A stretch of 64,000 nucleotides of DNA. It comes from an uncultured Pseudomonadota bacterium. GTDB taxonomy: Bacteria; Pseudomonadota; Alphaproteobacteria; Rs-D84. Both the position numbers and the translations under genes were made by a program. This document shows positions 1 to 64,000 of this stretch, piece after piece. Below the pieces are notes generated by a model that worked only from the letters and a program-made list of their open reading frames with translations, had not been told where the DNA came from and did not search any database. The stretch spans positions 159,211 to 223,210 of the forward strand of contig OOHM01000002.1 of the NCBI GenBank assembly GCA_900320405.1. Direction: 5' to 3'. Positions within the stretch are counted from its first letter, which is position 1. Each line of letters starts with the position of its first letter.

Positions 1-1053
1 TCACCTTTAAGGCGATGTTTGTTTCGGCTTCTTTGAACAGGCGTTCGCCAATCATACGCGAAGTTAATTTTTTACCACTTTGTCCCGCCAATGGTGAAGT
101 GTTTACAAAGAAAGTCATTGTAAGGGTTGGTGGGTCAATTGGCATGGCCGGAATTGGTTCGGTGACCTCCGGTGCGCACAGTGTGTCGGCCACCGTTGCC
201 CGTGTAAACCCGGCAACGACGACAATGTCACCCGCAGATGCACTTTCGCGGGAAATTTTTTCAATTCCGCGGTGTTCGATAATTTTTGTAATTTTGGCGT
301 TTTCGATAAATTCGCCCTTCATATTTATTGCTTTGACCGATTGCCCAACACGAACAGTACCCGATTCGATTTTACCGGTAAGTATTCGGCCGACATACGG
401 GTCTGATTCTAATGTGGTGGCCAGCATAGTAAACGGTGCATCAATCATGCAACGCGTACCGTTGCAATCCGGTGCCGGCACATGGTCAACAATCAATTGG
501 AACAGTGGCGTTAAATCTTTGTGTTCGTCACTCAAATTGCGAACCGCCCAACCGTCGCGTCCAACCGCGTACAGGTATGGAAAATCCAGTTGCGCATCGT
601 CCGCACCCAATTTATCAAACAAATCAAATGTTTCGGACAGTACTTCATCCGGGCGGGCATCGGCACGGTCAACTTTATTGATGCAAACAATCGGGCGCAG
701 GCCAAGTTTTAACGCCTTGGACAATACGAATTTTGTTTGGGGCAGGGGGCCTTCGGCACTGTCCACCAATAACACAACACCATCAACCATTGATAAAATA
801 CGTTCAACTTCGCCGCCAAAGTCCGCGTGGCCCGGCGTATCCACAATATTGATTTTATAATCGTGCCACAGAACCGATGTGGGTTTTGCAGAAATTGTGA
901 TTCCGCGTTCGCGTTCAATATCGCCGCTGTCCATAACGCGGTCGTCAACGCGTTCGTTTTCACGGAATGTTCCCGCCTGTTTCAACATATTATCAACCAG
1001 GGTTGTTTTCCCGTGGTCAACGTGTGCGATAATTGCAATGTTTCTTATTTTCA
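1..1053 (-). CDS. typA: GTP-binding protein TypA/BipA (translational GTPase). The N-terminal ~350 aa are in the window; the C-terminus lies beyond the window start.
   Basis: Reverse-complement translation from the ATG at 1053 gives MKIRNIAIIAHVDHGKTTLVD...DTPGHADFGGEVER, the G1-G3 GTPase motifs typical of TypA. The + strand ORF 15-860 is its antisense artefact. Confidence 0.88.
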
Positions 1054-1186
1054 TACACTAAACCCTTTTTTAGCGAAAAATTTTATCACATATTTTCGTA
1101 TTTTCAACAAATTATAGCTGATTTTTTATAAAAAATTGACATTTTGCGCAGGTTTGGTATAAGTGAATCAAGAAAAAGGGCTGTCA

Positions 1187-1777
1187 ATGAAAACACTGCA
1201 AGAAATAAGAATGAAAAGACAACTAAATCGTGCCTTGGCGGAAAAGCCAAATTCTACGGTTGAAATGTATGCGACCATACGCGCAGTATTGGCGTGGTTT
1301 GTTGGCGCCGCAATGCAAGATATTATTAAAAATAAAATTGGTATGGTGGGGTCTAATACCGTTACGGATTCGTTGGAGTATATGGTGGCGGTTGCGGAAA
1401 ATCCGGAAAAATATTTTTCACGTGAATCGACAATTGCAGATTGGGATGCGCGTGCGATGGCATATGCAAAAAAATATGGGTTGCCGACCGGTGGTGGATG
1501 CGATGCGCATAATTTTGTGTGGAGCCCCGCAGATGTGGTACATATAAATACAACAAATGCAATATTTAATAATAAATTATCGTGTGAGTACCGTGATTTT
1601 TGTAAATTGGTTATGAATTGGGAATATAATCGCACGTCTGAAAATAAACAAGAATTGGCGGCGTCATATGCGCAAGCCCAGGAAATCGTCCGTATAGCCA
1701 ATAATATATTTGATAGAAAGAAACAAAATTTCTTTCTGCGTATGGTGGCCGGTTTTCGTTCCGCACGCGCACATTAA
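1187..1777 (+). CDS. Hypothetical protein (~196 aa) with no recognisable domain
   Basis: Open frame from six-frame ORF 1163-1777. I prefer the ATG at 1187 (MKTLQEIRM...), which has a weak purine-rich RBS. It is followed by a terminator. Confidence 0.45.
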   Translation: MKTLQEIRMKRQLNRALAEKPNSTVEMYATIRAVLAWFVGAAMQDIIKNKIGMVGSNTVTDSLEYMVAVAENPEKYFSRESTIADWDARAMAYAKKYGLPTGGGCDAHNFVWSPADVVHINTTNAIFNNKLSCEYRDFCKLVMNWEYNRTSENKQELAASYAQAQEIVRIANNIFDRKKQNFFLRMVAGFRSARAH

Positions 1778-1797
1778 AAAAATGATTGTAAAAAAAA

Positions 1798-1826
1798 TAC
1801 CGCCCAAACGGGCGGTTTTTTGTTTT
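1798..1826. terminator. Bidirectional rho-independent terminator between the hypothetical gene (+) and serS (-)
   Basis: ccgccc-aaac-gggcgg hairpin with a T-run after it and an A-run before it. Confidence 0.6.
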
Positions 1827-1936
1827 AATGTTTGCCACCAATCTTGGTTCTGCAGCCCATCCGCCTTCGCCGATAAGTGTCAAGTTTGTTTTGTAATTTT
1901 GAACAATGCTACGGCGAGATTGGGTGGAACGGATTA

Positions 1937-3217
1937 TCAGTGTTTACCACCGATTTTCGTGCGGCCACCCATTAATGGTTGCAATTTTTTCGGGATGTTG
2001 ACAGACCCATCGGCATTTTGATGGTTTTCAATTACCGGTACCAATGCGCGGGGCAGGGCGATTCCGGTGTTGTTCAATGTTGCGACAAATTTGACTTCGC
2101 CGGTTGCATTTTCGCGATAGCGTGTGTTTGTGCGACGTGCCTGAAACTGACCAATTGATGAACAAGAACCCAATTCACGATATGCATTTTCCGATGGGAA
2201 CCATGCCTCGACATCGTTCATTTTAACTTTGTTGAATCCCATATCGCCGGTACTGTTCGCGATAACGCGATATGGCAATTCCAAATCCGCCATAACCTCG
2301 CACAGGTTGTTTAACAAATGTTCGTGCATTTCATCACTTTGTTCGGGTGTGCAAAATACATATTGTTCAACTTTGTTAAATTGATGTACACGAACGATTC
2401 CGCGGGTGTCGCGACCGGCGGCACCGGCCTCTTTGCGGAAACATGGTGAAAAACCGGCATATTTTATCGGCAAATCATTTTCTGATAAAATTTCGTCCGC
2501 GTGCAAAGAATTCAAAACAATTTCCGCCGTTCCGGTCAGGCACCGGTCTGTATCGGTTAACATAAATACATCATTATTCATAACCGACAAATCGGAACCC
2601 ATAAAATGTCCCGCATTGAATATTGTTTGTGGTTTTGAAATAGATGGACATTCAATGTATTTGAAACCTTTGCCAATCAATTTTTGAATAACATATGTTT
2701 GAATTGCCAAAGATAATTCTGCGGCTTCGCCGGCCAGTGCGTAAACGCGTGTGCCACAAATTCCCGCGATTTTTTCCGGCATCCACCAACCATTCATATC
2801 CAACAATTCCCATTGTGGACGCGGTGTAAAATCAAAATTGCGTGGCGTGCCAACACGACGGATTTCCACGTTTGCAGAATCATCATCACCAACCGGTGCG
2901 GATGCGTCCGGGATTTGTGGAACGCGGTGCAAAAGGTCTATCAGCACGGCCTCTTTATCCGCAAGTTCCGCCATATCGTTTGCAATCTCTTCACTAATCT
3001 GTTTAGATTTTGCAATCAATGGGGCTTTATCGGTAGCGGTTGGGATTTCGCGTGATATTTTATTTTTTTCGGCGGTCTTGGTTTGGGTGATTGTTTTTAA
3101 TTCGCGTACACGTACGTCCAATGACAAAATATCGTCCACCACATCAGGAAAATTTTTGACCCGGCATGCATTTTTTACAATGTCCGGATTTTCACGAATA
3201 AATTTTATATCCAACAT
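1937..3217 (-). CDS. serS: Seryl-tRNA synthetase
   Basis: MLDIKFIRENPD... N-terminal coiled-coil arm plus class II aaRS core (FRKEAGAAGRDTRGIVRVHQF). The ATG at 3217 is preceded by aaaaggaaaaact. Confidence 0.93.
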   Translation of the reverse strand: MLDIKFIRENPDIVKNACRVKNFPDVVDDILSLDVRVRELKTITQTKTAEKNKISREIPTATDKAPLIAKSKQISEEIANDMAELADKEAVLIDLLHRVPQIPDASAPVGDDDSANVEIRRVGTPRNFDFTPRPQWELLDMNGWWMPEKIAGICGTRVYALAGEAAELSLAIQTYVIQKLIGKGFKYIECPSISKPQTIFNAGHFMGSDLSVMNNDVFMLTDTDRCLTGTAEIVLNSLHADEILSENDLPIKYAGFSPCFRKEAGAAGRDTRGIVRVHQFNKVEQYVFCTPEQSDEMHEHLLNNLCEVMADLELPYRVIANSTGDMGFNKVKMNDVEAWFPSENAYRELGSCSSIGQFQARRTNTRYRENATGEVKFVATLNNTGIALPRALVPVIENHQNADGSVNIPKKLQPLMGGRTKIGGKH

Positions 3218-3228
3218 AGTTTTTCCTT

Positions 3229-4134
3229 TTATTGTGCGTTTTTGTTCAGGTACGCAATTGCATCCATTGCCGCGGTGCACCCTGTACCGACCGCCGTTGC
3301 AATTTGCATTTTAATATTTGAATGAACATCGCCCGCAATGAACATACCCGCCGGTAATGCATTCGGGGCAATGCGACCCATATCGTCGCGTTTAATGTCT
3401 TCGGTTAAATAATCTGTATTGGCTTCGTGCCCAATTGCGACAAAGATTCCATCGCAAATAATTTGTTCATTATTTGTCGTTGTTGCAATCAATTCGCCAG
3501 TCTCAGAATTCGGGCGCGCTGATATTGATTTTAATTCGGTATTAAATATACATTCAATGTTTTTGCGTTCCGCAACGCGGTTACGAATAATTTCTTCGGC
3601 GCGTGTAAATGAAGATTTGCGATAAATTATTTTTACCGTCTTGGCAATGTCCGCCAAATACAGTGCGTCGTTTAATGCGGAATTTCCGCCGCCGATAACC
3701 AATACGGTTTTTCCAGAATAGAAAAATCCGTCACATGTTGCGCAATATGAAACCCCGCGACCAAAGAATTCGCGTGCGCCCGCAATTTCCAATTTGCGTG
3801 GCGATGCGCCCGTTGCCAAAATTATGGCGCGTGTTTCGTATTCGTGGCCGTGCGTATCGGTCACGATAAATGTTCCATTTTCACCGTTTTTAATATTTGC
3901 GGCGGTTTTCATTTGAACCTTGATTCCAAAAGATTCGGCCTGATTTTTCATAAATTCAATCAGTTCCAAACCGGAACCCCGCCATCCCGGGTAATTTTCC
4001 AATGTGGCAATTCCCGCCGTTTGACCGCCCAGTGTATCGCCACCCATAACCAGTGTATTTTTGTTTGCACGACCGCAATAAATTGCCGCCGTTAAACCCG
4101 CGGGACCCGATCCCAATATAATAACATCATACAT
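3229..4134 (-). CDS. trxB: Thioredoxin-disulfide reductase
   Basis: MYDVIILGSGPAGLTAA FAD-binding motif, CATC redox-active site, GGGNSA NADPH-binding motif. Confidence 0.93.
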   Translation of the reverse strand: MYDVIILGSGPAGLTAAIYCGRANKNTLVMGGDTLGGQTAGIATLENYPGWRGSGLELIEFMKNQAESFGIKVQMKTAANIKNGENGTFIVTDTHGHEYETRAIILATGASPRKLEIAGAREFFGRGVSYCATCDGFFYSGKTVLVIGGGNSALNDALYLADIAKTVKIIYRKSSFTRAEEIIRNRVAERKNIECIFNTELKSISARPNSETGELIATTTNNEQIICDGIFVAIGHEANTDYLTEDIKRDDMGRIAPNALPAGMFIAGDVHSNIKMQIATAVGTGCTAAMDAIAYLNKNAQ

Positions 4135-4207
4135 ATTTCATATTCCTTTGTGCGTATAAACATATCACAAGAGCGTGGCGCGCGCCATAAAAAATTGGTT
4201 ATTTTTC

Positions 4208-4699
4208 TTACTTGCCAAAATGTTTTTTTAGTGTCTGGTACGCGGACGATATTTGTGTAAATTCGGTGCCGGTTGATTTGCCATTGGCGGTATCGGGGTG
4301 ATATTTTTTTGCAAGCGTTCGATATTTGGCCCCAATTTCACGCCAAGATGCCGTAATTGGTAACCCCAGTGTTTGGAATGCGGCGGTTATATTCGCCGGC
4401 AAAGATTTCTTTGGTGGCATTTTATCAAATGTGCTGCGTCCCGTTATAAAATCATTCAAAAACTTTATATATTCCGCGGAATCTTGTTCAGAACGTTTTT
4501 TTATCGGTTCGCCAAATGTTTGCCGTTCCCAATCTTCTTCGATTTCTTCGGGTGTCATATCGGCATAGAAATTCCAATTTTTATTATATTCGGCCGCGTG
4601 TTCTTGGCAAAAATTCCAATATTCGCGCAAATCGCGTGTTTTCGGTGCGCGGCACGTGCCGGCACGTTGGCATCCCGGAAAATCACATTTTTTTATCAT
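4208..4699 (-). CDS. J-domain protein: N-terminal Cys-rich Zn-ribbon-like segment plus C-terminal DnaJ J-domain (HPD)
   Basis: N-terminus CDFPGC...C...FCQEH. C-terminus REIGAKYRTLAKKYHPDTANG, with the HPD tripeptide. Confidence 0.65.
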   Translation of the reverse strand: MIKKCDFPGCQRAGTCRAPKTRDLREYWNFCQEHAAEYNKNWNFYADMTPEEIEEDWERQTFGEPIKKRSEQDSAEYIKFLNDFITGRSTFDKMPPKKSLPANITAAFQTLGLPITASWREIGAKYRTLAKKYHPDTANGKSTGTEFTQISSAYQTLKKHFGK

Positions 4700-5562
4700 T
4701 TCTTATTAGCCTTGATTTGGGACAATGGATGGTGTTCGGCAACAACTGCGGTTAATTTTTCGGGTAATACGTGAGTATAAATTTGCGTTGTGGAAATATC
4801 TTCGTGCCCCAACATTGTTTGTATTGCACGCAGGTTTGCGCCGTGTGCAAGAAGATGTGACGCGAACGAATGTCGCAATACATGCGGGGTCACGCGTCGC
4901 GGGTCAATTCCGGCCAATACCGCACATTTTTTTAATATCTTGAAAAAACCGTCGCGCGTGATGTGGCCCGATTTGGAATTTGATGGAAATACATATTTTG
5001 AATCGACATCACCGCGAATGTTCAACCATTTTTCCAATGCGTGTCGTGCAGATTCGTGCACCGGAACAATACGTTCTTTGGCGCCTTTGCCGTGAATCAA
5101 TAATCGGTCACCAAGGTTTGCCGTCATTGGTAATTCACACAGTTCGGAAACGCGCAGTCCCGACGCATACAATAATTCAATCATTGCGCGCAGGCGTACC
5201 GATGTGCGAATGTCGCCCGCGGACGATATTAATAATTCTATTTCTTCAAGTGTTAATAATTTTGGTAATGATTTCGCGCGTTTCGGTAATTCCAGGTTGG
5301 TTGTTGGATTTGTATCGATAATTTTTTCCAACATTAAAAATTTATAAAAACTGCGCAGGGCACTTGCCCGCCGGGCAACCGATGATGCGCATATATTTGC
5401 ATCGCCCAGGTATGATTGTATATCGGTTTCGGTTGCGTTCAATAAACCATTTGGCAACGCCGCGTCTGCGTGATTCAAATCGTTCGCGTATGCCGAAAGT
5501 GTATTTCGACTGCGGCCCTTTTCGGCGGACATGGCTTCTAAAAATATATCAATGTATTTCAT
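4696..5562 (-). CDS. xerD: Tyrosine site-specific recombinase XerD/XerC family (chromosome dimer resolution)
   Basis: Core-binding N-terminus (TLSAYANDL) and C-terminal catalytic motifs LRHSFASHLL...LGHEDISTTQIYTHV. Its start overlaps the preceding stop by 4 nt. Confidence 0.85.
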   Translation of the reverse strand: MKYIDIFLEAMSAEKGRSRNTLSAYANDLNHADAALPNGLLNATETDIQSYLGDANICASSVARRASALRSFYKFLMLEKIIDTNPTTNLELPKRAKSLPKLLTLEEIELLISSAGDIRTSVRLRAMIELLYASGLRVSELCELPMTANLGDRLLIHGKGAKERIVPVHESARHALEKWLNIRGDVDSKYVFPSNSKSGHITRDGFFKILKKCAVLAGIDPRRVTPHVLRHSFASHLLAHGANLRAIQTMLGHEDISTTQIYTHVLPEKLTAVVAEHHPLSQIKANKK

Positions 5563-5575
5563 TGTCTATGTTTGA

Positions 5576-5707
5576 TTATTGATATAAAACGACTTCGGTA
5601 ACATGTTGGGTCGGTGGAAAATATATTATCATTAAAATCAACAATATAATGATAAGTGTCCACATAATAACTTTGTTGCGTACGGTATTTTTCTTGCGTA
5701 ATGGCAT
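5576..5707 (-). CDS. Small (43 aa) predicted single-pass membrane protein, not in the ORF track
   Basis: ATG at 5707 preceded by a perfect AAGGAGG RBS at the proper spacing. Translation is MPLRKKNTVRNKVIMWTLIIILLILMIIYFPPTQHVTEVVLYQ, a basic N-terminus followed by a hydrophobic helix. It lies between the lptF/G-type permease gene and xerD on the same strand. Confidence 0.4.
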   Translation of the reverse strand: MPLRKKNTVRNKVIMWTLIIILLILMIIYFPPTQHVTEVVLYQ

Positions 5708-5724
5708 AATGCCTCCTTTTGGTT

Positions 5725-6783
5725 TTATATGGTGTCAAAACTTGCGATAAATACCCCGGATGCAGATATAATAATAAGGGGTGGTGCAATAATGGCCAAT
5801 AATGTTGGTAATGTTCCGTTCGCGCCCAAAACACTAAATATGTTCAACAGAAAGTATAATACAAAACATGTTAATATTCCAAGACTGAATTTAAGTCCAA
5901 AACTGTGGTTGCGGCGTTGACGGGTTTGCGAAAATGCCGCGCCCAATGTTGCCATCGCAATCATTGTTAACGGCAAAAACAGCAGTGTCCAAAATTGAAC
6001 CAAATGTCCACGTACGGAAATACCAATGTCCGACATTTTTGTTATGAACGCCGGTAATTTCCAGAAGGATATTTGGTCGGGTTGCAAATATCGGTCCAGT
6101 ACGGTTTGTGGTGTGATGCGTGTGTCGATACGCCACGCACCAATGTGGGTTTTACCGTTGTCATCCAATATGGTTGCGCGTGTGGTTTCTAACCCGGTTT
6201 CGGATAATGTTATTTTATCTGTATCGATACGATTATTTAATTTGAATTCGGTGTTTTGAACATATATTGTTGTATTAAAAAACACAAGGTTGTCGCCATC
6301 TTTCTTCATATTTTTTGCGACCATCGTTATGTACCCGTTGTCCGAAGATTCGCGCAACCATATCGCATCGTCAACCAATTTCAATTTTTCGTCTGTGATG
6401 TTTTCTGAACCCAATTTTACCGCGTACGGGTTTATTACGGTTGTTGCGAATACACCGATTAAAAACGCCCCCAACAGAAATGGTCGGGCCTTTTGATATG
6501 GCGACAGACCCGCGGCGGATATAATAACGCCTTCGCTGGAACGGGTAAGGGTATAGTACGCGACCAATGTTCCCATAAATACCGCCAATGGTAAAAACAG
6601 TGGCACATATTCAATCAAACGAACCCATGCATCATTCAATGCGGCAAATATTGTTGGATTGCTGGGCAAACGTTCTACAAATGTGACGGCAAAGATAATT
6701 CCGCATACAACCAACAACACCAATCCCACGCCACCGAAAAATCGGCGGAATAAAAATCGTGATAAGATTCTTGTTTTAGCCAT
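5725..6783 (-). CDS. LPS export ABC permease, LptF/LptG (YjgP/YjgQ) family
   Basis: 352 aa. N-terminal TM bundle, central periplasmic beta-jellyroll region and C-terminal TM helices typical of LptF/LptG. Confidence 0.8.
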   Translation of the reverse strand: MAKTRILSRFLFRRFFGGVGLVLLVVCGIIFAVTFVERLPSNPTIFAALNDAWVRLIEYVPLFLPLAVFMGTLVAYYTLTRSSEGVIISAAGLSPYQKARPFLLGAFLIGVFATTVINPYAVKLGSENITDEKLKLVDDAIWLRESSDNGYITMVAKNMKKDGDNLVFFNTTIYVQNTEFKLNNRIDTDKITLSETGLETTRATILDDNGKTHIGAWRIDTRITPQTVLDRYLQPDQISFWKLPAFITKMSDIGISVRGHLVQFWTLLFLPLTMIAMATLGAAFSQTRQRRNHSFGLKFSLGILTCFVLYFLLNIFSVLGANGTLPTLLAIIAPPLIIISASGVFIASFDTI

Positions 6784-6896
6784 TTGTTTTTTAATTTATT
6801 GATATCAATCAGAAAATTATAGCCTGTTTAATTCCCAATTGCAAAATTAAAATGAATATTTATAATATCCACATAAAAATAATAGGAAGTACAGAA

Positions 6897-7367
6897 ATGG
6901 ATAAGAAACCAATTTCAAGACAAGGATTTGAGGCCTTGGTCAAAGAATTGAAACAATTACAGGAAGTGGAACGTCCGGAAATATTAAAGGTTGTCCAATG
7001 GGCGCGTTCATTGGGCGATTTATCGGAAAACGCCGATTACAGTGCCGCCCGTGAAAGACAACGCGAAATAGACAAACGCATTCAATACATTGAAAATTTT
7101 ATAAACAATGCGTCGGTGATTGATGTTGATAACTTGTCGGGGGACCGGGTCGTTTTTGGCGCGCGCGTTTTGTGCGAAGATGAAAATGGAAATCGTATGC
7201 AATGTCGCATTTTGTCCGATATAGAATCGGATGGAAAACAGGTTATATCGTGTACTTCGCCGGTGGGGCGTGCGTTAATTGGACGATGTGTTGGTGATAC
7301 ATGCGTTGTGCGGTTGCCATCCGGTGAACGCGAGTATGAAATATTGGATATTAAATTCAAAGAATAA
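6897..7367 (+). CDS. greA: Transcription elongation factor GreA
   Basis: MDKKPISRQGFEALVKELKQL... coiled-coil N-terminus plus C-terminal FKBP-like domain. RBS aggaag upstream of 6897. Confidence 0.9.
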   Translation: MDKKPISRQGFEALVKELKQLQEVERPEILKVVQWARSLGDLSENADYSAARERQREIDKRIQYIENFINNASVIDVDNLSGDRVVFGARVLCEDENGNRMQCRILSDIESDGKQVISCTSPVGRALIGRCVGDTCVVRLPSGEREYEILDIKFKE

Positions 7368-7376
7368 GGATTAAAT

Positions 7377-9131
7377 TTGTCTGTTCGTTTGTTGCCTGAT
7401 TATTTGGTCAATCAAATTGCCGCCGGTGAAGTGGTTGAAAATGGCGCAAGCGTTGTCAAAGAAACGGTCGAAAACGCATTGGATGCGGGTGCGGACCAGA
7501 TTATCATTGATGTTGTCGATGGCGGGCGTACATTGATAAACATTGTTGATAATGGCGGCGGAATGTCGCGTGATGATTTGGAAAAATGCATTCAACGACA
7601 TGCAACATCTAAATTGCCCGATGATAATTTGTTGAATATAAACTTTATGGGTTTCCGGGGCGAGGCATTACCATCAATCGCGTCTGTGTCCGATATGACA
7701 ATCGATACATGTAATGGTGCCGATTCGAACGGTTGGCATTTGGATTGTAATACCGGCGATGTTCGACCGTCTGATTGGCAAAGTGGTACGCGAATTCGCG
7801 TGCAAAATTTATTTGCAAAAACACCGGCGCGATTAAAGTTTTTGCGGGGTGATCGTGCGGAAACGATGTCAATATTGGATGTTGTAAAACGCCTGGCCTT
7901 GGCGCGAACGGATGTCGGTTTTGTTTTGAATAACAAATGGCGATTTCCAAAAAATCAAGATTTGATGGAACGCATAGTTGCCGTTATGGGTGAAGATGTG
8001 CGTGGCCGTATGTTGCCGGTTGATACAGAATCTGGGTCGGCGTCGGGTATGAAATTGTCGGGGTATATTTCCGACCCAACATTGCGGCGCGCATCGTCTG
8101 TGGATCAATTCTTGTTTGTAAATGGCCGGCCGGTCAAAGATAAAGTTTTGGTTGGTGCGTTGCGTGCGGCATATATGGATGTTATGCATGCACGGGAATT
8201 TCCGCTGTGCGCGTTATATTTGAATTTGCCGAACGAAATGGTTGATGTAAATGTTTCGCCCACAAAAACCGAAGTGCATTTTTTAGAACCGAATCACGTG
8301 CGCGCATTTATTATAAAAAGTCTGCGTGAAGTTTTGGCAAAAACAATGGTGCCGAATGCGCCCGTTGCGAATGACGGCAAAATGTATTTTCGCGAATCGT
8401 TTGGTTCAAATACGAACGCGCATATAAATCGGTCGGTGTCGGCGGTGTTTCAACCACGGCCGGTAAACAGTGGATTTTTTACAGAAAATAAAAATCCGGA
8501 CTTTGATAATTCTGTATCGGTGCACGCCGTGCCACGGACGGATACAAATGTGGACGATATTTTTGAAAATCGACCCTTGGGGCGCGTGGTTGGGCAAATT
8601 GCAAATAAATATATATTGGCGGCGACGGCGGACAGTTTGGTTGTTGTTGACCAACACGCCGCGCACGAACGCATAACATATGAAAAAATGCGCAAACACG
8701 AAATAAAATCACAACCTTTATTGACACCGATTGTTGTTCAAATGCGTGCCGAAGATGTTGTGGCAATTTTATCGGTTGCGGATGAAATGCGTGCATCCGG
8801 TTTGGCGGTGGATGCGTTTGGCGATGACGCCATTGCGATTTTTGAAAAACCGGCGGATTGGGATATGAATTGGGCGAATGTTTTACACGATATCGCGGAC
8901 GAGGTTCGTGCATACGGTCATTCTGCACAATTAAATGAAAAATTGCATTTGAAATTGGCAAACCACGCGTGTCATCATTCGGTGCGTGCGGGGCAAAAAT
9001 TAAATTTTGAACAAATGGACGCTTTGTTGCGTGATATTGAACGCACCGAACACGGTGGTGAATGTAATCACGGCCGCCCGGTGTATAAATTTATCCCGTT
9101 GACGGAAATAGATACTTGGTTTGAAAGATAG
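7377..9131 (+). CDS. mutL: DNA mismatch repair protein MutL
   Basis: LPDYLVNQIAAGEVVE (GHKL ATPase N-terminus), a DGGRTLINIVDNGGGM motif and a C-terminal dimerisation/endonuclease region. TTG start at 7377 directly after the greA stop. Confidence 0.9.
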   Translation: MSVRLLPDYLVNQIAAGEVVENGASVVKETVENALDAGADQIIIDVVDGGRTLINIVDNGGGMSRDDLEKCIQRHATSKLPDDNLLNINFMGFRGEALPSIASVSDMTIDTCNGADSNGWHLDCNTGDVRPSDWQSGTRIRVQNLFAKTPARLKFLRGDRAETMSILDVVKRLALARTDVGFVLNNKWRFPKNQDLMERIVAVMGEDVRGRMLPVDTESGSASGMKLSGYISDPTLRRASSVDQFLFVNGRPVKDKVLVGALRAAYMDVMHAREFPLCALYLNLPNEMVDVNVSPTKTEVHFLEPNHVRAFIIKSLREVLAKTMVPNAPVANDGKMYFRESFGSNTNAHINRSVSAVFQPRPVNSGFFTENKNPDFDNSVSVHAVPRTDTNVDDIFENRPLGRVVGQIANKYILAATADSLVVVDQHAAHERITYEKMRKHEIKSQPLLTPIVVQMRAEDVVAILSVADEMRASGLAVDAFGDDAIAIFEKPADWDMNWANVLHDIADEVRAYGHSAQLNEKLHLKLANHACHHSVRAGQKLNFEQMDALLRDIERTEHGGECNHGRPVYKFIPLTEIDTWFER

Positions 9132-9183
9132 GTGTTGGTGGGGATTTGCGTTCGCAACCAATCGCGACGGGGTGATAGTGAAG

Positions 9184-9203
9184 ACGGGCGCGCCCGTTTT
9201 TTT
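9184..9203 (+). terminator. Rho-independent terminator after mutL
   Basis: acgggcgcgcccgt palindrome followed by tttttt. Confidence 0.5.
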
Positions 9204-9308
9204 ATTGCAAAATAAATTCCAGATTATCGCCATCCCGCCACTTTTCCCTTTACTTTTTGGGCTTTTTTTTCTATTCTGAGCGCATAAATAATAAAAAGGA
9301 GAAAACAT

Positions 9309-9623
9309 ATGGAAGAAGTTCAGGTCGTTGATTCTGTCGCAAATTCTGGAAATGTCGCCGCGCAAGGTGGCGGTTGGGGAACCCTGTTCGTGTACTGTTT
9401 GGTTGTATTCGCAATCGTATATTTCCTTATGGTGCGACCAAATAAAAAACGTATGGCCGAATATCAAAAAATGATTGATTCTATTAAGGTTGGTGATCGT
9501 GTTATGGCTGCCGGAATCTATGGCAAAGTAAAGAAAATCGAAAACGATAAAATCGAGATGGAAATTGCCAAAGGCGTTGTTATCGAAGTAAATAAAAACG
9601 CCATCGGTGCGGTTGAAAAATAA
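9309..9623 (+). CDS. yajC: Preprotein translocase subunit YajC
   Basis: 104 aa, one TM helix (LFVYCLVVFAIVYFLMVRPNKKR) and a conserved C-terminal domain. Located upstream of secDF. Confidence 0.88.
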   Translation: MEEVQVVDSVANSGNVAAQGGGWGTLFVYCLVVFAIVYFLMVRPNKKRMAEYQKMIDSIKVGDRVMAAGIYGKVKKIENDKIEMEIAKGVVIEVNKNAIGAVEK

Positions 9624-9638
9624 TCGGGGGTGTATGTT

Positions 9639-11201
9639 ATGTTGAAAAAATTGCTGATTATTTTTGTGGCGGTATTTGGTGTGTTGTTGGCCGTGCCAAC
9701 AATGTTGCCGGGGGCCGCAAAATATTTTCCGTCGTGGATGCATCCAATATCTTTGGGTTTGGATTTAAAGGGTGGTGCACAATTGTTGTTAGAGGTTGAT
9801 ACCGCAACAATGTTCCAAGAAAAATCCGTGCAATTGTATGACGAAGTCCGCAGTGCGATGATTGACCGGTCAAAGGGCGTGATTCGGTTTTCGAACCTGC
9901 GTAATAATGATGGCGTGGTGTCGTTAACCCTGCGTGAAGGCGAAGATATGTCGCGTGCCAAGGGGCGTTTGAAAAGTGTGTTTGGAAACACAGTTGATGT
10001 TTCTACATCGGGGCGGACAATAACGCTGTCTTATTCTGATAAACAACGCGAAGAAATGACCGCCGACGCGTTGGCGCGCAGTATAGAAATTGTGCGTCGT
10101 CGTATCGATGCGCTGGGGACCAAAGAACCGTCTATTCAAAGCCAGGGCGGAAAGTATATCTTGGTGCAATTGCCTGGTGTTGATAATCCCGAACATATTA
10201 AAGAATTGATTGGGCAAACCGCAAAAATGACTTTCCATTTGGTAAATGAAAATGTGACACCGGAACAATTGGCATCTGGGGTCGCGCCCGCGGGAACAGA
10301 ATTTTTGCCGTATATGGATGCGGGGTGGAATAAGATTCCGGTTTATTCGCATGTCGAGGTTTCAGGTGAAAGTTTGAAAGATTCCCAGGCAGACTTTGAC
10401 CAAAACAATATGCCGGTTGTGACAACCGTTTTTGATACGGCGGGGGCGCGTCGGTTTGCGAAACTGACCACAGAACACGTAAACGAACGCTTCGCAATTG
10501 TGTTGGACGGCAAAGTTTTATCGGCGCCAACAATTCGTGAACCGATTCCGGGTGGCCGTGGCCAGATTTCTGGTGGCTTCACTTTACAGGGTGCAAAAGA
10601 TTTGGCCGTTCTGTTGCGCAGTGGCGCGTTGCCGGCGCCGTTGCAGGTTATCGAAGAACGCACCGTCGGTGCCGGTTTGGGTGCCGACACGATTGCCCAA
10701 GGCAAGGTTGGGTCCGCAATTGGTGTGTTGTTGGTGTTGTTATTTATGATTGCGGTATATCGCGCATTTGGTTTAATCGCAGATATTGTATTGTTGGTCA
10801 ATTTGGCGATGATTATCGGTATGTCTGCATTGATGGGTGCAACATTGACATTGCCCGGTATCGCCGGTATCGTGTTGACATTGGGTATGGCGGTGGACGC
10901 GAACATATTACCGTTTGAACGTATACGCGATGAAATGCGTTCGGGTGCAACGCCTTTGCGTGCGGTGGATTCCGGATTTAATCGTTCAATGAAAACCGTT
11001 TTGGACGGTGAATTGACCAATTTGATTTGTGCGTTGATTTTGTTCCAATTTGGTGCAGGTCCAATTCGTGGGTTCGCGGTGACACTGTCCATTGGTGTTA
11101 TGACAACGCTGTTCACATGTTTAATGTTGTCGCGTGTGCTGATTGATTGGTATATGGGCGGCAAAAATAAAAAAATTGGTTATGTAAGAATTAAAAAGTA
11201 A
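9639..11201 (+). CDS. secD: Protein translocase subunit SecD
   Basis: Large periplasmic domain plus C-terminal 6-TM RND-like module. Start taken at MLKKLL (ggggg RBS); the alternative ATG is at 9630. Confidence 0.9.
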   Translation: MLKKLLIIFVAVFGVLLAVPTMLPGAAKYFPSWMHPISLGLDLKGGAQLLLEVDTATMFQEKSVQLYDEVRSAMIDRSKGVIRFSNLRNNDGVVSLTLREGEDMSRAKGRLKSVFGNTVDVSTSGRTITLSYSDKQREEMTADALARSIEIVRRRIDALGTKEPSIQSQGGKYILVQLPGVDNPEHIKELIGQTAKMTFHLVNENVTPEQLASGVAPAGTEFLPYMDAGWNKIPVYSHVEVSGESLKDSQADFDQNNMPVVTTVFDTAGARRFAKLTTEHVNERFAIVLDGKVLSAPTIREPIPGGRGQISGGFTLQGAKDLAVLLRSGALPAPLQVIEERTVGAGLGADTIAQGKVGSAIGVLLVLLFMIAVYRAFGLIADIVLLVNLAMIIGMSALMGATLTLPGIAGIVLTLGMAVDANILPFERIRDEMRSGATPLRAVDSGFNRSMKTVLDGELTNLICALILFQFGAGPIRGFAVTLSIGVMTTLFTCLMLSRVLIDWYMGGKNKKIGYVRIKK

Positions 11202-11212
11202 AGGGTTGTGTT

Positions 11213-12076
11213 ATGACATTACATTTTATGAAGTATCGTAAATTGTCTTACTGGATTTCTGGTGCGTTGATTTTGTTGTCGATTTTATCGTTGGTGTTCA
11301 AAGGTTTGAATTATGGTATCGATTTTGCCGGTGGTATTTCGATGGAGGTAAAATCGGTGGATGCGGGTTATACCGTTGATAAAATGCGTCACGATTTGGC
11401 GGCATTCAAACCGGAATTGCAATCGGTTGATAATGATTCTATTTTGATTCGTGTTGGTCTGCCGCGTGGTGCAACCGATGCCGAACAAAATACGCGTGTG
11501 CGTGAAATCAAGGATATTTTGGGCAACCGCGTTGAATATTCCCAGGTTCAAATTGTTGGACCGAAAATTGGTGGCGAATTGGTACGCGGTGGTATATTGG
11601 CCGTATTGGTATCGTTTATATTGATGGCGGTTTATATATGGATTCGTTATCGTGGCGGATATGCCGTTGGGTCTTTTGTGTCGTTGATTTTTGACTTTGT
11701 GTTGATGTTTGGTTTCTTTTCAATTGTTGGTTTGGAATTTAACCAAACGGCGATTGCGGTCGTCCTTATGGGTGTGGGATATTCCATCAATGATAAAGTT
11801 GTGAACTATGACCGAATCGATGAAAATATTAAAAAGTATCACAAGATGCCGATGGATGATTTGATTGATTTGTCGGTCAACGAAATGTTGTCGCGTACAA
11901 TTATGACCAGTATCACAACCATATTGGCGTTGTTGGGGTTGTTTGTGTTCGGGGGAATGGCGTTGCGTGATTTTGCGATTGCGATGACATTCTCGATAAT
12001 TATGGGAACATTGACCAGTATGTATATATCAAACGTTATTTTGTATCACTTTAACCTGCGCGAAACCAAATATTGA
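11213..12076 (+). CDS. secF: Protein translocase subunit SecF
   Basis: 287 aa, 6-TM SecF architecture, immediately downstream of secD. Confidence 0.9.
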   Translation: MTLHFMKYRKLSYWISGALILLSILSLVFKGLNYGIDFAGGISMEVKSVDAGYTVDKMRHDLAAFKPELQSVDNDSILIRVGLPRGATDAEQNTRVREIKDILGNRVEYSQVQIVGPKIGGELVRGGILAVLVSFILMAVYIWIRYRGGYAVGSFVSLIFDFVLMFGFFSIVGLEFNQTAIAVVLMGVGYSINDKVVNYDRIDENIKKYHKMPMDDLIDLSVNEMLSRTIMTSITTILALLGLFVFGGMALRDFAIAMTFSIIMGTLTSMYISNVILYHFNLRETKY

Positions 12077-12120
12077 TATCTGTGCGGTTTGTGGGCAAAC
12101 GACCAAGGGAGGGGAAACGT

Positions 12121-13626
12121 ATGATAAAAATAATAACATTTGTTTGTGGAATATTATTATCCGCCGTTGGTGCGTATGCGGGCGATTTGTTCTTTGAAGA
12201 TGAACCAATTCAGGATGGCATAAATGTTGTCCAGATGTCGCGCGACTTTGCCGAAATTTATGAAAAATTAGATGGTGTAAAGTGGGGCGGAAAAAGTATA
12301 AATGTCGCAATCGAAAGTTTGGAAAATTTGAACACAAATGCGCATATCGCCGCCACCGATGAACGGGTGGTTTTGGTTTGGGGCGACAGTATCGTTGCAA
12401 ACTATCCGCGTCCGGCCGCGCGTGATTGGGATGCGTTTGGTGAAATTACAACCGCACTGATTTTGAAATTGCGTGAACGTGATGCGCGTCTGCATTCTGC
12501 GTCGGACAGTGAAATTTACCGTGCGGTGGTGGATGGTTTAATGCGCGGAATTGATGAAAATGGTCGATATGTTTTTTCGACCGATGCGTCTGTCACCGAT
12601 GATGGAAGAATTCTTACCAGTGTCGGTATCGAAGGCGCACGTGACGAACGTGGAAACTTTCGGGTGTTGGGTGTGTACAAGGGATCGCCGGCGGACAATG
12701 CCGGAATATCGACCGGTGATTTGATTGGCGAAATAAATGGTACATTGGTTTCCGAATTGTCCGATTCGGTGTTGGCGGCAATGATGTCCGGATTTAATTC
12801 GGGAACACTGAAAATGACATTGATGACGCCGGGTGGGGCGCGTCGTGTTGTGGTGCGTCGTGCAACGATTGTTTTGGCGGATACAGATGTTATATTTATG
12901 GATGATGATAACGGTGGCATTTTAGAGATAGTTGTAAACCGTATTTCAAATAACAGTGTTTCAATTGTGAACGAGGCATTGAATGAACATCAAAATCTGT
13001 CAGGGGTAATTTTAGATTTGCGTTCTGCGTTTGGCGACGATGAACGCGCGGCGGCAAAATTGGCGGGACTTTTTATAGGATCTAAACCGATAATGCGAAT
13101 AGTTGAAACGGCCGGTGAAGAATTAGAAATTGTGCCGGCGGGTGGGGCGTTGACCGATGCACCGGTTGTTGTTGTTGTATCTAATATGACACGTGGCACC
13201 GCCGAGGCCGTTGCAAATGCGTTCTATGAAAATGGTCGTGGTGTTTTAATTGGAACACCGACGGCGGGAAATGCGCGAATCGCATCACGCGTAAATTTGA
13301 AAAATGGTGCCGTGTTGGAATTGATGAATAAATCTATCAAGGCAACCGATGGGCGTGCATTGGATGGGCGCGGTGTGTTCCCGTTGGTGTGTTTGTCGAA
13401 TATACGAACATCGGGACAACAAAGTGCATTCTTCTTGAATGTGATAAATCACGATTTCAAGGCGCGTGATTTTAACGGTGAAAAAAATGTTGATGCGGAA
13501 TCGGTGCGTCGCGGATGTCCAACAATCACCAGTGGTGAAGACGAAGATTTATTGTCGCGTTCGGTGGCCGTGCAATTGTTAACAGACCCGAAAGTTTACA
13601 GTCGTTTGTTAAATCTTAGTAATTAA
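12121..13626 (+). CDS. S41 (C-terminal processing peptidase)-like PDZ-domain protein; the canonical Ser/Lys catalytic motifs are not evident
   Basis: Signal peptide MIKIITFVCGILLSAVGAYA. PDZ segment GNFRVLGVYKGSPADNAGISTGDLIGEING. S41-type motifs VILDLRSAFGDD and ...RGTAEAVANAF...GTPTAGNA fall where GSASASE and FGKG are expected. GGAGGGG RBS before 12121. Confidence 0.65.
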   Translation: MIKIITFVCGILLSAVGAYAGDLFFEDEPIQDGINVVQMSRDFAEIYEKLDGVKWGGKSINVAIESLENLNTNAHIAATDERVVLVWGDSIVANYPRPAARDWDAFGEITTALILKLRERDARLHSASDSEIYRAVVDGLMRGIDENGRYVFSTDASVTDDGRILTSVGIEGARDERGNFRVLGVYKGSPADNAGISTGDLIGEINGTLVSELSDSVLAAMMSGFNSGTLKMTLMTPGGARRVVVRRATIVLADTDVIFMDDDNGGILEIVVNRISNNSVSIVNEALNEHQNLSGVILDLRSAFGDDERAAAKLAGLFIGSKPIMRIVETAGEELEIVPAGGALTDAPVVVVVSNMTRGTAEAVANAFYENGRGVLIGTPTAGNARIASRVNLKNGAVLELMNKSIKATDGRALDGRGVFPLVCLSNIRTSGQQSAFFLNVINHDFKARDFNGEKNVDAESVRRGCPTITSGEDEDLLSRSVAVQLLTDPKVYSRLLNLSN

Positions 13627-13642
13627 AACAAAGGAAATAAAA

Positions 13643-14299
13643 ATGTTTCTAACCAAAAAAAACAAGTTGGGTTTATATAGAATTTTGATGGGCGCCATTA
13701 TTACGGTGGTGTTGATTTTGATGGGCGTGTTTTGGTTTGATATTCCGGTATTCAATTTTTTGCGTCATTTTGATTATAAAATTTGGGCTGTGTTGGGCAC
13801 AATTTTTTCGGCCAAAAATTGGTTGGTTGTATCATTAATTGTGTTGATGGTTTTCTATATTAAAAAAAGTATTCAAACAAAACCCAAATTCAGTTTTAAA
13901 GATTTCTATAATAAAATTAAAAGCAGTTATGCATTTTGGATTTTTTCGTCGGTGTTTTTGGCGACCTCTACCGGTGCAGTGTTAAAATTTGTAATTGGTC
14001 GTGCGCGCCCGATATTTTATGAAGCAATTGGGATGACCGGTTTTTTCCCGTTTACCGGTGATATGGCCTTTCATTCGATGCCGTCGGGACATGCATTGGC
14101 ATCTTTTGCCGGGTTGGTTATGATTGGAATGTTGGCACCGCGTGCGAAATGGTTTACTTGGTCTTTTGCGATATTAATTGCGTTTTCGCGCGTGTGTGCG
14201 GGAGTGCATTGGCCATCGGATGTTATATTCGGCGCGGTTTGGGGTGTAATGTGTGCCGATATTGTTCATGCGTGGATGGTGCGCCGATTAAATAAATAA
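13643..14299 (+). CDS. PAP2-family phosphatase (PgpB-like lipid phosphatase) membrane protein
   Basis: Polytopic membrane protein with PAP2 signature motifs KFVIGRARP, PSGHA and SRVCAGVHWPSDV. Confidence 0.75.
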   Translation: MFLTKKNKLGLYRILMGAIITVVLILMGVFWFDIPVFNFLRHFDYKIWAVLGTIFSAKNWLVVSLIVLMVFYIKKSIQTKPKFSFKDFYNKIKSSYAFWIFSSVFLATSTGAVLKFVIGRARPIFYEAIGMTGFFPFTGDMAFHSMPSGHALASFAGLVMIGMLAPRAKWFTWSFAILIAFSRVCAGVHWPSDVIFGAVWGVMCADIVHAWMVRRLNK

Positions 14300-14347
14300 T
14301 ATGGTGGACTGTTATTTTTGTTTTTTTTGTGATAGAATGCCAATGAT

Positions 14348-16558
14348 ATGAGCAAACAATCCAAATTTTTGCCCGACAGTATGTCTGGTGCATTAAAGGC
14401 CATAATTGGCAAGTTGTTTGGTATTGTTGTTTTCTTGGTCGCGACGTGGGCTATTTTGGCTTTGGTTTTTCATAATCCGTATTTAGATGGTATTTCGGTC
14501 GCGGGTAATTTTGGTAACCAATCCATAATGGGTAATATTGTCGGGGCATTGCGCTATGCCGTTGGGTTTGTGCCGGCAATCTTTGTGTTGATGTGCCTTG
14601 CGCGGTATGGTCTTACATTGTTGATTGGGCGGGGTGCCGATTCGACCCCGGAATATAATATTTTGCGTGGTTTTGTTGGTGTGTGTTTGGGGGCCGCAGG
14701 TTTTGGCTTGATTGCACCGCGAACCACATTTGGTGGAATGATTGGTTCTATTGTCGCCGCAGATGTTTCTGGAATAATTGGTGGTTTTGGGATATTGGTC
14801 GGGATATTATGCTTGGTCGGTTTTTTTGCGATTGCGGGTGTATTACTGCATATCAGTTTGGCAGATGTTATGCGTATAGTTCGAATCGTGTGGCGTATGT
14901 TGCGATACATTTTAACCGCGTTCCATTTAATGCGACCCATAGAATCAGATGAAGAAGAAATAGAAGACGAAGAAGAAGTAGAAGAGGAAGTCGAAGAAGA
15001 AGAAAAACCAAAACCGCGTAGAAAGCCGGCGCGTCGTCGTACCGAATCGCAAAGCGCCGGGGCAGTAGAATACGAATTGCCGGATCCAGAATTTTTGGAA
15101 AAGTCCAATTTTGGCAAAACTGTTGTGACACCGGAATTGAAACAGAACGCGCGTGCGATGGAAATTCATTTTGCCGAATATGGTGTGAACGGTCGGGTGA
15201 CGGGGATACGCCCCGGCCCGATTGTGACACTGTATGAATTTATGCCCGATAGTGGTGTGCGTATGGTTGATATTAACAAAACCGTCAAAGATATGACGCG
15301 TGCGATGGCAACCGAAAATATTCGTATTGCGCACATTCCGCGTACAGAATTGATTGGTGTAGAAATGGTGAATTTGAATCGGCAAACAGTGCGGTTCCAG
15401 GGTTTGGTTGCAAATGATGCGTTTGTAAATTCTAAATACAAAATTCCATTGGCGTTGGGTGTTGATATTGGTGGAAATCCAATGTATTTTGATTTGGCAA
15501 AAATGCCACACGTTTTGATTGCGGGTCGTACCGGTTCGGGTAAATCTGTATTTGTGCAATCTATTATTATGTCGGTGCTGTATCACTTTACGCCGGATAA
15601 ATGCAAATTGATGATTATTGACCCCAAGGGGGTGGACTTTGGGTTCTGGGATGATATTCCGCACCTGATTACGCCGATTATAAAACTGGACCCGAATGCG
15701 GCGGTCAATGCGTTGAAATGGTCGGTCCAGGAAATGGAAATTCGGTATAAACAATTACTGGATTTTGGCGTTCAAAATATCGAGGCTTATAACCAGGCGG
15801 TTGCCGAAAAACGTGCCAAAGGTGAGGTTGTGACCAAACAGGTTGCGGTTGGCACAGACCCGGAAACCGGTGAATTGGAATACGAAACGCAGACGGTCGA
15901 TTTATCTGATATGCCGTATATGGTAATTGTCATTGACGAGGTTGCCGATTTGATGGGCGTTGCCCGCAAGGAGGTCGAGGCCTGTGTTCAACGCCTTGCA
16001 CAAAAGGCGCGTGCGGCGGGTATACACCTGGTTATGGCTACACAACGACCCGATGCGACGACCATTACCGGCGTTATCAAGGCGAATTTCCCAACCCGTA
16101 TTTCTTTCCAGGCGCGCAGTAATATCGACAGTATGACAACACTGGGCGAAAAGGGTGCAGAAAACTTACTGGCGTGTGGTGATATGTTGTTCAGCGAGGC
16201 CGGCCGCGTGCCGGTGCGCATACACGGTGCGTTTATTGAACCGGCGGAAATGAACCGTGTGGCCGATTTCTTGCGTGCCCAGGGCGAGCCGGAATATGTT
16301 GCGGGTGTTGTTGATGGCGAATCCGCCGGTGCGGGCGCGGTGGCAATTCCGGGAATGCCGGCGTCCAGTGGTGATAAAGATGCCGATTTGTATGCCCAGG
16401 CCAAAGAGTATGTTATTCGTGATAAAAAACCAACAATTTCGTATATTCAACGCCGGCTTCAGATTGGTTATAACAAGGCCGCCGGATTTATGGAACGTAT
16501 GGAACAAGAAGGCATAGTCAGTGTCCCCGACCCGAACGGCAAAAGACATATATTATAG
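14348..16558 (+). CDS. ftsK: DNA translocase FtsK
   Basis: N-terminal TM domain, poly-acidic/basic linker (EEEIEDEEEVEEEVEEEEKPKPRRKPARRR), C-terminal motor with Walker A GRTGSGKS, and a gamma winged-helix domain at the C-terminus. Confidence 0.92.
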   Translation: MSKQSKFLPDSMSGALKAIIGKLFGIVVFLVATWAILALVFHNPYLDGISVAGNFGNQSIMGNIVGALRYAVGFVPAIFVLMCLARYGLTLLIGRGADSTPEYNILRGFVGVCLGAAGFGLIAPRTTFGGMIGSIVAADVSGIIGGFGILVGILCLVGFFAIAGVLLHISLADVMRIVRIVWRMLRYILTAFHLMRPIESDEEEIEDEEEVEEEVEEEEKPKPRRKPARRRTESQSAGAVEYELPDPEFLEKSNFGKTVVTPELKQNARAMEIHFAEYGVNGRVTGIRPGPIVTLYEFMPDSGVRMVDINKTVKDMTRAMATENIRIAHIPRTELIGVEMVNLNRQTVRFQGLVANDAFVNSKYKIPLALGVDIGGNPMYFDLAKMPHVLIAGRTGSGKSVFVQSIIMSVLYHFTPDKCKLMIIDPKGVDFGFWDDIPHLITPIIKLDPNAAVNALKWSVQEMEIRYKQLLDFGVQNIEAYNQAVAEKRAKGEVVTKQVAVGTDPETGELEYETQTVDLSDMPYMVIVIDEVADLMGVARKEVEACVQRLAQKARAAGIHLVMATQRPDATTITGVIKANFPTRISFQARSNIDSMTTLGEKGAENLLACGDMLFSEAGRVPVRIHGAFIEPAEMNRVADFLRAQGEPEYVAGVVDGESAGAGAVAIPGMPASSGDKDADLYAQAKEYVIRDKKPTISYIQRRLQIGYNKAAGFMERMEQEGIVSVPDPNGKRHIL

Positions 16559-16584
16559 TTGTTAGTGTAAGTGGTTAGTGAAAA

Positions 16585-16610
16585 AACCGGCGGGGAACCG
16601 CCGGTTTTTT
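16585..16610 (+). terminator. Rho-independent terminator after ftsK
   Basis: ccggcgg-ggaa-ccgccgg hairpin followed by tttttt. Confidence 0.6.
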
Positions 16611-16666
16611 ATAAGTCCCCTTCACGTTTCGTGAAAGGGGGGGGCGCGGAACGCGGTGGGGTAGGT

Positions 16667-16756
16667 GGTCGAAATAATCGTACCTTTTTGTCCAGTACTT
16701 TTTTCAAAAATTATTTTCAGTAATTTCAATATGTTATGATTTAGCATAAGTACTGG
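16667..16756 (+). repeat. Cassette copy at 16.67 kb (truncated). It has the conserved leader, the left 21-bp IR arm and the spacer, but only 8 bp of the right arm; the promoter/RBS/start segment is deleted.
   Basis: Near-identical to 28565-28653 and 52470-52559. Homology resumes about 75 bp further on in the other copies. Confidence 0.7.
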
Positions 16757-17235
16757 ATAAAACGGTTGCATCAATTATCGCAATTAATTCAGTCTTCGCA
16801 GATACAATATCAACCGTTACATCACGGGGGTATGTTGATGCGGCGGTCGCAACGAAACAGCCGAAAATTCCCGCCGCCGGTACGAACGCATCTACACCCG
16901 GTGAAACGGTCGTTACATACACATCAACCGGCGATGGCACAATCGGTGAACGCGGAATTGTTGATATGGAAAGTGGATATATTGCGGGCGGTTTGGTTAC
17001 CGCCGAAGCATTAGAAGAGTATGTTAATTGTATGCAGAATCACCAAACGGGCTTTGAATGTGTGGAAGAAAATTCAAATGGTGATTGTATGCTGGTAACC
17101 CTGTTTGAAGAAGATCGGGATTGTGACAACCCGTTTGATGGAAAAATATGCAGCACGAATTCCGATTGCAACCAAAATGAAAATGAACGTTGCTTTAATG
17201 GCAGGTGTGTGGCGGTGGAACCCACAATAGGTTGA
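16750..17235 (+). pseudogene. 5'-deleted member of the polymorphic secreted-protein family: the frame stays open but there is no RBS, start codon or signal peptide N-region
   Basis: In-frame translation ...VASIIAINSVFADTISTVTSRGYVDAAVATKQPKIPAAG...ETVVTYTSTGDGTIGERGIVD... matches the mature N-termini of the 28719 and 52621 genes. The first in-frame ATG is at 16966 (track ORF 16966-17235). The C-terminus carries a Cys-rich module. Confidence 0.55.
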
Positions 17236-17315
17236 TTTGAATAATACTAATTTATTCTTTGTAATCCGGAATTTTTTATGGTATAATTCGGGTATCAAGA
17301 AAGGAGTATTACAAG

Positions 17316-18524
17316 ATGAAAAAACATTTTTCGTTGTTTATGTTGATGGCGGCGTTTGTCGCAATGCCGGCGGTGGCAGAGACCAATTGGGGTATGCAGG
17401 CCGGTTCAACGGCGGACCTGACGGGGGCACCGGCGGTGCGTTCGAACCCATCAAATGTGAACTATCAAAAATATGAAACGCGTTCGACAACGCGGACATA
17501 CAGCACCGATGCCGGTGCGCGCAGTACGGCCAGTGGTTCGTATTATCAACCTTCGTCAAATCGCAGCCAGATGTATCGCACATACAACAGTGGGGCAACA
17601 ACGCGCAGTGCGACAACAACCCGTACAGAAACGGTGCGCAGCGCGATGAAACGTAAATATTATTTGGCGCATCCGTTCTTTCAACCGACCGAAGGTAAAT
17701 TTGGTTCTATAACCGATTTGTCTTATAACACATCGTCGTATGATATTGATTTTATCCCAAGTGGCGCCATGAGTGATACCGAAGCAAAATGGAAAATGAA
17801 ACAATTTGCCATCAAAGAAGACCTTAGTTATGGTATTACCGACCGGTTTGCCGTGTTGTTGATGGGGCGCTATGATTTTTCAAAATATAAATTCGATTGG
17901 AAAACCGCACCAGATGACAAGATGGATGATAATGATTTGAATATATATGGTGCCGGTTTGCAATGGCGTTTCGTTGATAACGAAAAATGGATTGCAACAT
18001 TGTCTGGATATTACGAAAGACAAAAAGACATTGCCAATGATTTTGTTTTGGATTTCAAGGCGGGTTATAAAGTTTCCAAATCTACAATCTATGGTTTGGC
18101 CCGTGGTTGGTTGGTATTGTTTGATGATGAATATTATGGCAATGGTGTCACTGGTAAAAACGAAGGTGGCGTCGTAGAATCTTTGTTCATTGCGTATGAC
18201 GATGATGCCAAAACAACATTCTTTATCGAAGGTGGTTTAGGTGTGTTCAGCGTTCTGGAAGAAGATTGGACATTGAACCTGGAGGCCATATTCGGTCATT
18301 ACGATTGGCATAACCAGGCATCTATCAAGGGTGCAATTGGTTGGCAACCGAATGATTGGTTCGCATTGGAATTGTATGCGAAAACATCGTTCTATGATAC
18401 GGCCGAAGGCAAGAAGTTGGATTTCTATGGAACCGAGGCCGGTGTATGGAGTGCGATGGGGCAGGCCAAATTGGATAAATACAATGAGACATCATTTGGT
18501 GGCCGTGTGATATTCTACTTCTAA
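17316..18524 (+). CDS. Predicted outer-membrane beta-barrel protein (signal peptide, Ser/Thr/Arg-rich N-terminal region, C-terminal ...VIFYF)
   Basis: Signal peptide MKKHFSLFMLMAAFVAMPAVA, alternating amphipathic beta-strand pattern and a terminal aromatic residue. RBS aaggag. Confidence 0.55.
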   Translation: MKKHFSLFMLMAAFVAMPAVAETNWGMQAGSTADLTGAPAVRSNPSNVNYQKYETRSTTRTYSTDAGARSTASGSYYQPSSNRSQMYRTYNSGATTRSATTTRTETVRSAMKRKYYLAHPFFQPTEGKFGSITDLSYNTSSYDIDFIPSGAMSDTEAKWKMKQFAIKEDLSYGITDRFAVLLMGRYDFSKYKFDWKTAPDDKMDDNDLNIYGAGLQWRFVDNEKWIATLSGYYERQKDIANDFVLDFKAGYKVSKSTIYGLARGWLVLFDDEYYGNGVTGKNEGGVVESLFIAYDDDAKTTFFIEGGLGVFSVLEEDWTLNLEAIFGHYDWHNQASIKGAIGWQPNDWFALELYAKTSFYDTAEGKKLDFYGTEAGVWSAMGQAKLDKYNETSFGGRVIFYF

Positions 18525-18597
18525 TGTTAAAATAAATGCCGGCGGCGTAATTCGTCGCCGGAATTTTTTATAATGATTAAAAAATGGGAAGCAATTA

Positions 18598-19311
18598 ATG
18601 CGTAAATTATTGTTTGGAATTTTTGGTGTCATATTATGTGTCGGTGCGCACGCAGGCGAATTGGGTGTCGACACATCTGACCCGTTGTTTTTGCAATCGC
18701 GCAGTGGTTTTTTGTCCACAACAACTTTGGATTATTTTGATAACGGGTTGCGTTTGGGACAATATTTTTCATATGGTTTAACCGACCGTTTGGTGCTGGG
18801 CGGAAATCTGCATTATCAACAAGACTTTGACGGCCATGAAGATGGTTTTTCAAGTTTTGATGTCGGTGGAATTTATCGTTTGGGCGCGGCGGATGAAAAT
18901 TCTAATCATATAATTTATGATGTTTTGGTTGGACTGAAATTTGGTGGTTCACATCGTGTGCGTACGCCGGATTATGCAGATTCTACATATTATGCGGGGT
19001 TGCGTTTTGGACGGCAATATTCGGGTGTGACATTGGCCGCCACAATAAAATCCAGTTGGATTTTTGATGATGTTCCACGTGGTATGGCATTCATAGATTT
19101 CGTGCCCGAGGTTTATTTTCGTGTGAATAATAATTGGCGTATTGGTGGAAATATCGCATTTCGCAAGGCAACAAACGAACATTATGACGAAGAATCAATT
19201 GGAATAAAAATTGTTCGTGAATATGGTCGCACACAATATGTTGGTCATTTTGATTATGCGTTCGAGGCCGATGGAATCACAACCGGTTTGGCGATAAATA
19301 TATTATTCTGA
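18598..19311 (+). CDS. Predicted outer-membrane beta-barrel protein (C-terminal ...INILF), distantly similar to the preceding gene
   Basis: Signal peptide MRKLLFGIFGVILCVGAHA. Shares an LTDRLVLGG / ITDRFAVLLMG-type motif with the 17316 protein. Beta-strand periodicity. Confidence 0.5.
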   Translation: MRKLLFGIFGVILCVGAHAGELGVDTSDPLFLQSRSGFLSTTTLDYFDNGLRLGQYFSYGLTDRLVLGGNLHYQQDFDGHEDGFSSFDVGGIYRLGAADENSNHIIYDVLVGLKFGGSHRVRTPDYADSTYYAGLRFGRQYSGVTLAATIKSSWIFDDVPRGMAFIDFVPEVYFRVNNNWRIGGNIAFRKATNEHYDEESIGIKIVREYGRTQYVGHFDYAFEADGITTGLAINILF

Positions 19312-20589
19312 TGAATCTTGGTTGGCGCGTGCGCGCAATGCGTTCCAATATTCTAAACGCTTTTTAATTTCGCGTTCAAATCCACGTTCGATTGGGTGGT
19401 AAAATGTTTGCCGTGACATACTTTCGGGAAAACAGTTTTGACCACTGCATCCAGATTTTGTATCTGGGTCATAAACATAACCGCGGCCATATCCCATCTC
19501 TTTCATCATTTTTGTGGGCGCGTTCAAAATATTTTTCGGTGGCATTAAATTAGATGTCTGTTTTGCCACCGCATACGATGCCATTTTTGCGCGGTCAACC
19601 GAAACACTTTTTGGTGCGGTACCCAAATATATAACCAATTCGGTCAGGGCCAGGTCGCCTTCGGGACTGCCCATTCTTTCGTAAACCTGCCACGCAGCCA
19701 ATGCCAACTGCATTGCATTCGGGTCGGCCAGTCCGACATCTTCCATTGCAAAACGGGTAAGACGACGGAATATATACATCGGGTCTTGGCCCGCGGTCAT
19801 CATACGCGCAACCCAATACAATGCGGCGTCGGTATCACTGGCGCGCAGGGATTTATGAACCGCCGAAATCATATTGTAATGTTCATCGCCCGATTTGTCC
19901 GATAATGGCGCGCGTTTTTGAATAACAGAATCTAAATCATCGGGTGAAAGGTTCTTTTTGAATTTTGCCGATACCAAATATTCCGCCGTGTTTAATAAAA
20001 ACCGTGCGTCACCATCAGAAATTTCTGCAAGGTGTTTTTTTGCATCTGTATCCAGTGGTAATTTTTTACCCAAATGTTTTTCGGCGCGTTCAATCAATGT
20101 TAATAAATCCGCCGTATCCAATGGTTCAAGGACACCAATGTGACACCGTGACAATAACGCGTTGTTCAAATTAAAACTGGGGTTTTCGGTGGTTGCGCCA
20201 ATGAACACAACCGTGCCATCTTCCAGATATGGTAATAATGTGTCTTGTTGTGTTTTATTAAAACGGTGAATTTCATCAATGAACAACAATGTCCCACGCC
20301 CCAAGGTCGCATTTGTGCGCGCAACCTCCATCGTCTTTTTAATGTCGGCCGTGCCGGAAAAAACTGCAGACATGGGAACAAAATCCATATCGACGGAATT
20401 TGCCAATGCGCGCGCGATTGTTGTTTTTCCACACCCCGGTGGTCCCCATAATAACAAATTAGATAATTTTTTATTATCAACCATACGGCGGATGATGCCG
20501 TTTTCACCCAATAACGCCCGTTGACCTACAACTTCGTCAATTGTGTTCGGGCGCATAATATCCGCCAATGGTCGTGTTGTATTAGACAT
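19303..20589 (-). CDS. rarA: Replication-associated recombination protein A (RarA/MgsA AAA+ ATPase)
   Basis: LLWGPPGCGKTT Walker A, LFIDEIHRFNK Walker B/sensor, and C-terminal MgsA domain. Confidence 0.9.
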   Translation of the reverse strand: MSNTTRPLADIMRPNTIDEVVGQRALLGENGIIRRMVDNKKLSNLLLWGPPGCGKTTIARALANSVDMDFVPMSAVFSGTADIKKTMEVARTNATLGRGTLLFIDEIHRFNKTQQDTLLPYLEDGTVVFIGATTENPSFNLNNALLSRCHIGVLEPLDTADLLTLIERAEKHLGKKLPLDTDAKKHLAEISDGDARFLLNTAEYLVSAKFKKNLSPDDLDSVIQKRAPLSDKSGDEHYNMISAVHKSLRASDTDAALYWVARMMTAGQDPMYIFRRLTRFAMEDVGLADPNAMQLALAAWQVYERMGSPEGDLALTELVIYLGTAPKSVSVDRAKMASYAVAKQTSNLMPPKNILNAPTKMMKEMGYGRGYVYDPDTKSGCSGQNCFPESMSRQTFYHPIERGFEREIKKRLEYWNALRARANQDSSE

Positions 20590-20683
20590 TTTATTATTAT
20601 CCGTTTTTGTGATATAATAATTCTATTAAATAAATAATGCCTTGGCAATTGCTAAATTTGCCGATTTATCAAGGGGGAAACAT

Positions 20684-22696
20684 ATGCGCGTATATGTAAA
20701 TATGGAAGACAAACGTTGGAAAAAATATAAAATAGATTTTGAAAAAATCGCCAATGCGACCGTTGGGAAAAAGTATGCTGATGCGGAAGTATCCATTACA
20801 TTGGTTGATGATAAATATATCAAAAAAATCAATAAAAAATATCGCGGTATAAACAAGCCGACAAATGTTTTGTCTTTTGAATTGGGGGACAGTGTTTTGT
20901 TGGGGGATATTTTTATATCAATTGATACCGTTGCCGCCCAGGCAAAAGAAGAGGCTATAACGGTTAATGAACATACCGCGCATATGGTGGTTCATGGTAT
21001 TTTACACCTGTTGGGGTATGACCATATTAAAGATACCGATGCAGAAAAAATGGAAAAGAAAGAAATTTCAATTTTGAAAAAATTGGGATATAAAAACCCC
21101 TATGCGGCGGATTCCGGTGTATGCAGCGATGAATTGTGTTGTCCGGGTGGACACACAATCGGTGCCTTCAAAAGATTTTTTGGGTCTGGATTTGGACGAA
21201 CCGTTTTATATATGTTATGTGGTGCGATTGCATCATTGGGTTTTGCGCCATTTTATATGTGGTGGGCAACCTTTGTTGGTATTTTGGGTGCATATTTGTT
21301 GTCGGTTAACGCTTTGCCGGGACATTCGTGGTTTGGAAAATTCTTTCGCGTGTTCCCGTTCAGTGCAGTATACGCAATGTCTATGTTTTGGTGGGTGTTG
21401 AACAGTATATATGTTGTTCCGGAATTGGCAAATCAGTTTGCCGTGTGGACTGTGCCGGGAATCATAGGTATCGGCATTATCGGTGGAATGATATTTTCGA
21501 TTCCATTTTTGGCAATTTCGGGCGCACGCGCAAATCCGGCGTGCCGGCCGTTTGTTTTCGCCGCAATTTGGACTTTGGTTTTATGGATGCGTGAATGGGT
21601 GTTCACCGGTTTCCCGTGGAATCCGATTTCAAACATTGCAATAGAAAATGTGTATATTGCAAATTCTATGTCATTGTATGGGGCGTTGGGGTTAACATTT
21701 GTGATAACTGGCATAATCGCGTCCGTGGCCGAGGTTATTAAAAATCGACGCAACGGATTAAATTGGTTGGCATTGATAATATTCATTATGTTCGGTTTGG
21801 TCGGTGTATTATATGGTGTGAAAAATATTCAGGTTGCGGGAAATTCCAATGTTGCACGCACCCCGATTGTGCGGATTGTGCAACCGGCGCAAAGTGCAAC
21901 ACAAAAGGCGACGCATTCGCGTGCCGCGGCAATTCAAAATGCAAATTATAACTTACAGGTAATGGCATCTTTGGCGGGTGCGGATGGGGAACACGAATTG
22001 GTCGTGTTTCCGGAAACGGCGTACCCGTTTGTTCTTGTGCCGGGTGATAAAATGTTCTTGTCCCAGGTATTATCTAAACCTATTATCATAGGTTCAAATT
22101 ATTTTTCAGACGAAAATTTATATAATTCTTTGATAATTGCGGATGCCGATGGCACGATTTCCAATGTATACAGTAAATCGCATTTGGTTCCGTTTGGCGA
22201 ATATCGGCCATTTGGAAATTTGATTCCTACGCCCGGTATGTTAACGCCGGGAATGGGACCAGAATTGATAAAAATGAATTTGGCAGGTTCAAAGTTTGTT
22301 TTTGCGCCGGCGATTTGTTACGAGGTTATATTCACCGATTCTTTGATTCCAAATGGAAAAACGCCGGACGCAATCATAAATATTACAAATGATAATTGGT
22401 TTGGAAAAACGCCCGGAACATATCAGCATCTGGATATGGTGCGGCGTTATGCAATTGAATCGGGCGTGCCGATAATTCGTTCAAACTATTCGGGTATCAG
22501 TGCATTCGTATTATCTGATGGAAATATTATTGCAAGTATTCCAATTGGACAACCCGGTGTCATAGACGGGTCTGTTTGGGGTGCACACAAAACAATGTAT
22601 CGTCTTTTGGGTCGTGATGCGTGGATGATAATGTTGTTGATTGTGTCGTGTTTGGCATCTATATGGATGTTCGATGTGTCCCGTCCGCGTGATTAA
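20684..22696 (+). CDS. Fusion ORF: endoribonuclease YbeY (N-terminal ~150 aa) joined in frame to apolipoprotein N-acyltransferase Lnt (TM domain plus C-N hydrolase domain)
   Basis: HGILHLLGYDH Zn-binding motif of YbeY, then a Cys-rich linker (SGVCSDELCCPGGH), then Lnt-like polytopic membrane and nitrilase-superfamily regions (E...K...C triad region: FPETAYP..., ...ICYEVIF...). No stop codon between the two parts. RBS agggggaa before the ATG at 20684. Confidence 0.78.
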   Translation: MRVYVNMEDKRWKKYKIDFEKIANATVGKKYADAEVSITLVDDKYIKKINKKYRGINKPTNVLSFELGDSVLLGDIFISIDTVAAQAKEEAITVNEHTAHMVVHGILHLLGYDHIKDTDAEKMEKKEISILKKLGYKNPYAADSGVCSDELCCPGGHTIGAFKRFFGSGFGRTVLYMLCGAIASLGFAPFYMWWATFVGILGAYLLSVNALPGHSWFGKFFRVFPFSAVYAMSMFWWVLNSIYVVPELANQFAVWTVPGIIGIGIIGGMIFSIPFLAISGARANPACRPFVFAAIWTLVLWMREWVFTGFPWNPISNIAIENVYIANSMSLYGALGLTFVITGIIASVAEVIKNRRNGLNWLALIIFIMFGLVGVLYGVKNIQVAGNSNVARTPIVRIVQPAQSATQKATHSRAAAIQNANYNLQVMASLAGADGEHELVVFPETAYPFVLVPGDKMFLSQVLSKPIIIGSNYFSDENLYNSLIIADADGTISNVYSKSHLVPFGEYRPFGNLIPTPGMLTPGMGPELIKMNLAGSKFVFAPAICYEVIFTDSLIPNGKTPDAIINITNDNWFGKTPGTYQHLDMVRRYAIESGVPIIRSNYSGISAFVLSDGNIIASIPIGQPGVIDGSVWGAHKTMYRLLGRDAWMIMLLIVSCLASIWMFDVSRPRD

Positions 22697-22699
22697 AAA

Positions 22700-22903
22700 T
22701 CATTGCTGAAAATATTTCAAAACCCACACCCGAATTGCCGATGACAAATTGTCACCCAATTTTCGCGTGTCATCTATTTCCGCGATAAGCGCGGCAACAG
22801 ATGTTTTACGCCTTTGTGCGATTTTATGCAGAGCCGTGATAAATTCGTCTTCCAATGAAACACTGGTTTGATGACCGGACAAAGATACAGATATTTTTTT
22901 CAT
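22700..22903 (-). CDS. Ribbon-helix-helix (CopG/Arc-like) domain protein
   Basis: MKKISVSLSGHQTSVSLEDEFITALHKIAQRRKTSVAALIAEIDDTR... matches a conserved small RHH family common in alphaproteobacteria. An alternative GTG start at 22918 is possible. Confidence 0.55.
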   Translation of the reverse strand: MKKISVSLSGHQTSVSLEDEFITALHKIAQRRKTSVAALIAEIDDTRKLGDNLSSAIRVWVLKYFQQ

Positions 22904-22904
22904 A

Positions 22905-23354
22905 TTATATTTTTCCACCGATTAGGCAATCCAGCATCGCGCGATACGGATCGTCATATTTCCTTAAAACATTTAATTCCAAATTGTCCAACATTGTGCA
23001 ATTACCAAAAGAATCAAATGCAAACCAAAATAAATCATTTTTGCCAAAAACGGTTTTTCCCCGCAATGCAACCAAATTGGTTAATTCGTTGTTCAATTGA
23101 AAAATATTTGGAATGGGATGTTTGCCGGGTTTCCCAAATTCGGCGGGTCCAAAAATATAACCATTACCAAATTTTATTCCCCCGCACATCATATACAGTT
23201 CGGTTATAAACCTTGGTAATATGGCGGCGCGTATTTTCTGTAAGTTCACATTCACAATATTTATTTTCCCAATTGGCGTTGGTGGCGCAAATGTCGCACC
23301 ACGCGATTTTAATGTTTCAATAAATTCTTGTTGTGTCATCATATTATGTTCCAT
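22905..23354 (-). CDS. Hypothetical protein with possible SMI1/KNR4 (SUKH)-like fold
   Basis: 149 aa. The LPRFITELYMMCGGIKFGNGYIFGPAEF segment resembles the SUKH-1 core, but this is a weak assignment from memory. Translationally coupled to the upstream gene. Confidence 0.4.
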   Translation of the reverse strand: MEHNMMTQQEFIETLKSRGATFAPPTPIGKINIVNVNLQKIRAAILPRFITELYMMCGGIKFGNGYIFGPAEFGKPGKHPIPNIFQLNNELTNLVALRGKTVFGKNDLFWFAFDSFGNCTMLDNLELNVLRKYDDPYRAMLDCLIGGKI

Positions 23355-23860
23355 TATGGCGCGCGGCGGTTTGATGCGATGTTCGCCGCCATTTGGCTAA
23401 GTCTATCTGATACCGCATTTCCGCCATTCCCAGATATTGTTGAATGTATCGGCATATATATTTTTTTTACCGGATTGGGCAACCAGATGGTTTCGTTGCC
23501 ATTTTGCTCAATAATAAACCGGTCTATGTTTTGTGATTGCGGAAATGTAAAGCACATAAATAAATTTTCTGTTTCCAATTTTCCGCCCCATATCAAAGGC
23601 ACGCGAAAACGTATCGATAAATTATCCGGAATTTCACGCCCCATAAGCAAACCCATAAATTCATCTCTATCAAGATTCATCATCGCCAATTCTTGGACAG
23701 AATCGGAAAGTGAACGCATAAATTCGCGACAAATGCCACGGTATTTTTGAAACCAATCGCGTTCAACCGGGGTAATGTGTGGTCGAATCTGGGTAATCGG
23801 CAAATCCGATATTTTCAAATCATTCAAACGTTTTTCGGCCGTGGCCTGGGTCCACTGCAT
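23354..23860 (-). CDS. Hypothetical protein (168 aa)
   Basis: Open frame with start/stop overlaps to both neighbours (operon-like coupling). No recognisable motif. Confidence 0.45.
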   Translation of the reverse strand: MQWTQATAEKRLNDLKISDLPITQIRPHITPVERDWFQKYRGICREFMRSLSDSVQELAMMNLDRDEFMGLLMGREIPDNLSIRFRVPLIWGGKLETENLFMCFTFPQSQNIDRFIIEQNGNETIWLPNPVKKIYMPIHSTISGNGGNAVSDRLSQMAANIASNRRAP

Positions 23861-24777
23861 TACTGTTTTCCTATGTAATTTGTGACAGTACTGATATATG
23901 TAGATACGGCGTCAAACAATTCCGCATCGTAATCGGCGGGTTTATTGTTTGGGTGTGTTGTTATGAATTCTTGGAATTCTTGAAGTGTTGCAAATGTTGA
24001 TATTGTGTCCGAATTTTCCGGTGTGTTGGGTGCGTTTATGATGCAACCGTGCACGTTTATATCACCCGCAGAATCGCCCAGTGTATCGTCAAAAACAGTA
24101 ATCATTGTTTGTAATGCGTCTGTGATATCTGTGGTTGAAACATTTTCAGAACATATCCAAACGGTTTGGTCGTATGATAACGCAACCACCGGTTTAACCA
24201 ATTTCCCAATACGCGCACATGGTTTTACGATATATCCGTTGTCTTCTAATATTTTTGTGATTTCCGCTGTATGTGATGGTTCAGATGACGTGGGCACCAT
24301 TATTTTCGGTTTTGGTGTGGGAACAGAGCGCGTGTCGTTTGGTGTTGGTTGGTTCCGTGATAAACCGGTCGGTGACATTGGGCGCACAACATCAATGTGT
24401 GGTGCCACCGGTTTCGCTGAATTTTGATCCTGAATCGGTTGGTGTACAGGTTTCGTTGGTTTATTCAGAGTCAGAATATTTGGTGTATCCGATTGTGGTG
24501 GTGGCGGCATTTGTGATGGTTCAATAAAAAATGTTTGCATTTTTTGTCGTGCCAACAGGTACAGTCCGGTCAGACCGATTATAATCGCGACAATAAGTGA
24601 TATATAAAAATCTGGCTTTATATTCGTACGGTATGCCTGAAGTTCTGAAAGGTATGCCCAATGCGCCGCAGAAAAGATGTTGAACCCATATTTAATGTTC
24701 ATCCAAAATGTTGCGGCCAACGTGATTGTCATTAGCCACAAAAGTCCCAATAAAAGATTACTAAATTTTTTTGTCAT
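23860..24777 (-). CDS. Hypothetical membrane protein: two N-terminal TM helices, Pro/Thr-rich linker, C-terminal globular domain
   Basis: MTKKFSNLLLGLLWLMTITLAATFW... and LIVAIIIGLTGLYLLA helices, then a PPPPQSDTP...PTPKPK linker. Confidence 0.5.
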   Translation of the reverse strand: MTKKFSNLLLGLLWLMTITLAATFWMNIKYGFNIFSAAHWAYLSELQAYRTNIKPDFYISLIVAIIIGLTGLYLLARQKMQTFFIEPSQMPPPPQSDTPNILTLNKPTKPVHQPIQDQNSAKPVAPHIDVVRPMSPTGLSRNQPTPNDTRSVPTPKPKIMVPTSSEPSHTAEITKILEDNGYIVKPCARIGKLVKPVVALSYDQTVWICSENVSTTDITDALQTMITVFDDTLGDSAGDINVHGCIINAPNTPENSDTISTFATLQEFQEFITTHPNNKPADYDAELFDAVSTYISTVTNYIGKQ

Positions 24778-24820
24778 TTCGCTTAAATTATATCACATTT
24801 ATGATAAAGTAAAAAGTGTA

Positions 24821-25501
24821 ATGATAAAAACAGACACCATTTTTGATGATATTGAACCATTTAAGGTTCTGTGGGTTGATGATGCGATTATTGATACCGC
24901 GGATTTGGCGCGTATGGCGGATGTTGCAATCGATTCCAGGGTGCCGTTTGTTTCAATGCCCGCCGGTTGTGTAAAGATTTTCTGGCCGTGGATAGAAGAA
25001 AAAAAGATAAAAATATTATCCCGGTTCAATTTTAATATTGAAAAAAAACAAGATGTCGATGTGGTTATGTCTGAATTTGCAGAACATATAACCACGATGT
25101 TTAGAACCGGCGCGGCGGGCGTCCAGGTGTTTGTTAAATGTTCCCAGATTTCAGAATTTGTTGATGCGTTGCGACACATTAGAAACGATTTGTTTTTTGA
25201 TAGATATCTGTCAATCGGTATAGATTTGGACGATATGGGAAATTCGGATTGGGATGATGTGTTTAATGCACTGTCGGTGATTCGACCGGATTCTATTTTG
25301 ATTTGTGGGTGTGCAGACAAATTTAATCCAAATTCTGGTTTTGCTGGGTGCGTGTTTGATATGTTGCAAAAGTGGAATACAGATGCAGATTTGCATTTAA
25401 TGTTCGGTAAAAATATGTTGCGTGTGACCCAGGTTTTGCGTTTGGTCGAAAAAATGCGGCCGGAAATATCAAAAAATATGCGTGTGTTCGTTGAAAAATA
25501 G
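24821..25501 (+). CDS. Hypothetical protein (~226 aa)
   Basis: Open frame. I prefer the ATG at 24821 (MIKTDTIFDD), which sits just downstream of the divergent minus-strand module. No confident domain. Confidence 0.4.
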   Translation: MIKTDTIFDDIEPFKVLWVDDAIIDTADLARMADVAIDSRVPFVSMPAGCVKIFWPWIEEKKIKILSRFNFNIEKKQDVDVVMSEFAEHITTMFRTGAAGVQVFVKCSQISEFVDALRHIRNDLFFDRYLSIGIDLDDMGNSDWDDVFNALSVIRPDSILICGCADKFNPNSGFAGCVFDMLQKWNTDADLHLMFGKNMLRVTQVLRLVEKMRPEISKNMRVFVEK

Positions 25502-25504
25502 ATT

Positions 25505-26134
25505 TTATTTATGGGTCAATATCATATATTTTGTGGCGTCTGTGTGTGCCATATTCTTTTTTTGATATCGTGTTTGAATTGTTTTGTGTTCCGAATCGGA
25601 AATTACCAGATTCGAATTTTTAACCTGTTCCGTAATCCAATCAAAGTATTCCCAATGGTCGGTGCCGATTATTATTTCGCCGCCGGGTTCAAGTTTTGTA
25701 CCCAATAAATTTAAGAATTCTGCGTTTAACAACCGGCGTTTTTCGTGCCGTGCCTTGGGCCACGGGTCCGGGTGCAGTACCCATATTGTTGAAAATTGGA
25801 ATTGGTTTTTATCCAGAATCAATCGTACATCGTCCGGCCAAATGCGAATGTTTTTATATTCGGGTTTAATTTTATTGTTTTCGTCACAAATGGCCGAAAG
25901 CAGGGCGGCAACCCCGTTTACAAACGGTTCTGCGCCAATGATGATTTTGTCGGGATTATCGGTTGCCAATTCGCAGATATGTTCGCCGGCCCCGAACCCA
26001 ATTTCCAAAATATCGTTTGTTTCCGATTCGTTTGGGGCAATTGTCGGCAATATGTTTTGTATCAGAAAATTTTTGCGTTCCGATAATTTTTTGCCGTGAC
26101 GGCGGCCAAATGTTCTTATTTCTTGTTTTTCCAT
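25505..26134 (-). CDS. trmB: tRNA (guanine46-N7)-methyltransferase
   Basis: EIGFGAGEH SAM-binding motif and the conserved TrmB core (HPDPWPKARHEKRRL). Confidence 0.88.
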   Translation of the reverse strand: MEKQEIRTFGRRHGKKLSERKNFLIQNILPTIAPNESETNDILEIGFGAGEHICELATDNPDKIIIGAEPFVNGVAALLSAICDENNKIKPEYKNIRIWPDDVRLILDKNQFQFSTIWVLHPDPWPKARHEKRRLLNAEFLNLLGTKLEPGGEIIIGTDHWEYFDWITEQVKNSNLVISDSEHKTIQTRYQKKNMAHTDATKYMILTHK

Positions 26135-26179
26135 ATATTTAGTATAAAATGCGAATGTCGAAAATACAAGGATTTGATT

Positions 26180-27754
26180 ATGAGAACCGGTTTAAGTGAA
26201 GATTTAATTGCACGCGTGTTGGGCGGGCTACCCAAATATACAATTGCGGAATTAGAGAAAAAGTTTCCGCCGCGTAATTTACCGGACGGTGCCATGGTGA
26301 CCCGTTTTGCGCCCAGTCCCACGGGTTTTATGCATATTGGGAATTTGTATGGCGCATTGATTGACTATAAATTGGCGCAGCAGTCAAACGGTGTTTTTAT
26401 GTTGCGTATCGAAGATACAGACACCAAGCGCGAGGTTGCCGGTGCGGTGGATGTTGTTAAAAACGCGATGCATCGTTTTGGACTTGAATATAATAATGAT
26501 GAAAAATACGGACCATATTATCAATCACAACGCAAAGAGATTTATCGCAGTGTCGCGGCGGAATTATTGCGCAGTGGACGCGCGTACCCGTGTTTTTTAA
26601 CCGCGGAAGATATGGAACGAATTCGCGGCGAACAATCATCGGCCGGCTTTGCCACCGGCATATACGGCGAATTTGCGCGTGATCGTGATATAGCCGCGGA
26701 AGATATTATACGGCATTTGGATAATGGCGATGTTCCATCGATTCGTTTGTATTCGACCGGCGACCCGGCACGGCGAATTTTCTGTAAAGACGCGGTTCGT
26801 GGGTCGATTGGGTTCCCAGAGAATAATGAAGATTTGGTTTTAATTAAATCAAATGATGGATTGCCAACTTACCATTTTGCGCACTTGGTTGATGACCATT
26901 TTATGCGCACTACGCACGTTGTTCGTGGTGAAGAATGGTTGCCGTCGTTGCCGTTGCATTACCAATTATTTAGAATGATGGGGTGGCAACCACCGGTTTA
27001 TATACATACGGCGACATTGGATAAAATAGATGGTGACACGGGCAAGCAACGCAAAATGTCTAAACGCAAAGACCCGGAATGTAATGTTGCGTTCTTTTTG
27101 AACGAAGGTTGGCCCGTGGGGGCGGTTATTGAATACCTGGGGAATATTTTGGCGTCGGGATATGAAGAGGCGAAATTAAAAGGCGCGGTCAAAAATTTCT
27201 GGGAATATGAAATGAAACCGAAAAAGATTCCAATGTCGGGCGCATTGTTTGATATGAAGAAATTGGAATGGTGGGCCAAGGAGTATATAGGTAGCATGGC
27301 CGTTTCTGATTTGGTAAAATCTGTGACCGATTGGGCAAATGAATATGGCGACGATAAACAGAAAATGCAGGTCGCAGACCAAAATTATTTAACCGCGGTT
27401 TTGGCGATTGAACGCGATAACCCAAAACGTGTGCGCAAAGATTTTATTACATGGAAACAAACATTGGAAATCGTGGAATTTTTCTGGGACGATTTGTTTG
27501 TGCCGAACGCGGAATACAAATATAACGCTGATGTATTGAATGCGTTTTTGGATACATTTAACATTGCGGATGATAAAGATACTTGGTGGAATAAAATTGT
27601 TGAAATCGCACAACGGTTCGGTGTTAAAAATGGTGATGTTGCGATGAATTTGCGTGTGGCGTTATCGGGCCGCACAAATACACCGGACCTGTATTCCATA
27701 ATCCAGGTTATGGGTGCGGATAGGGTGATTAAAAGGATAAAGGCGGCAAAATGA
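26180..27754 (+). CDS. gltX: Glutamyl-tRNA synthetase with a ~35-aa N-terminal extension (presumably non-discriminating, since GatCAB is present)
   Basis: VTRFAPSPTGFMHIGN (HIGH motif), RIEDTD and KMSKR motifs. RBS aagga before 26180. Confidence 0.88.
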   Translation: MRTGLSEDLIARVLGGLPKYTIAELEKKFPPRNLPDGAMVTRFAPSPTGFMHIGNLYGALIDYKLAQQSNGVFMLRIEDTDTKREVAGAVDVVKNAMHRFGLEYNNDEKYGPYYQSQRKEIYRSVAAELLRSGRAYPCFLTAEDMERIRGEQSSAGFATGIYGEFARDRDIAAEDIIRHLDNGDVPSIRLYSTGDPARRIFCKDAVRGSIGFPENNEDLVLIKSNDGLPTYHFAHLVDDHFMRTTHVVRGEEWLPSLPLHYQLFRMMGWQPPVYIHTATLDKIDGDTGKQRKMSKRKDPECNVAFFLNEGWPVGAVIEYLGNILASGYEEAKLKGAVKNFWEYEMKPKKIPMSGALFDMKKLEWWAKEYIGSMAVSDLVKSVTDWANEYGDDKQKMQVADQNYLTAVLAIERDNPKRVRKDFITWKQTLEIVEFFWDDLFVPNAEYKYNADVLNAFLDTFNIADDKDTWWNKIVEIAQRFGVKNGDVAMNLRVALSGRTNTPDLYSIIQVMGADRVIKRIKAAK

Positions 27755-35598: not shown

Positions 35599-37223
35599 TG
35601 TTTGAAGTAGGGCGGGATATTTTTAGACACGGTTTTACAGGCGTCGGTGGAAATACACTGGGGCACAGTCGTTTGCGTTTTGTTTATGGGGTATTTTTGG
35701 CTGCGTTCGTGATATTCGCGGGGCGTACATTGCAATTGGCGATTCAGGGAACGAATCGTTCGCGACCGATGGGGGCCGATGGTGCGTGGGGGGTAAACCG
35801 TGCAGATATTATTGACCGCAACGGTGATATATTGGCGAAAAATATTATGTCGGGACATATAACATTGCGTCCAGGTCAGGTTAAAAATCGCGAGGCCGCC
35901 GCACAATTGATTCACGATGTGTTGCCATATGAATATTCTGTGAACGCGGTTTTGAAATTATTAGATTCCGGTCGGCGATTCATATACATTAAAAAATATG
36001 TATCCGATTCCGTGCGCGAGAAAATTTTGGCGGCCAAGGTCAAGGGTGTTGATATAGAATCTGTCCAGGCACGCCGATACCCAAAACGCAGATTATTTTC
36101 ACATGTTGTTGGGTTTGTTGGAAACGATGGACATGGATTGGAAGGCGTGGAACGCACATATGATGCGTATTTGCGTGACAGTAATTCACCACTACAATTA
36201 TCACTGGATTCGCGAATTCAATCGGTATTTTATGAACAATTATCCGGTGCAATGCAGAAATATCGTGCAAAAAGTGCGATGGGGATGCTTATGAATTCCA
36301 GTACCGGCGAAATGATAGCAATGGTATCTTTGCCGGATTTTGATCCGGAAAATTTGGGGTTGGATTCTGCATCGAAACGCAGTTTTATGCCAATGCGTGG
36401 CGTGTTTGAAATGGGGTCTATATTTAAAGTATTTAATACTGCGATGGCAATGGAAAACGGTATCAAAAAAGAATATTATGTTAAAGAACCGTTCAAAATT
36501 CGTGATAAGTTCGGGCGGGTTGCCGCAACAATTCACGATGTGCGCAGTTTTAAGCCGCCGCGCCCGAATTTATCGGTTGAAGAAATAATGTTACATTCCT
36601 GTAATGTGGGCAGTGTGCAAATTGCATTGGATTTGCCGGATGGTACGCAACCAGAATTCTTTCATCGAATCCATTTGGACGAATCTTTGGATTTAGAATT
36701 TGGAAAAACAGAAAAGCCTTTGGTGCCGCGTAAATGGGGGCCGACCGAACGCGCAACCGTATCGTTTGGACACGGAATTTCTGTGACGCCTATGCATTTA
36801 TTGTTGGCGGTAAATTCTATGACAAATGGCGGCATTTATATTTATCCAACATTACAGAAACGGAATTTTGGACCATTGCGTGGGGAACGGGTTTTATCGG
36901 ATGAAATTTCGTCGCGTCTGCGTGGGATTATGTTGCGCATCGCCGAAGAAACAACCGCAAAACAGGCGCGAATCGCGGGTATACAAATTGGTGGTAAAAC
37001 CGCCACGGCCGAAAAGCGCGTAAACGGAACAATTGATAAATTCAAAAATTTAACCGCCTTTGTTGGAATATTCCCGGTTGCCGCACCTCAGTATATTATA
37101 CTGATTGTGTTGGATGAACCCAAGGGCACGGAAGATACATATGGACTGCGTACCGCGGCGTGGAATGCCGTGCCGACCGCAGGAAAAATTTTAGACAGCA
37201 TACTGCCGTTGCTATTTGAATAA
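35595..37223 (+). CDS. ftsI: Peptidoglycan D,D-transpeptidase FtsI (class B PBP3)
   Basis: N-terminal TM anchor and dimerisation domain, then transpeptidase motifs SIFKVF (SxxK), SCN and KTATAE (KTG). Confidence 0.9.
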   Translation: MMFEVGRDIFRHGFTGVGGNTLGHSRLRFVYGVFLAAFVIFAGRTLQLAIQGTNRSRPMGADGAWGVNRADIIDRNGDILAKNIMSGHITLRPGQVKNREAAAQLIHDVLPYEYSVNAVLKLLDSGRRFIYIKKYVSDSVREKILAAKVKGVDIESVQARRYPKRRLFSHVVGFVGNDGHGLEGVERTYDAYLRDSNSPLQLSLDSRIQSVFYEQLSGAMQKYRAKSAMGMLMNSSTGEMIAMVSLPDFDPENLGLDSASKRSFMPMRGVFEMGSIFKVFNTAMAMENGIKKEYYVKEPFKIRDKFGRVAATIHDVRSFKPPRPNLSVEEIMLHSCNVGSVQIALDLPDGTQPEFFHRIHLDESLDLEFGKTEKPLVPRKWGPTERATVSFGHGISVTPMHLLLAVNSMTNGGIYIYPTLQKRNFGPLRGERVLSDEISSRLRGIMLRIAEETTAKQARIAGIQIGGKTATAEKRVNGTIDKFKNLTAFVGIFPVAAPQYIILIVLDEPKGTEDTYGLRTAAWNAVPTAGKILDSILPLLFE

Positions 37224-37265
37224 ATTTATATTATAATTATCCTGATAATAAAAAAGAGTATTACG

Positions 37266-39020
37266 TTGAGAAAGATAGTAGAAAAATCCATGCTGGGGCG
37301 GGCGTGGGTTGTGGCAGATGATGATAATTATTCCGGAACGGGCGAAGATGAATTGTTGCGTCACATTTTATCGAACCGCGGAATATCAGATGCCGATGCA
37401 GAAAAATTTTTGAATCCATCGGTCAAAGAATATATGCCCGATCCATTCGTTTTACAGGATATGCGTGTGGCGGCGCAAATTATTTCCAATGCAATTTTGA
37501 ATAACGAAAAAATTGCGGTCTATGGAGATTATGATGTTGATGGAATTACATCTACGGCGATTTTTGTAAAATATCTAAGATTGGTTGGCGCGGATGTTAT
37601 ATGGCATTTGCCGACGCGTGAAGGTGAAGGGTACGGTTTGAATGCCGATGCGGTACGCGCAATTGCAGAATCGGGCGCAAAATTATTGGTCACGGTTGAC
37701 TGTGGTATAAGCGGCGCGACCGAGGTCGATTTGGCACGATCTTTGGGAATGCGCGTTGTTGTGACCGACCATCATTCGCCGGATAATCAATTGCCAAATG
37801 CCGATGCGGTTGTGAACCCGAAACGGTCGGATGATGAATCGGGACTAACATATTTGGCGGGGGTTGGGGTCGCGTTTTTGACCTTGGTCGCGGTCAATCG
37901 CGAATTAAAAAATTCGGGTCGTACCGATTTGGTTGAAAAGATGCAGTCTATAAATTTATTGAATTTTTTGGATTGTGTCGCATTGGGAACAATATGCGAT
38001 ACGATGTTGTTGGTGGGGTTAAATCGTGCATTTGTTGCGACGGGATTAAAGGTTTTGAACCTTAGACAAAATTTGGGTCTGCGTGTTTTAATGGATGTCG
38101 CGCGGGTTGATAAAATTTCGGTCTATACGGCGGGATTTGTGATTGGGCCGCGGTTGAATGCGGCGGGGCGTTTGGATTCTGCGGCACCGGCATTGGAATT
38201 ATTGCTGACTGGTAATCCGCTGATTGCGTATGATTTGGCAAATAAATTAGATGCGATGAATCAGGAAAGAATCAATATACAAAATGCCATTATGACTCAG
38301 GCAACCGACATAGCCGACCGGCATTGCGCTGATGGTCGGTGCAGTTTGTTTATTTGTGGTGATAATTGGCACGGTGGTGTGATGGGAATTATTGCGGGGC
38401 GTCTAAAAGACAAATATAATTTGCCAACCTGTGTCGCAACGCGTGCAGATGGTATGATAAATGGTTCGGGGCGTTCGATTGCCGGGGTAAATTTGGGTGC
38501 GATAATTCATGACGCGTTGGCCCACGGCATTATTTGTGAAGGTGGTGGGCACGCGGCGGCTGCGGGATTTTCTTTGCCGGCGGATAAAGAACACGATTTC
38601 TGTGAATTTCTGGAACGATCGGTTCTGGATCAATTAAATGGCACTTTGCCTGCGACCGATACAAATGTAGATTTGGAAATTGATGCCGGTGGTGCAACCA
38701 TGAAATTAATAAAAAAATTGGATCAAATGGAACCATTCGGCCAGGGAAATCCAGAACCAACATTGGTATTGCGTGGCGCGGTTTTGAATCATGCGGTGTT
38801 GATGGGACGCGGTGGATTACACCTGCGTGGCGATTTCCGCACATCTGCGGGCACGCGTTTGGACTTTGTCGGGTTCAATTTGGTTGGAACACCGGTGGGC
38901 AATTTTTTACTGGACGATGCGAACATAAATACTAAAATGATGGTGTTGGGTCGGTTAAAAGAAAATTCTTATAACGGCCGGGTCAGTGCACAATTCATTC
39001 TGGAAGACATCGCGATATGA
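37266..39020 (+). CDS. recJ: Single-stranded-DNA-specific exonuclease RecJ
   Basis: DHH motifs (DYDVDGITS, VTDHH), DHHA1 region (GGGHAAAAG) and a C-terminal OB-like domain. Possible TTG start at 37266, or ATG at 37290. Confidence 0.9.
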   Translation: MRKIVEKSMLGRAWVVADDDNYSGTGEDELLRHILSNRGISDADAEKFLNPSVKEYMPDPFVLQDMRVAAQIISNAILNNEKIAVYGDYDVDGITSTAIFVKYLRLVGADVIWHLPTREGEGYGLNADAVRAIAESGAKLLVTVDCGISGATEVDLARSLGMRVVVTDHHSPDNQLPNADAVVNPKRSDDESGLTYLAGVGVAFLTLVAVNRELKNSGRTDLVEKMQSINLLNFLDCVALGTICDTMLLVGLNRAFVATGLKVLNLRQNLGLRVLMDVARVDKISVYTAGFVIGPRLNAAGRLDSAAPALELLLTGNPLIAYDLANKLDAMNQERINIQNAIMTQATDIADRHCADGRCSLFICGDNWHGGVMGIIAGRLKDKYNLPTCVATRADGMINGSGRSIAGVNLGAIIHDALAHGIICEGGGHAAAAGFSLPADKEHDFCEFLERSVLDQLNGTLPATDTNVDLEIDAGGATMKLIKKLDQMEPFGQGNPEPTLVLRGAVLNHAVLMGRGGLHLRGDFRTSAGTRLDFVGFNLVGTPVGNFLLDDANINTKMMVLGRLKENSYNGRVSAQFILEDIAI

Positions 39021-39979
39021 TAACAAAAGAACAGATAAACATTTTTGATGAAAAAATAAGGGCCGCCGGGTCGATTGTCATATGTGCACATAAAAATCCG
39101 GATGGGGATGCGTTGTGTTCTGTGTTGGCCTTGGCGCATTTAATCGAGATAAATTATGGCAAAGATGTTGTTTGTATATATGATGGGAATATTCCGGATA
39201 ACCTGGATGATGTACCTTTGCGCCGGCGTATGCGTTATTTTGAACATATTGAAAATGACGCGCCGTTTGATGTCGCAATTGTTTTGGACTATGGTATTGA
39301 AAAGAATATCGGGGGACCGCATAAATTTATTGAAAACGCCGGATTTATAATTGAATTGGATCACCACATAAATGATGAAAAAATTGGCGCGTTAAGTATA
39401 GATGATGAAAATGCCGCCGCCACGACCGAGATTATATATAACCTTATGGTGGTGGCCGGGTGGAATACAGATTTAACGGCTGCACGATTGATAATGACGG
39501 GTATAATTACAGACACCGGGTGCTTTAAGTATGCGAAGCGTGGCGATGTTATGCGTATTGCGGCAAATTTGATAGAAGACGGTGTTGATATTCAACGCAT
39601 TGTGAACGATTTGACAAATAAACCGCGTAAGACTGTTGTGACCGAGGCCGCATCGGTTGGTGCCACAGAATTTTTCTATAAAAACAAATTGGCAATTGCG
39701 ATTATTGATGCCGCCCAGTATAAGCATATCGATGGTCGCGGTGAAACGGCATTGAATTTGTTGGGGCAAATGCGTGGTTTGGAATATGTGGTTTTGTTAA
39801 AGGAACAAAAACCGAATCAAATTGGCGTGTCTTTGCGTGGCCGTGGACATGCGGTTGATAAAATTGCGTTGGCGTTGGGTGGTGGCGGACACGAATATGC
39901 CGCGGGTGCCGTTGTTTATGATACATTGGAAAATGTAAAAAAACGTGTTCTGGATTTATTCAAGGGGGTTATAAAATGA
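39017..39979 (+). CDS. DHH/DHHA1 phosphoesterase, NrnA-like (oligoribonuclease/pAp phosphatase)
   Basis: HKNPDGDALCS, DHH and C-terminal GGGHEYAAG motifs. 320 aa. Confidence 0.8.
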   Translation: MITKEQINIFDEKIRAAGSIVICAHKNPDGDALCSVLALAHLIEINYGKDVVCIYDGNIPDNLDDVPLRRRMRYFEHIENDAPFDVAIVLDYGIEKNIGGPHKFIENAGFIIELDHHINDEKIGALSIDDENAAATTEIIYNLMVVAGWNTDLTAARLIMTGIITDTGCFKYAKRGDVMRIAANLIEDGVDIQRIVNDLTNKPRKTVVTEAASVGATEFFYKNKLAIAIIDAAQYKHIDGRGETALNLLGQMRGLEYVVLLKEQKPNQIGVSLRGRGHAVDKIALALGGGGHEYAAGAVVYDTLENVKKRVLDLFKGVIK

Positions 39980-40590
39980 AGAGATTTTTAATTGCGTGCG
40001 TGTGTGCATTGATTGCGAATTCTGCATTTGCGGCGGTGGATGGCGCATTGATTGCGCGGGCAGAAAAATATTTGAATTCGGTGACGGGTTTGACCGGTAA
40101 TTTTGTTCAAACAAATAATGGCAAGAAAGAGCAGGGGACTTTTTCTATGTTGCGTCCCGGTCGTGTGCGTTTGGATTATAAAAATATGCCGGTTCAGTTG
40201 ATGGCGGATGGCGCGGATTTATATTTCTATGATAAATCTTTGGACCAGATTACAACGGTGCCGTTGACCAGTACGCCCGCCGGAATATTGGTTCGTAAAA
40301 AAATAGATTTGCAAAATGCAGATATTAATGTGGTTGATACGAAGGATTCCAACGATACATTCACATTAAAAATGAATCTGCGCGGTCAAGAAGGTTTGGG
40401 TAATATGTCGGTTGTATTTAATAAAAAGCCGATGGGATTAAATTCTTGGACGATTGTTGATGCAACCGGAAATAAAACCGATGTGCGTTTTGCTAATTTG
40501 AAACAAAAAACAGATTTTGGAAAAAACTATTTCCAAATACAACGTCACAAAACCGTCAGTACCAGTGGTGGCGACGATTTCTATGATTAA
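39976..40590 (+). CDS. lolA: Outer-membrane lipoprotein carrier protein LolA-like
   Basis: Signal peptide, then the conserved LolA core (GNFVQTN...TFSMLRPGRVRLDYK...). ~200 aa. Confidence 0.7.
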   Translation: MKRFLIACVCALIANSAFAAVDGALIARAEKYLNSVTGLTGNFVQTNNGKKEQGTFSMLRPGRVRLDYKNMPVQLMADGADLYFYDKSLDQITTVPLTSTPAGILVRKKIDLQNADINVVDTKDSNDTFTLKMNLRGQEGLGNMSVVFNKKPMGLNSWTIVDATGNKTDVRFANLKQKTDFGKNYFQIQRHKTVSTSGGDDFYD

Positions 40591-40592
40591 AT

Positions 40593-40877
40593 ATGTTCGG
40601 AATAAGTTGGGCAGAATTTATCGTTATTTTATTGGTCGCGGTGTTGGTTATACCTGCGCGATATTGGCCGGATGTGGCGCGTTGGTTGGCGCGCGCGGTT
40701 AAGTTTATTCGAAAAATAGTCTGGAAAATTACCGATGCATCCGAAAAAATCAAAGAACAAATTGAATTAGAAGAACCAATCAATGATATTATGAACACAA
40801 CAACGCGCGATGTGCTGGACGCGTTTTCGGTGAAAAAAACAAAACAAAATAAAAAACGGGGCGGTGGCAAAAAATGA
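40593..40877 (+). CDS. tatB: Twin-arginine translocase subunit TatB
   Basis: MFGISWAEFIVILLVAVLVI TM helix, then an amphipathic helix. Directly upstream of tatC. Confidence 0.75.
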   Translation: MFGISWAEFIVILLVAVLVIPARYWPDVARWLARAVKFIRKIVWKITDASEKIKEQIELEEPINDIMNTTTRDVLDAFSVKKTKQNKKRGGGKK

Positions 40878-41578
40878 AAAAGATGACATTGATGCAACAT
40901 TTTGCCGAACTGCGTCGCCGCGTTTTGTGGACACTGGCGTTTTTTATTGTCGCATTTGGGGCGGGGTGGTTTGTTGCACCATATATTCAAGAATTCTTGA
41001 CCGCGCCATTGATTGATGTGTGGGATGATGCGCAATTGCTCTATACGGGAATAACCGATGGGTTGATGATAAATTTGTCGTTGGCTTTATTGGTTGCGGT
41101 TATGATGACAACACCATTTGCGTTGTGGCAAATTTGGGCGTTTGTTGCGCCGGGACTGCATAAAAACGAGCGTGATTTTATTGTGCCTATTTTTGTTATA
41201 TCGCCGATTTTGTTTTTGGCGGGTGCGGCATTTGCATTTTATGTTCTGTTTCCAACCGTGTTTGGATTTTTCATAGAATTAAATGAATCGGCTCCGGTGC
41301 CGGCGATAATAATGCCGGCGGCGCGCGATTATTTGATATTTGCGATTCGTTTATTAAAGGTTTTCGGAATCGCATTTCAATTACCATTGGTTATGGTGTT
41401 GTTAAATCGTGCAGGAGTGTTGGCGCGCGAACGTGTAGTTGCGATGCGTCGTTATGCGATAATCCTGATTGTGATTATGGCGGCGGTGTTAACCCCCCCA
41501 GATGTTGTTTCGCAAATATTGTTGGCCGTGCCAATGTGGGCACTGTTCGAAATCAGCATTTTGTTTATGAAGAAATAA
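40874..41578 (+). CDS. tatC: Twin-arginine translocase subunit TatC
   Basis: HFAELRRRVLWTLAFFIVAF plus a 6-TM TatC architecture. Confidence 0.9.
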   Translation: MKKMTLMQHFAELRRRVLWTLAFFIVAFGAGWFVAPYIQEFLTAPLIDVWDDAQLLYTGITDGLMINLSLALLVAVMMTTPFALWQIWAFVAPGLHKNERDFIVPIFVISPILFLAGAAFAFYVLFPTVFGFFIELNESAPVPAIIMPAARDYLIFAIRLLKVFGIAFQLPLVMVLLNRAGVLARERVVAMRRYAIILIVIMAAVLTPPDVVSQILLAVPMWALFEISILFMKK

Positions 41579-41626
41579 CCGGTACATAATATTTATTTTA
41601 TATGTTTTTTATGATATAATTCGTGT

Positions 41627-43207
41627 ATGAGGAATTTTTTGGCGGCTTTGGGTGCGGTTGTGTTTGGCGCGTTGGTTGCGTCATGTGATTTGCAACCCAA
41701 AATAACCGCGTTGCCCGATACGGTTGGCGATTTTATATCGGCCCGGTACCCTGCGATGTTGGCCGACCCAGATACAGAACCCGAAATTTATAATTCCGCC
41801 GTGTCCGACTATGGCGTGTACGCTTCGCCGGAATTATATGGTTCTGTTGGTATGGATGATTATGTGAATTATGCCGCGGTTGACGATTACATATTAAAGC
41901 CAGAACAGACGCCGGTGGTTGAAACCGAACCGGTTAAACCATCCGCGCCCGCAACAAAAACAGAATCGGCACCGGCCGCACCGGTTGCTGAACCGGAATC
42001 AAAGACTGAGCCCGAACCAGAGCCGGTGCCCGAACCGGAACCAGAACCAGACGATGTTTTGAATATTCCAGAATACGAAAACGATGAATTAAATATTCCG
42101 GCGCGTGCGGCGGCGGGCGCTGTGTTGGTGCGACGTGGCGATACATTGTATTCCATTGCGCGTGAAAATAATACCACGGTTGCGGAATTGGCGCGTGTGA
42201 ATAACCTGAAAGAACCATATACAATAAAAATTGGACAAAGTTTGAAATTAAAGGATGAACCCAAACCGGCGCCAGTAAAGTCGGTTGAACCCAAAAAACC
42301 GGAACCGGTAAAACAGCCGGTTGCAAAGACCGAACCAAAGCCGGTTGAACAAAAAACGTCTGCCAAACCGGCTGTGACACCGGTCGAAACAAAACCGATT
42401 GAGAAAAAAACCGCAACAAAACCGGTGCCAGAAAAGACAAAAGATGTTCGGGTGCCGTTAAAGACTGTGACGGTGGCGCGTGGTGATACGCTGTATTCTT
42501 TGTCGCGGAAATATGAGATTCCAGTGAATGATTTGGCGGTTATGAACGGACTTTCGGCACCTTTTGCATTGAATGTGGGGCAAAAACTGCGTGTGCCGGA
42601 TTTGCCGGATTCCAAGCCTGCGCCGGCCAAGACGACAACAAAAACTGCGTCAGGTACAACAACCAAGACCGAAAAAACAAAAACTGTAAAGCCGGCGGAA
42701 AAATCCGCAAAAGCAACCAAACCGGCGCAATCCAAGGCGGAAACAAAAACGCCCCAGAAAACAAAAACAACAGAAACCAAAACAACCACGCCGGCAAAAT
42801 CGCAACCCCAGAAAATTGCCGCACGTTCGTCGTCTAAATTTACATGGCCGGTGCGTGGAACAATTTTGTCACACTATGGTGCGAAGTCGGGTGGTTTGTA
42901 TAACGATGGAATAAATATTGCGGCGGCAGTTGGCACAACGGTTGTCGCGGCGGAAAATGGTGTCGTCGCATACGCCGGAAATGAAGTCAAAGGTATGGGA
43001 AATTTAATTATAATTCAACACGAAGGTGGTTGGATGACGGTCTATGCGCATTTGAATTCTATGGCGGTGCGTCGTGGTGTGCGTGTTTCGGTCGGGCAAA
43101 AAATTGGGACGGTCGGGCAGACCGGTAAAGTGACGAAACCGCAATTACACTTTGAAATTCGCAAGGCGACAAAATCATATAACCCGACAAACTATTTGAA
43201 AAAGTGA
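41627..43207 (+). CDS. Lipoprotein with two LysM domains and a C-terminal M23 (LytM) peptidase domain; NlpD/EnvC-like
   Basis: Lipobox LVASC. LysM motifs VRRGDTLYSIAREN...IGQSL and VARGDTLYSLSRKY...VGQKL. M23 region GINIAA...HEGGWMTVYAHL...HFEIRK. Pro/Lys/Thr-rich low-complexity linkers. Confidence 0.85.
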   Translation: MRNFLAALGAVVFGALVASCDLQPKITALPDTVGDFISARYPAMLADPDTEPEIYNSAVSDYGVYASPELYGSVGMDDYVNYAAVDDYILKPEQTPVVETEPVKPSAPATKTESAPAAPVAEPESKTEPEPEPVPEPEPEPDDVLNIPEYENDELNIPARAAAGAVLVRRGDTLYSIARENNTTVAELARVNNLKEPYTIKIGQSLKLKDEPKPAPVKSVEPKKPEPVKQPVAKTEPKPVEQKTSAKPAVTPVETKPIEKKTATKPVPEKTKDVRVPLKTVTVARGDTLYSLSRKYEIPVNDLAVMNGLSAPFALNVGQKLRVPDLPDSKPAPAKTTTKTASGTTTKTEKTKTVKPAEKSAKATKPAQSKAETKTPQKTKTTETKTTTPAKSQPQKIAARSSSKFTWPVRGTILSHYGAKSGGLYNDGINIAAAVGTTVVAAENGVVAYAGNEVKGMGNLIIIQHEGGWMTVYAHLNSMAVRRGVRVSVGQKIGTVGQTGKVTKPQLHFEIRKATKSYNPTNYLKK

Positions 43208-43359
43208 TTTGTATGCGCATGGGGATTGCACATCCCCATCCGTCACATAAATGTGCCGTGATGGGTCCCCTTCCACTCGCAACGGTTTTGCGGTATTTCA
43301 TTTGCAAAACCGGCTATCGTGTCGAACCCCGTGGGGTTCTCGTCCAATGTCCCAATGCA

Positions 43360-43382
43360 AAAATAAAAACCGGCAAAAGCCG
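43360..43382 (-). terminator. Rho-independent terminator of tRNA-Lys (minus strand)
   Basis: ccggc-aaaa-gccg hairpin. A U-run follows on the minus strand (A-run 43360-43369 on +). Confidence 0.5.
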
Positions 43383-43393
43383 ATTTTAATTTT

Positions 43394-43469
43394 TGGTGGG
43401 CGCATGGGGACTCGAACCCCAGACCCACTGATTAAGAGTCAGTTGCTCTACCAACTGAGCTATGCACCC
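43394..43469 (-). tRNA. tRNA-Lys (anticodon CTT)
   Basis: Reverse complement folds as a cloverleaf: acceptor GGGTGCA/TGCGCCC, D-arm AGCTCAGTTGGTAGAGC, anticodon stem ACTGA/TCAGT with loop CTCTTAA, T-arm GGTTCGAGTCC, encoded CCA end. 76 nt. Confidence 0.9.
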
Positions 43470-43653
43470 ATGGGTCGATAAGACCCGCAAATTATATAAC
43501 CTTTTTTCAAAAATGCAAGTTTTTATCGTATGCCACACGGACCGCGGTGCAGAAAGGTATCCATACCTATATAAACTTTCATATCTGCGTGATAAGATTT
43601 AATTGTCAAAGAGTGTCAATGCACCCTTGGGAACAACAAAAAAAGGAGAAAAA

Positions 43654-44262
43654 ATGAAAAAAGTTGCTATTCCTGTTTTGGCGGCGGTTGTTGCGTGTCC
43701 TGCAATGGCCGGTCAACATTACCAAAACGAAAGTTTTTGGGATTCAATAAATCCGTATATGGCACTGCGTATCGGTGCGGGATATACAAATCATAACTAT
43801 AACTATAATAACAAAAAAGATTCTTTAACCGATGAAGAATTGCATGGTCGTGCCGCACTTGGTTTGGCAATGTGGTGCAACAAGGCGCGTACAGAAATTG
43901 AATGGTCTATATTTACCAAGACCAAAGATGATGCTTCGTTTAATACCGGAAACAGTATCAAGGTTGATACAAAATTACAAACGTTGTTGATGAACGCCTA
44001 TATGGATTTGGGTGATTATCAAATGATTCGTCCGTTCGTTGGTTTTGGTGCTGGTGTTGCGTTCGCAGATGTGTCACGCGCTGTGCCGGGCGAAGCAGTA
44101 TATAACCGTGATCGTACACGTTTTGCCGCAATGGGAACAATGGGTATGACTTTTGATTGGCGTGTGTTCGCTGTGGATATGGCGTTCCGCTATACATATG
44201 CAGACGTAAATTCTGGGCTGCATAATTTTGGCGGCGATATCGGTATAAGATATATGTTCTAA
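43654..44262 (+). CDS. Predicted small outer-membrane beta-barrel protein (OmpA/OmpW-like 8-strand type), C-terminal ...RYMF
   Basis: RBS aaaaggag. Signal peptide MKKVAIPVLAAVVACPAMA. Alternating hydrophobic beta-strands and a terminal Phe. Confidence 0.6.
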   Translation: MKKVAIPVLAAVVACPAMAGQHYQNESFWDSINPYMALRIGAGYTNHNYNYNNKKDSLTDEELHGRAALGLAMWCNKARTEIEWSIFTKTKDDASFNTGNSIKVDTKLQTLLMNAYMDLGDYQMIRPFVGFGAGVAFADVSRAVPGEAVYNRDRTRFAAMGTMGMTFDWRVFAVDMAFRYTYADVNSGLHNFGGDIGIRYMF

Positions 44263-44295
44263 GATATTCATGTTCCGAATCAATCAAATGTTGTT

Positions 44296-44326
44296 AGACC
44301 CCGAAAATTTTTGGGGTCTTTTTTTA
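44296..44326 (+). terminator. Rho-independent terminator after the beta-barrel protein gene
   Basis: agacccc-gaaaattttt-ggggtct hairpin plus a T-run. Confidence 0.6.
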
Positions 44327-44411
44327 TGGTTTGATTTTTTTTAGGCAATCATACCTGACGCAAATCTGAAATATTTATAATATAATTTCCATTGTAACCA
44401 AGGAGAAAAAA

Positions 44412-44969
44412 ATGAACAAAATCTTTACAAAAATAACAACTGTTAGTCTATCAATTGTGGCGGCATTGATTTTGGCCGGATGTAGCACCAATTGCGGTGG
44501 ACGTCATCATATGCAAAAGCATCATGAGCATCGTGGTGCATCCCAAGCCCAAGAAGTTGTGGTTTATGAAGCCAGCGAGACCGTTGTTGCTGAAATTCCA
44601 ATGTCAAATGTTATGAAGGCACAAATGTATACTCGCAGCAGTCGTGGCGGTACATCGGAAATGGGGTATATCAAATTTGCTCAAACCGATAATGGTACAA
44701 AAATGATGGTCGATGTCACAGATTTGCGTCCTGGTAAAGAATATACGGTAAAAATTTATCCGTGTGGAAATTGTGTCGACAGCAGTTGTTGCGCATCAAA
44801 GTGTATGAATGTTAAATTGCCGATGTTGGGCGTTGATGAACCGGGGCGTTTGACCAAAACATACACTGTTCGTGGTTTGAACTGTGCGGATTTGGCAAAT
44901 GCGAAAATTGTTTTGACGCGTGATGGCGGATACAAGGCTGCGTGGGGCAGAATTTATCCGGCAAACTAA
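44412..44969 (+). CDS. Predicted lipoprotein (lipobox LAGC) with a His-rich N-terminal stretch and a Cys-rich region
   Basis: MNKIFTKITTVSLSIVAALILAGCS signal. RBS aaggag. HHMQKHHEH and CGNCVDSSCCASKC segments. No confident domain. Confidence 0.5.
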   Translation: MNKIFTKITTVSLSIVAALILAGCSTNCGGRHHMQKHHEHRGASQAQEVVVYEASETVVAEIPMSNVMKAQMYTRSSRGGTSEMGYIKFAQTDNGTKMMVDVTDLRPGKEYTVKIYPCGNCVDSSCCASKCMNVKLPMLGVDEPGRLTKTYTVRGLNCADLANAKIVLTRDGGYKAAWGRIYPAN

Positions 44970-45076
44970 ATAAAATGCTTGTTTGTGTACCAGACTACGG
45001 ACGCGATTTGCGTCCGTTTTCATATTTTATTTTTTTTGCTTTAAGAATGAAATCCTGTGTGTTAGTATGGGGTCAA

Positions 45077-46603
45077 ATGAAAAGTTTTACACATATTATT
45101 TTGGGGATTTTATGTGTTTTCTTACCACGCGTATGCGTGGGGTTGGTTGTTTCCGGGGATTATGTTTTTGGCAATGATGCGGATATAAATGAAGAAATTC
45201 ATATTACCGATTCGGGTGTGATAACAAATTACGGCACGTTAAGTGGAAAAATAAAAATTGATTCTGGATTAACGGTCACTTTTCAAAACTTTGGTATTGT
45301 GACATCTGTGTTTGATGTTTCTGGTGGTGCATCAATTGTTCAGAATGTGACATCAATGGATGATTTACACGGTTTAGGAAGTTTGTCGGGCTACATTGTT
45401 CATGTGAATACCAGAAATCCAGACGATACAAAAAACAAAATAGATTTGTCTGCATTTATAGATATGGTTGCCGGTGCAATCAGTGTAGATGTTGAATCGG
45501 GGGCATTTATAATTGACGAAAATGTTCCAGATAATAATATACCAATCAGTGTGAATAACAATACCACTTTTTATATAAATGGTCTGCCGGGCGATTGGTC
45601 AAAACCTTTGGTCAAGGGTATTATTGGGACACCTTTTGTTGAAACACTAAATATTGATCCAATGTATGATGTGACGGTTGATTGGCATGGCCCAGATTTA
45701 TATTTGTTGGTTGTACGGAAAACAAATTATTCTGAAATTATGTCTGATAATAATTTGGGAAATTATTTAGACGATTTGCGTGATAAAAATTCGAATGATA
45801 AATTGTTGAAGGCTTTGGATGGCGCACCAGATAGACAAGCATTGAATAAAATTTTATCAAAATCTGTGCGGACAAAACCAATCAAATTAATGGATGTGCC
45901 GCGGTCAATAAATACTTTCTATGATTCTTTTGCCATTGATGATGTCGCATTCGGATTTATTGCGCGGCCGTTTTATATTGCGTCAAATGATTTTAGTTTT
46001 ATTGGTGGCGCGGCAAATGTGTCTGGAAATGTCGCCAAGAATACCGTTGGTACAATCGGGCTTCATGGTGGAATGTTAAAATATAGTGGTGATTACGATG
46101 ATTATTCGGGCGCGCTGTACGGCGGAAATATTGGTGTTCGATATATGGATGATGATTTTTATTTGCGCACATATGGCACGATATCGTATGCAATATTCAA
46201 AGATATAAACGCGTTTGATGGTGTGCGTATGATTCAAAATGTAAATGGTATCAATGGAATGGGGGTCTTTGATGCGGGGATTGTGTATCGTGTGTTGGAT
46301 GAATTAAAATTGATTCCATTTGTGGGTGCGCGGATTGATTACGCGTCTGTGTTGGATGATACGAAAGTTGATGCGACGGTGCGTGCAGGATTGAACGCCA
46401 ATGTTGATACGGATATGGACGGAAATAAATACAGGTTTGGGGCACGTTTGTTCGGGCAAACGGATGGCGCATTTTATGGCGGTATCTATACCGATATGAT
46501 GTCAACGGCCGATGGTGTCGGCGGTGGTGCGTCGGTCGGCGTATTGTACGATGATATGGGATTATCGTATAAATTAGAATTGAATATAAAATTTGAATTT
46601 TAA
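45077..46603 (+). CDS. Autotransporter-like outer-membrane protein: short passenger plus C-terminal beta-barrel ending ...NIKFEF
   Basis: Signal peptide MKSFTHIILGILCVFLP. Repetitive Gly/Asp-rich beta-strand pattern in the C-terminal ~280 aa with a terminal aromatic-x-Phe. The start at 45077 is chosen over the upstream extension of ORF 44942. Confidence 0.5.
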   Translation: MKSFTHIILGILCVFLPRVCVGLVVSGDYVFGNDADINEEIHITDSGVITNYGTLSGKIKIDSGLTVTFQNFGIVTSVFDVSGGASIVQNVTSMDDLHGLGSLSGYIVHVNTRNPDDTKNKIDLSAFIDMVAGAISVDVESGAFIIDENVPDNNIPISVNNNTTFYINGLPGDWSKPLVKGIIGTPFVETLNIDPMYDVTVDWHGPDLYLLVVRKTNYSEIMSDNNLGNYLDDLRDKNSNDKLLKALDGAPDRQALNKILSKSVRTKPIKLMDVPRSINTFYDSFAIDDVAFGFIARPFYIASNDFSFIGGAANVSGNVAKNTVGTIGLHGGMLKYSGDYDDYSGALYGGNIGVRYMDDDFYLRTYGTISYAIFKDINAFDGVRMIQNVNGINGMGVFDAGIVYRVLDELKLIPFVGARIDYASVLDDTKVDATVRAGLNANVDTDMDGNKYRFGARLFGQTDGAFYGGIYTDMMSTADGVGGGASVGVLYDDMGLSYKLELNIKFEF

Positions 46604-47916
46604 TCTGAAACTATTTTACCACGCAGCGATGCGCGATTCGCGCCGGTAATTTTTATTTTTGCCATTGTTGGCGCGTTTTTGTCCGTCGGTTTTGCGACTA
46701 TGCATTGTTGCATATACGGTGTCCGATAGAGCAGGTGTCGTCCGGTTTTGTCCGAACCTTCACATAAACACATAAATTCTTTATCGACACAAGATTCGTT
46801 AAATTCGCGTTGAATTTCGTTTAATGTGTTATCCAATATGGCAAGTCTTTCGCGTTTTATATTTTCGGGTATTTGATTCGGCATCGTTGCCGCCGCCGTA
46901 TGTGGGCGTGGCGAATATTTGAACGAATAAGAATTTATATAACGCACCCGACGCGCGATATCCAATGTTTGTTCGAAATCTTCGTCTGTTTCGCCCGGAA
47001 ACCCAACGATGAAATCAGACGAGATTTGTATGTCGGGGCGTGCCGCGCGCAATTTATCAATGATTTCCAAATATGCATCCAGACTGTATGGACGGTTCAT
47101 TCGGCGCAAAACATCGGGCGAACCGCTTTGAATTGGCATATTCAGAAATGGCAATAATTTTGTTTCGACCGCAAACATTTGAATAAGATCGTCTGTCATT
47201 TCTGTTGGATAACTGGATGTGAAGCGTATACGGCGTATTTCCGGCATTTTTGCCGTTGCGCGAATCAAATCAGATAAACGATATGTCTTTCCGTTTTCGT
47301 CGGTGTATTTATATCCGTTCACATTTTGCCCAAGGAAACAAATCTCGACTGCGCCGGTTTTTGCGGCCGTGATTGTGTCGCGCACAACATCATCATAAGA
47401 CCGTGAGATTTCGCGACCGCGTGTAAAGGGGACAATACAATATGTACAGCAATGATTGCATCCTTCTTGGATTGGAATATATGATACAACCGGTGCGGTC
47501 GTCATTTGTGGCAGCTCATCAAATTTTTCCAATCCGGTTAAGTCAATGTTTAATAACCGTGTGTCCGGGTCATCCAATATCATCGGTAATTTATGATAAC
47601 TTTGTGGCCCCAAAACAAAGTTCAATTCGGGGATGCGATTGAATGCCTTGGCGCCCGCTTCACGTGCAACACACCCAACAATACCGAAAATGGCATCGGG
47701 CCGTTTCGTGTCGCGTATGCGACCCAATTCGGAAAATACTTTATTGGTTGCCTTTTCACGAACCGAACAAGTGTTCAGTATTATTATGTCCGCGTCCGCA
47801 ATATCTGTGGTTGCCGTCATTCCGCGTGAATCCAACATGGCGGCGATACGCCAACTGTCGTATACATTCATTTGACAACCAAATGTTTTAATAAAGTATT
47901 TTTTTTGTTTTGACAT
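46600..47916 (-). CDS. miaB: tRNA-2-methylthio-N6-dimethylallyladenosine synthase MiaB (radical SAM methylthiotransferase)
   Basis: FGCQMNVYDS (MTTase N-terminus), radical-SAM motif CNHCCTYC, and a TRAM domain at the C-terminus. Confidence 0.92.
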   Translation of the reverse strand: MSKQKKYFIKTFGCQMNVYDSWRIAAMLDSRGMTATTDIADADIIILNTCSVREKATNKVFSELGRIRDTKRPDAIFGIVGCVAREAGAKAFNRIPELNFVLGPQSYHKLPMILDDPDTRLLNIDLTGLEKFDELPQMTTAPVVSYIPIQEGCNHCCTYCIVPFTRGREISRSYDDVVRDTITAAKTGAVEICFLGQNVNGYKYTDENGKTYRLSDLIRATAKMPEIRRIRFTSSYPTEMTDDLIQMFAVETKLLPFLNMPIQSGSPDVLRRMNRPYSLDAYLEIIDKLRAARPDIQISSDFIVGFPGETDEDFEQTLDIARRVRYINSYSFKYSPRPHTAAATMPNQIPENIKRERLAILDNTLNEIQREFNESCVDKEFMCLCEGSDKTGRHLLYRTPYMQQCIVAKPTDKNAPTMAKIKITGANRASLRGKIVSD

Positions 47917-47928
47917 TTTTTTGATTAT

Positions 47929-48087
47929 TTATCGTGTTTGCAATTTCTTTTCGGTCGCCTTTATTAAACGGTCGCGTGCCATTAAAAATTTTTCAGGAAC
48001 CACACTTGATTCCATTGGAACCAATTCATAACTTTGACCAAAAATAACATCATAATTAAACTTCAATATATAAAGTGTGTTTTTCAT
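47929..48087 (-). CDS. Small hypothetical ORF (52 aa), not in the ORF track
   Basis: ATG at 48087 preceded by aaggaag at good spacing. MKNTLYILKFNYDVIFGQSYELVPMESSVVPEKFLMARDRLIKATEKKLQTR. Lies between the hypothetical 48100-48453 gene and miaB on the same strand. Confidence 0.35.
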   Translation of the reverse strand: MKNTLYILKFNYDVIFGQSYELVPMESSVVPEKFLMARDRLIKATEKKLQTR

Positions 48088-48099
48088 TTTTTCTTCCTT

Positions 48100-48453
48100 T
48101 TATTTACATTTTGTTCGATTCAAGAATCTTTGTCTGTATATTTGTTTTGTTTGATTAAATTGTTTCAATGGATGTCGCATATTAAATTCTGGTTTAGTTT
48201 TTTCGGTTTTTTGATTAAGTAATAAAATTTCGCGGTTCAGTATAGAAACTTTTTGTAAATATTTCGCGATAATTTTTTCCGCAAAATTTGCGATATCCAT
48301 ACGTTCCACCGGTTGCCCGACATCGGCGATAATCAGTGTCGCATTTTGCATATTGTCCGTTGTTGCAATTCCGTGTATACGCAATGATTCCGCCAATTTT
48401 TGGCGCATCGTGGCATCAACGCTTGGTGCAATAAACACGATAACATTGTTCAT
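48100..48453 (-). CDS. Hypothetical protein (117 aa) between gatB and miaB
   Basis: Open frame. Its start abuts the gatB stop by 4 nt. No recognisable domain. Confidence 0.45.
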   Translation of the reverse strand: MNNVIVFIAPSVDATMRQKLAESLRIHGIATTDNMQNATLIIADVGQPVERMDIANFAEKIIAKYLQKVSILNREILLLNQKTEKTKPEFNMRHPLKQFNQTKQIYRQRFLNRTKCK

Positions 48454-48456
48454 ATT

Positions 48457-49977
48457 TTATCCCAATTTCTTTTTCAATATTTCGTTTACAACGGCCGGAT
48501 TCGCTTTGCCGGCAGATGCCTTCATAACATTTCCAACAAAGAATCCAAATAATCCCACTTTGCCAGATTTATATTGTTCAACCTGGAGGCCGTTTTTGGC
48601 GATAACTTCGTCAATAATTTTTTCAATGGCGCCGGTATCGGTGATTTGCTTCATACCAAATTTGTCGGCGATTGCACGCGGCGCGCCATCTTCACCGTCC
48701 AACATTTTGATAAATATGTCTTTGGCCTGTTTGCCGTTGATTTCATTCGATGCGACCATATCAACCAATTCTGCCAAATCAGACGGGGTAATAATGCGCA
48801 TACCGTCAACAATCCCGGATTTTTCATTTGTAATGTCATAGTTTTCCGGGTGTGCGAATAATTCAGAAATCATCCAATTTGCAACGCCTTTGGCTCGCTC
48901 TGTTTTGGTGCCCACAGCCGCATCGAACCAGTGTGATATATCAACCGTTTCGGTTAAACGCGCCGCGTCATATTCCGCCAAACCAAATTTTTCAATATAG
49001 CGTGCGCGTGTTGCCGCCGGTAATTCTGGCATAGTTTTTCTGATGCGTTCGATTTGTTCGTCCGAGATAACCAATGGCAACAAATCCGGGTCCGGGAAAT
49101 AACGGTAATCTAACGCATCTTCTTTGCTGCGCATCACGGATGTTGTGCCGTCACCTTGGTTATAACGCATAGTGCAACGTTCAACTGTGCCGCCATTTTC
49201 CAGTATTTCTATTTGACGTTTGGCCTCGTATTCAATGGCGTTTTTGATAAATTTGAAAGACACCATATTTTTGATTTCGCAACGTTCGTTGAAATATTTT
49301 GCGCCCACGGGTCGCACCGAAACATTGACATCGGCACGCATAGAACCTTCTTCCATATTCGCGTGTGATACGCCCAGTGCGCGGGCGATTTCACGGATTT
49401 GGCGCAGGTATTTTTCTGCTTCATCGGGTGACGAGATATACGAATTATTTTCTGGATTTTTTACATCCAAGAAGGTGACGATTTCCAACAACGCAACGCC
49501 GGTGCGATTATAGTCTGCAAAAGATTTTGTTGGATGAACATCGTGTTTTAATTTACCGGCGTCTTGTTCCAAATGCGCGCGTTCAATTAAAATCTTTTTG
49601 GGGTTCCCGTCATCGCCAATAATTTCAACCCATCCGCGTCCAACAACCGGTGGTTCTTCTGCGGGTTGTGAAATCTGGTAACCCTGGGGCAGGTCGGGAT
49701 AAAAATATTGTTTACGGGCAAAACGGCTGACCCGGGAAATTTCGGCGTTTATCCCAAGGCCGAATTTAATCGCCTGGTCGACACAGTATTCGTTCAAAAC
49801 AGGCAACATTCCCGGCATGGCGACATCAACCATGGAAACCTGGGTATTAGGGGAAACGGTTGGATTATAGTCCGCCGATGCACCACTGAAAATTTTACTG
49901 TTGGACAATACTTCAATGTGAGTTTCCAACCCAATTACAACTTCCCAATCACCCGATTTGCCTTTTATTGTGAACAT
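48457..49977 (-). CDS. gatB: Asp-tRNA(Asn)/Glu-tRNA(Gln) amidotransferase subunit B
   Basis: MFTIKGKSGDWEVVIGLETHIEV... conserved GatB N-terminus and a C-terminal YqeY-like domain. The track's longer ORF (to 50058) runs antisense through tRNA-Phe and is rejected. Confidence 0.92.
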   Translation of the reverse strand: MFTIKGKSGDWEVVIGLETHIEVLSNSKIFSGASADYNPTVSPNTQVSMVDVAMPGMLPVLNEYCVDQAIKFGLGINAEISRVSRFARKQYFYPDLPQGYQISQPAEEPPVVGRGWVEIIGDDGNPKKILIERAHLEQDAGKLKHDVHPTKSFADYNRTGVALLEIVTFLDVKNPENNSYISSPDEAEKYLRQIREIARALGVSHANMEEGSMRADVNVSVRPVGAKYFNERCEIKNMVSFKFIKNAIEYEAKRQIEILENGGTVERCTMRYNQGDGTTSVMRSKEDALDYRYFPDPDLLPLVISDEQIERIRKTMPELPAATRARYIEKFGLAEYDAARLTETVDISHWFDAAVGTKTERAKGVANWMISELFAHPENYDITNEKSGIVDGMRIITPSDLAELVDMVASNEINGKQAKDIFIKMLDGEDGAPRAIADKFGMKQITDTGAIEKIIDEVIAKNGLQVEQYKSGKVGLFGFFVGNVMKASAGKANPAVVNEILKKKLG

Positions 49978-50031
49978 TTTTCTTTTTCCTTGCTTTTTTG
50001 TTTTTCGTATCTTATTATGTACCCCGCGGAT

Positions 50032-50107
50032 GGCCAGATAGCTCAGTTGGTAGAGCAAGGGACTGAAAATCCCTGTGTCAGTGGTTCGATTCCACTTCTG
50101 GCCACCA
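50032..50107 (+). tRNA. tRNA-Phe (anticodon GAA)
   Basis: Acceptor GGCCAGA/TCTGGCC, D-arm TAGCTCAGTTGGTAGAGC, anticodon stem AGGGA/TCCCT with loop CTGAAAA, T-arm GGTTCGATTCC, encoded CCA. Confidence 0.92.
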
Positions 50108-50170
50108 CTTTTTTATTGCTCTTTTTTCCGTACATTGAACTAATCCTAATAGATTGCCCACCGCCAGGTG

Positions 50171-51637
50171 TTATTTTCCCATTATTTTTGTTGGTCGGTT
50201 GTCGACGTTTGCGAATTGTTCGATATGCCGCGCCAATTGCAACACGCGAACATCATCAAACATTGGGCCCACAACCTGCATACCCAATGGCAAATTATTT
50301 GATGCCAAACCGCATGGCACACTTACCGCCGGCACGCCCGCCAAATTCATCGCAACCGTGAACAAATCCAGTGCGTAATATTCCAGTGGTGTCATATCTG
50401 AATCCAGTGGCATCGCCGTTCCTGCACCCGATGGGCAAACAATTAAATCACATTGTTCGAATGCACGATTAAACGCGTCTGCAATCATACGGCGCACGCG
50501 TGCGGCCTGCATAAAGTATACCTCGTACGATTCGGATGATAACACCGCCGTGCCAATAATCATACGGCGTTTGACTTCGTCGCCAAAACCGGCGGCACGG
50601 GTCTTTTTATATGTGTCGACCAAATCGGTGCCTTCCACGCGCAGGCCATACCGCATACCATCATATCGCGCCAGATTCGATGATGCTTCGGCCGGGGCGA
50701 TAATATAATACGCCGCCAACGCATCCAAAATATTTGGAATGGAAACCTCTATAATTTCTGCGCCAATGGACTTTAAATCGGCGACGCGTTTTTCAAACAA
50801 TGTTTTCATATCGTTTGAAATTTTTACATTTGAAAATTCTTTGATTATACCGACACGCAATTTTTTGCCATCGCCCAGAATTGGTTGCAATGGCGTTATA
50901 AGGTTTAATTTAACATCTGCACTGGTCGAATCTTTGGGGTCATGCCCCGCCATTGCGGATAATAACAGTGCCGCGTCATCAACCGTTCGCGCGATTGGAC
51001 CGGGGGTGTCCAAACTGGATGCGAACGCAACGCAACCCCAACGCGAAGACAGACCGTATGTTGGTTTCATCCCAACCAGTCCGGTAATAGAGCAGGGAAA
51101 CCGTATCGAACCACCGGTGTCTGTGCCGGTTGCGCCCATTGCCATACCGGACGCGACCGCCGATGTTGAACCGCCCGATGAACCGCCGGCGGTTAAATGT
51201 TTTTCCATTTGCCACGGATTTACCGGTGCACCAAAGTAAGATGTTTTGGAAAAAGTTCCCATTGCGAATTCGTCCAAATTGGATTTTCCCAACAACACGG
51301 TTCCTGCATCGATAAATTTTTGTGAAACGGTCGATTCATATTCGGGGACAAAGTTTTCCAACATTCGCGAAGCGGCCGTTGTGCGAATACCACGCGTTGC
51401 GAATAAATCTTTCATTGCAATTGGAATCCCGTCCAGAATTTTTGCATCACCGTTTTTTATGCGTTCGTCCGCGGCGGCGGCATCCGCCAATGCGCGTTCG
51501 GCGGTGACCGTAATATACGCGTTTAATTCCGGATTATATTTTTCAATGCGGTCAAGGTGCGCGTGCGCAAGTTCGGTCGCGCTGATTTCTCCAGATTTTA
51601 ATTTCTGTAAAGCTTCGGTAATAGTTAGGTCTATCAT
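50171..51637 (-). CDS. gatA: Glutamyl-tRNA(Gln) amidotransferase subunit A (amidase signature)
   Basis: Amidase signature region GGSSGGSTSAVASG and an overall conserved GatA sequence. 488 aa. Confidence 0.92.
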   Translation of the reverse strand: MIDLTITEALQKLKSGEISATELAHAHLDRIEKYNPELNAYITVTAERALADAAAADERIKNGDAKILDGIPIAMKDLFATRGIRTTAASRMLENFVPEYESTVSQKFIDAGTVLLGKSNLDEFAMGTFSKTSYFGAPVNPWQMEKHLTAGGSSGGSTSAVASGMAMGATGTDTGGSIRFPCSITGLVGMKPTYGLSSRWGCVAFASSLDTPGPIARTVDDAALLLSAMAGHDPKDSTSADVKLNLITPLQPILGDGKKLRVGIIKEFSNVKISNDMKTLFEKRVADLKSIGAEIIEVSIPNILDALAAYYIIAPAEASSNLARYDGMRYGLRVEGTDLVDTYKKTRAAGFGDEVKRRMIIGTAVLSSESYEVYFMQAARVRRMIADAFNRAFEQCDLIVCPSGAGTAMPLDSDMTPLEYYALDLFTVAMNLAGVPAVSVPCGLASNNLPLGMQVVGPMFDDVRVLQLARHIEQFANVDNRPTKIMGK

Positions 51638-51639
51638 TT

Positions 51640-51936
51640 TTAATCTCCATCCATAACCTTGGGAACCGCGAAGTATCCACGGCTTACGCCCGATTTGTCG
51701 GGTGCATTTGCCATAACCGCATCGCGAATACCACCGTCGGTGACCGTGTCCGCCCGCCGGGGCAGGTTGTGCGTCGCCGGCGACAGCATTGGTTCAACCC
51801 CACGCGTATCAATTGCCTTTAATTTATCAATCCATTCAATAACGGAATCTATGTTCATTTGTTCCAATTTTTCATCGGAAATATCAATTTTGATAAGGTC
51901 TGCGAATTTATGTAATTGACTCTTGCTAAATGCCAT
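51640..51936 (-). CDS. gatC: Glutamyl-tRNA(Gln) amidotransferase subunit C
   Basis: 98 aa. MAFSKSQLHKFADLIKIDISDEKLEQ... is typical of GatC. Immediately upstream of gatA. Confidence 0.85.
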   Translation of the reverse strand: MAFSKSQLHKFADLIKIDISDEKLEQMNIDSVIEWIDKLKAIDTRGVEPMLSPATHNLPRRADTVTDGGIRDAVMANAPDKSGVSRGYFAVPKVMDGD

Positions 51937-51973
51937 TTTGAATCCTATATTTATACATAAAGGTGATTATACA

Positions 51974-52417
51974 ATGATTTTAGGCGATTTCAAGGTTTTT
52001 CCCCGTATTGGTCGATTGATTGGAATCGATTGGGGTGCACGGCGTACCGGTATTGCCATATCGGATGAAACGCGCAAATTTGTGTTTGCACGCGACCCGA
52101 TTGTAATGAAAAAATCCGACGAATTGGTGGACAAGATTTTGAATTTGGTTCGCGCGGAAAAAATTGCCGGGATTGTGATAGGGTTGCCCCTGCGAACCGA
52201 TGGATCGGAATCAGATACAACAAAAATGGTGCGCGAATTTGCGGAATCTTTGGCGACCGCGACCGATACACCGATTATATTTATAGATGAAACATTGTCA
52301 TCCACCGCGGCACAAGAAGAAATGGGGCGCGTGCGTGTGCGCGACATCAAAGAAAAACTGGATTCAAATGCCGCCCGATTAATATTGGAAAATGCAATCG
52401 CGATGATGGGGCGTTGA
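51974..52417 (+). CDS. ruvX: Putative pre-16S rRNA nuclease / Holliday-junction resolvase-like protein YqgF (RuvX)
   Basis: LIGIDWGARRTGIAISD and the RNase H-like YqgF fold. Confidence 0.85.
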   Translation: MILGDFKVFPRIGRLIGIDWGARRTGIAISDETRKFVFARDPIVMKKSDELVDKILNLVRAEKIAGIVIGLPLRTDGSESDTTKMVREFAESLATATDTPIIFIDETLSSTAAQEEMGRVRVRDIKEKLDSNAARLILENAIAMMGR

Positions 52418-52434
52418 TAGATTGTGTTTAGTAA

Positions 52435-52460
52435 AACCGGCGAGGATTTGCCGGTTTTTT
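52435..52460 (+). terminator. Rho-independent terminator after ruvX
   Basis: aaccggcg-aggattt-gccgg hairpin plus tttttt. Confidence 0.55.
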
Positions 52461-52469
52461 GTTTCGGCT

Positions 52470-52620
52470 GGTCAATTTAATCGTACCTTTTTGTCCAGTA
52501 CTTTTTTCAAAAATTATTTTCAGTAATTTCAATAGGTTATGTTTTGGCATAAGTACTGGTCAAAAAGGTACCTTTAATGCCATAATATATGTGTATAAAA
52601 CAAGCAAGAAAGGAAGGGAT
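52470..52620 (+). repeat. Cassette copy at 52.47 kb (complete). IR arms at 52482-52502 and 52552-52571 (1 mismatch), a 49-nt spacer and a promoter/RBS region up to the ATG at 52621.
   Basis: About 95% identical to 28565-28718 over ~150 bp, in both the IR unit and the downstream cataata...tgtgtataaaacaagca...aggaaggg segment. Confidence 0.75.
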
Positions 52621-53190
52621 ATGAGGATTCCATTTTTAACATTTGGTGCAATTGCATCCGTTTTAACAATCAATTCATCATTTGGGGTATCGTCCACGGT
52701 GACGTCGCGGGGGTATGTTGATGCGGCGGTTGCAACCAAACAGGCGATAATACCGGCCCAGTCGGGTGATTATGTCGTAATGTATCCAAATGACGATAAC
52801 GGCGATGATGATGGCGCGATTGGTATGCGACAAATTATCACCGATGTTGATAATTATAACGATGGCAATGAATTGGTGACGGTTGGTGCGATAAACAATG
52901 CACTGCAAGACAAACAGGATATTATTCCTGCGGGGACCAGTGGTAATTTGGTGACATATACCGGAACGGCGGGTTCGGTTGGTTCGGCATCGGTTTATAA
53001 TGCATCGAATTCATACAGCGGTCAAACCACCGCGTTGGTCCAGGCGCAACATGTGAACGCCGCGGCAATGAATGCGTTTAACGCGCATTTGACATGTAAT
53101 ACATACGATACCAGTGGAACCCAAACGGCGGAACACTGTTTATTGTGGAGTGTGAATAATTTATCAGGCACGTATGTTCCGGGAAATTAA
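52621..53190 (+). CDS. Secreted Gly/Ser/Thr/Asn-rich protein, member of the polymorphic family (signal peptide MRIPFLTFGAIASVLTINSS)
   Basis: N-terminus nearly identical to the 28719 gene for ~25 codons. Motifs STVTSRGYVDAAVATKQAIIPA and a repeated ALQDKQDIIPAGTSGNLVTYTG. A single Cys pair includes HCLLWSV. Confidence 0.7.
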   Translation: MRIPFLTFGAIASVLTINSSFGVSSTVTSRGYVDAAVATKQAIIPAQSGDYVVMYPNDDNGDDDGAIGMRQIITDVDNYNDGNELVTVGAINNALQDKQDIIPAGTSGNLVTYTGTAGSVGSASVYNASNSYSGQTTALVQAQHVNAAAMNAFNAHLTCNTYDTSGTQTAEHCLLWSVNNLSGTYVPGN

Positions 53191-53221
53191 CGGTTGGCGA
53201 TGATAATCAAAGGAATGTACA

Positions 53222-54256
53222 ATGAATACAAAATTATTATTACCCATAATTGCAATGACGATAATCCCGGTTGTGTATGCGGACACCGTTACGGTAACCA
53301 GTCAGGATTATGTTGATAATGTTATGAATACAAAACAAAATAAAATTGCGGCCACATCCGGTGACCGGGTTGTGACATATTCGACCACGGCGGGTCAAAC
53401 GGGTTCGCGCGCGATATTGGACGATTTGTCGGGCACGACAACAACGGATATGAACCTGGCCACGGCGATGGCGGCGGGAGATGCCGTATTCAGTAAAAAT
53501 CAACAGGTGTTAAACATTGGCGCGCCAAATGTGTTGACATATTATGGCAATAATATAACATGGGGGGCATTGACGGCGACACCGATATATAATAACACGG
53601 TAAACACATTTTCCAATGGGTTGGTGGATGCGGCGACGTTAAATACGGCAATGACGGTGGCGGCAAATAACGAAATGGTGTGCAGTGAATATGCCCCTGG
53701 TATGCCGGAAACAGATGCGAATTGCATGCTGTGGGAAATAAACACGGCGGCGACGAATCCATTGAACACTACGGCATATTTGCCGGCGAATGTAAATGGG
53801 ACATCGTATTGTTATAAATCGCATAATGGCAATAATAATTCTAGTGGTAAATGTTCAACAACGATGTATAATGCATTTAACAAGGGTGATTGGGGCACGG
53901 TGTTTTCGTATGGCACGGTGACGGGTATAAGTGTATGCAGCGATATAGAACCGTCAATAAAATGGGACTATGATGATGGGGAAAGCCAATGGACCAAATA
54001 CCTGTCGTATCAGGTATCAACAAATCAAAGCGGTGTGCAATCACAATACGATGCATGGGTGTCGGGGGGCCGTTCCGCAACGCCCGTTGGTGGGTATTGT
54101 TATTGTAAATTAACAAATCCATCTGTTTCGGCGGCGCGCTGGGTGTTCAGGATCTCGTACTCCGTTTCGGACTGTGCGAACCTCTGTACGTACTACTGCA
54201 CGAACGCCGTTCGGACCGACGCCGAATTCCGTGGGGCCGTCTTCGGGGCGCAATAG
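53222..54256 (+). CDS. Secreted protein (344 aa), a divergent tandem paralog of the polymorphic family without the cassette
   Basis: Signal peptide MNTKLLLPIIAMTIIPVVYA. Motifs DTVTVTSQDYVDNVMNTKQNKIAATSGDRVVTYS and NCMLWEI. Cys-rich C-terminus. Own RBS aaaggaatg. Confidence 0.65.
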   Translation: MNTKLLLPIIAMTIIPVVYADTVTVTSQDYVDNVMNTKQNKIAATSGDRVVTYSTTAGQTGSRAILDDLSGTTTTDMNLATAMAAGDAVFSKNQQVLNIGAPNVLTYYGNNITWGALTATPIYNNTVNTFSNGLVDAATLNTAMTVAANNEMVCSEYAPGMPETDANCMLWEINTAATNPLNTTAYLPANVNGTSYCYKSHNGNNNSSGKCSTTMYNAFNKGDWGTVFSYGTVTGISVCSDIEPSIKWDYDDGESQWTKYLSYQVSTNQSGVQSQYDAWVSGGRSATPVGGYCYCKLTNPSVSAARWVFRISYSVSDCANLCTYYCTNAVRTDAEFRGAVFGAQ

Positions 54257-54279
54257 GGAACATTTTGTCACAAATAAAA

Positions 54280-54301
54280 ACGCCCAATCGGGCGTTTTTT
54301 A
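54280..54301 (+). terminator. Rho-independent (bidirectional) terminator
   Basis: acgccc-aatc-gggcgt hairpin with a T-run on + and an A-run upstream. Confidence 0.55.
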
Positions 54302-54308
54302 CTAACCA

Positions 54309-55340
54309 TTAATCTTCATTTTTATCCGGTATTTTGCCGTCGGCGGACAGCAATATCGCAATCCAACGCGTGGAATCAAACTGGGCCGTGATGATGAATG
54401 TTGCCACCAATAATGGAACACTGAAAAACATTCCCGCAACACCCCATATTAAACCCCAAAACACCAAATTTATCAATATTGCCAATGTCGACAGATTTAA
54501 TGTTTTTCCCGTCAATTTTGGTTCTATGATATTCCCGAATAATATTTGCAGACCGATTAACCCCAATGCGATTAAAACCAATTCGTTTAGTGTCGCGCCT
54601 GTTAAAATCGCAAACAGTATCGGCATCGCGCATCCAATTATCGCGCCGATTGTTGGAATATAACTTAAAATAAATATTGCAAATGCCCATACGCCCGCAA
54701 ATTCCAATCCCAACATATACATCCACGCGTATGAAATAATACCGGTAATTGCCGATACCAATGTTTTCATAAACAGATACTTTTTCATATTTTCATCAAT
54801 ACTGGACATAATATAGCGCATTTTTTTATGCTGGGCCCGGTTCGGGAACAGTTCTGCAAATTTTTTGTGAAACGTGCTCTGTTCAACGAACATAAATATC
54901 ATATATACAACCACCATACCCATTGATGTTGCCAATTTCGCAACCGAAGAACCAACACTGGATACAATTTGTTCAATACCCGGAAACGGAATCGATGTGA
55001 TGTTTATTCCAAATTTATCAGATATATAATGCCATAATAAATTTAGCTGTGATTGAATTTCCGGTATCGCCGGTAAAAGTTCCCCGAACATTGGTCGAAC
55101 GCGTGTCACAAACAAATATATCACCCCGATGAATGTCGCGATGGATAATATATTTGAAATAATATCATATGTAATATTCATACCGTGACGACGCGGTTCA
55201 CGCGGAAAAATTTTACGATAATATGTTGCGGTTGCATTTATCAAATACCATAAAAATGTTGCAACCAAAAGTGGGATAAAAATGGAACTGCCAATCCAGA
55301 GCAGAAAAATAAAACCTGCGAATAAAATAAGTCCGTTCAT
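54309..55340 (-). CDS. AI-2E family (PerM/YhhT-like) transporter
   Basis: 343 aa polytopic membrane protein with the AI-2E family topology and conserved central region. Confidence 0.8.
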   Translation of the reverse strand: MNGLILFAGFIFLLWIGSSIFIPLLVATFLWYLINATATYYRKIFPREPRRHGMNITYDIISNILSIATFIGVIYLFVTRVRPMFGELLPAIPEIQSQLNLLWHYISDKFGINITSIPFPGIEQIVSSVGSSVAKLATSMGMVVVYMIFMFVEQSTFHKKFAELFPNRAQHKKMRYIMSSIDENMKKYLFMKTLVSAITGIISYAWMYMLGLEFAGVWAFAIFILSYIPTIGAIIGCAMPILFAILTGATLNELVLIALGLIGLQILFGNIIEPKLTGKTLNLSTLAILINLVFWGLIWGVAGMFFSVPLLVATFIITAQFDSTRWIAILLSADGKIPDKNED

Positions 55341-55364
55341 ATGTCCCCCCTTGGTCCGTTTATA

Positions 55365-56045
55365 TTATTCTATCATAACTTTGCCATTTGACAAAGTGGT
55401 TGTATGCGTTGGTGCGACCATTTCGGTAAAATCGTGTTGGTGTGATATAAATATAAATGTTGTGTCCGGCATAGATTTTATTGTTTCCGCAATTTGTGCC
55501 TTTACGGTCGCGTCTGCCCCAGAATCAGGTTCGTCCAACATTGCGAGTTTTGGTTTGGTCATAATAAGTCTTAATAACATTATGCGTTTTCGTTCGCCAC
55601 CCGAAAATCCAACATTTACCGAACGATTTAACCAATCGCGCGGTATGTTTAATTGTTGACGTGCCGATTCCAACATTTCCAGAAATTCACCCATCGGCAA
55701 ATCGCGTCCTGTTTGAAAATGATGATGGGCGGCAATGGAATGCTTTAAAAAACTGATAATGGTTAGACCCGGTATTTCAGGAACATTTTGTGCGCCAACA
55801 AAAATTCCAGATAATGCGCGCGTGGTTGCGTTGTCGCCGGTAATGTCACGACCGTTGAAAATTATTTGTCCAGAATCGATTGTATACATTGGGTTTCCGG
55901 CAATTGCACCGACCAGTGTTGATTTACCCGAACCGTTATGCCCGCATATTAAATGGCGTGCACCCGCATCCACGGACATATTTATGTCTGATAATAATTT
56001 CTTGCCGTTAAATGACACATTCAAATTTTTTATATTTAGAATCAT
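55365..56045 (-). CDS. sufC: Fe-S cluster assembly ATPase SufC
   Basis: Walker A GHNGSGKST, ABC signature FSGGERKR, Walker B LAMLDEPDSG. Confidence 0.9.
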   Translation of the reverse strand: MILNIKNLNVSFNGKKLLSDINMSVDAGARHLICGHNGSGKSTLVGAIAGNPMYTIDSGQIIFNGRDITGDNATTRALSGIFVGAQNVPEIPGLTIISFLKHSIAAHHHFQTGRDLPMGEFLEMLESARQQLNIPRDWLNRSVNVGFSGGERKRIMLLRLIMTKPKLAMLDEPDSGADATVKAQIAETIKSMPDTTFIFISHQHDFTEMVAPTHTTTLSNGKVMIE

Positions 56046-57385
56046 TTTTCACCCCCGGGGTTTAATGCCATTTGAATAAGTTGTTTTGATTCAACCAAAA
56101 ATTCCATTGGCAATCTTGATAATATTGGTGTGGCGGTGGCACCAATAATTAACGCCGTTGCCATATCATTATCCAACCCCGCCATATTCAAATATAATAA
56201 TTGGGTTGCGTCGATGGCGCCGGTGGCGGCCTCGTGCGTTTGTATGTTGTCGGAATTTTCGTATATTATATCGGGCAATGCGTTGGCCTTTGCCATATTG
56301 CCAATTATGCGCGTGTCACACTTTGATGCGTTTTTACCGCCGTGCCCAATAAATTGAACCAAAGAACGAAATGTTTGTCGTGACCAATCCAATGCGACAC
56401 CATATGATAATATGTTCGATGTTGTGTTATTTCCAATGTGCAACATTTTTGTGCCGGTGTCCGATTGTTGTCCGTCGCGTGTTATGGTCAGGGAATAAAA
56501 ATCACTGGCCGAATCATCACCATATAAAATTGTGGATGGATATTTCCATGTCATTGCGGAACCAACCTCGAATTGTGTCCAATCGATGCGTGCGCGTTCA
56601 TAACATTTGCCACGTTTTGTCACAAAATTTAATATGCCCGAATCGTTGTATGCTCCGGTTTTCGGTGCATTGCCGGCATACCAATTTTGAACGGTCGCAT
56701 ATTTTACATGTGCACCATCCAATGCGACAATTTCGACAACGCCACTGTGTAATTGGTGGTTTGGGCGACGCGGGGCACTGCAACCTTCCATATAACTTAG
56801 TTTCGAATTTTTGTCCACGATGATAAGTGTGCGTTCAAATTGACCTATCTTGGCGGTTTCTATCCTGAAATAACTGGCCAAATCAATGGGGCATTCTGTA
56901 TTTGGTGGAATATATACAAATGTGCCGTCGGAAAAAACGGCTGAATTTAATGCCGCAAAAAAATTGTCTGATGATGGGACAACACTGCCCAGGTATTTTT
57001 TTACCAAATCGGGATGTTGTTTAACCGCATCAGAAAAAGGCATAAAAATAATGCCGCGTGCGGCCAATTCCGCCGTATAGGATGTGTGAACGGATGAACT
57101 GTCGATGACTGTATCGGTTGCCATCCCCATTAGGGCGCGTTGTTCGTTTTCCGGCAAACCCATTTTGTCGTATGTAGATTTCAAATCACTGTTATCAATG
57201 GGTTTTTGTTCATTATAATAATTCAATGTTTCGTAATTAATTGGCGCGTAATCAATTTCTGCCCAATGTGGTTCGGTCATCTTTTGCCATATATGTAATG
57301 CGTCAATGCGCCAATCGGTTAACCATTTTGGCTCGCCACGTAATGTTGATATTTCGCGGACAAGATTTTCGGTTGGTCCCGTCAT
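56042..57385 (-). CDS. sufB: Fe-S cluster assembly scaffold SufB
   Basis: Conserved SufB C-terminal beta-helix region (HGGKNASKCDTRIIG...EFLVESKQLI) and an N-terminal ...EPHW motif. 447 aa. A 4-nt overlap with sufC. Confidence 0.85.
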   Translation of the reverse strand: MTGPTENLVREISTLRGEPKWLTDWRIDALHIWQKMTEPHWAEIDYAPINYETLNYYNEQKPIDNSDLKSTYDKMGLPENEQRALMGMATDTVIDSSSVHTSYTAELAARGIIFMPFSDAVKQHPDLVKKYLGSVVPSSDNFFAALNSAVFSDGTFVYIPPNTECPIDLASYFRIETAKIGQFERTLIIVDKNSKLSYMEGCSAPRRPNHQLHSGVVEIVALDGAHVKYATVQNWYAGNAPKTGAYNDSGILNFVTKRGKCYERARIDWTQFEVGSAMTWKYPSTILYGDDSASDFYSLTITRDGQQSDTGTKMLHIGNNTTSNILSYGVALDWSRQTFRSLVQFIGHGGKNASKCDTRIIGNMAKANALPDIIYENSDNIQTHEAATGAIDATQLLYLNMAGLDNDMATALIIGATATPILSRLPMEFLVESKQLIQMALNPGGEK

Positions 57386-57933
57386 TTATCCGCCCCATCG
57401 GTGGTCGCCAATTGATATGCCTGGGTAAAGAAAGTCAATGATTGCCCAAGCAAACCATTTATAAATGTTTTGGTCAAAATTCCGTCTGGTTCCGATTCCG
57501 ACAGGTGTTTTAACAAATTGTCGGCACGGTTCATATAATTTGATACATTGCGTTTAACCTCAGAATCCAATTTTATGGCGCGGCGTAATTTTTCCATAAC
57601 AAATGGGTTCTTGGCATATTCGTCAATCAGCCCCCCCAGTGTTCGCCACAATGGGTGTTCGGTTGTGTTACGGGGCATTATGTCCAATGCCGCCAAAATT
57701 GGAATCAAGTTTTGCAACAGGTCTTGATAAATCATTTCGGCGTGTTCGGCAACCGCGTTTGTTGCGGATTTACTTTTTAATAAACTTTGGATTTTCACAA
57801 TCAGGTTATATTGAAATCCTGCGTTTTTTTCCAATGCACCAATTCGACGATTTGCGTTTATTCCAATAAACAATATCGCCCCGGTCATAATCGTTAAAAT
57901 TCCCAAAATAATCCATAAAAGTGTGTTTTGCAT
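57382..57933 (-). CDS. Hypothetical N-terminally anchored membrane protein translationally coupled upstream of sufB
   Basis: One TM helix LLWIILGILTIMTGAILFIGI, then a helical soluble region. A 4-nt overlap with the sufB start. Confidence 0.45.
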   Translation of the reverse strand: MQNTLLWIILGILTIMTGAILFIGINANRRIGALEKNAGFQYNLIVKIQSLLKSKSATNAVAEHAEMIYQDLLQNLIPILAALDIMPRNTTEHPLWRTLGGLIDEYAKNPFVMEKLRRAIKLDSEVKRNVSNYMNRADNLLKHLSESEPDGILTKTFINGLLGQSLTFFTQAYQLATTDGADK

Positions 57934-58048
57934 GTCTTTATCCCTTAAGTTTACAGTATGGAGTATATCATCTTTTACCGATTCGTGCGATTTTATATGA
58001 ATATTTTTATAAAAAAATAAAAAACATCGACAGATGCATTTTTAGGTC

Positions 58049-58077
58049 TTGCACAGATTCGGTCAAATTGTTATAAT
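58049..58077 (+). promoter_or_regulatory. Near-consensus sigma70 promoter: TTGCAC, 17-nt spacer, TATAAT
   Basis: ttgcac at 58049-58054 and tataat at 58072-58077. RBS aggaaagga, then ATG at 58117. Confidence 0.5.
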
Positions 58078-58116
58078 GACATATAAATAAGGGAATTATT
58101 AGGAAAGGAAGTTCTT

Positions 58117-59100
58117 ATGTTTCGCAAGATTTTGATTGCTGCAATGTTTGCAACCGCCGCGGGATACTGCTTTGCGGACGCCGCTTTGCCCCAGGTTGTC
58201 ACATCGGAAGTCTTTTATGACGAAGATAAAGATGTTCGTGAAAATACAAATGTTCAGGAACAGTTTTATGACAATTCTTACCAGCAACAGGAAGTTTACC
58301 AGCCCCAGGTTTATCAACCGGTTATCCCCGTGGATGTTCCGGCGTGGCCATTGGCGGGTTCGGATGCCGATGTGACTGTTTCGTGTGAACAGGGGGTATG
58401 CGCCAAAACCGCACAATCTGATAACATCAAAATTGTTTCCAAAATAGGTTCAGATTTGGTTGTCGAAAATAATTTTAATTTGGGTGCACGCGATGGTTGG
58501 TCGGGTGGTGCAAATATGTTGCACGGTACCCAGATTCCGGTTGGGTTTGATGACGAATGTGCGCGTGGTTCGGAAATGCCGTTGTTGCATCGTGAAATAT
58601 TGGAAGATGATGGCGGAAATGTTTTGGCGTTGTCGCGCAGTGGCCGTCGAAATTGTGCAAAATATGCCGATGGGTATGATGCGTATTTGGCGCGTAATGG
58701 TTTGATTGAACGCACGGCAAATGGCGACATCGTGACTGGTGGTGGTGTTATCGGCCTGAACGGTATGACCAGTTTTGTCGAAGGTGATACAGAAATAACG
58801 GTTGATTTATCTGCGGATGCGGAACCGGCAAATTCTGTCCAGGACCAGGTTCGTTCTTGGGTTGTGGCCAGTGGCCAGACATTGCGTGAAGTTTTGCAGT
58901 CTTGGTGTGATAAAGAAGGTTGGGATTTGGTATGGGCAACATCGCGTGAATATCCGATTCAGGCAAGTGCGGTCTTTAAGGGACGCTTTGTTGATGTTGC
59001 GTCGGCGGTTGTGCGGAATTTTGAACGCGCAATACCGATACCGTATGCCAAGTTCTATAAGGGGAATCGTGTTTTGGTTATATCTACGTCCGAAGAATAA
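58117..59100 (+). CDS. TcpQ/PilL-like protein (secreted; partner of type IVb pilus secretins)
   Basis: Signal peptide MFRKILIAAMFATAAGYCFADA. C-terminal domain WVVASGQTLREVLQSWCDKEGWDLVWATSREYPIQASAVFKGRFVDVASAVVRNF...PYAKFYKGNRVLVIS matches the TcpQ/PilL signature as I recall it. Immediately followed by a secretin gene. Confidence 0.5.
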   Translation: MFRKILIAAMFATAAGYCFADAALPQVVTSEVFYDEDKDVRENTNVQEQFYDNSYQQQEVYQPQVYQPVIPVDVPAWPLAGSDADVTVSCEQGVCAKTAQSDNIKIVSKIGSDLVVENNFNLGARDGWSGGANMLHGTQIPVGFDDECARGSEMPLLHREILEDDGGNVLALSRSGRRNCAKYADGYDAYLARNGLIERTANGDIVTGGGVIGLNGMTSFVEGDTEITVDLSADAEPANSVQDQVRSWVVASGQTLREVLQSWCDKEGWDLVWATSREYPIQASAVFKGRFVDVASAVVRNFERAIPIPYAKFYKGNRVLVISTSEE

Positions 59101-59127
59101 TTTGACAGATTGTAGGAGAAAGAATAG

Positions 59128-60753
59128 ATGTTGAAGCATATGAAATATTTTGTGGCAATGTTGGTGGCGGTTGTTGTGGCGGGGTGCGCAACGCGTGATT
59201 CGGCCAAAGTTGCGGCGTCTGTAGATCAGGATTTTGTTAATGTGTACGACGCGTTCGAGATGGCAAAAAATCCGCGGGCCAAGGTTGCAAGTGGTGATAC
59301 TGTGTCTATGTCCGAAGGCGTTTGGTTGGGCGACAAGTCTACTTTGGTTGAACATAAAAATAATTTGCCAAAACAATATGAAACCGACAGCGGTATAACC
59401 ATATTATTAAATGAACCGGTCACATTACAGGTTTTGGCGAATAACATAAATTCTATTACCCAGATTCCAATCAAAATCGACAGCCAGGTCGCATCAGAAA
59501 AATTAAAGAAAACGATGAATATTGCGTATACCGGCAAATTGTCTGGCTTGCTGTCCCAGGTGGCGACCGATTTAGACTTGCTCTGGTATTATGATAAAAG
59601 TTCAATCGTATTCTATGAAACAGAAACCAAGACATTTACTTTGTATGCATTGGGTACAGATGTTTCATATCAATCGACCGTTCAAACCGATAATGGAAAC
59701 CAGGTTTATTTAGAATCTACATTGAAGGAGTGGGACGAGGTTGAAAGTACGATTTCTTCGATTATTGGTAAATCGGAAAATGCGAATTTCACTGTGTCGC
59801 GCAGTTTGGGAACCATAACCGTTACCGCACCGCCGTCCGTGTTGACGCGTGTGGGCGATTATATTGCGCGTCAAAACAGACGTCTGTCCCAATTGGTCAC
59901 CATTGATGTCAAGGTATTACAAGTTTCAATCGCAAATGATTCTGCGTTTGGGTTGAACTTGGCGGCGGCAATCAATTCTGCATCGGGATTGAATATTGTT
60001 GCCAATCCAAAGAACAATCTTGCGTCAACCGAGGCCAGTTCTATGAATATTGCGGTTTTGTCTAATACTGTATCGGCGTTGACCGGCGCAACCCATATGG
60101 AAAATGGTTCGTCTGTTGCAGGTGCGTATACCCAAGACCAAATCAACAACGGGTCATTGTCTGCAATGGCGGGCAGTACCGCACTTATCGAAGCATTGGC
60201 AAAGCAGGGCAAGGTTTCGTTGGTCACAAATGTTGGTGTGACAACGCGTAACAATCGTGTCGCGCCGGTGAACAACACAAAAAGTACGGGATATATCAAA
60301 CGGTTTGAATCGCGTAACTTTACAACGGTTGAATCCAGTACCGTTGACCAGGATAACCTAGAGACCGGATTTTCAATGCAATTGTTGCCGAACATTTTGG
60401 AGAATGGCAAGATATTGTTGTTGTTCAGAATGTCTGTACGCGAATTGTTAAAGATGTCCAGTCAAACGATTGGCGAAGTCACATTGCAGTTGCCCGAGGT
60501 TGAAGAACGCAGCTTTATGCAGGAGGTTATTATGGAATCGGGTCAAATGTTGGTTGTGTCCGGATTTGAAAAGCAATCAAACAATGACACCAGATATGGA
60601 CTTGGGGACCCAGACTTTATGTTGTTGTCCGGTTCGCGTGAAACGGCATCGCAACGTGATGTGTTGGTTGTTATCCTAACGCCCCAGGTTTTGGTAAGTC
60701 CAATGGATGCAGAACGAAGTATCCAGCAACATTGGGGGGCACCGTTAAATTAA
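59128..60753 (+). CDS. Lipoprotein secretin (PilN/TcpC/BfpB-like, type IVb pilus-type outer-membrane channel)
   Basis: Lipobox VVAGC. N-domain LDLLWYYDKSSIVFYETETKTFTLYAL. Secretin domain beginning IDVKVLQVSIANDSAFGLNL and ending DVLVVILTPQVL. 541 aa, RBS taggagaaag. Confidence 0.8.
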   Translation: MLKHMKYFVAMLVAVVVAGCATRDSAKVAASVDQDFVNVYDAFEMAKNPRAKVASGDTVSMSEGVWLGDKSTLVEHKNNLPKQYETDSGITILLNEPVTLQVLANNINSITQIPIKIDSQVASEKLKKTMNIAYTGKLSGLLSQVATDLDLLWYYDKSSIVFYETETKTFTLYALGTDVSYQSTVQTDNGNQVYLESTLKEWDEVESTISSIIGKSENANFTVSRSLGTITVTAPPSVLTRVGDYIARQNRRLSQLVTIDVKVLQVSIANDSAFGLNLAAAINSASGLNIVANPKNNLASTEASSMNIAVLSNTVSALTGATHMENGSSVAGAYTQDQINNGSLSAMAGSTALIEALAKQGKVSLVTNVGVTTRNNRVAPVNNTKSTGYIKRFESRNFTTVESSTVDQDNLETGFSMQLLPNILENGKILLLFRMSVRELLKMSSQTIGEVTLQLPEVEERSFMQEVIMESGQMLVVSGFEKQSNNDTRYGLGDPDFMLLSGSRETASQRDVLVVILTPQVLVSPMDAERSIQQHWGAPLN

Positions 60754-60762
60754 CAAATTATG

Positions 60763-60788
60763 GGTCACCAAAGGGTGACCCTTTTTTT
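60763..60788 (+). terminator. Rho-independent terminator after the secretin gene
   Basis: gggtcacc-aaa-gggtgaccc perfect hairpin followed by ttttttt. Confidence 0.6.
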
Positions 60789-60806
60789 ATAACCAAGGGA
60801 GAATAT

Positions 60807-61157
60807 ATGGCCATATTTAGAAAAAAGAAAGAGGAATCTAAACCACCGTCAGGTAAATTAAATCTTAATAAACAATATGAAGAAAATTTTAAGCGTGTAT
60901 CTCATATTATATCAAAGGCCCATCATTTTAATTTTGTCGATGATGGAACAACCATAGTTTTTGCGGGTTCATACAGGTTTACCGTACATCAGGGGCGCAG
61001 ATGTGTTATCGGCCCAAATGATGTCCCGATTGATATGTCGCCCCATCAAATAAATAAAATATATGACCTTATAATGGAACGACATAATTTCTTGATGCAT
61101 CATCTAAGATCGAAAATTGTGGCGGAACATTTGCGAACCCGCCGTCACAAGTTTTGA
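60807..61157 (+). CDS. Hypothetical basic protein (116 aa)
   Basis: RBS aagggagaat, then ATG at 60807 (MAIFRKKKEES...). No TM segment and no recognisable domain. Confidence 0.45.
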   Translation: MAIFRKKKEESKPPSGKLNLNKQYEENFKRVSHIISKAHHFNFVDDGTTIVFAGSYRFTVHQGRRCVIGPNDVPIDMSPHQINKIYDLIMERHNFLMHHLRSKIVAEHLRTRRHKF

Positions 61158-61229
61158 CGAAAAATTTAGTTGTGTTCTATGTTGTTTTGATGCTATATTC
61201 AATATTGTGATATTTCAAAGGAGTTTTTT

Positions 61230-61538
61230 GTGGGTGCAAACATACAGGTTAGTATTGAAACAACAGATTCCATTGGACAATCGTACGGTGGTTTTAATGC
61301 GAATGTTGAACGCGGATTTTTTCAAACATTGGCGGAGTTAATAAAAATAGATAATATTGTTTGGGATCCGGTTGGTGCATTTTTTTCTTTGTCGTGCGGT
61401 TACAGCGTTCATAAATATCGGGCCGGTGGTGGCGCGGTTTATGATCCATATGGGGAAGAAATATTTATGACACAAAATCATATTAATAAATTGTTTGCAA
61501 TTGCGTCTGCCAAGAAAAATGTTGGTCGTGGTCGATAA
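61230..61538 (+). CDS. Hypothetical protein (102 aa, GTG start)
   Basis: Open frame with aaaggag RBS upstream of GTG at 61230. No recognisable domain. Confidence 0.4.
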   Translation: MGANIQVSIETTDSIGQSYGGFNANVERGFFQTLAELIKIDNIVWDPVGAFFSLSCGYSVHKYRAGGGAVYDPYGEEIFMTQNHINKLFAIASAKKNVGRGR

Positions 61539-61562
61539 TTTTTGATTTTTCATACAACAAAA

Positions 61563-61591
61563 GGCGTGCAAAAAATGCACGCCAATTTTTT
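61563..61591. terminator. Bidirectional rho-independent terminator (rpsT on minus, hypotheticals on plus)
   Basis: ggcgtgca-aaaaa-tgcacgcc hairpin flanked by an A-run and a T-run. Confidence 0.55.
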
Positions 61592-61602
61592 AATTGGTCA
61601 CA

Positions 61603-61863
61603 TTACGCCATTTTCGCGGCGGCACGTGTCAAACGGGAAACCTTGCGCGAGGCGCGTTTTTTCGGCATCGTTTTGCCGGCGGCCTTCATCATTTTGCTTT
61701 CCGCGCTGCGCACCGCGGCGACCGCGGCGGCCTTGTCCCCGGATGCGATGGCCTTAATCGCCTTTTTGTTTTCTGTTTTAACCGCACTGCGACGCGCAGT
61801 GTTTACGGCGTTCTTTTTCGCCGTGACCAAGATTCTTTTTTTAGATGATTTGTGGTTTGCCAC
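61603..61863 (-). CDS. rpsT: 30S ribosomal protein S20
   Basis: MANHKSSKKRILVTAKKNAVNTARRSAVKT... 86 aa, typical basic helical S20. Confidence 0.9.
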   Translation of the reverse strand: MANHKSSKKRILVTAKKNAVNTARRSAVKTENKKAIKAIASGDKAAAVAAVRSAESKMMKAAGKTMPKKRASRKVSRLTRAAAKMA

Positions 61864-61946
61864 TTTATTTTCCTTTTATTTGTTTACGTTTTTTGATATT
61901 TTATAGAAAACAAACACAAAATCAAGGGAAAAAAGGAAAAATAGAA

Positions 61947-62534
61947 ATGTTATATGTATTTGGAATAATTGCTTCTTATTTGTTGGGTTCTGTGCCGTTT
62001 GGCGTGTTGGTGACACGGTGGACGGGACATGGGGATTTGCGCCATATTGGCAGTGGTAACATCGGTGCGGCAAATGTTATGCGCGCCGGGGGACTGCGGT
62101 TGGGGATGTTGACGTGGGTTTTGGATATGGCCAAGGTGGTAATTGCGGTTTTAATTGGTTTTTATGTTGGTAACATCGGGTTTGCGGCGTGGTGTGGATT
62201 TGCCGCCGTGTTTGGACATTGTTTCCCGGTGTGGTTGGGGTTTCACGGAGGCAAGGGGGTATCGTGTTTGTTCGGGGTTTTGTTGATGTTGAATCCGTGG
62301 ATGTTTATTATTTGTGGAATTGAATGGTTGGTTGTGGCGTTGTCTTTGGGATATTCTTCGTTGGCGTCTTTGGTTGTGTTTGTTGTTGCCCCGATTTTGG
62401 GATTTGTAATTGGAACAAATGTTGGATTGGCTTTATTGATGATAAGTTTGGTTGGCATATGGCGTCATCATGAAAATATTGGTCGATTGGTCGGCGGAAC
62501 AGAATCAAAACTGTCGTGGCGTTGGAAAAAATAG
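61947..62534 (+). CDS. plsY: Glycerol-3-phosphate acyltransferase PlsY
   Basis: MLYVFGIIASYLLGSVPFGVLV...HIGSGNIGAANVMRAGG. The conserved PlsY motifs are present. Confidence 0.9.
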   Translation: MLYVFGIIASYLLGSVPFGVLVTRWTGHGDLRHIGSGNIGAANVMRAGGLRLGMLTWVLDMAKVVIAVLIGFYVGNIGFAAWCGFAAVFGHCFPVWLGFHGGKGVSCLFGVLLMLNPWMFIICGIEWLVVALSLGYSSLASLVVFVVAPILGFVIGTNVGLALLMISLVGIWRHHENIGRLVGGTESKLSWRWKK

Positions 62535-62615
62535 GGCGGCCCGCTTTTGTCCTTTATTTTGTGGCGTTGTTGTGGTATAATACGCCTGTAGATTGCATTT
62601 GATGGAGGGTTTACA

Positions 62616-63446
62616 ATGAGAAAGTTTTTTGCCGTATTGTTTATGGCGTTGCCGGTTGTCGCAATGGCCGCGGATGCGCGTGATCCGCGTGTGGGAACGA
62701 CCAGTATGGTAAACGCAAGGTTTATGCCCGCACAGAACCGGGCAATGATTGCGTCTAAAAATCAATTGACCACACCGGATATTTCGTTAAGTACGAATCG
62801 GTCGCCCAGTATCAAAGATGATGATGTTGCGCCGGCATTCCCCAAGAATCCGGAAAAAGATAAACGTGAAGCCGAACGCGCGGCGTGTTTGAATAATAAT
62901 ATTGGAATTGGCAATACTTTTGTTTGGGCGTCACGGTACAGTAATACAAATAATTATGCCACCATGCAGGAAGATACGGAAAATCCGGAAAATAATGTTT
63001 GTTTTGTTAAAGTGGATTTGAAATCTGCGGATTCACGGATAAGCCTTGCAGACATTCCGTCAAAATATTTTCAATGGGGCGAGACCATAAATTGCGGGTC
63101 GTGGGTTGATGAAGAAATGTTAAGACAACGCATATTGGATGCCAAAAAGACTGGGCGCACATGGGCAACAGTTGGTGGCGCGGTTGGTGGCGCGGCCGTT
63201 GGTGTGGGTTCTATGGAATTATTTGGTAATAAATTGATTGGTGGCGCGGTCGAAGGTCAAAAGGCATTGGAAGGTACGGCATTATTGCGTTCGCAATTGT
63301 TGACACTGAAAAACAAGGGCGATTCGCGGTATGAAGAATTCAAGACAAATTTGAAATCTTTACAGACGGCGTGTGATAAGTTTAAGGCCGCGGGTGGCAC
63401 GGTGCCCGATGAATGTACAGAATTTGAATCTTTGATGGATATTTAA
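62616..63446 (+). CDS. Secreted hypothetical protein (276 aa) with a Gly-rich amphipathic segment
   Basis: Signal peptide MRKFFAVLFMALPVVAMA. RBS ggagggttt. GGAVGGAAVGVGS stretch. No recognisable domain. Confidence 0.5.
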   Translation: MRKFFAVLFMALPVVAMAADARDPRVGTTSMVNARFMPAQNRAMIASKNQLTTPDISLSTNRSPSIKDDDVAPAFPKNPEKDKREAERAACLNNNIGIGNTFVWASRYSNTNNYATMQEDTENPENNVCFVKVDLKSADSRISLADIPSKYFQWGETINCGSWVDEEMLRQRILDAKKTGRTWATVGGAVGGAAVGVGSMELFGNKLIGGAVEGQKALEGTALLRSQLLTLKNKGDSRYEEFKTNLKSLQTACDKFKAAGGTVPDECTEFESLMDI

Positions 63447-63469
63447 AAAGATTTGATAATTTATACATA

Positions 63470-63491
63470 ACGCCCTGCGGGGCGTTTTTTC
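63470..63491 (+). terminator. Rho-independent terminator
   Basis: cgccc-tgcg-gggcg hairpin followed by tttttt. Confidence 0.55.
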
Positions 63492-63527
63492 TTGCGATTT
63501 TGGGATAAATAATTTTATAGTGCGGAT

Positions 63528-63998
63528 TATGAAAGATTTGTTTGAACGTTTATTGATATTGCGGTCGCCAAAAATTGGGCCGGCATCTTATAACAATTTG
63601 TTGCAACAATTTGGGTCTGATGCGGCAATTTTGGAACATATGAATATTTCAAATGATTTGCGCGATTCGGTGTCGCGGGAAATAGATTTGGCGAATCGAA
63701 TGAATGTGCGTTTTATTTGCGATACGGATGAATTGTATCCGGCAAACCTTAGGCAAATAAAAAATCATCCGCCAATTTTGACGGCGCGCGGAAATGTCGA
63801 AACACTTCGTTGTTGCGAATCGGTTGCGATTGTTGGAACGCGGCACGCGACGGCCATAGGAATGAACTTTGTTGCCGATATTGCACGCGCGTTTGCCGAA
63901 CATAATATGCCGGTTGTATCTGGAATGGCAATGGGAACAGACGCCGCCGCGCATCGTGGTGCATTGCGTACGGGCGGTGATACAAATACTATTGCGGT
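63528..63998 (+). CDS. dprA: DNA processing protein DprA (Smf). The N-terminal 157 aa are in the window; the 3' end is truncated by the window edge.
   Basis: MKDLFERLLILRSPKIGPASYNNLLQQFG (SAM-like N-terminus) and Rossmann-fold region VAIVGTRHAT...VVSGMAMGTDAAAHRGAL. Confidence 0.8.
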
Positions 63999-64000
63999 AT

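What the first reader, a model, noticed from the sequence alone, without database searches (positions are those of the whole stretch)
58049..61538. Orphan type IVb-pilus-like outer-membrane module: a TcpQ/PilL-like protein plus a lipoprotein secretin behind a near-consensus promoter, with no pilin or ATPase nearby
58117-59100 encodes a signal-peptide protein. Its C-terminal domain has the pattern W..SGQTLREVLQSWCDKEGWDLVW...F.G.F.....PIPYAKFYKGNRVLVIS, which I associate with the TcpQ/PilL family (partners of TcpC/PilN-type secretins).

59128-60753 is a 541-aa lipoprotein secretin: lipobox VVAGC, N-domain, and a secretin domain ending VLVVILTPQVL. A perfect terminator follows it.

The pair sits behind TTGCAC-17-TATAAT at 58049-58077. 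Two small hypotheticals follow (60807-61157 and 61230-61538), then rpsT.

No prepilin, prepilin peptidase, PilB/T-type ATPase or inner-membrane platform gene is in the window. The secretin therefore either serves a pilus or secretion machine encoded elsewhere, or is a remnant. It could also be the exit route for the polymorphic secreted proteins of this region, which is speculation.
Basis: partly seen in the sequence, partly recalled or inferred. Interest (0 to 1): 0.65.

Follow-up and report, generated by a model that had tools for sequence, protein, structure and literature searches.

The report
Outer-membrane half of a split pilus operon
The two genes encode the outer-membrane pore and its helper protein of a type IVb pilus in a tiny-genome gut bacterium (Candidatus Enterousia); they are strongly conserved, and the motor and inner-membrane genes very probably sit at a second place in the same genome, so this is a relocated part of a known machine, not an orphan or a relic.

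Summary
58117-59100 encodes a signal-peptide protein with a C-terminal TcpQ domain. 59128-60753 encodes a lipoprotein secretin of the type IVb class. A promoter and a terminator bracket the pair, and no other pilus gene lies in the window or within 10 kb of the pair in 80 related species. Both proteins match the two chains of one solved complex, BfpB-BfpG (PDB 9u5s).

The source is Candidatus Enterousia (order Rs-D84), a gut and rumen alphaproteobacterium with a genome under 1 Mb. Its relatives carry the same pair at the head of a six-gene row in the R64 pilL-N-O-P-Q-R order: TcpQ, secretin, PilO, PilP, ATPase, platform. Rumen contigs whose composition matches Enterousia carry exactly the missing four genes (PilO-PilP-ATPase-platform) without a secretin. 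Their nearest relative, L180, is also the nearest relative of the window pair. I could not place both halves on one contig, so the link is inferred.

The secretin is intact in 80 of 80 species, with dN/dS 0.07, lower than SufB or ribosomal protein S20. That excludes a remnant. The two small downstream ORFs lie in a variable insertion spot and are not part of the module. Pilin and prepilin peptidase were not located.

Verdict: an ordinary member of a known family in an unusual split arrangement. Interest is moderate to low.

The parts
58048..58077 (+). Promoter block: -35 TTGCAC, 17-nt spacer with TG before the -10, and -10 TATAAT. The spacer is conserved as well, so an operator may overlap it.
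   Evidence: Consensus scan. The same hexamers occur in 74 of 78 Enterousia species, 36-44 nt before the start codon. The whole block is at least 95% conserved while flanking intergenic DNA is variable.
58102..58111 (+). Ribosome-binding site GGAAAGGAAG, ending 5 nt before the ATG at 58117.
   Evidence: Read from the sequence. Its core is at least 95% conserved in 78 species.
58117..59100 (+). Gene for the secretin partner, 327 aa. It has a Sec signal peptide (no lipobox), a variable N-terminal region (aa 23-245) and a C-terminal TcpQ/BfpG-type domain (aa 246-323).
   Evidence: Pfam PF10671 TcpQ 66 bits. It matches the 114-aa partner chain 9u5s_R (deposited name 'Lipoprotein'; BfpG according to PMC12531336) at E=1.3e-13. 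It is present in 77 of 80 species. dN/dS is 0.040 for the TcpQ domain and 0.21 for the N region.
59128..60753 (+). Gene for a lipoprotein-type type IVb secretin, 541 aa. It has lipobox VVAGC (Cys20), an N-terminal stretch aligning to the BfpB region before N0, N0- and N3-like domains, and a secretin domain, with no C-terminal S domain.
   Evidence: PF00263 50 bits. TIGR02520 243 bits. A profile of it and its relatives aligns to BfpB residues 14-96 and 144-528 at E=8e-82. The AlphaFold model's best PDB match is 9u5s_A at E=7.7e-30, against 3.8e-17 for the next secretin class. It is intact in 80 of 80 species with dN/dS 0.071.
60762..60788 (+). Intrinsic terminator closing the two-gene unit: an 8-bp stem, a 4-nt loop and a run of seven T.
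   Evidence: Scan and sequence. A hairpin plus T-run is found after the secretin in 57 of 79 sequences, with different stem sequences in different species.

Best explanation
The two genes make the outer-membrane part of a chromosomal type IVb pilus machine of the R64 thin-pilus / bundle-forming-pilus kind.

The 541-aa protein is a lipoprotein secretin. It is anchored in the outer membrane by its acylated N-terminal cysteine and forms the multimeric pore through which the pilus passes. The 327-aa protein carries a TcpQ/BfpG-type domain. In the solved BfpB-BfpG complex this domain binds the N-terminal linker of the secretin around the N3 ring and is needed for secretin assembly. The pair is transcribed as its own unit from a conserved sigma-70-type promoter and ends at an intrinsic terminator.

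In the ancestor of this group of reduced gut alphaproteobacteria the pair headed a six-gene row: TcpQ, secretin, PilO, PilP, ATPase, platform. In the Enterousia + L091 lineage a rearrangement separated the pair, which now lies between the suf operon and rpsT. The other four genes stayed next to a GyrB/ParE-like gene. The machine therefore still has its motor and inner-membrane platform, encoded elsewhere in the genome.

What is shown: the family membership of both proteins, their transcription signals, their conservation, the intact operons in relatives, and the existence of secretin-less PilO-PilP-ATPase-platform loci.

What is inferred: that those loci lie in the same genomes as the pair, that a pilus is actually made (pilin and prepilin peptidase were not located), and what the pilus is for. 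Adhesion to a partner cell and/or DNA uptake are guesses, based on the partner-dependent lifestyle and on the neighbouring ComEC and DprA genes.
For: Family membership:
- TcpQ 66 bits and Secretin 50 bits; TIGR02520 is the best secretin model.
- Both proteins hit the two chains of PDB 9u5s, at E=1.7e-36 and E=1.3e-13.
- A profile aligns to almost full-length BfpB at E=8e-82.
- The fold search puts 9u5s first by 13 orders of magnitude.

Ancestral operon. TcpQ-secretin-PilO-PilP-T2SSE-T2SSF is intact in four relatives:
- L090
- L093
- L097, which also has two PilS/Bundlin pilins
- L180

The second half:
- 8 of the 80 loci from the metagenome scan carry PilO-PilP-ATPase-T2SSF with no TcpQ or secretin.
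- Further copies show the context LpxK-LpxC-lipoprotein-PilO-PilP-ATPase-T2SSF-...-ParE-like-...-AspRS.
- L180 shares this downstream order.
- PilP passes the TIGR03021 cutoff and PilO passes the PF06864 cutoff.

Attribution to Enterousia:
- L180 is the nearest relative of the window pair (secretin 65-66%, TcpQ 43%). It is also the nearest relative of the split-locus proteins (ATPase 72%, T2SSF 53%, PilO 35%, PilP 38%).
- The split-locus ATPases are 88-97% identical to each other and 71-73% to L180. Enterousia secretins are 83-94% identical to the window's.
- Tetranucleotide correlation with an Enterousia centroid is 0.915-0.961 for the split loci. Enterousia loci themselves have a median of 0.960. 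All 58 other ATPase loci score 0.857 or less.
- The samples come from the same rumen studies as the window's own proteins.

Functionality:
- The secretin is intact in 80 of 80 species, median 85.8% identity, against 75.5% for SufB.
- dN/dS is 0.071 overall and 0.074 for the periplasmic N-terminal part, which would be free to drift if it had no partners.
- The promoter is conserved.

Chromosomal and vertically inherited: the housekeeping synteny is shared with the sister lineage L091, whose secretin is 76-78% identical.
Against: - No contig or named assembly was shown to carry both halves. Contig-length matching through cluster members found no overlap. The one NCBI assembly seen, GCA_054273035.1, is not among my named Enterousia records.
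- Tetranucleotide composition cannot separate Enterousia from its sister lineage L091 (0.944).
- No pilin or prepilin peptidase was found near either half, so a complete pilus is not demonstrated.
- The published survey of Rs-D84/Enterousia genomes does not mention type IV pili (PMC12306168).
- The secretin scores below the TIGR02520 equivalog cutoff.
- The function of the pilus is not addressed by any of these data.
Confidence: 0.8

Rival explanations
1. A truly orphan secretin. Enterousia has lost the ATPase, platform and alignment proteins, and the conserved pore plus partner now does something else on its own. Examples would be passive export or uptake of macromolecules, or export of the local secreted proteins. 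On this view the secretin-less PilO-PilP-ATPase-platform loci belong to another rumen organism.
For: No physical link between the two halves was obtained. No pilus genes lie within 10 kb of the pair in 80 species. The published genome survey reports no pili for Enterousia.
Against: The split loci have Enterousia-like composition (0.915-0.961) and the same nearest relative as the pair. They lack exactly the two genes the window has, so their owner would need a secretin encoded elsewhere anyway. The periplasmic N-terminal domains of the secretin, which in secretins face the inner-membrane assembly (general knowledge of the family), are as constrained as housekeeping genes (dN/dS 0.074). I know of no secretin that works without an inner-membrane assembly and ATPase (own knowledge).
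Confidence: 0.1
2. A decaying remnant of a lost pilus operon, with no present function.
For: The pair sits isolated among housekeeping genes in a genome under strong reduction.
Against: The secretin is intact and full-length in 80 of 80 species and TcpQ in 77 of 80. dN/dS is 0.071 and 0.150, with the secretin lower than SufB (0.097) and S20 (0.101). The promoter, ribosome-binding site and terminator are conserved. Genomes under 1 Mb do not keep 2.6 kb of useless DNA across a whole genus (inference).
Confidence: 0.01
3. Part of a mobile element: a conjugative plasmid or integrative element carrying a thin-pilus (PilL/PilN) module, or a filamentous-phage secretin.
For: PilL/PilN-type genes are best known from IncI plasmids and integrative conjugative elements (own knowledge). 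T4SS genes lie beside the operon in some relatives.
Against: The position between the suf operon and rpsT/plsY/dprA/dnaA is the same in 80 species and in the sister lineage. GC and tetranucleotide composition equal the rest of the window. There are no integrase, relaxase, replication or phage genes at the locus. Phage pIV is a distant structural match only (rank 35).
Confidence: 0.02
4. The outer-membrane pore of a type II secretion system that exports the signal-peptide protein family encoded in this region.
For: Sources label some homologues GspD, and the ATPase scores best against GspE at NCBIfam, far below the cutoff. The window encodes a family of signal-peptide proteins.
Against: The secretin matches the type IVb class far better than T2SS GspD: E=8e-82 against 1e-10, and 243 bits for TIGR02520 with no GspD model listed. 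It is a lipoprotein with no S domain and has a TcpQ partner, which are type IVb features. The neighbours in relatives are PilO and PilP of the R64 type plus PilS/Bundlin pilins. No GspC, GspL, GspM or pseudopilin families are seen.
Confidence: 0.05

Closest known systems
BfpB-BfpG secretin complex of the EPEC bundle-forming pilus (PDB 9u5s; PMC12531336)
   Same: It is a lipoprotein secretin with an N-terminal linker before N0, N0 and N3 domains, a secretin domain and no S domain. Its partner is a TcpQ-family protein encoded next to it. Both window proteins hit the two chains of this entry.
   Different: Only about 22% identity in the structural alignment. The partner here is 327 aa with a 220-aa N-terminal region absent from the 114-aa chain. 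The genes are chromosomal in an alphaproteobacterium and separated from the rest of the machine, whereas as far as I know bfp is one plasmid operon. The 17:17 stoichiometry is not testable here.
R64 (IncI1) thin-pilus genes pilL-pilN-pilO-pilP-pilQ-pilR (TIGR02520 PilN, TIGR03021 PilP, PF06864 PilO)
   Same: Relatives keep the same order: TcpQ-domain protein, secretin, PilO, PilP, ATPase, platform. TIGR02520 is the best secretin model. PilP passes the TIGR03021 cutoff.
   Different: The secretin is below the equivalog cutoff (243 against 287.65). The partner has no lipobox, whereas R64 PilL is a lipoprotein (own knowledge). There is no plasmid context. No pilM, pilT, pilU or pilV genes were seen. 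The operon is split in Enterousia.
TcpC-TcpQ of the Vibrio cholerae toxin-co-regulated pilus
   Same: The Pfam family is named after TcpQ. It is a periplasmic partner required for a lipoprotein secretin (PMC12531336 and own knowledge).
   Different: Neither was detected directly in the PDB searches. The tcp genes form one island operon.
Type IVa pilus systems with scattered genes (for example PilQ apart from PilB/PilC in Pseudomonas or Neisseria)
   Same: The secretin is encoded at a different locus from the ATPase and platform, so a split layout is normal for working pili (own knowledge).
   Different: Different secretin class: PilQ is a distant match (E 1e-13 to 1e-9). PilQ has AMIN domains and the PilMNOP alignment complex, and no TcpQ partner.

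Membership tests
Type IVb pilus secretin (PilN/BfpB/TcpC class) | C-terminal secretin domain (PF00263) | tested here: met
   50 bits against a cutoff of 27.5, aa 356-522, full model length.
Type IVb pilus secretin (PilN/BfpB/TcpC class) | Lipoprotein: signal peptide with a lipobox cysteine upstream of N0 | tested here: met
   VVAGC with Cys20. Cys20 is invariant in 36 homologues. Actual acylation cannot be tested with these tools.
Type IVb pilus secretin (PilN/BfpB/TcpC class) | N-terminal linker (LG domain with partner-binding region), N0 and N3 domains; no C-terminal S domain | tested here: met
   The profile aligns to BfpB residues 14-96 and 144-528 of 535. 9u5s_A is the top fold match at E=7.7e-30 over 523 columns. 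The protein ends 19 residues after the secretin domain. The predicted partner-binding stretch (aa 48-75) has low pLDDT, so its fold is not confirmed.
Type IVb pilus secretin (PilN/BfpB/TcpC class) | Equivalog-level match to R64 PilN (TIGR02520 curated cutoff) | tested here: not met
   243.1 bits against a cutoff of 287.65. It is still the best-scoring secretin model by a wide margin, so this is the same class but not an R64 PilN equivalog.
TcpQ/BfpG/PilL secretin partner (PF10671) | TcpQ domain above the curated cutoff, encoded directly upstream of the secretin | tested here: met
   66 bits against a cutoff of 27. It matches the partner chain 9u5s_R at E=1.3e-13. The gene ends 27 nt before the secretin start.
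TcpQ/BfpG/PilL secretin partner (PF10671) | Binds the secretin's N-terminal linker and is required for secretin assembly | not testable with these tools
   Known for BfpG (PMC12531336). The single-sequence model of the window protein was unusable (pLDDT 32).
Complete type IVb pilus system | Assembly ATPase (T2SSE), platform (T2SSF), PilO and PilP in the same genome | tested here: inconclusive
   They are absent from the window and from 10 kb around the pair in 80 species. They are present as a secretin-less four-gene locus on rumen contigs attributed to Enterousia by phylogenetic congruence and composition. No contig-level link was obtained.
Complete type IVb pilus system | Type IVb prepilin (PilS/Bundlin type) and prepilin peptidase | tested here: inconclusive
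   A motif scan recovers the L097 pilin as a positive control but finds nothing credible in the window or in the L157, L182, L180, L093 and L090 loci. No Peptidase_A24 family appears in any annotated locus. The rest of the Enterousia genome could not be read.
Type II secretion system secretin (GspD) | GspD-type N domains, a C-terminal S domain with pilotin, and neighbouring gsp genes | tested here: not met
   T2SS secretins are weak matches (E=1e-10 against 8e-82 for BfpB). No GspD model is listed at NCBIfam. There is no S domain and there are no gsp neighbours.
Plasmid or ICE thin-pilus module (mobile PilL/PilN) | Location on a mobile element, with variable presence | tested here: not met
   The core-genome position is fixed in 80 species and in the sister lineage. 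Composition is native.

The most novel reading that the evidence does not exclude
The most novel reading not excluded is this. In these obligately partner-dependent bacteria with genomes under 1 Mb, the type IVb pilus is the central organ of the symbiotic or parasitic lifestyle. It would work together with the neighbouring P-type type IV secretion genes (VirB4, VirD4, TrbC beside the operon in relatives) and the DNA-uptake genes (ComEC beside it in L090, DprA near the pair). Its roles would be to attach to a host cell and to import DNA as a nucleotide source, much as proposed for Patescibacteria. That would explain why the secretin is more conserved than ribosomal and Fe-S assembly proteins.
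Probability: 0.25. Interest if true: 0.6.

Novelty: new member of a known kind. Interest (0 to 1): 0.33.

Why it matters
Enterousia and its order Rs-D84 are widespread in ruminant and human guts. Their genomes are below 1 Mb, they cannot make amino acids, nucleotides or lipids, and they are thought to depend on a partner. How they contact that partner is unknown, and the published genome survey lists no pili for them (PMC12306168).

This work shows that a BFP/R64-like type IVb pilus secretin complex is a core, very strongly conserved feature of the genus, and that the rest of the machine most likely exists at a second locus. That gives a concrete candidate for the attachment or uptake apparatus.

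It also documents step-wise break-up of a normally compact type IVb operon during genome reduction. The row is intact in L180, L093, L090 and L097. It is split in Enterousia and L091. It is rearranged in a different way in L092.

For pilus biology the proteins are ordinary members of a known class.

Tried and rejected
1. First genome-collection scan. 

2. ATPase search. I looked in the top 120 hits for a protein on the window's 915,787-bp scaffold and found none. The list was filled by two other lineages.

3. Source names of ATPase clusters. None names Enterousia.

4. Contig-length matching between secretin-bearing and ATPase-bearing contigs found no match.

5. The NCBI assembly of one split locus (GCA_054273035.1, JAZOJW01) is not among my named records.

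6. I tested whether L093 or L097 could be second, complete operons of Enterousia itself. This was rejected. Their secretins are 33-41% identical to the window and L091 secretins, their tetranucleotide correlations are 0.70-0.75, and the only shared housekeeping stretch is 72.6% identical in DNA.

7. My impression that the two small ORFs are paralogues was rejected (BLASTP E=5.8).

The model was unusable (pLDDT 32), so the 220-aa N-terminal region remains uncharacterised.

9. Literature searches for pili in Enterousia or Rs-D84 found nothing specific.

Full report
**Observation**

The window holds two co-directional ORFs, 58117-59100 (327 aa) and 59128-60753 (541 aa).
- The first has a Sec-type signal peptide and a C-terminal Pfam TcpQ domain (66 bits, cutoff 27, aa 246-323).
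- The second has a lipobox (VVAGC, Cys20) and a full-length Pfam Secretin domain (50 bits, cutoff 27.5).
- Its best NCBIfam model is TIGR02520, the PilN-family type IVB secretin, at 243 bits. That is below the equivalog cutoff of 287.65. MshL (95 bits) and SctC (26 bits) are far behind.
- TTGCAC-17-TATAAT with a TG before the -10 lies at 58049-58077.
- A perfect 8-bp hairpin followed by seven T lies at 60762-60788.

So the description is accurate. A single promoter-like match is not above chance in this region (12 found, 12 expected). Conservation settles it:
- The same hexamers occur in 74 of 78 related species, 36-44 nt before the start codon.
- The whole 30-nt block including the spacer is at least 95% conserved, while the surrounding intergenic DNA is not.
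- A hairpin plus T-run follows the secretin in 57 of 79 sequences, with different stem sequences in different species.

**Source organism**

The exact secretin sequence is found on 22 contigs, the longest a 915,787-bp rumen scaffold. A scan of species-representative genomes returned 80 loci with 83-94% identical secretins. Many are labelled Candidatus Enterousia, and one is a circular 958,618-bp MAG. Enterousia (order Rs-D84, Alphaproteobacteria) is described as a gut lineage with genomes under 1 Mb. It lacks amino-acid, nucleotide and lipid biosynthesis and is probably partner-dependent. The paper reports type IV pili only for another lineage (PMC12306168).

The pair lies among housekeeping genes: gatCAB, ruvX, an AI-2E transporter, sufCB, then the pair, then rpsT, plsY, dprA, dnaA and gyrB. 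No T2SSE, T2SSF, pilin or peptidase family is on record anywhere in the window or 10 kb beyond its right end.

**What the proteins are**

Both proteins hit the two chains of one PDB entry, 9u5s.
- The secretin hits BfpB at E=1.7e-36.
- The TcpQ-like protein hits the 114-aa partner chain at E=1.3e-13.
- A profile of the secretin and its relatives aligns to BfpB residues 14-96 and 144-528 at E=8e-82. The best T2SS secretin reaches only 1e-10.
- An AlphaFold model built on 36 homologues has confident N0-like, N3-like and secretin domains.
- Its best PDB match is 9u5s_A at E=7.7e-30 over 523 columns. T3SS, T2SS, T4aP and phage secretins follow at E=4e-17 or weaker.

According to the paper on that structure, type IVb secretins have these features:
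- They have an extra N3 barrel.
- They lack the S domain.
- They need a TcpQ/BfpG-type partner that binds the C-terminal part of the LG domain.

The window pair fits this description at sequence level.

**Relatives and the ancestral operon**

An exhaustive representative search showed a gap between the Enterousia clade (84% and above) and relatives at 42-43% and below. Their genomic context is decisive.
- L090: TcpQ, secretin, PilO, a 340-aa gene, T2SSE ATPase and T2SSF platform, with ComEC two genes later and VirD4/TrbC just upstream.
- L093: the same six genes.
- L097: the same six genes plus two PilS/Bundlin pilins and a short second ATPase.
- L180: the same six genes.
- L092: only a T2SSF gene, inverted, next to the pair.
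- L091: secretin 76-78% identical to the window's, with exactly the window's synteny but without the two small ORFs.

The order TcpQ-domain protein, secretin, PilO, PilP, ATPase, platform is that of the R64 pilL-N-O-P-Q-R genes (own knowledge). It is supported here by PF06864 PilO and TIGR03021 PilP hits above their cutoffs. The window pair is therefore the first third of an ancestral type IVb pilus operon.

**Where the rest is**

The L090 ATPase found two large groups of relatives, both with their own adjacent secretins, and no Enterousia-sized third group. A metagenome scan with an ATPase alignment reached deeper. I annotated the 80 loci by tblastn. Eight rumen loci (L148, L153, L154, L157, L158, L159, L165, L173) carry PilO-PilP-ATPase-T2SSF with no TcpQ or secretin, even where 8 kb of upstream sequence is available. 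More copies (L182-L187) show this context:
- upstream: VirB4 about 9 kb away, then RmlACD, LpxK, LpxC and a 151-aa lipoprotein;
- the four genes PilO, PilP, ATPase and T2SSF;
- downstream: two small genes on the opposite strand, a 799-aa GyrB/ParE-like gene, and later AspRS.

L180 has T2SSF, two HTH genes, an 802-aa GyrB/ParE-like gene and AspRS. So the four genes kept the ancestral downstream neighbourhood, while the pair is now elsewhere.

**Attribution of the second locus to Enterousia**

This rests on four independent but indirect lines.
1. Complementarity. These loci lack exactly what the window has, and have exactly what it lacks.
2. Congruent relationships. L180 is the nearest relative of the window's secretin (65-66%) and TcpQ (43%). 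It is also the nearest relative of the split-locus ATPase (72%), T2SSF (53%), PilO (35%) and PilP (38%). All other lineages are clearly further away. The split-locus ATPases are 88-97% identical to each other and 71-73% to L180, a tight genus-like group comparable to the Enterousia secretins.
3. Composition. Tetranucleotide correlation with an Enterousia centroid is 0.915-0.961 for the split loci, and 0.95 using flanks only. Enterousia loci left out one at a time have a median of 0.960. L091 scores 0.944 and L180 0.917. The 58 other ATPase loci score 0.857 or less, with a median of 0.72.
4. Samples. The loci come from the same rumen studies that hold the window's own proteins.

I could not obtain a contig or named assembly that carries both halves. 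I therefore rate the attribution likely, not shown.

**Selection**

Across the 80 species:
- The secretin is full-length in all of them, with median 85.8% amino-acid identity. In the same loci SufB is at 75.5%, S20 at 77.9%, SufC at 72.2% and PlsY at 63.1%.
- Median pairwise dN/dS is 0.071 for the secretin: 0.039 for the secretin domain and 0.074 for aa 21-175.
- For TcpQ it is 0.150 overall: 0.040 for the TcpQ domain and 0.21 for the N region.
- For comparison, SufB is 0.097 and S20 is 0.101.

This excludes a remnant. Constraint on the periplasmic N-terminal part fits continued contact with inner-membrane partners.

**What does not belong**

The two small ORFs (60807-61157 and 61230-61538) lie after the terminator.
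- They have 0 and 4 full-length homologues among 80 species.
- They are absent in L091.
- They are not similar to each other.
- They occupy a gap whose length ranges from 79 to 4,616 nt among species.

**Gaps**

No pilin or prepilin peptidase was found near either half. A motif scan that recovers the L097 pilin as a control finds nothing credible in the window or in the L157, L182, L180, L093 and L090 loci. The rest of the Enterousia genome could not be read with the tools and caps available. The function of the pilus is not addressed by any data here. Adhesion to a partner and DNA uptake are suggested only by the lifestyle, by ComEC next to the operon in L090 and by DprA four genes after the pair. 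The 220-aa N-terminal region of the TcpQ-like protein has no family hit and no usable model.

**Verdict**

The proteins are ordinary members of the type IVb secretin and TcpQ families. The points of interest are three:
- the split layout;
- the step-wise break-up of the operon in reduced genomes;
- the unusually strong conservation of the secretin in a partner-dependent bacterium for which no surface apparatus had been reported.

Noticed in passing
window 60789-61602 (between the terminator and rpsT): The secretin-to-rpsT gap is a variable insertion spot, 79 to 4,616 nt long in 64 Enterousia species. In the window it holds two species-specific ORFs (60807-61157 and 61230-61538) with no family hits. 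They have 0 and 4 full-length homologues in 80 species and are not similar to each other.
   Followed up: partly
window 58048-58077: Not only the two promoter hexamers but also the 17-nt spacer (AGATTCGGTCAAATTGT) is at least 95% conserved across 78 species, while nearby intergenic DNA varies. A regulator binding site may overlap the promoter.
   Followed up: no
L090 6612-9215; L097 1613-2786; L182 1-1202: P-type type IV secretion genes sit beside the type IVb pilus genes in several relatives. VirD4 and TrbC lie directly upstream of TcpQ in L090. Two TrbC genes lie upstream in L097. VirB4 lies about 9 kb upstream of pilO in the split locus L182. This recalls the pairing of thin pilus and conjugation system on IncI plasmids.
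   Followed up: no
L090 17496-19133; L001 14402-15418 (about 4 kb right of the window end): DNA-uptake genes lie near the pilus genes. ComEC is two genes after the platform gene in L090. DprA is four genes after the pair in Enterousia and L091. This is suggestive of a link to DNA uptake but weak, since DprA is widespread.
   Followed up: no
L182 7512-7967 (also L158 968-1360, L157 7366-7848): A 130-160-aa predicted lipoprotein with no family hit lies directly upstream of pilO in all split loci. In L180 that position is occupied by TcpQ and the secretin.
   Followed up: partly
L092 7402-11554: A different lineage shows an independent break-up of the operon. The T2SSF gene is inverted upstream of TcpQ-secretin, and PilO, PilP and the ATPase are gone from the locus. 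The downstream HU and accD/accA genes match the neighbourhood of the intact operon in L093.
   Followed up: no
window 28563-29228, 52459-53190, 53222-54256: These form a small family of signal-peptide proteins sharing an N-terminal motif (…TVTSRxYVD…). The first two are 60% identical over about 150 aa. The third carries a cysteine-rich C-terminus. None has a family hit in the precomputed annotation.
   Followed up: partly
window 59128-60753 and its orthologues in L010-L089: The secretin is more conserved across the genus (85.8% median identity, dN/dS 0.071) than SufB, SufC, ribosomal protein S20 or PlsY in the same loci. That is unusual for an outer-membrane protein.
   Followed up: yes
window 58117-58851 (aa 1-245 of the TcpQ-like protein): The partner protein is about 100 aa longer than in lineages with intact operons (327 aa against 223-247, with 305 in L180). 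The extra N-terminal region has four cysteines, no family hit and a relaxed but still low dN/dS of 0.21.
   Followed up: partly
window about 471-1072, minus strand: The left end of the window carries the start of a translational GTPase gene, 72.6% identical in DNA to the BipA/TypA-like gene of L093. It runs off the window and so is missing from the ORF list.
   Followed up: no
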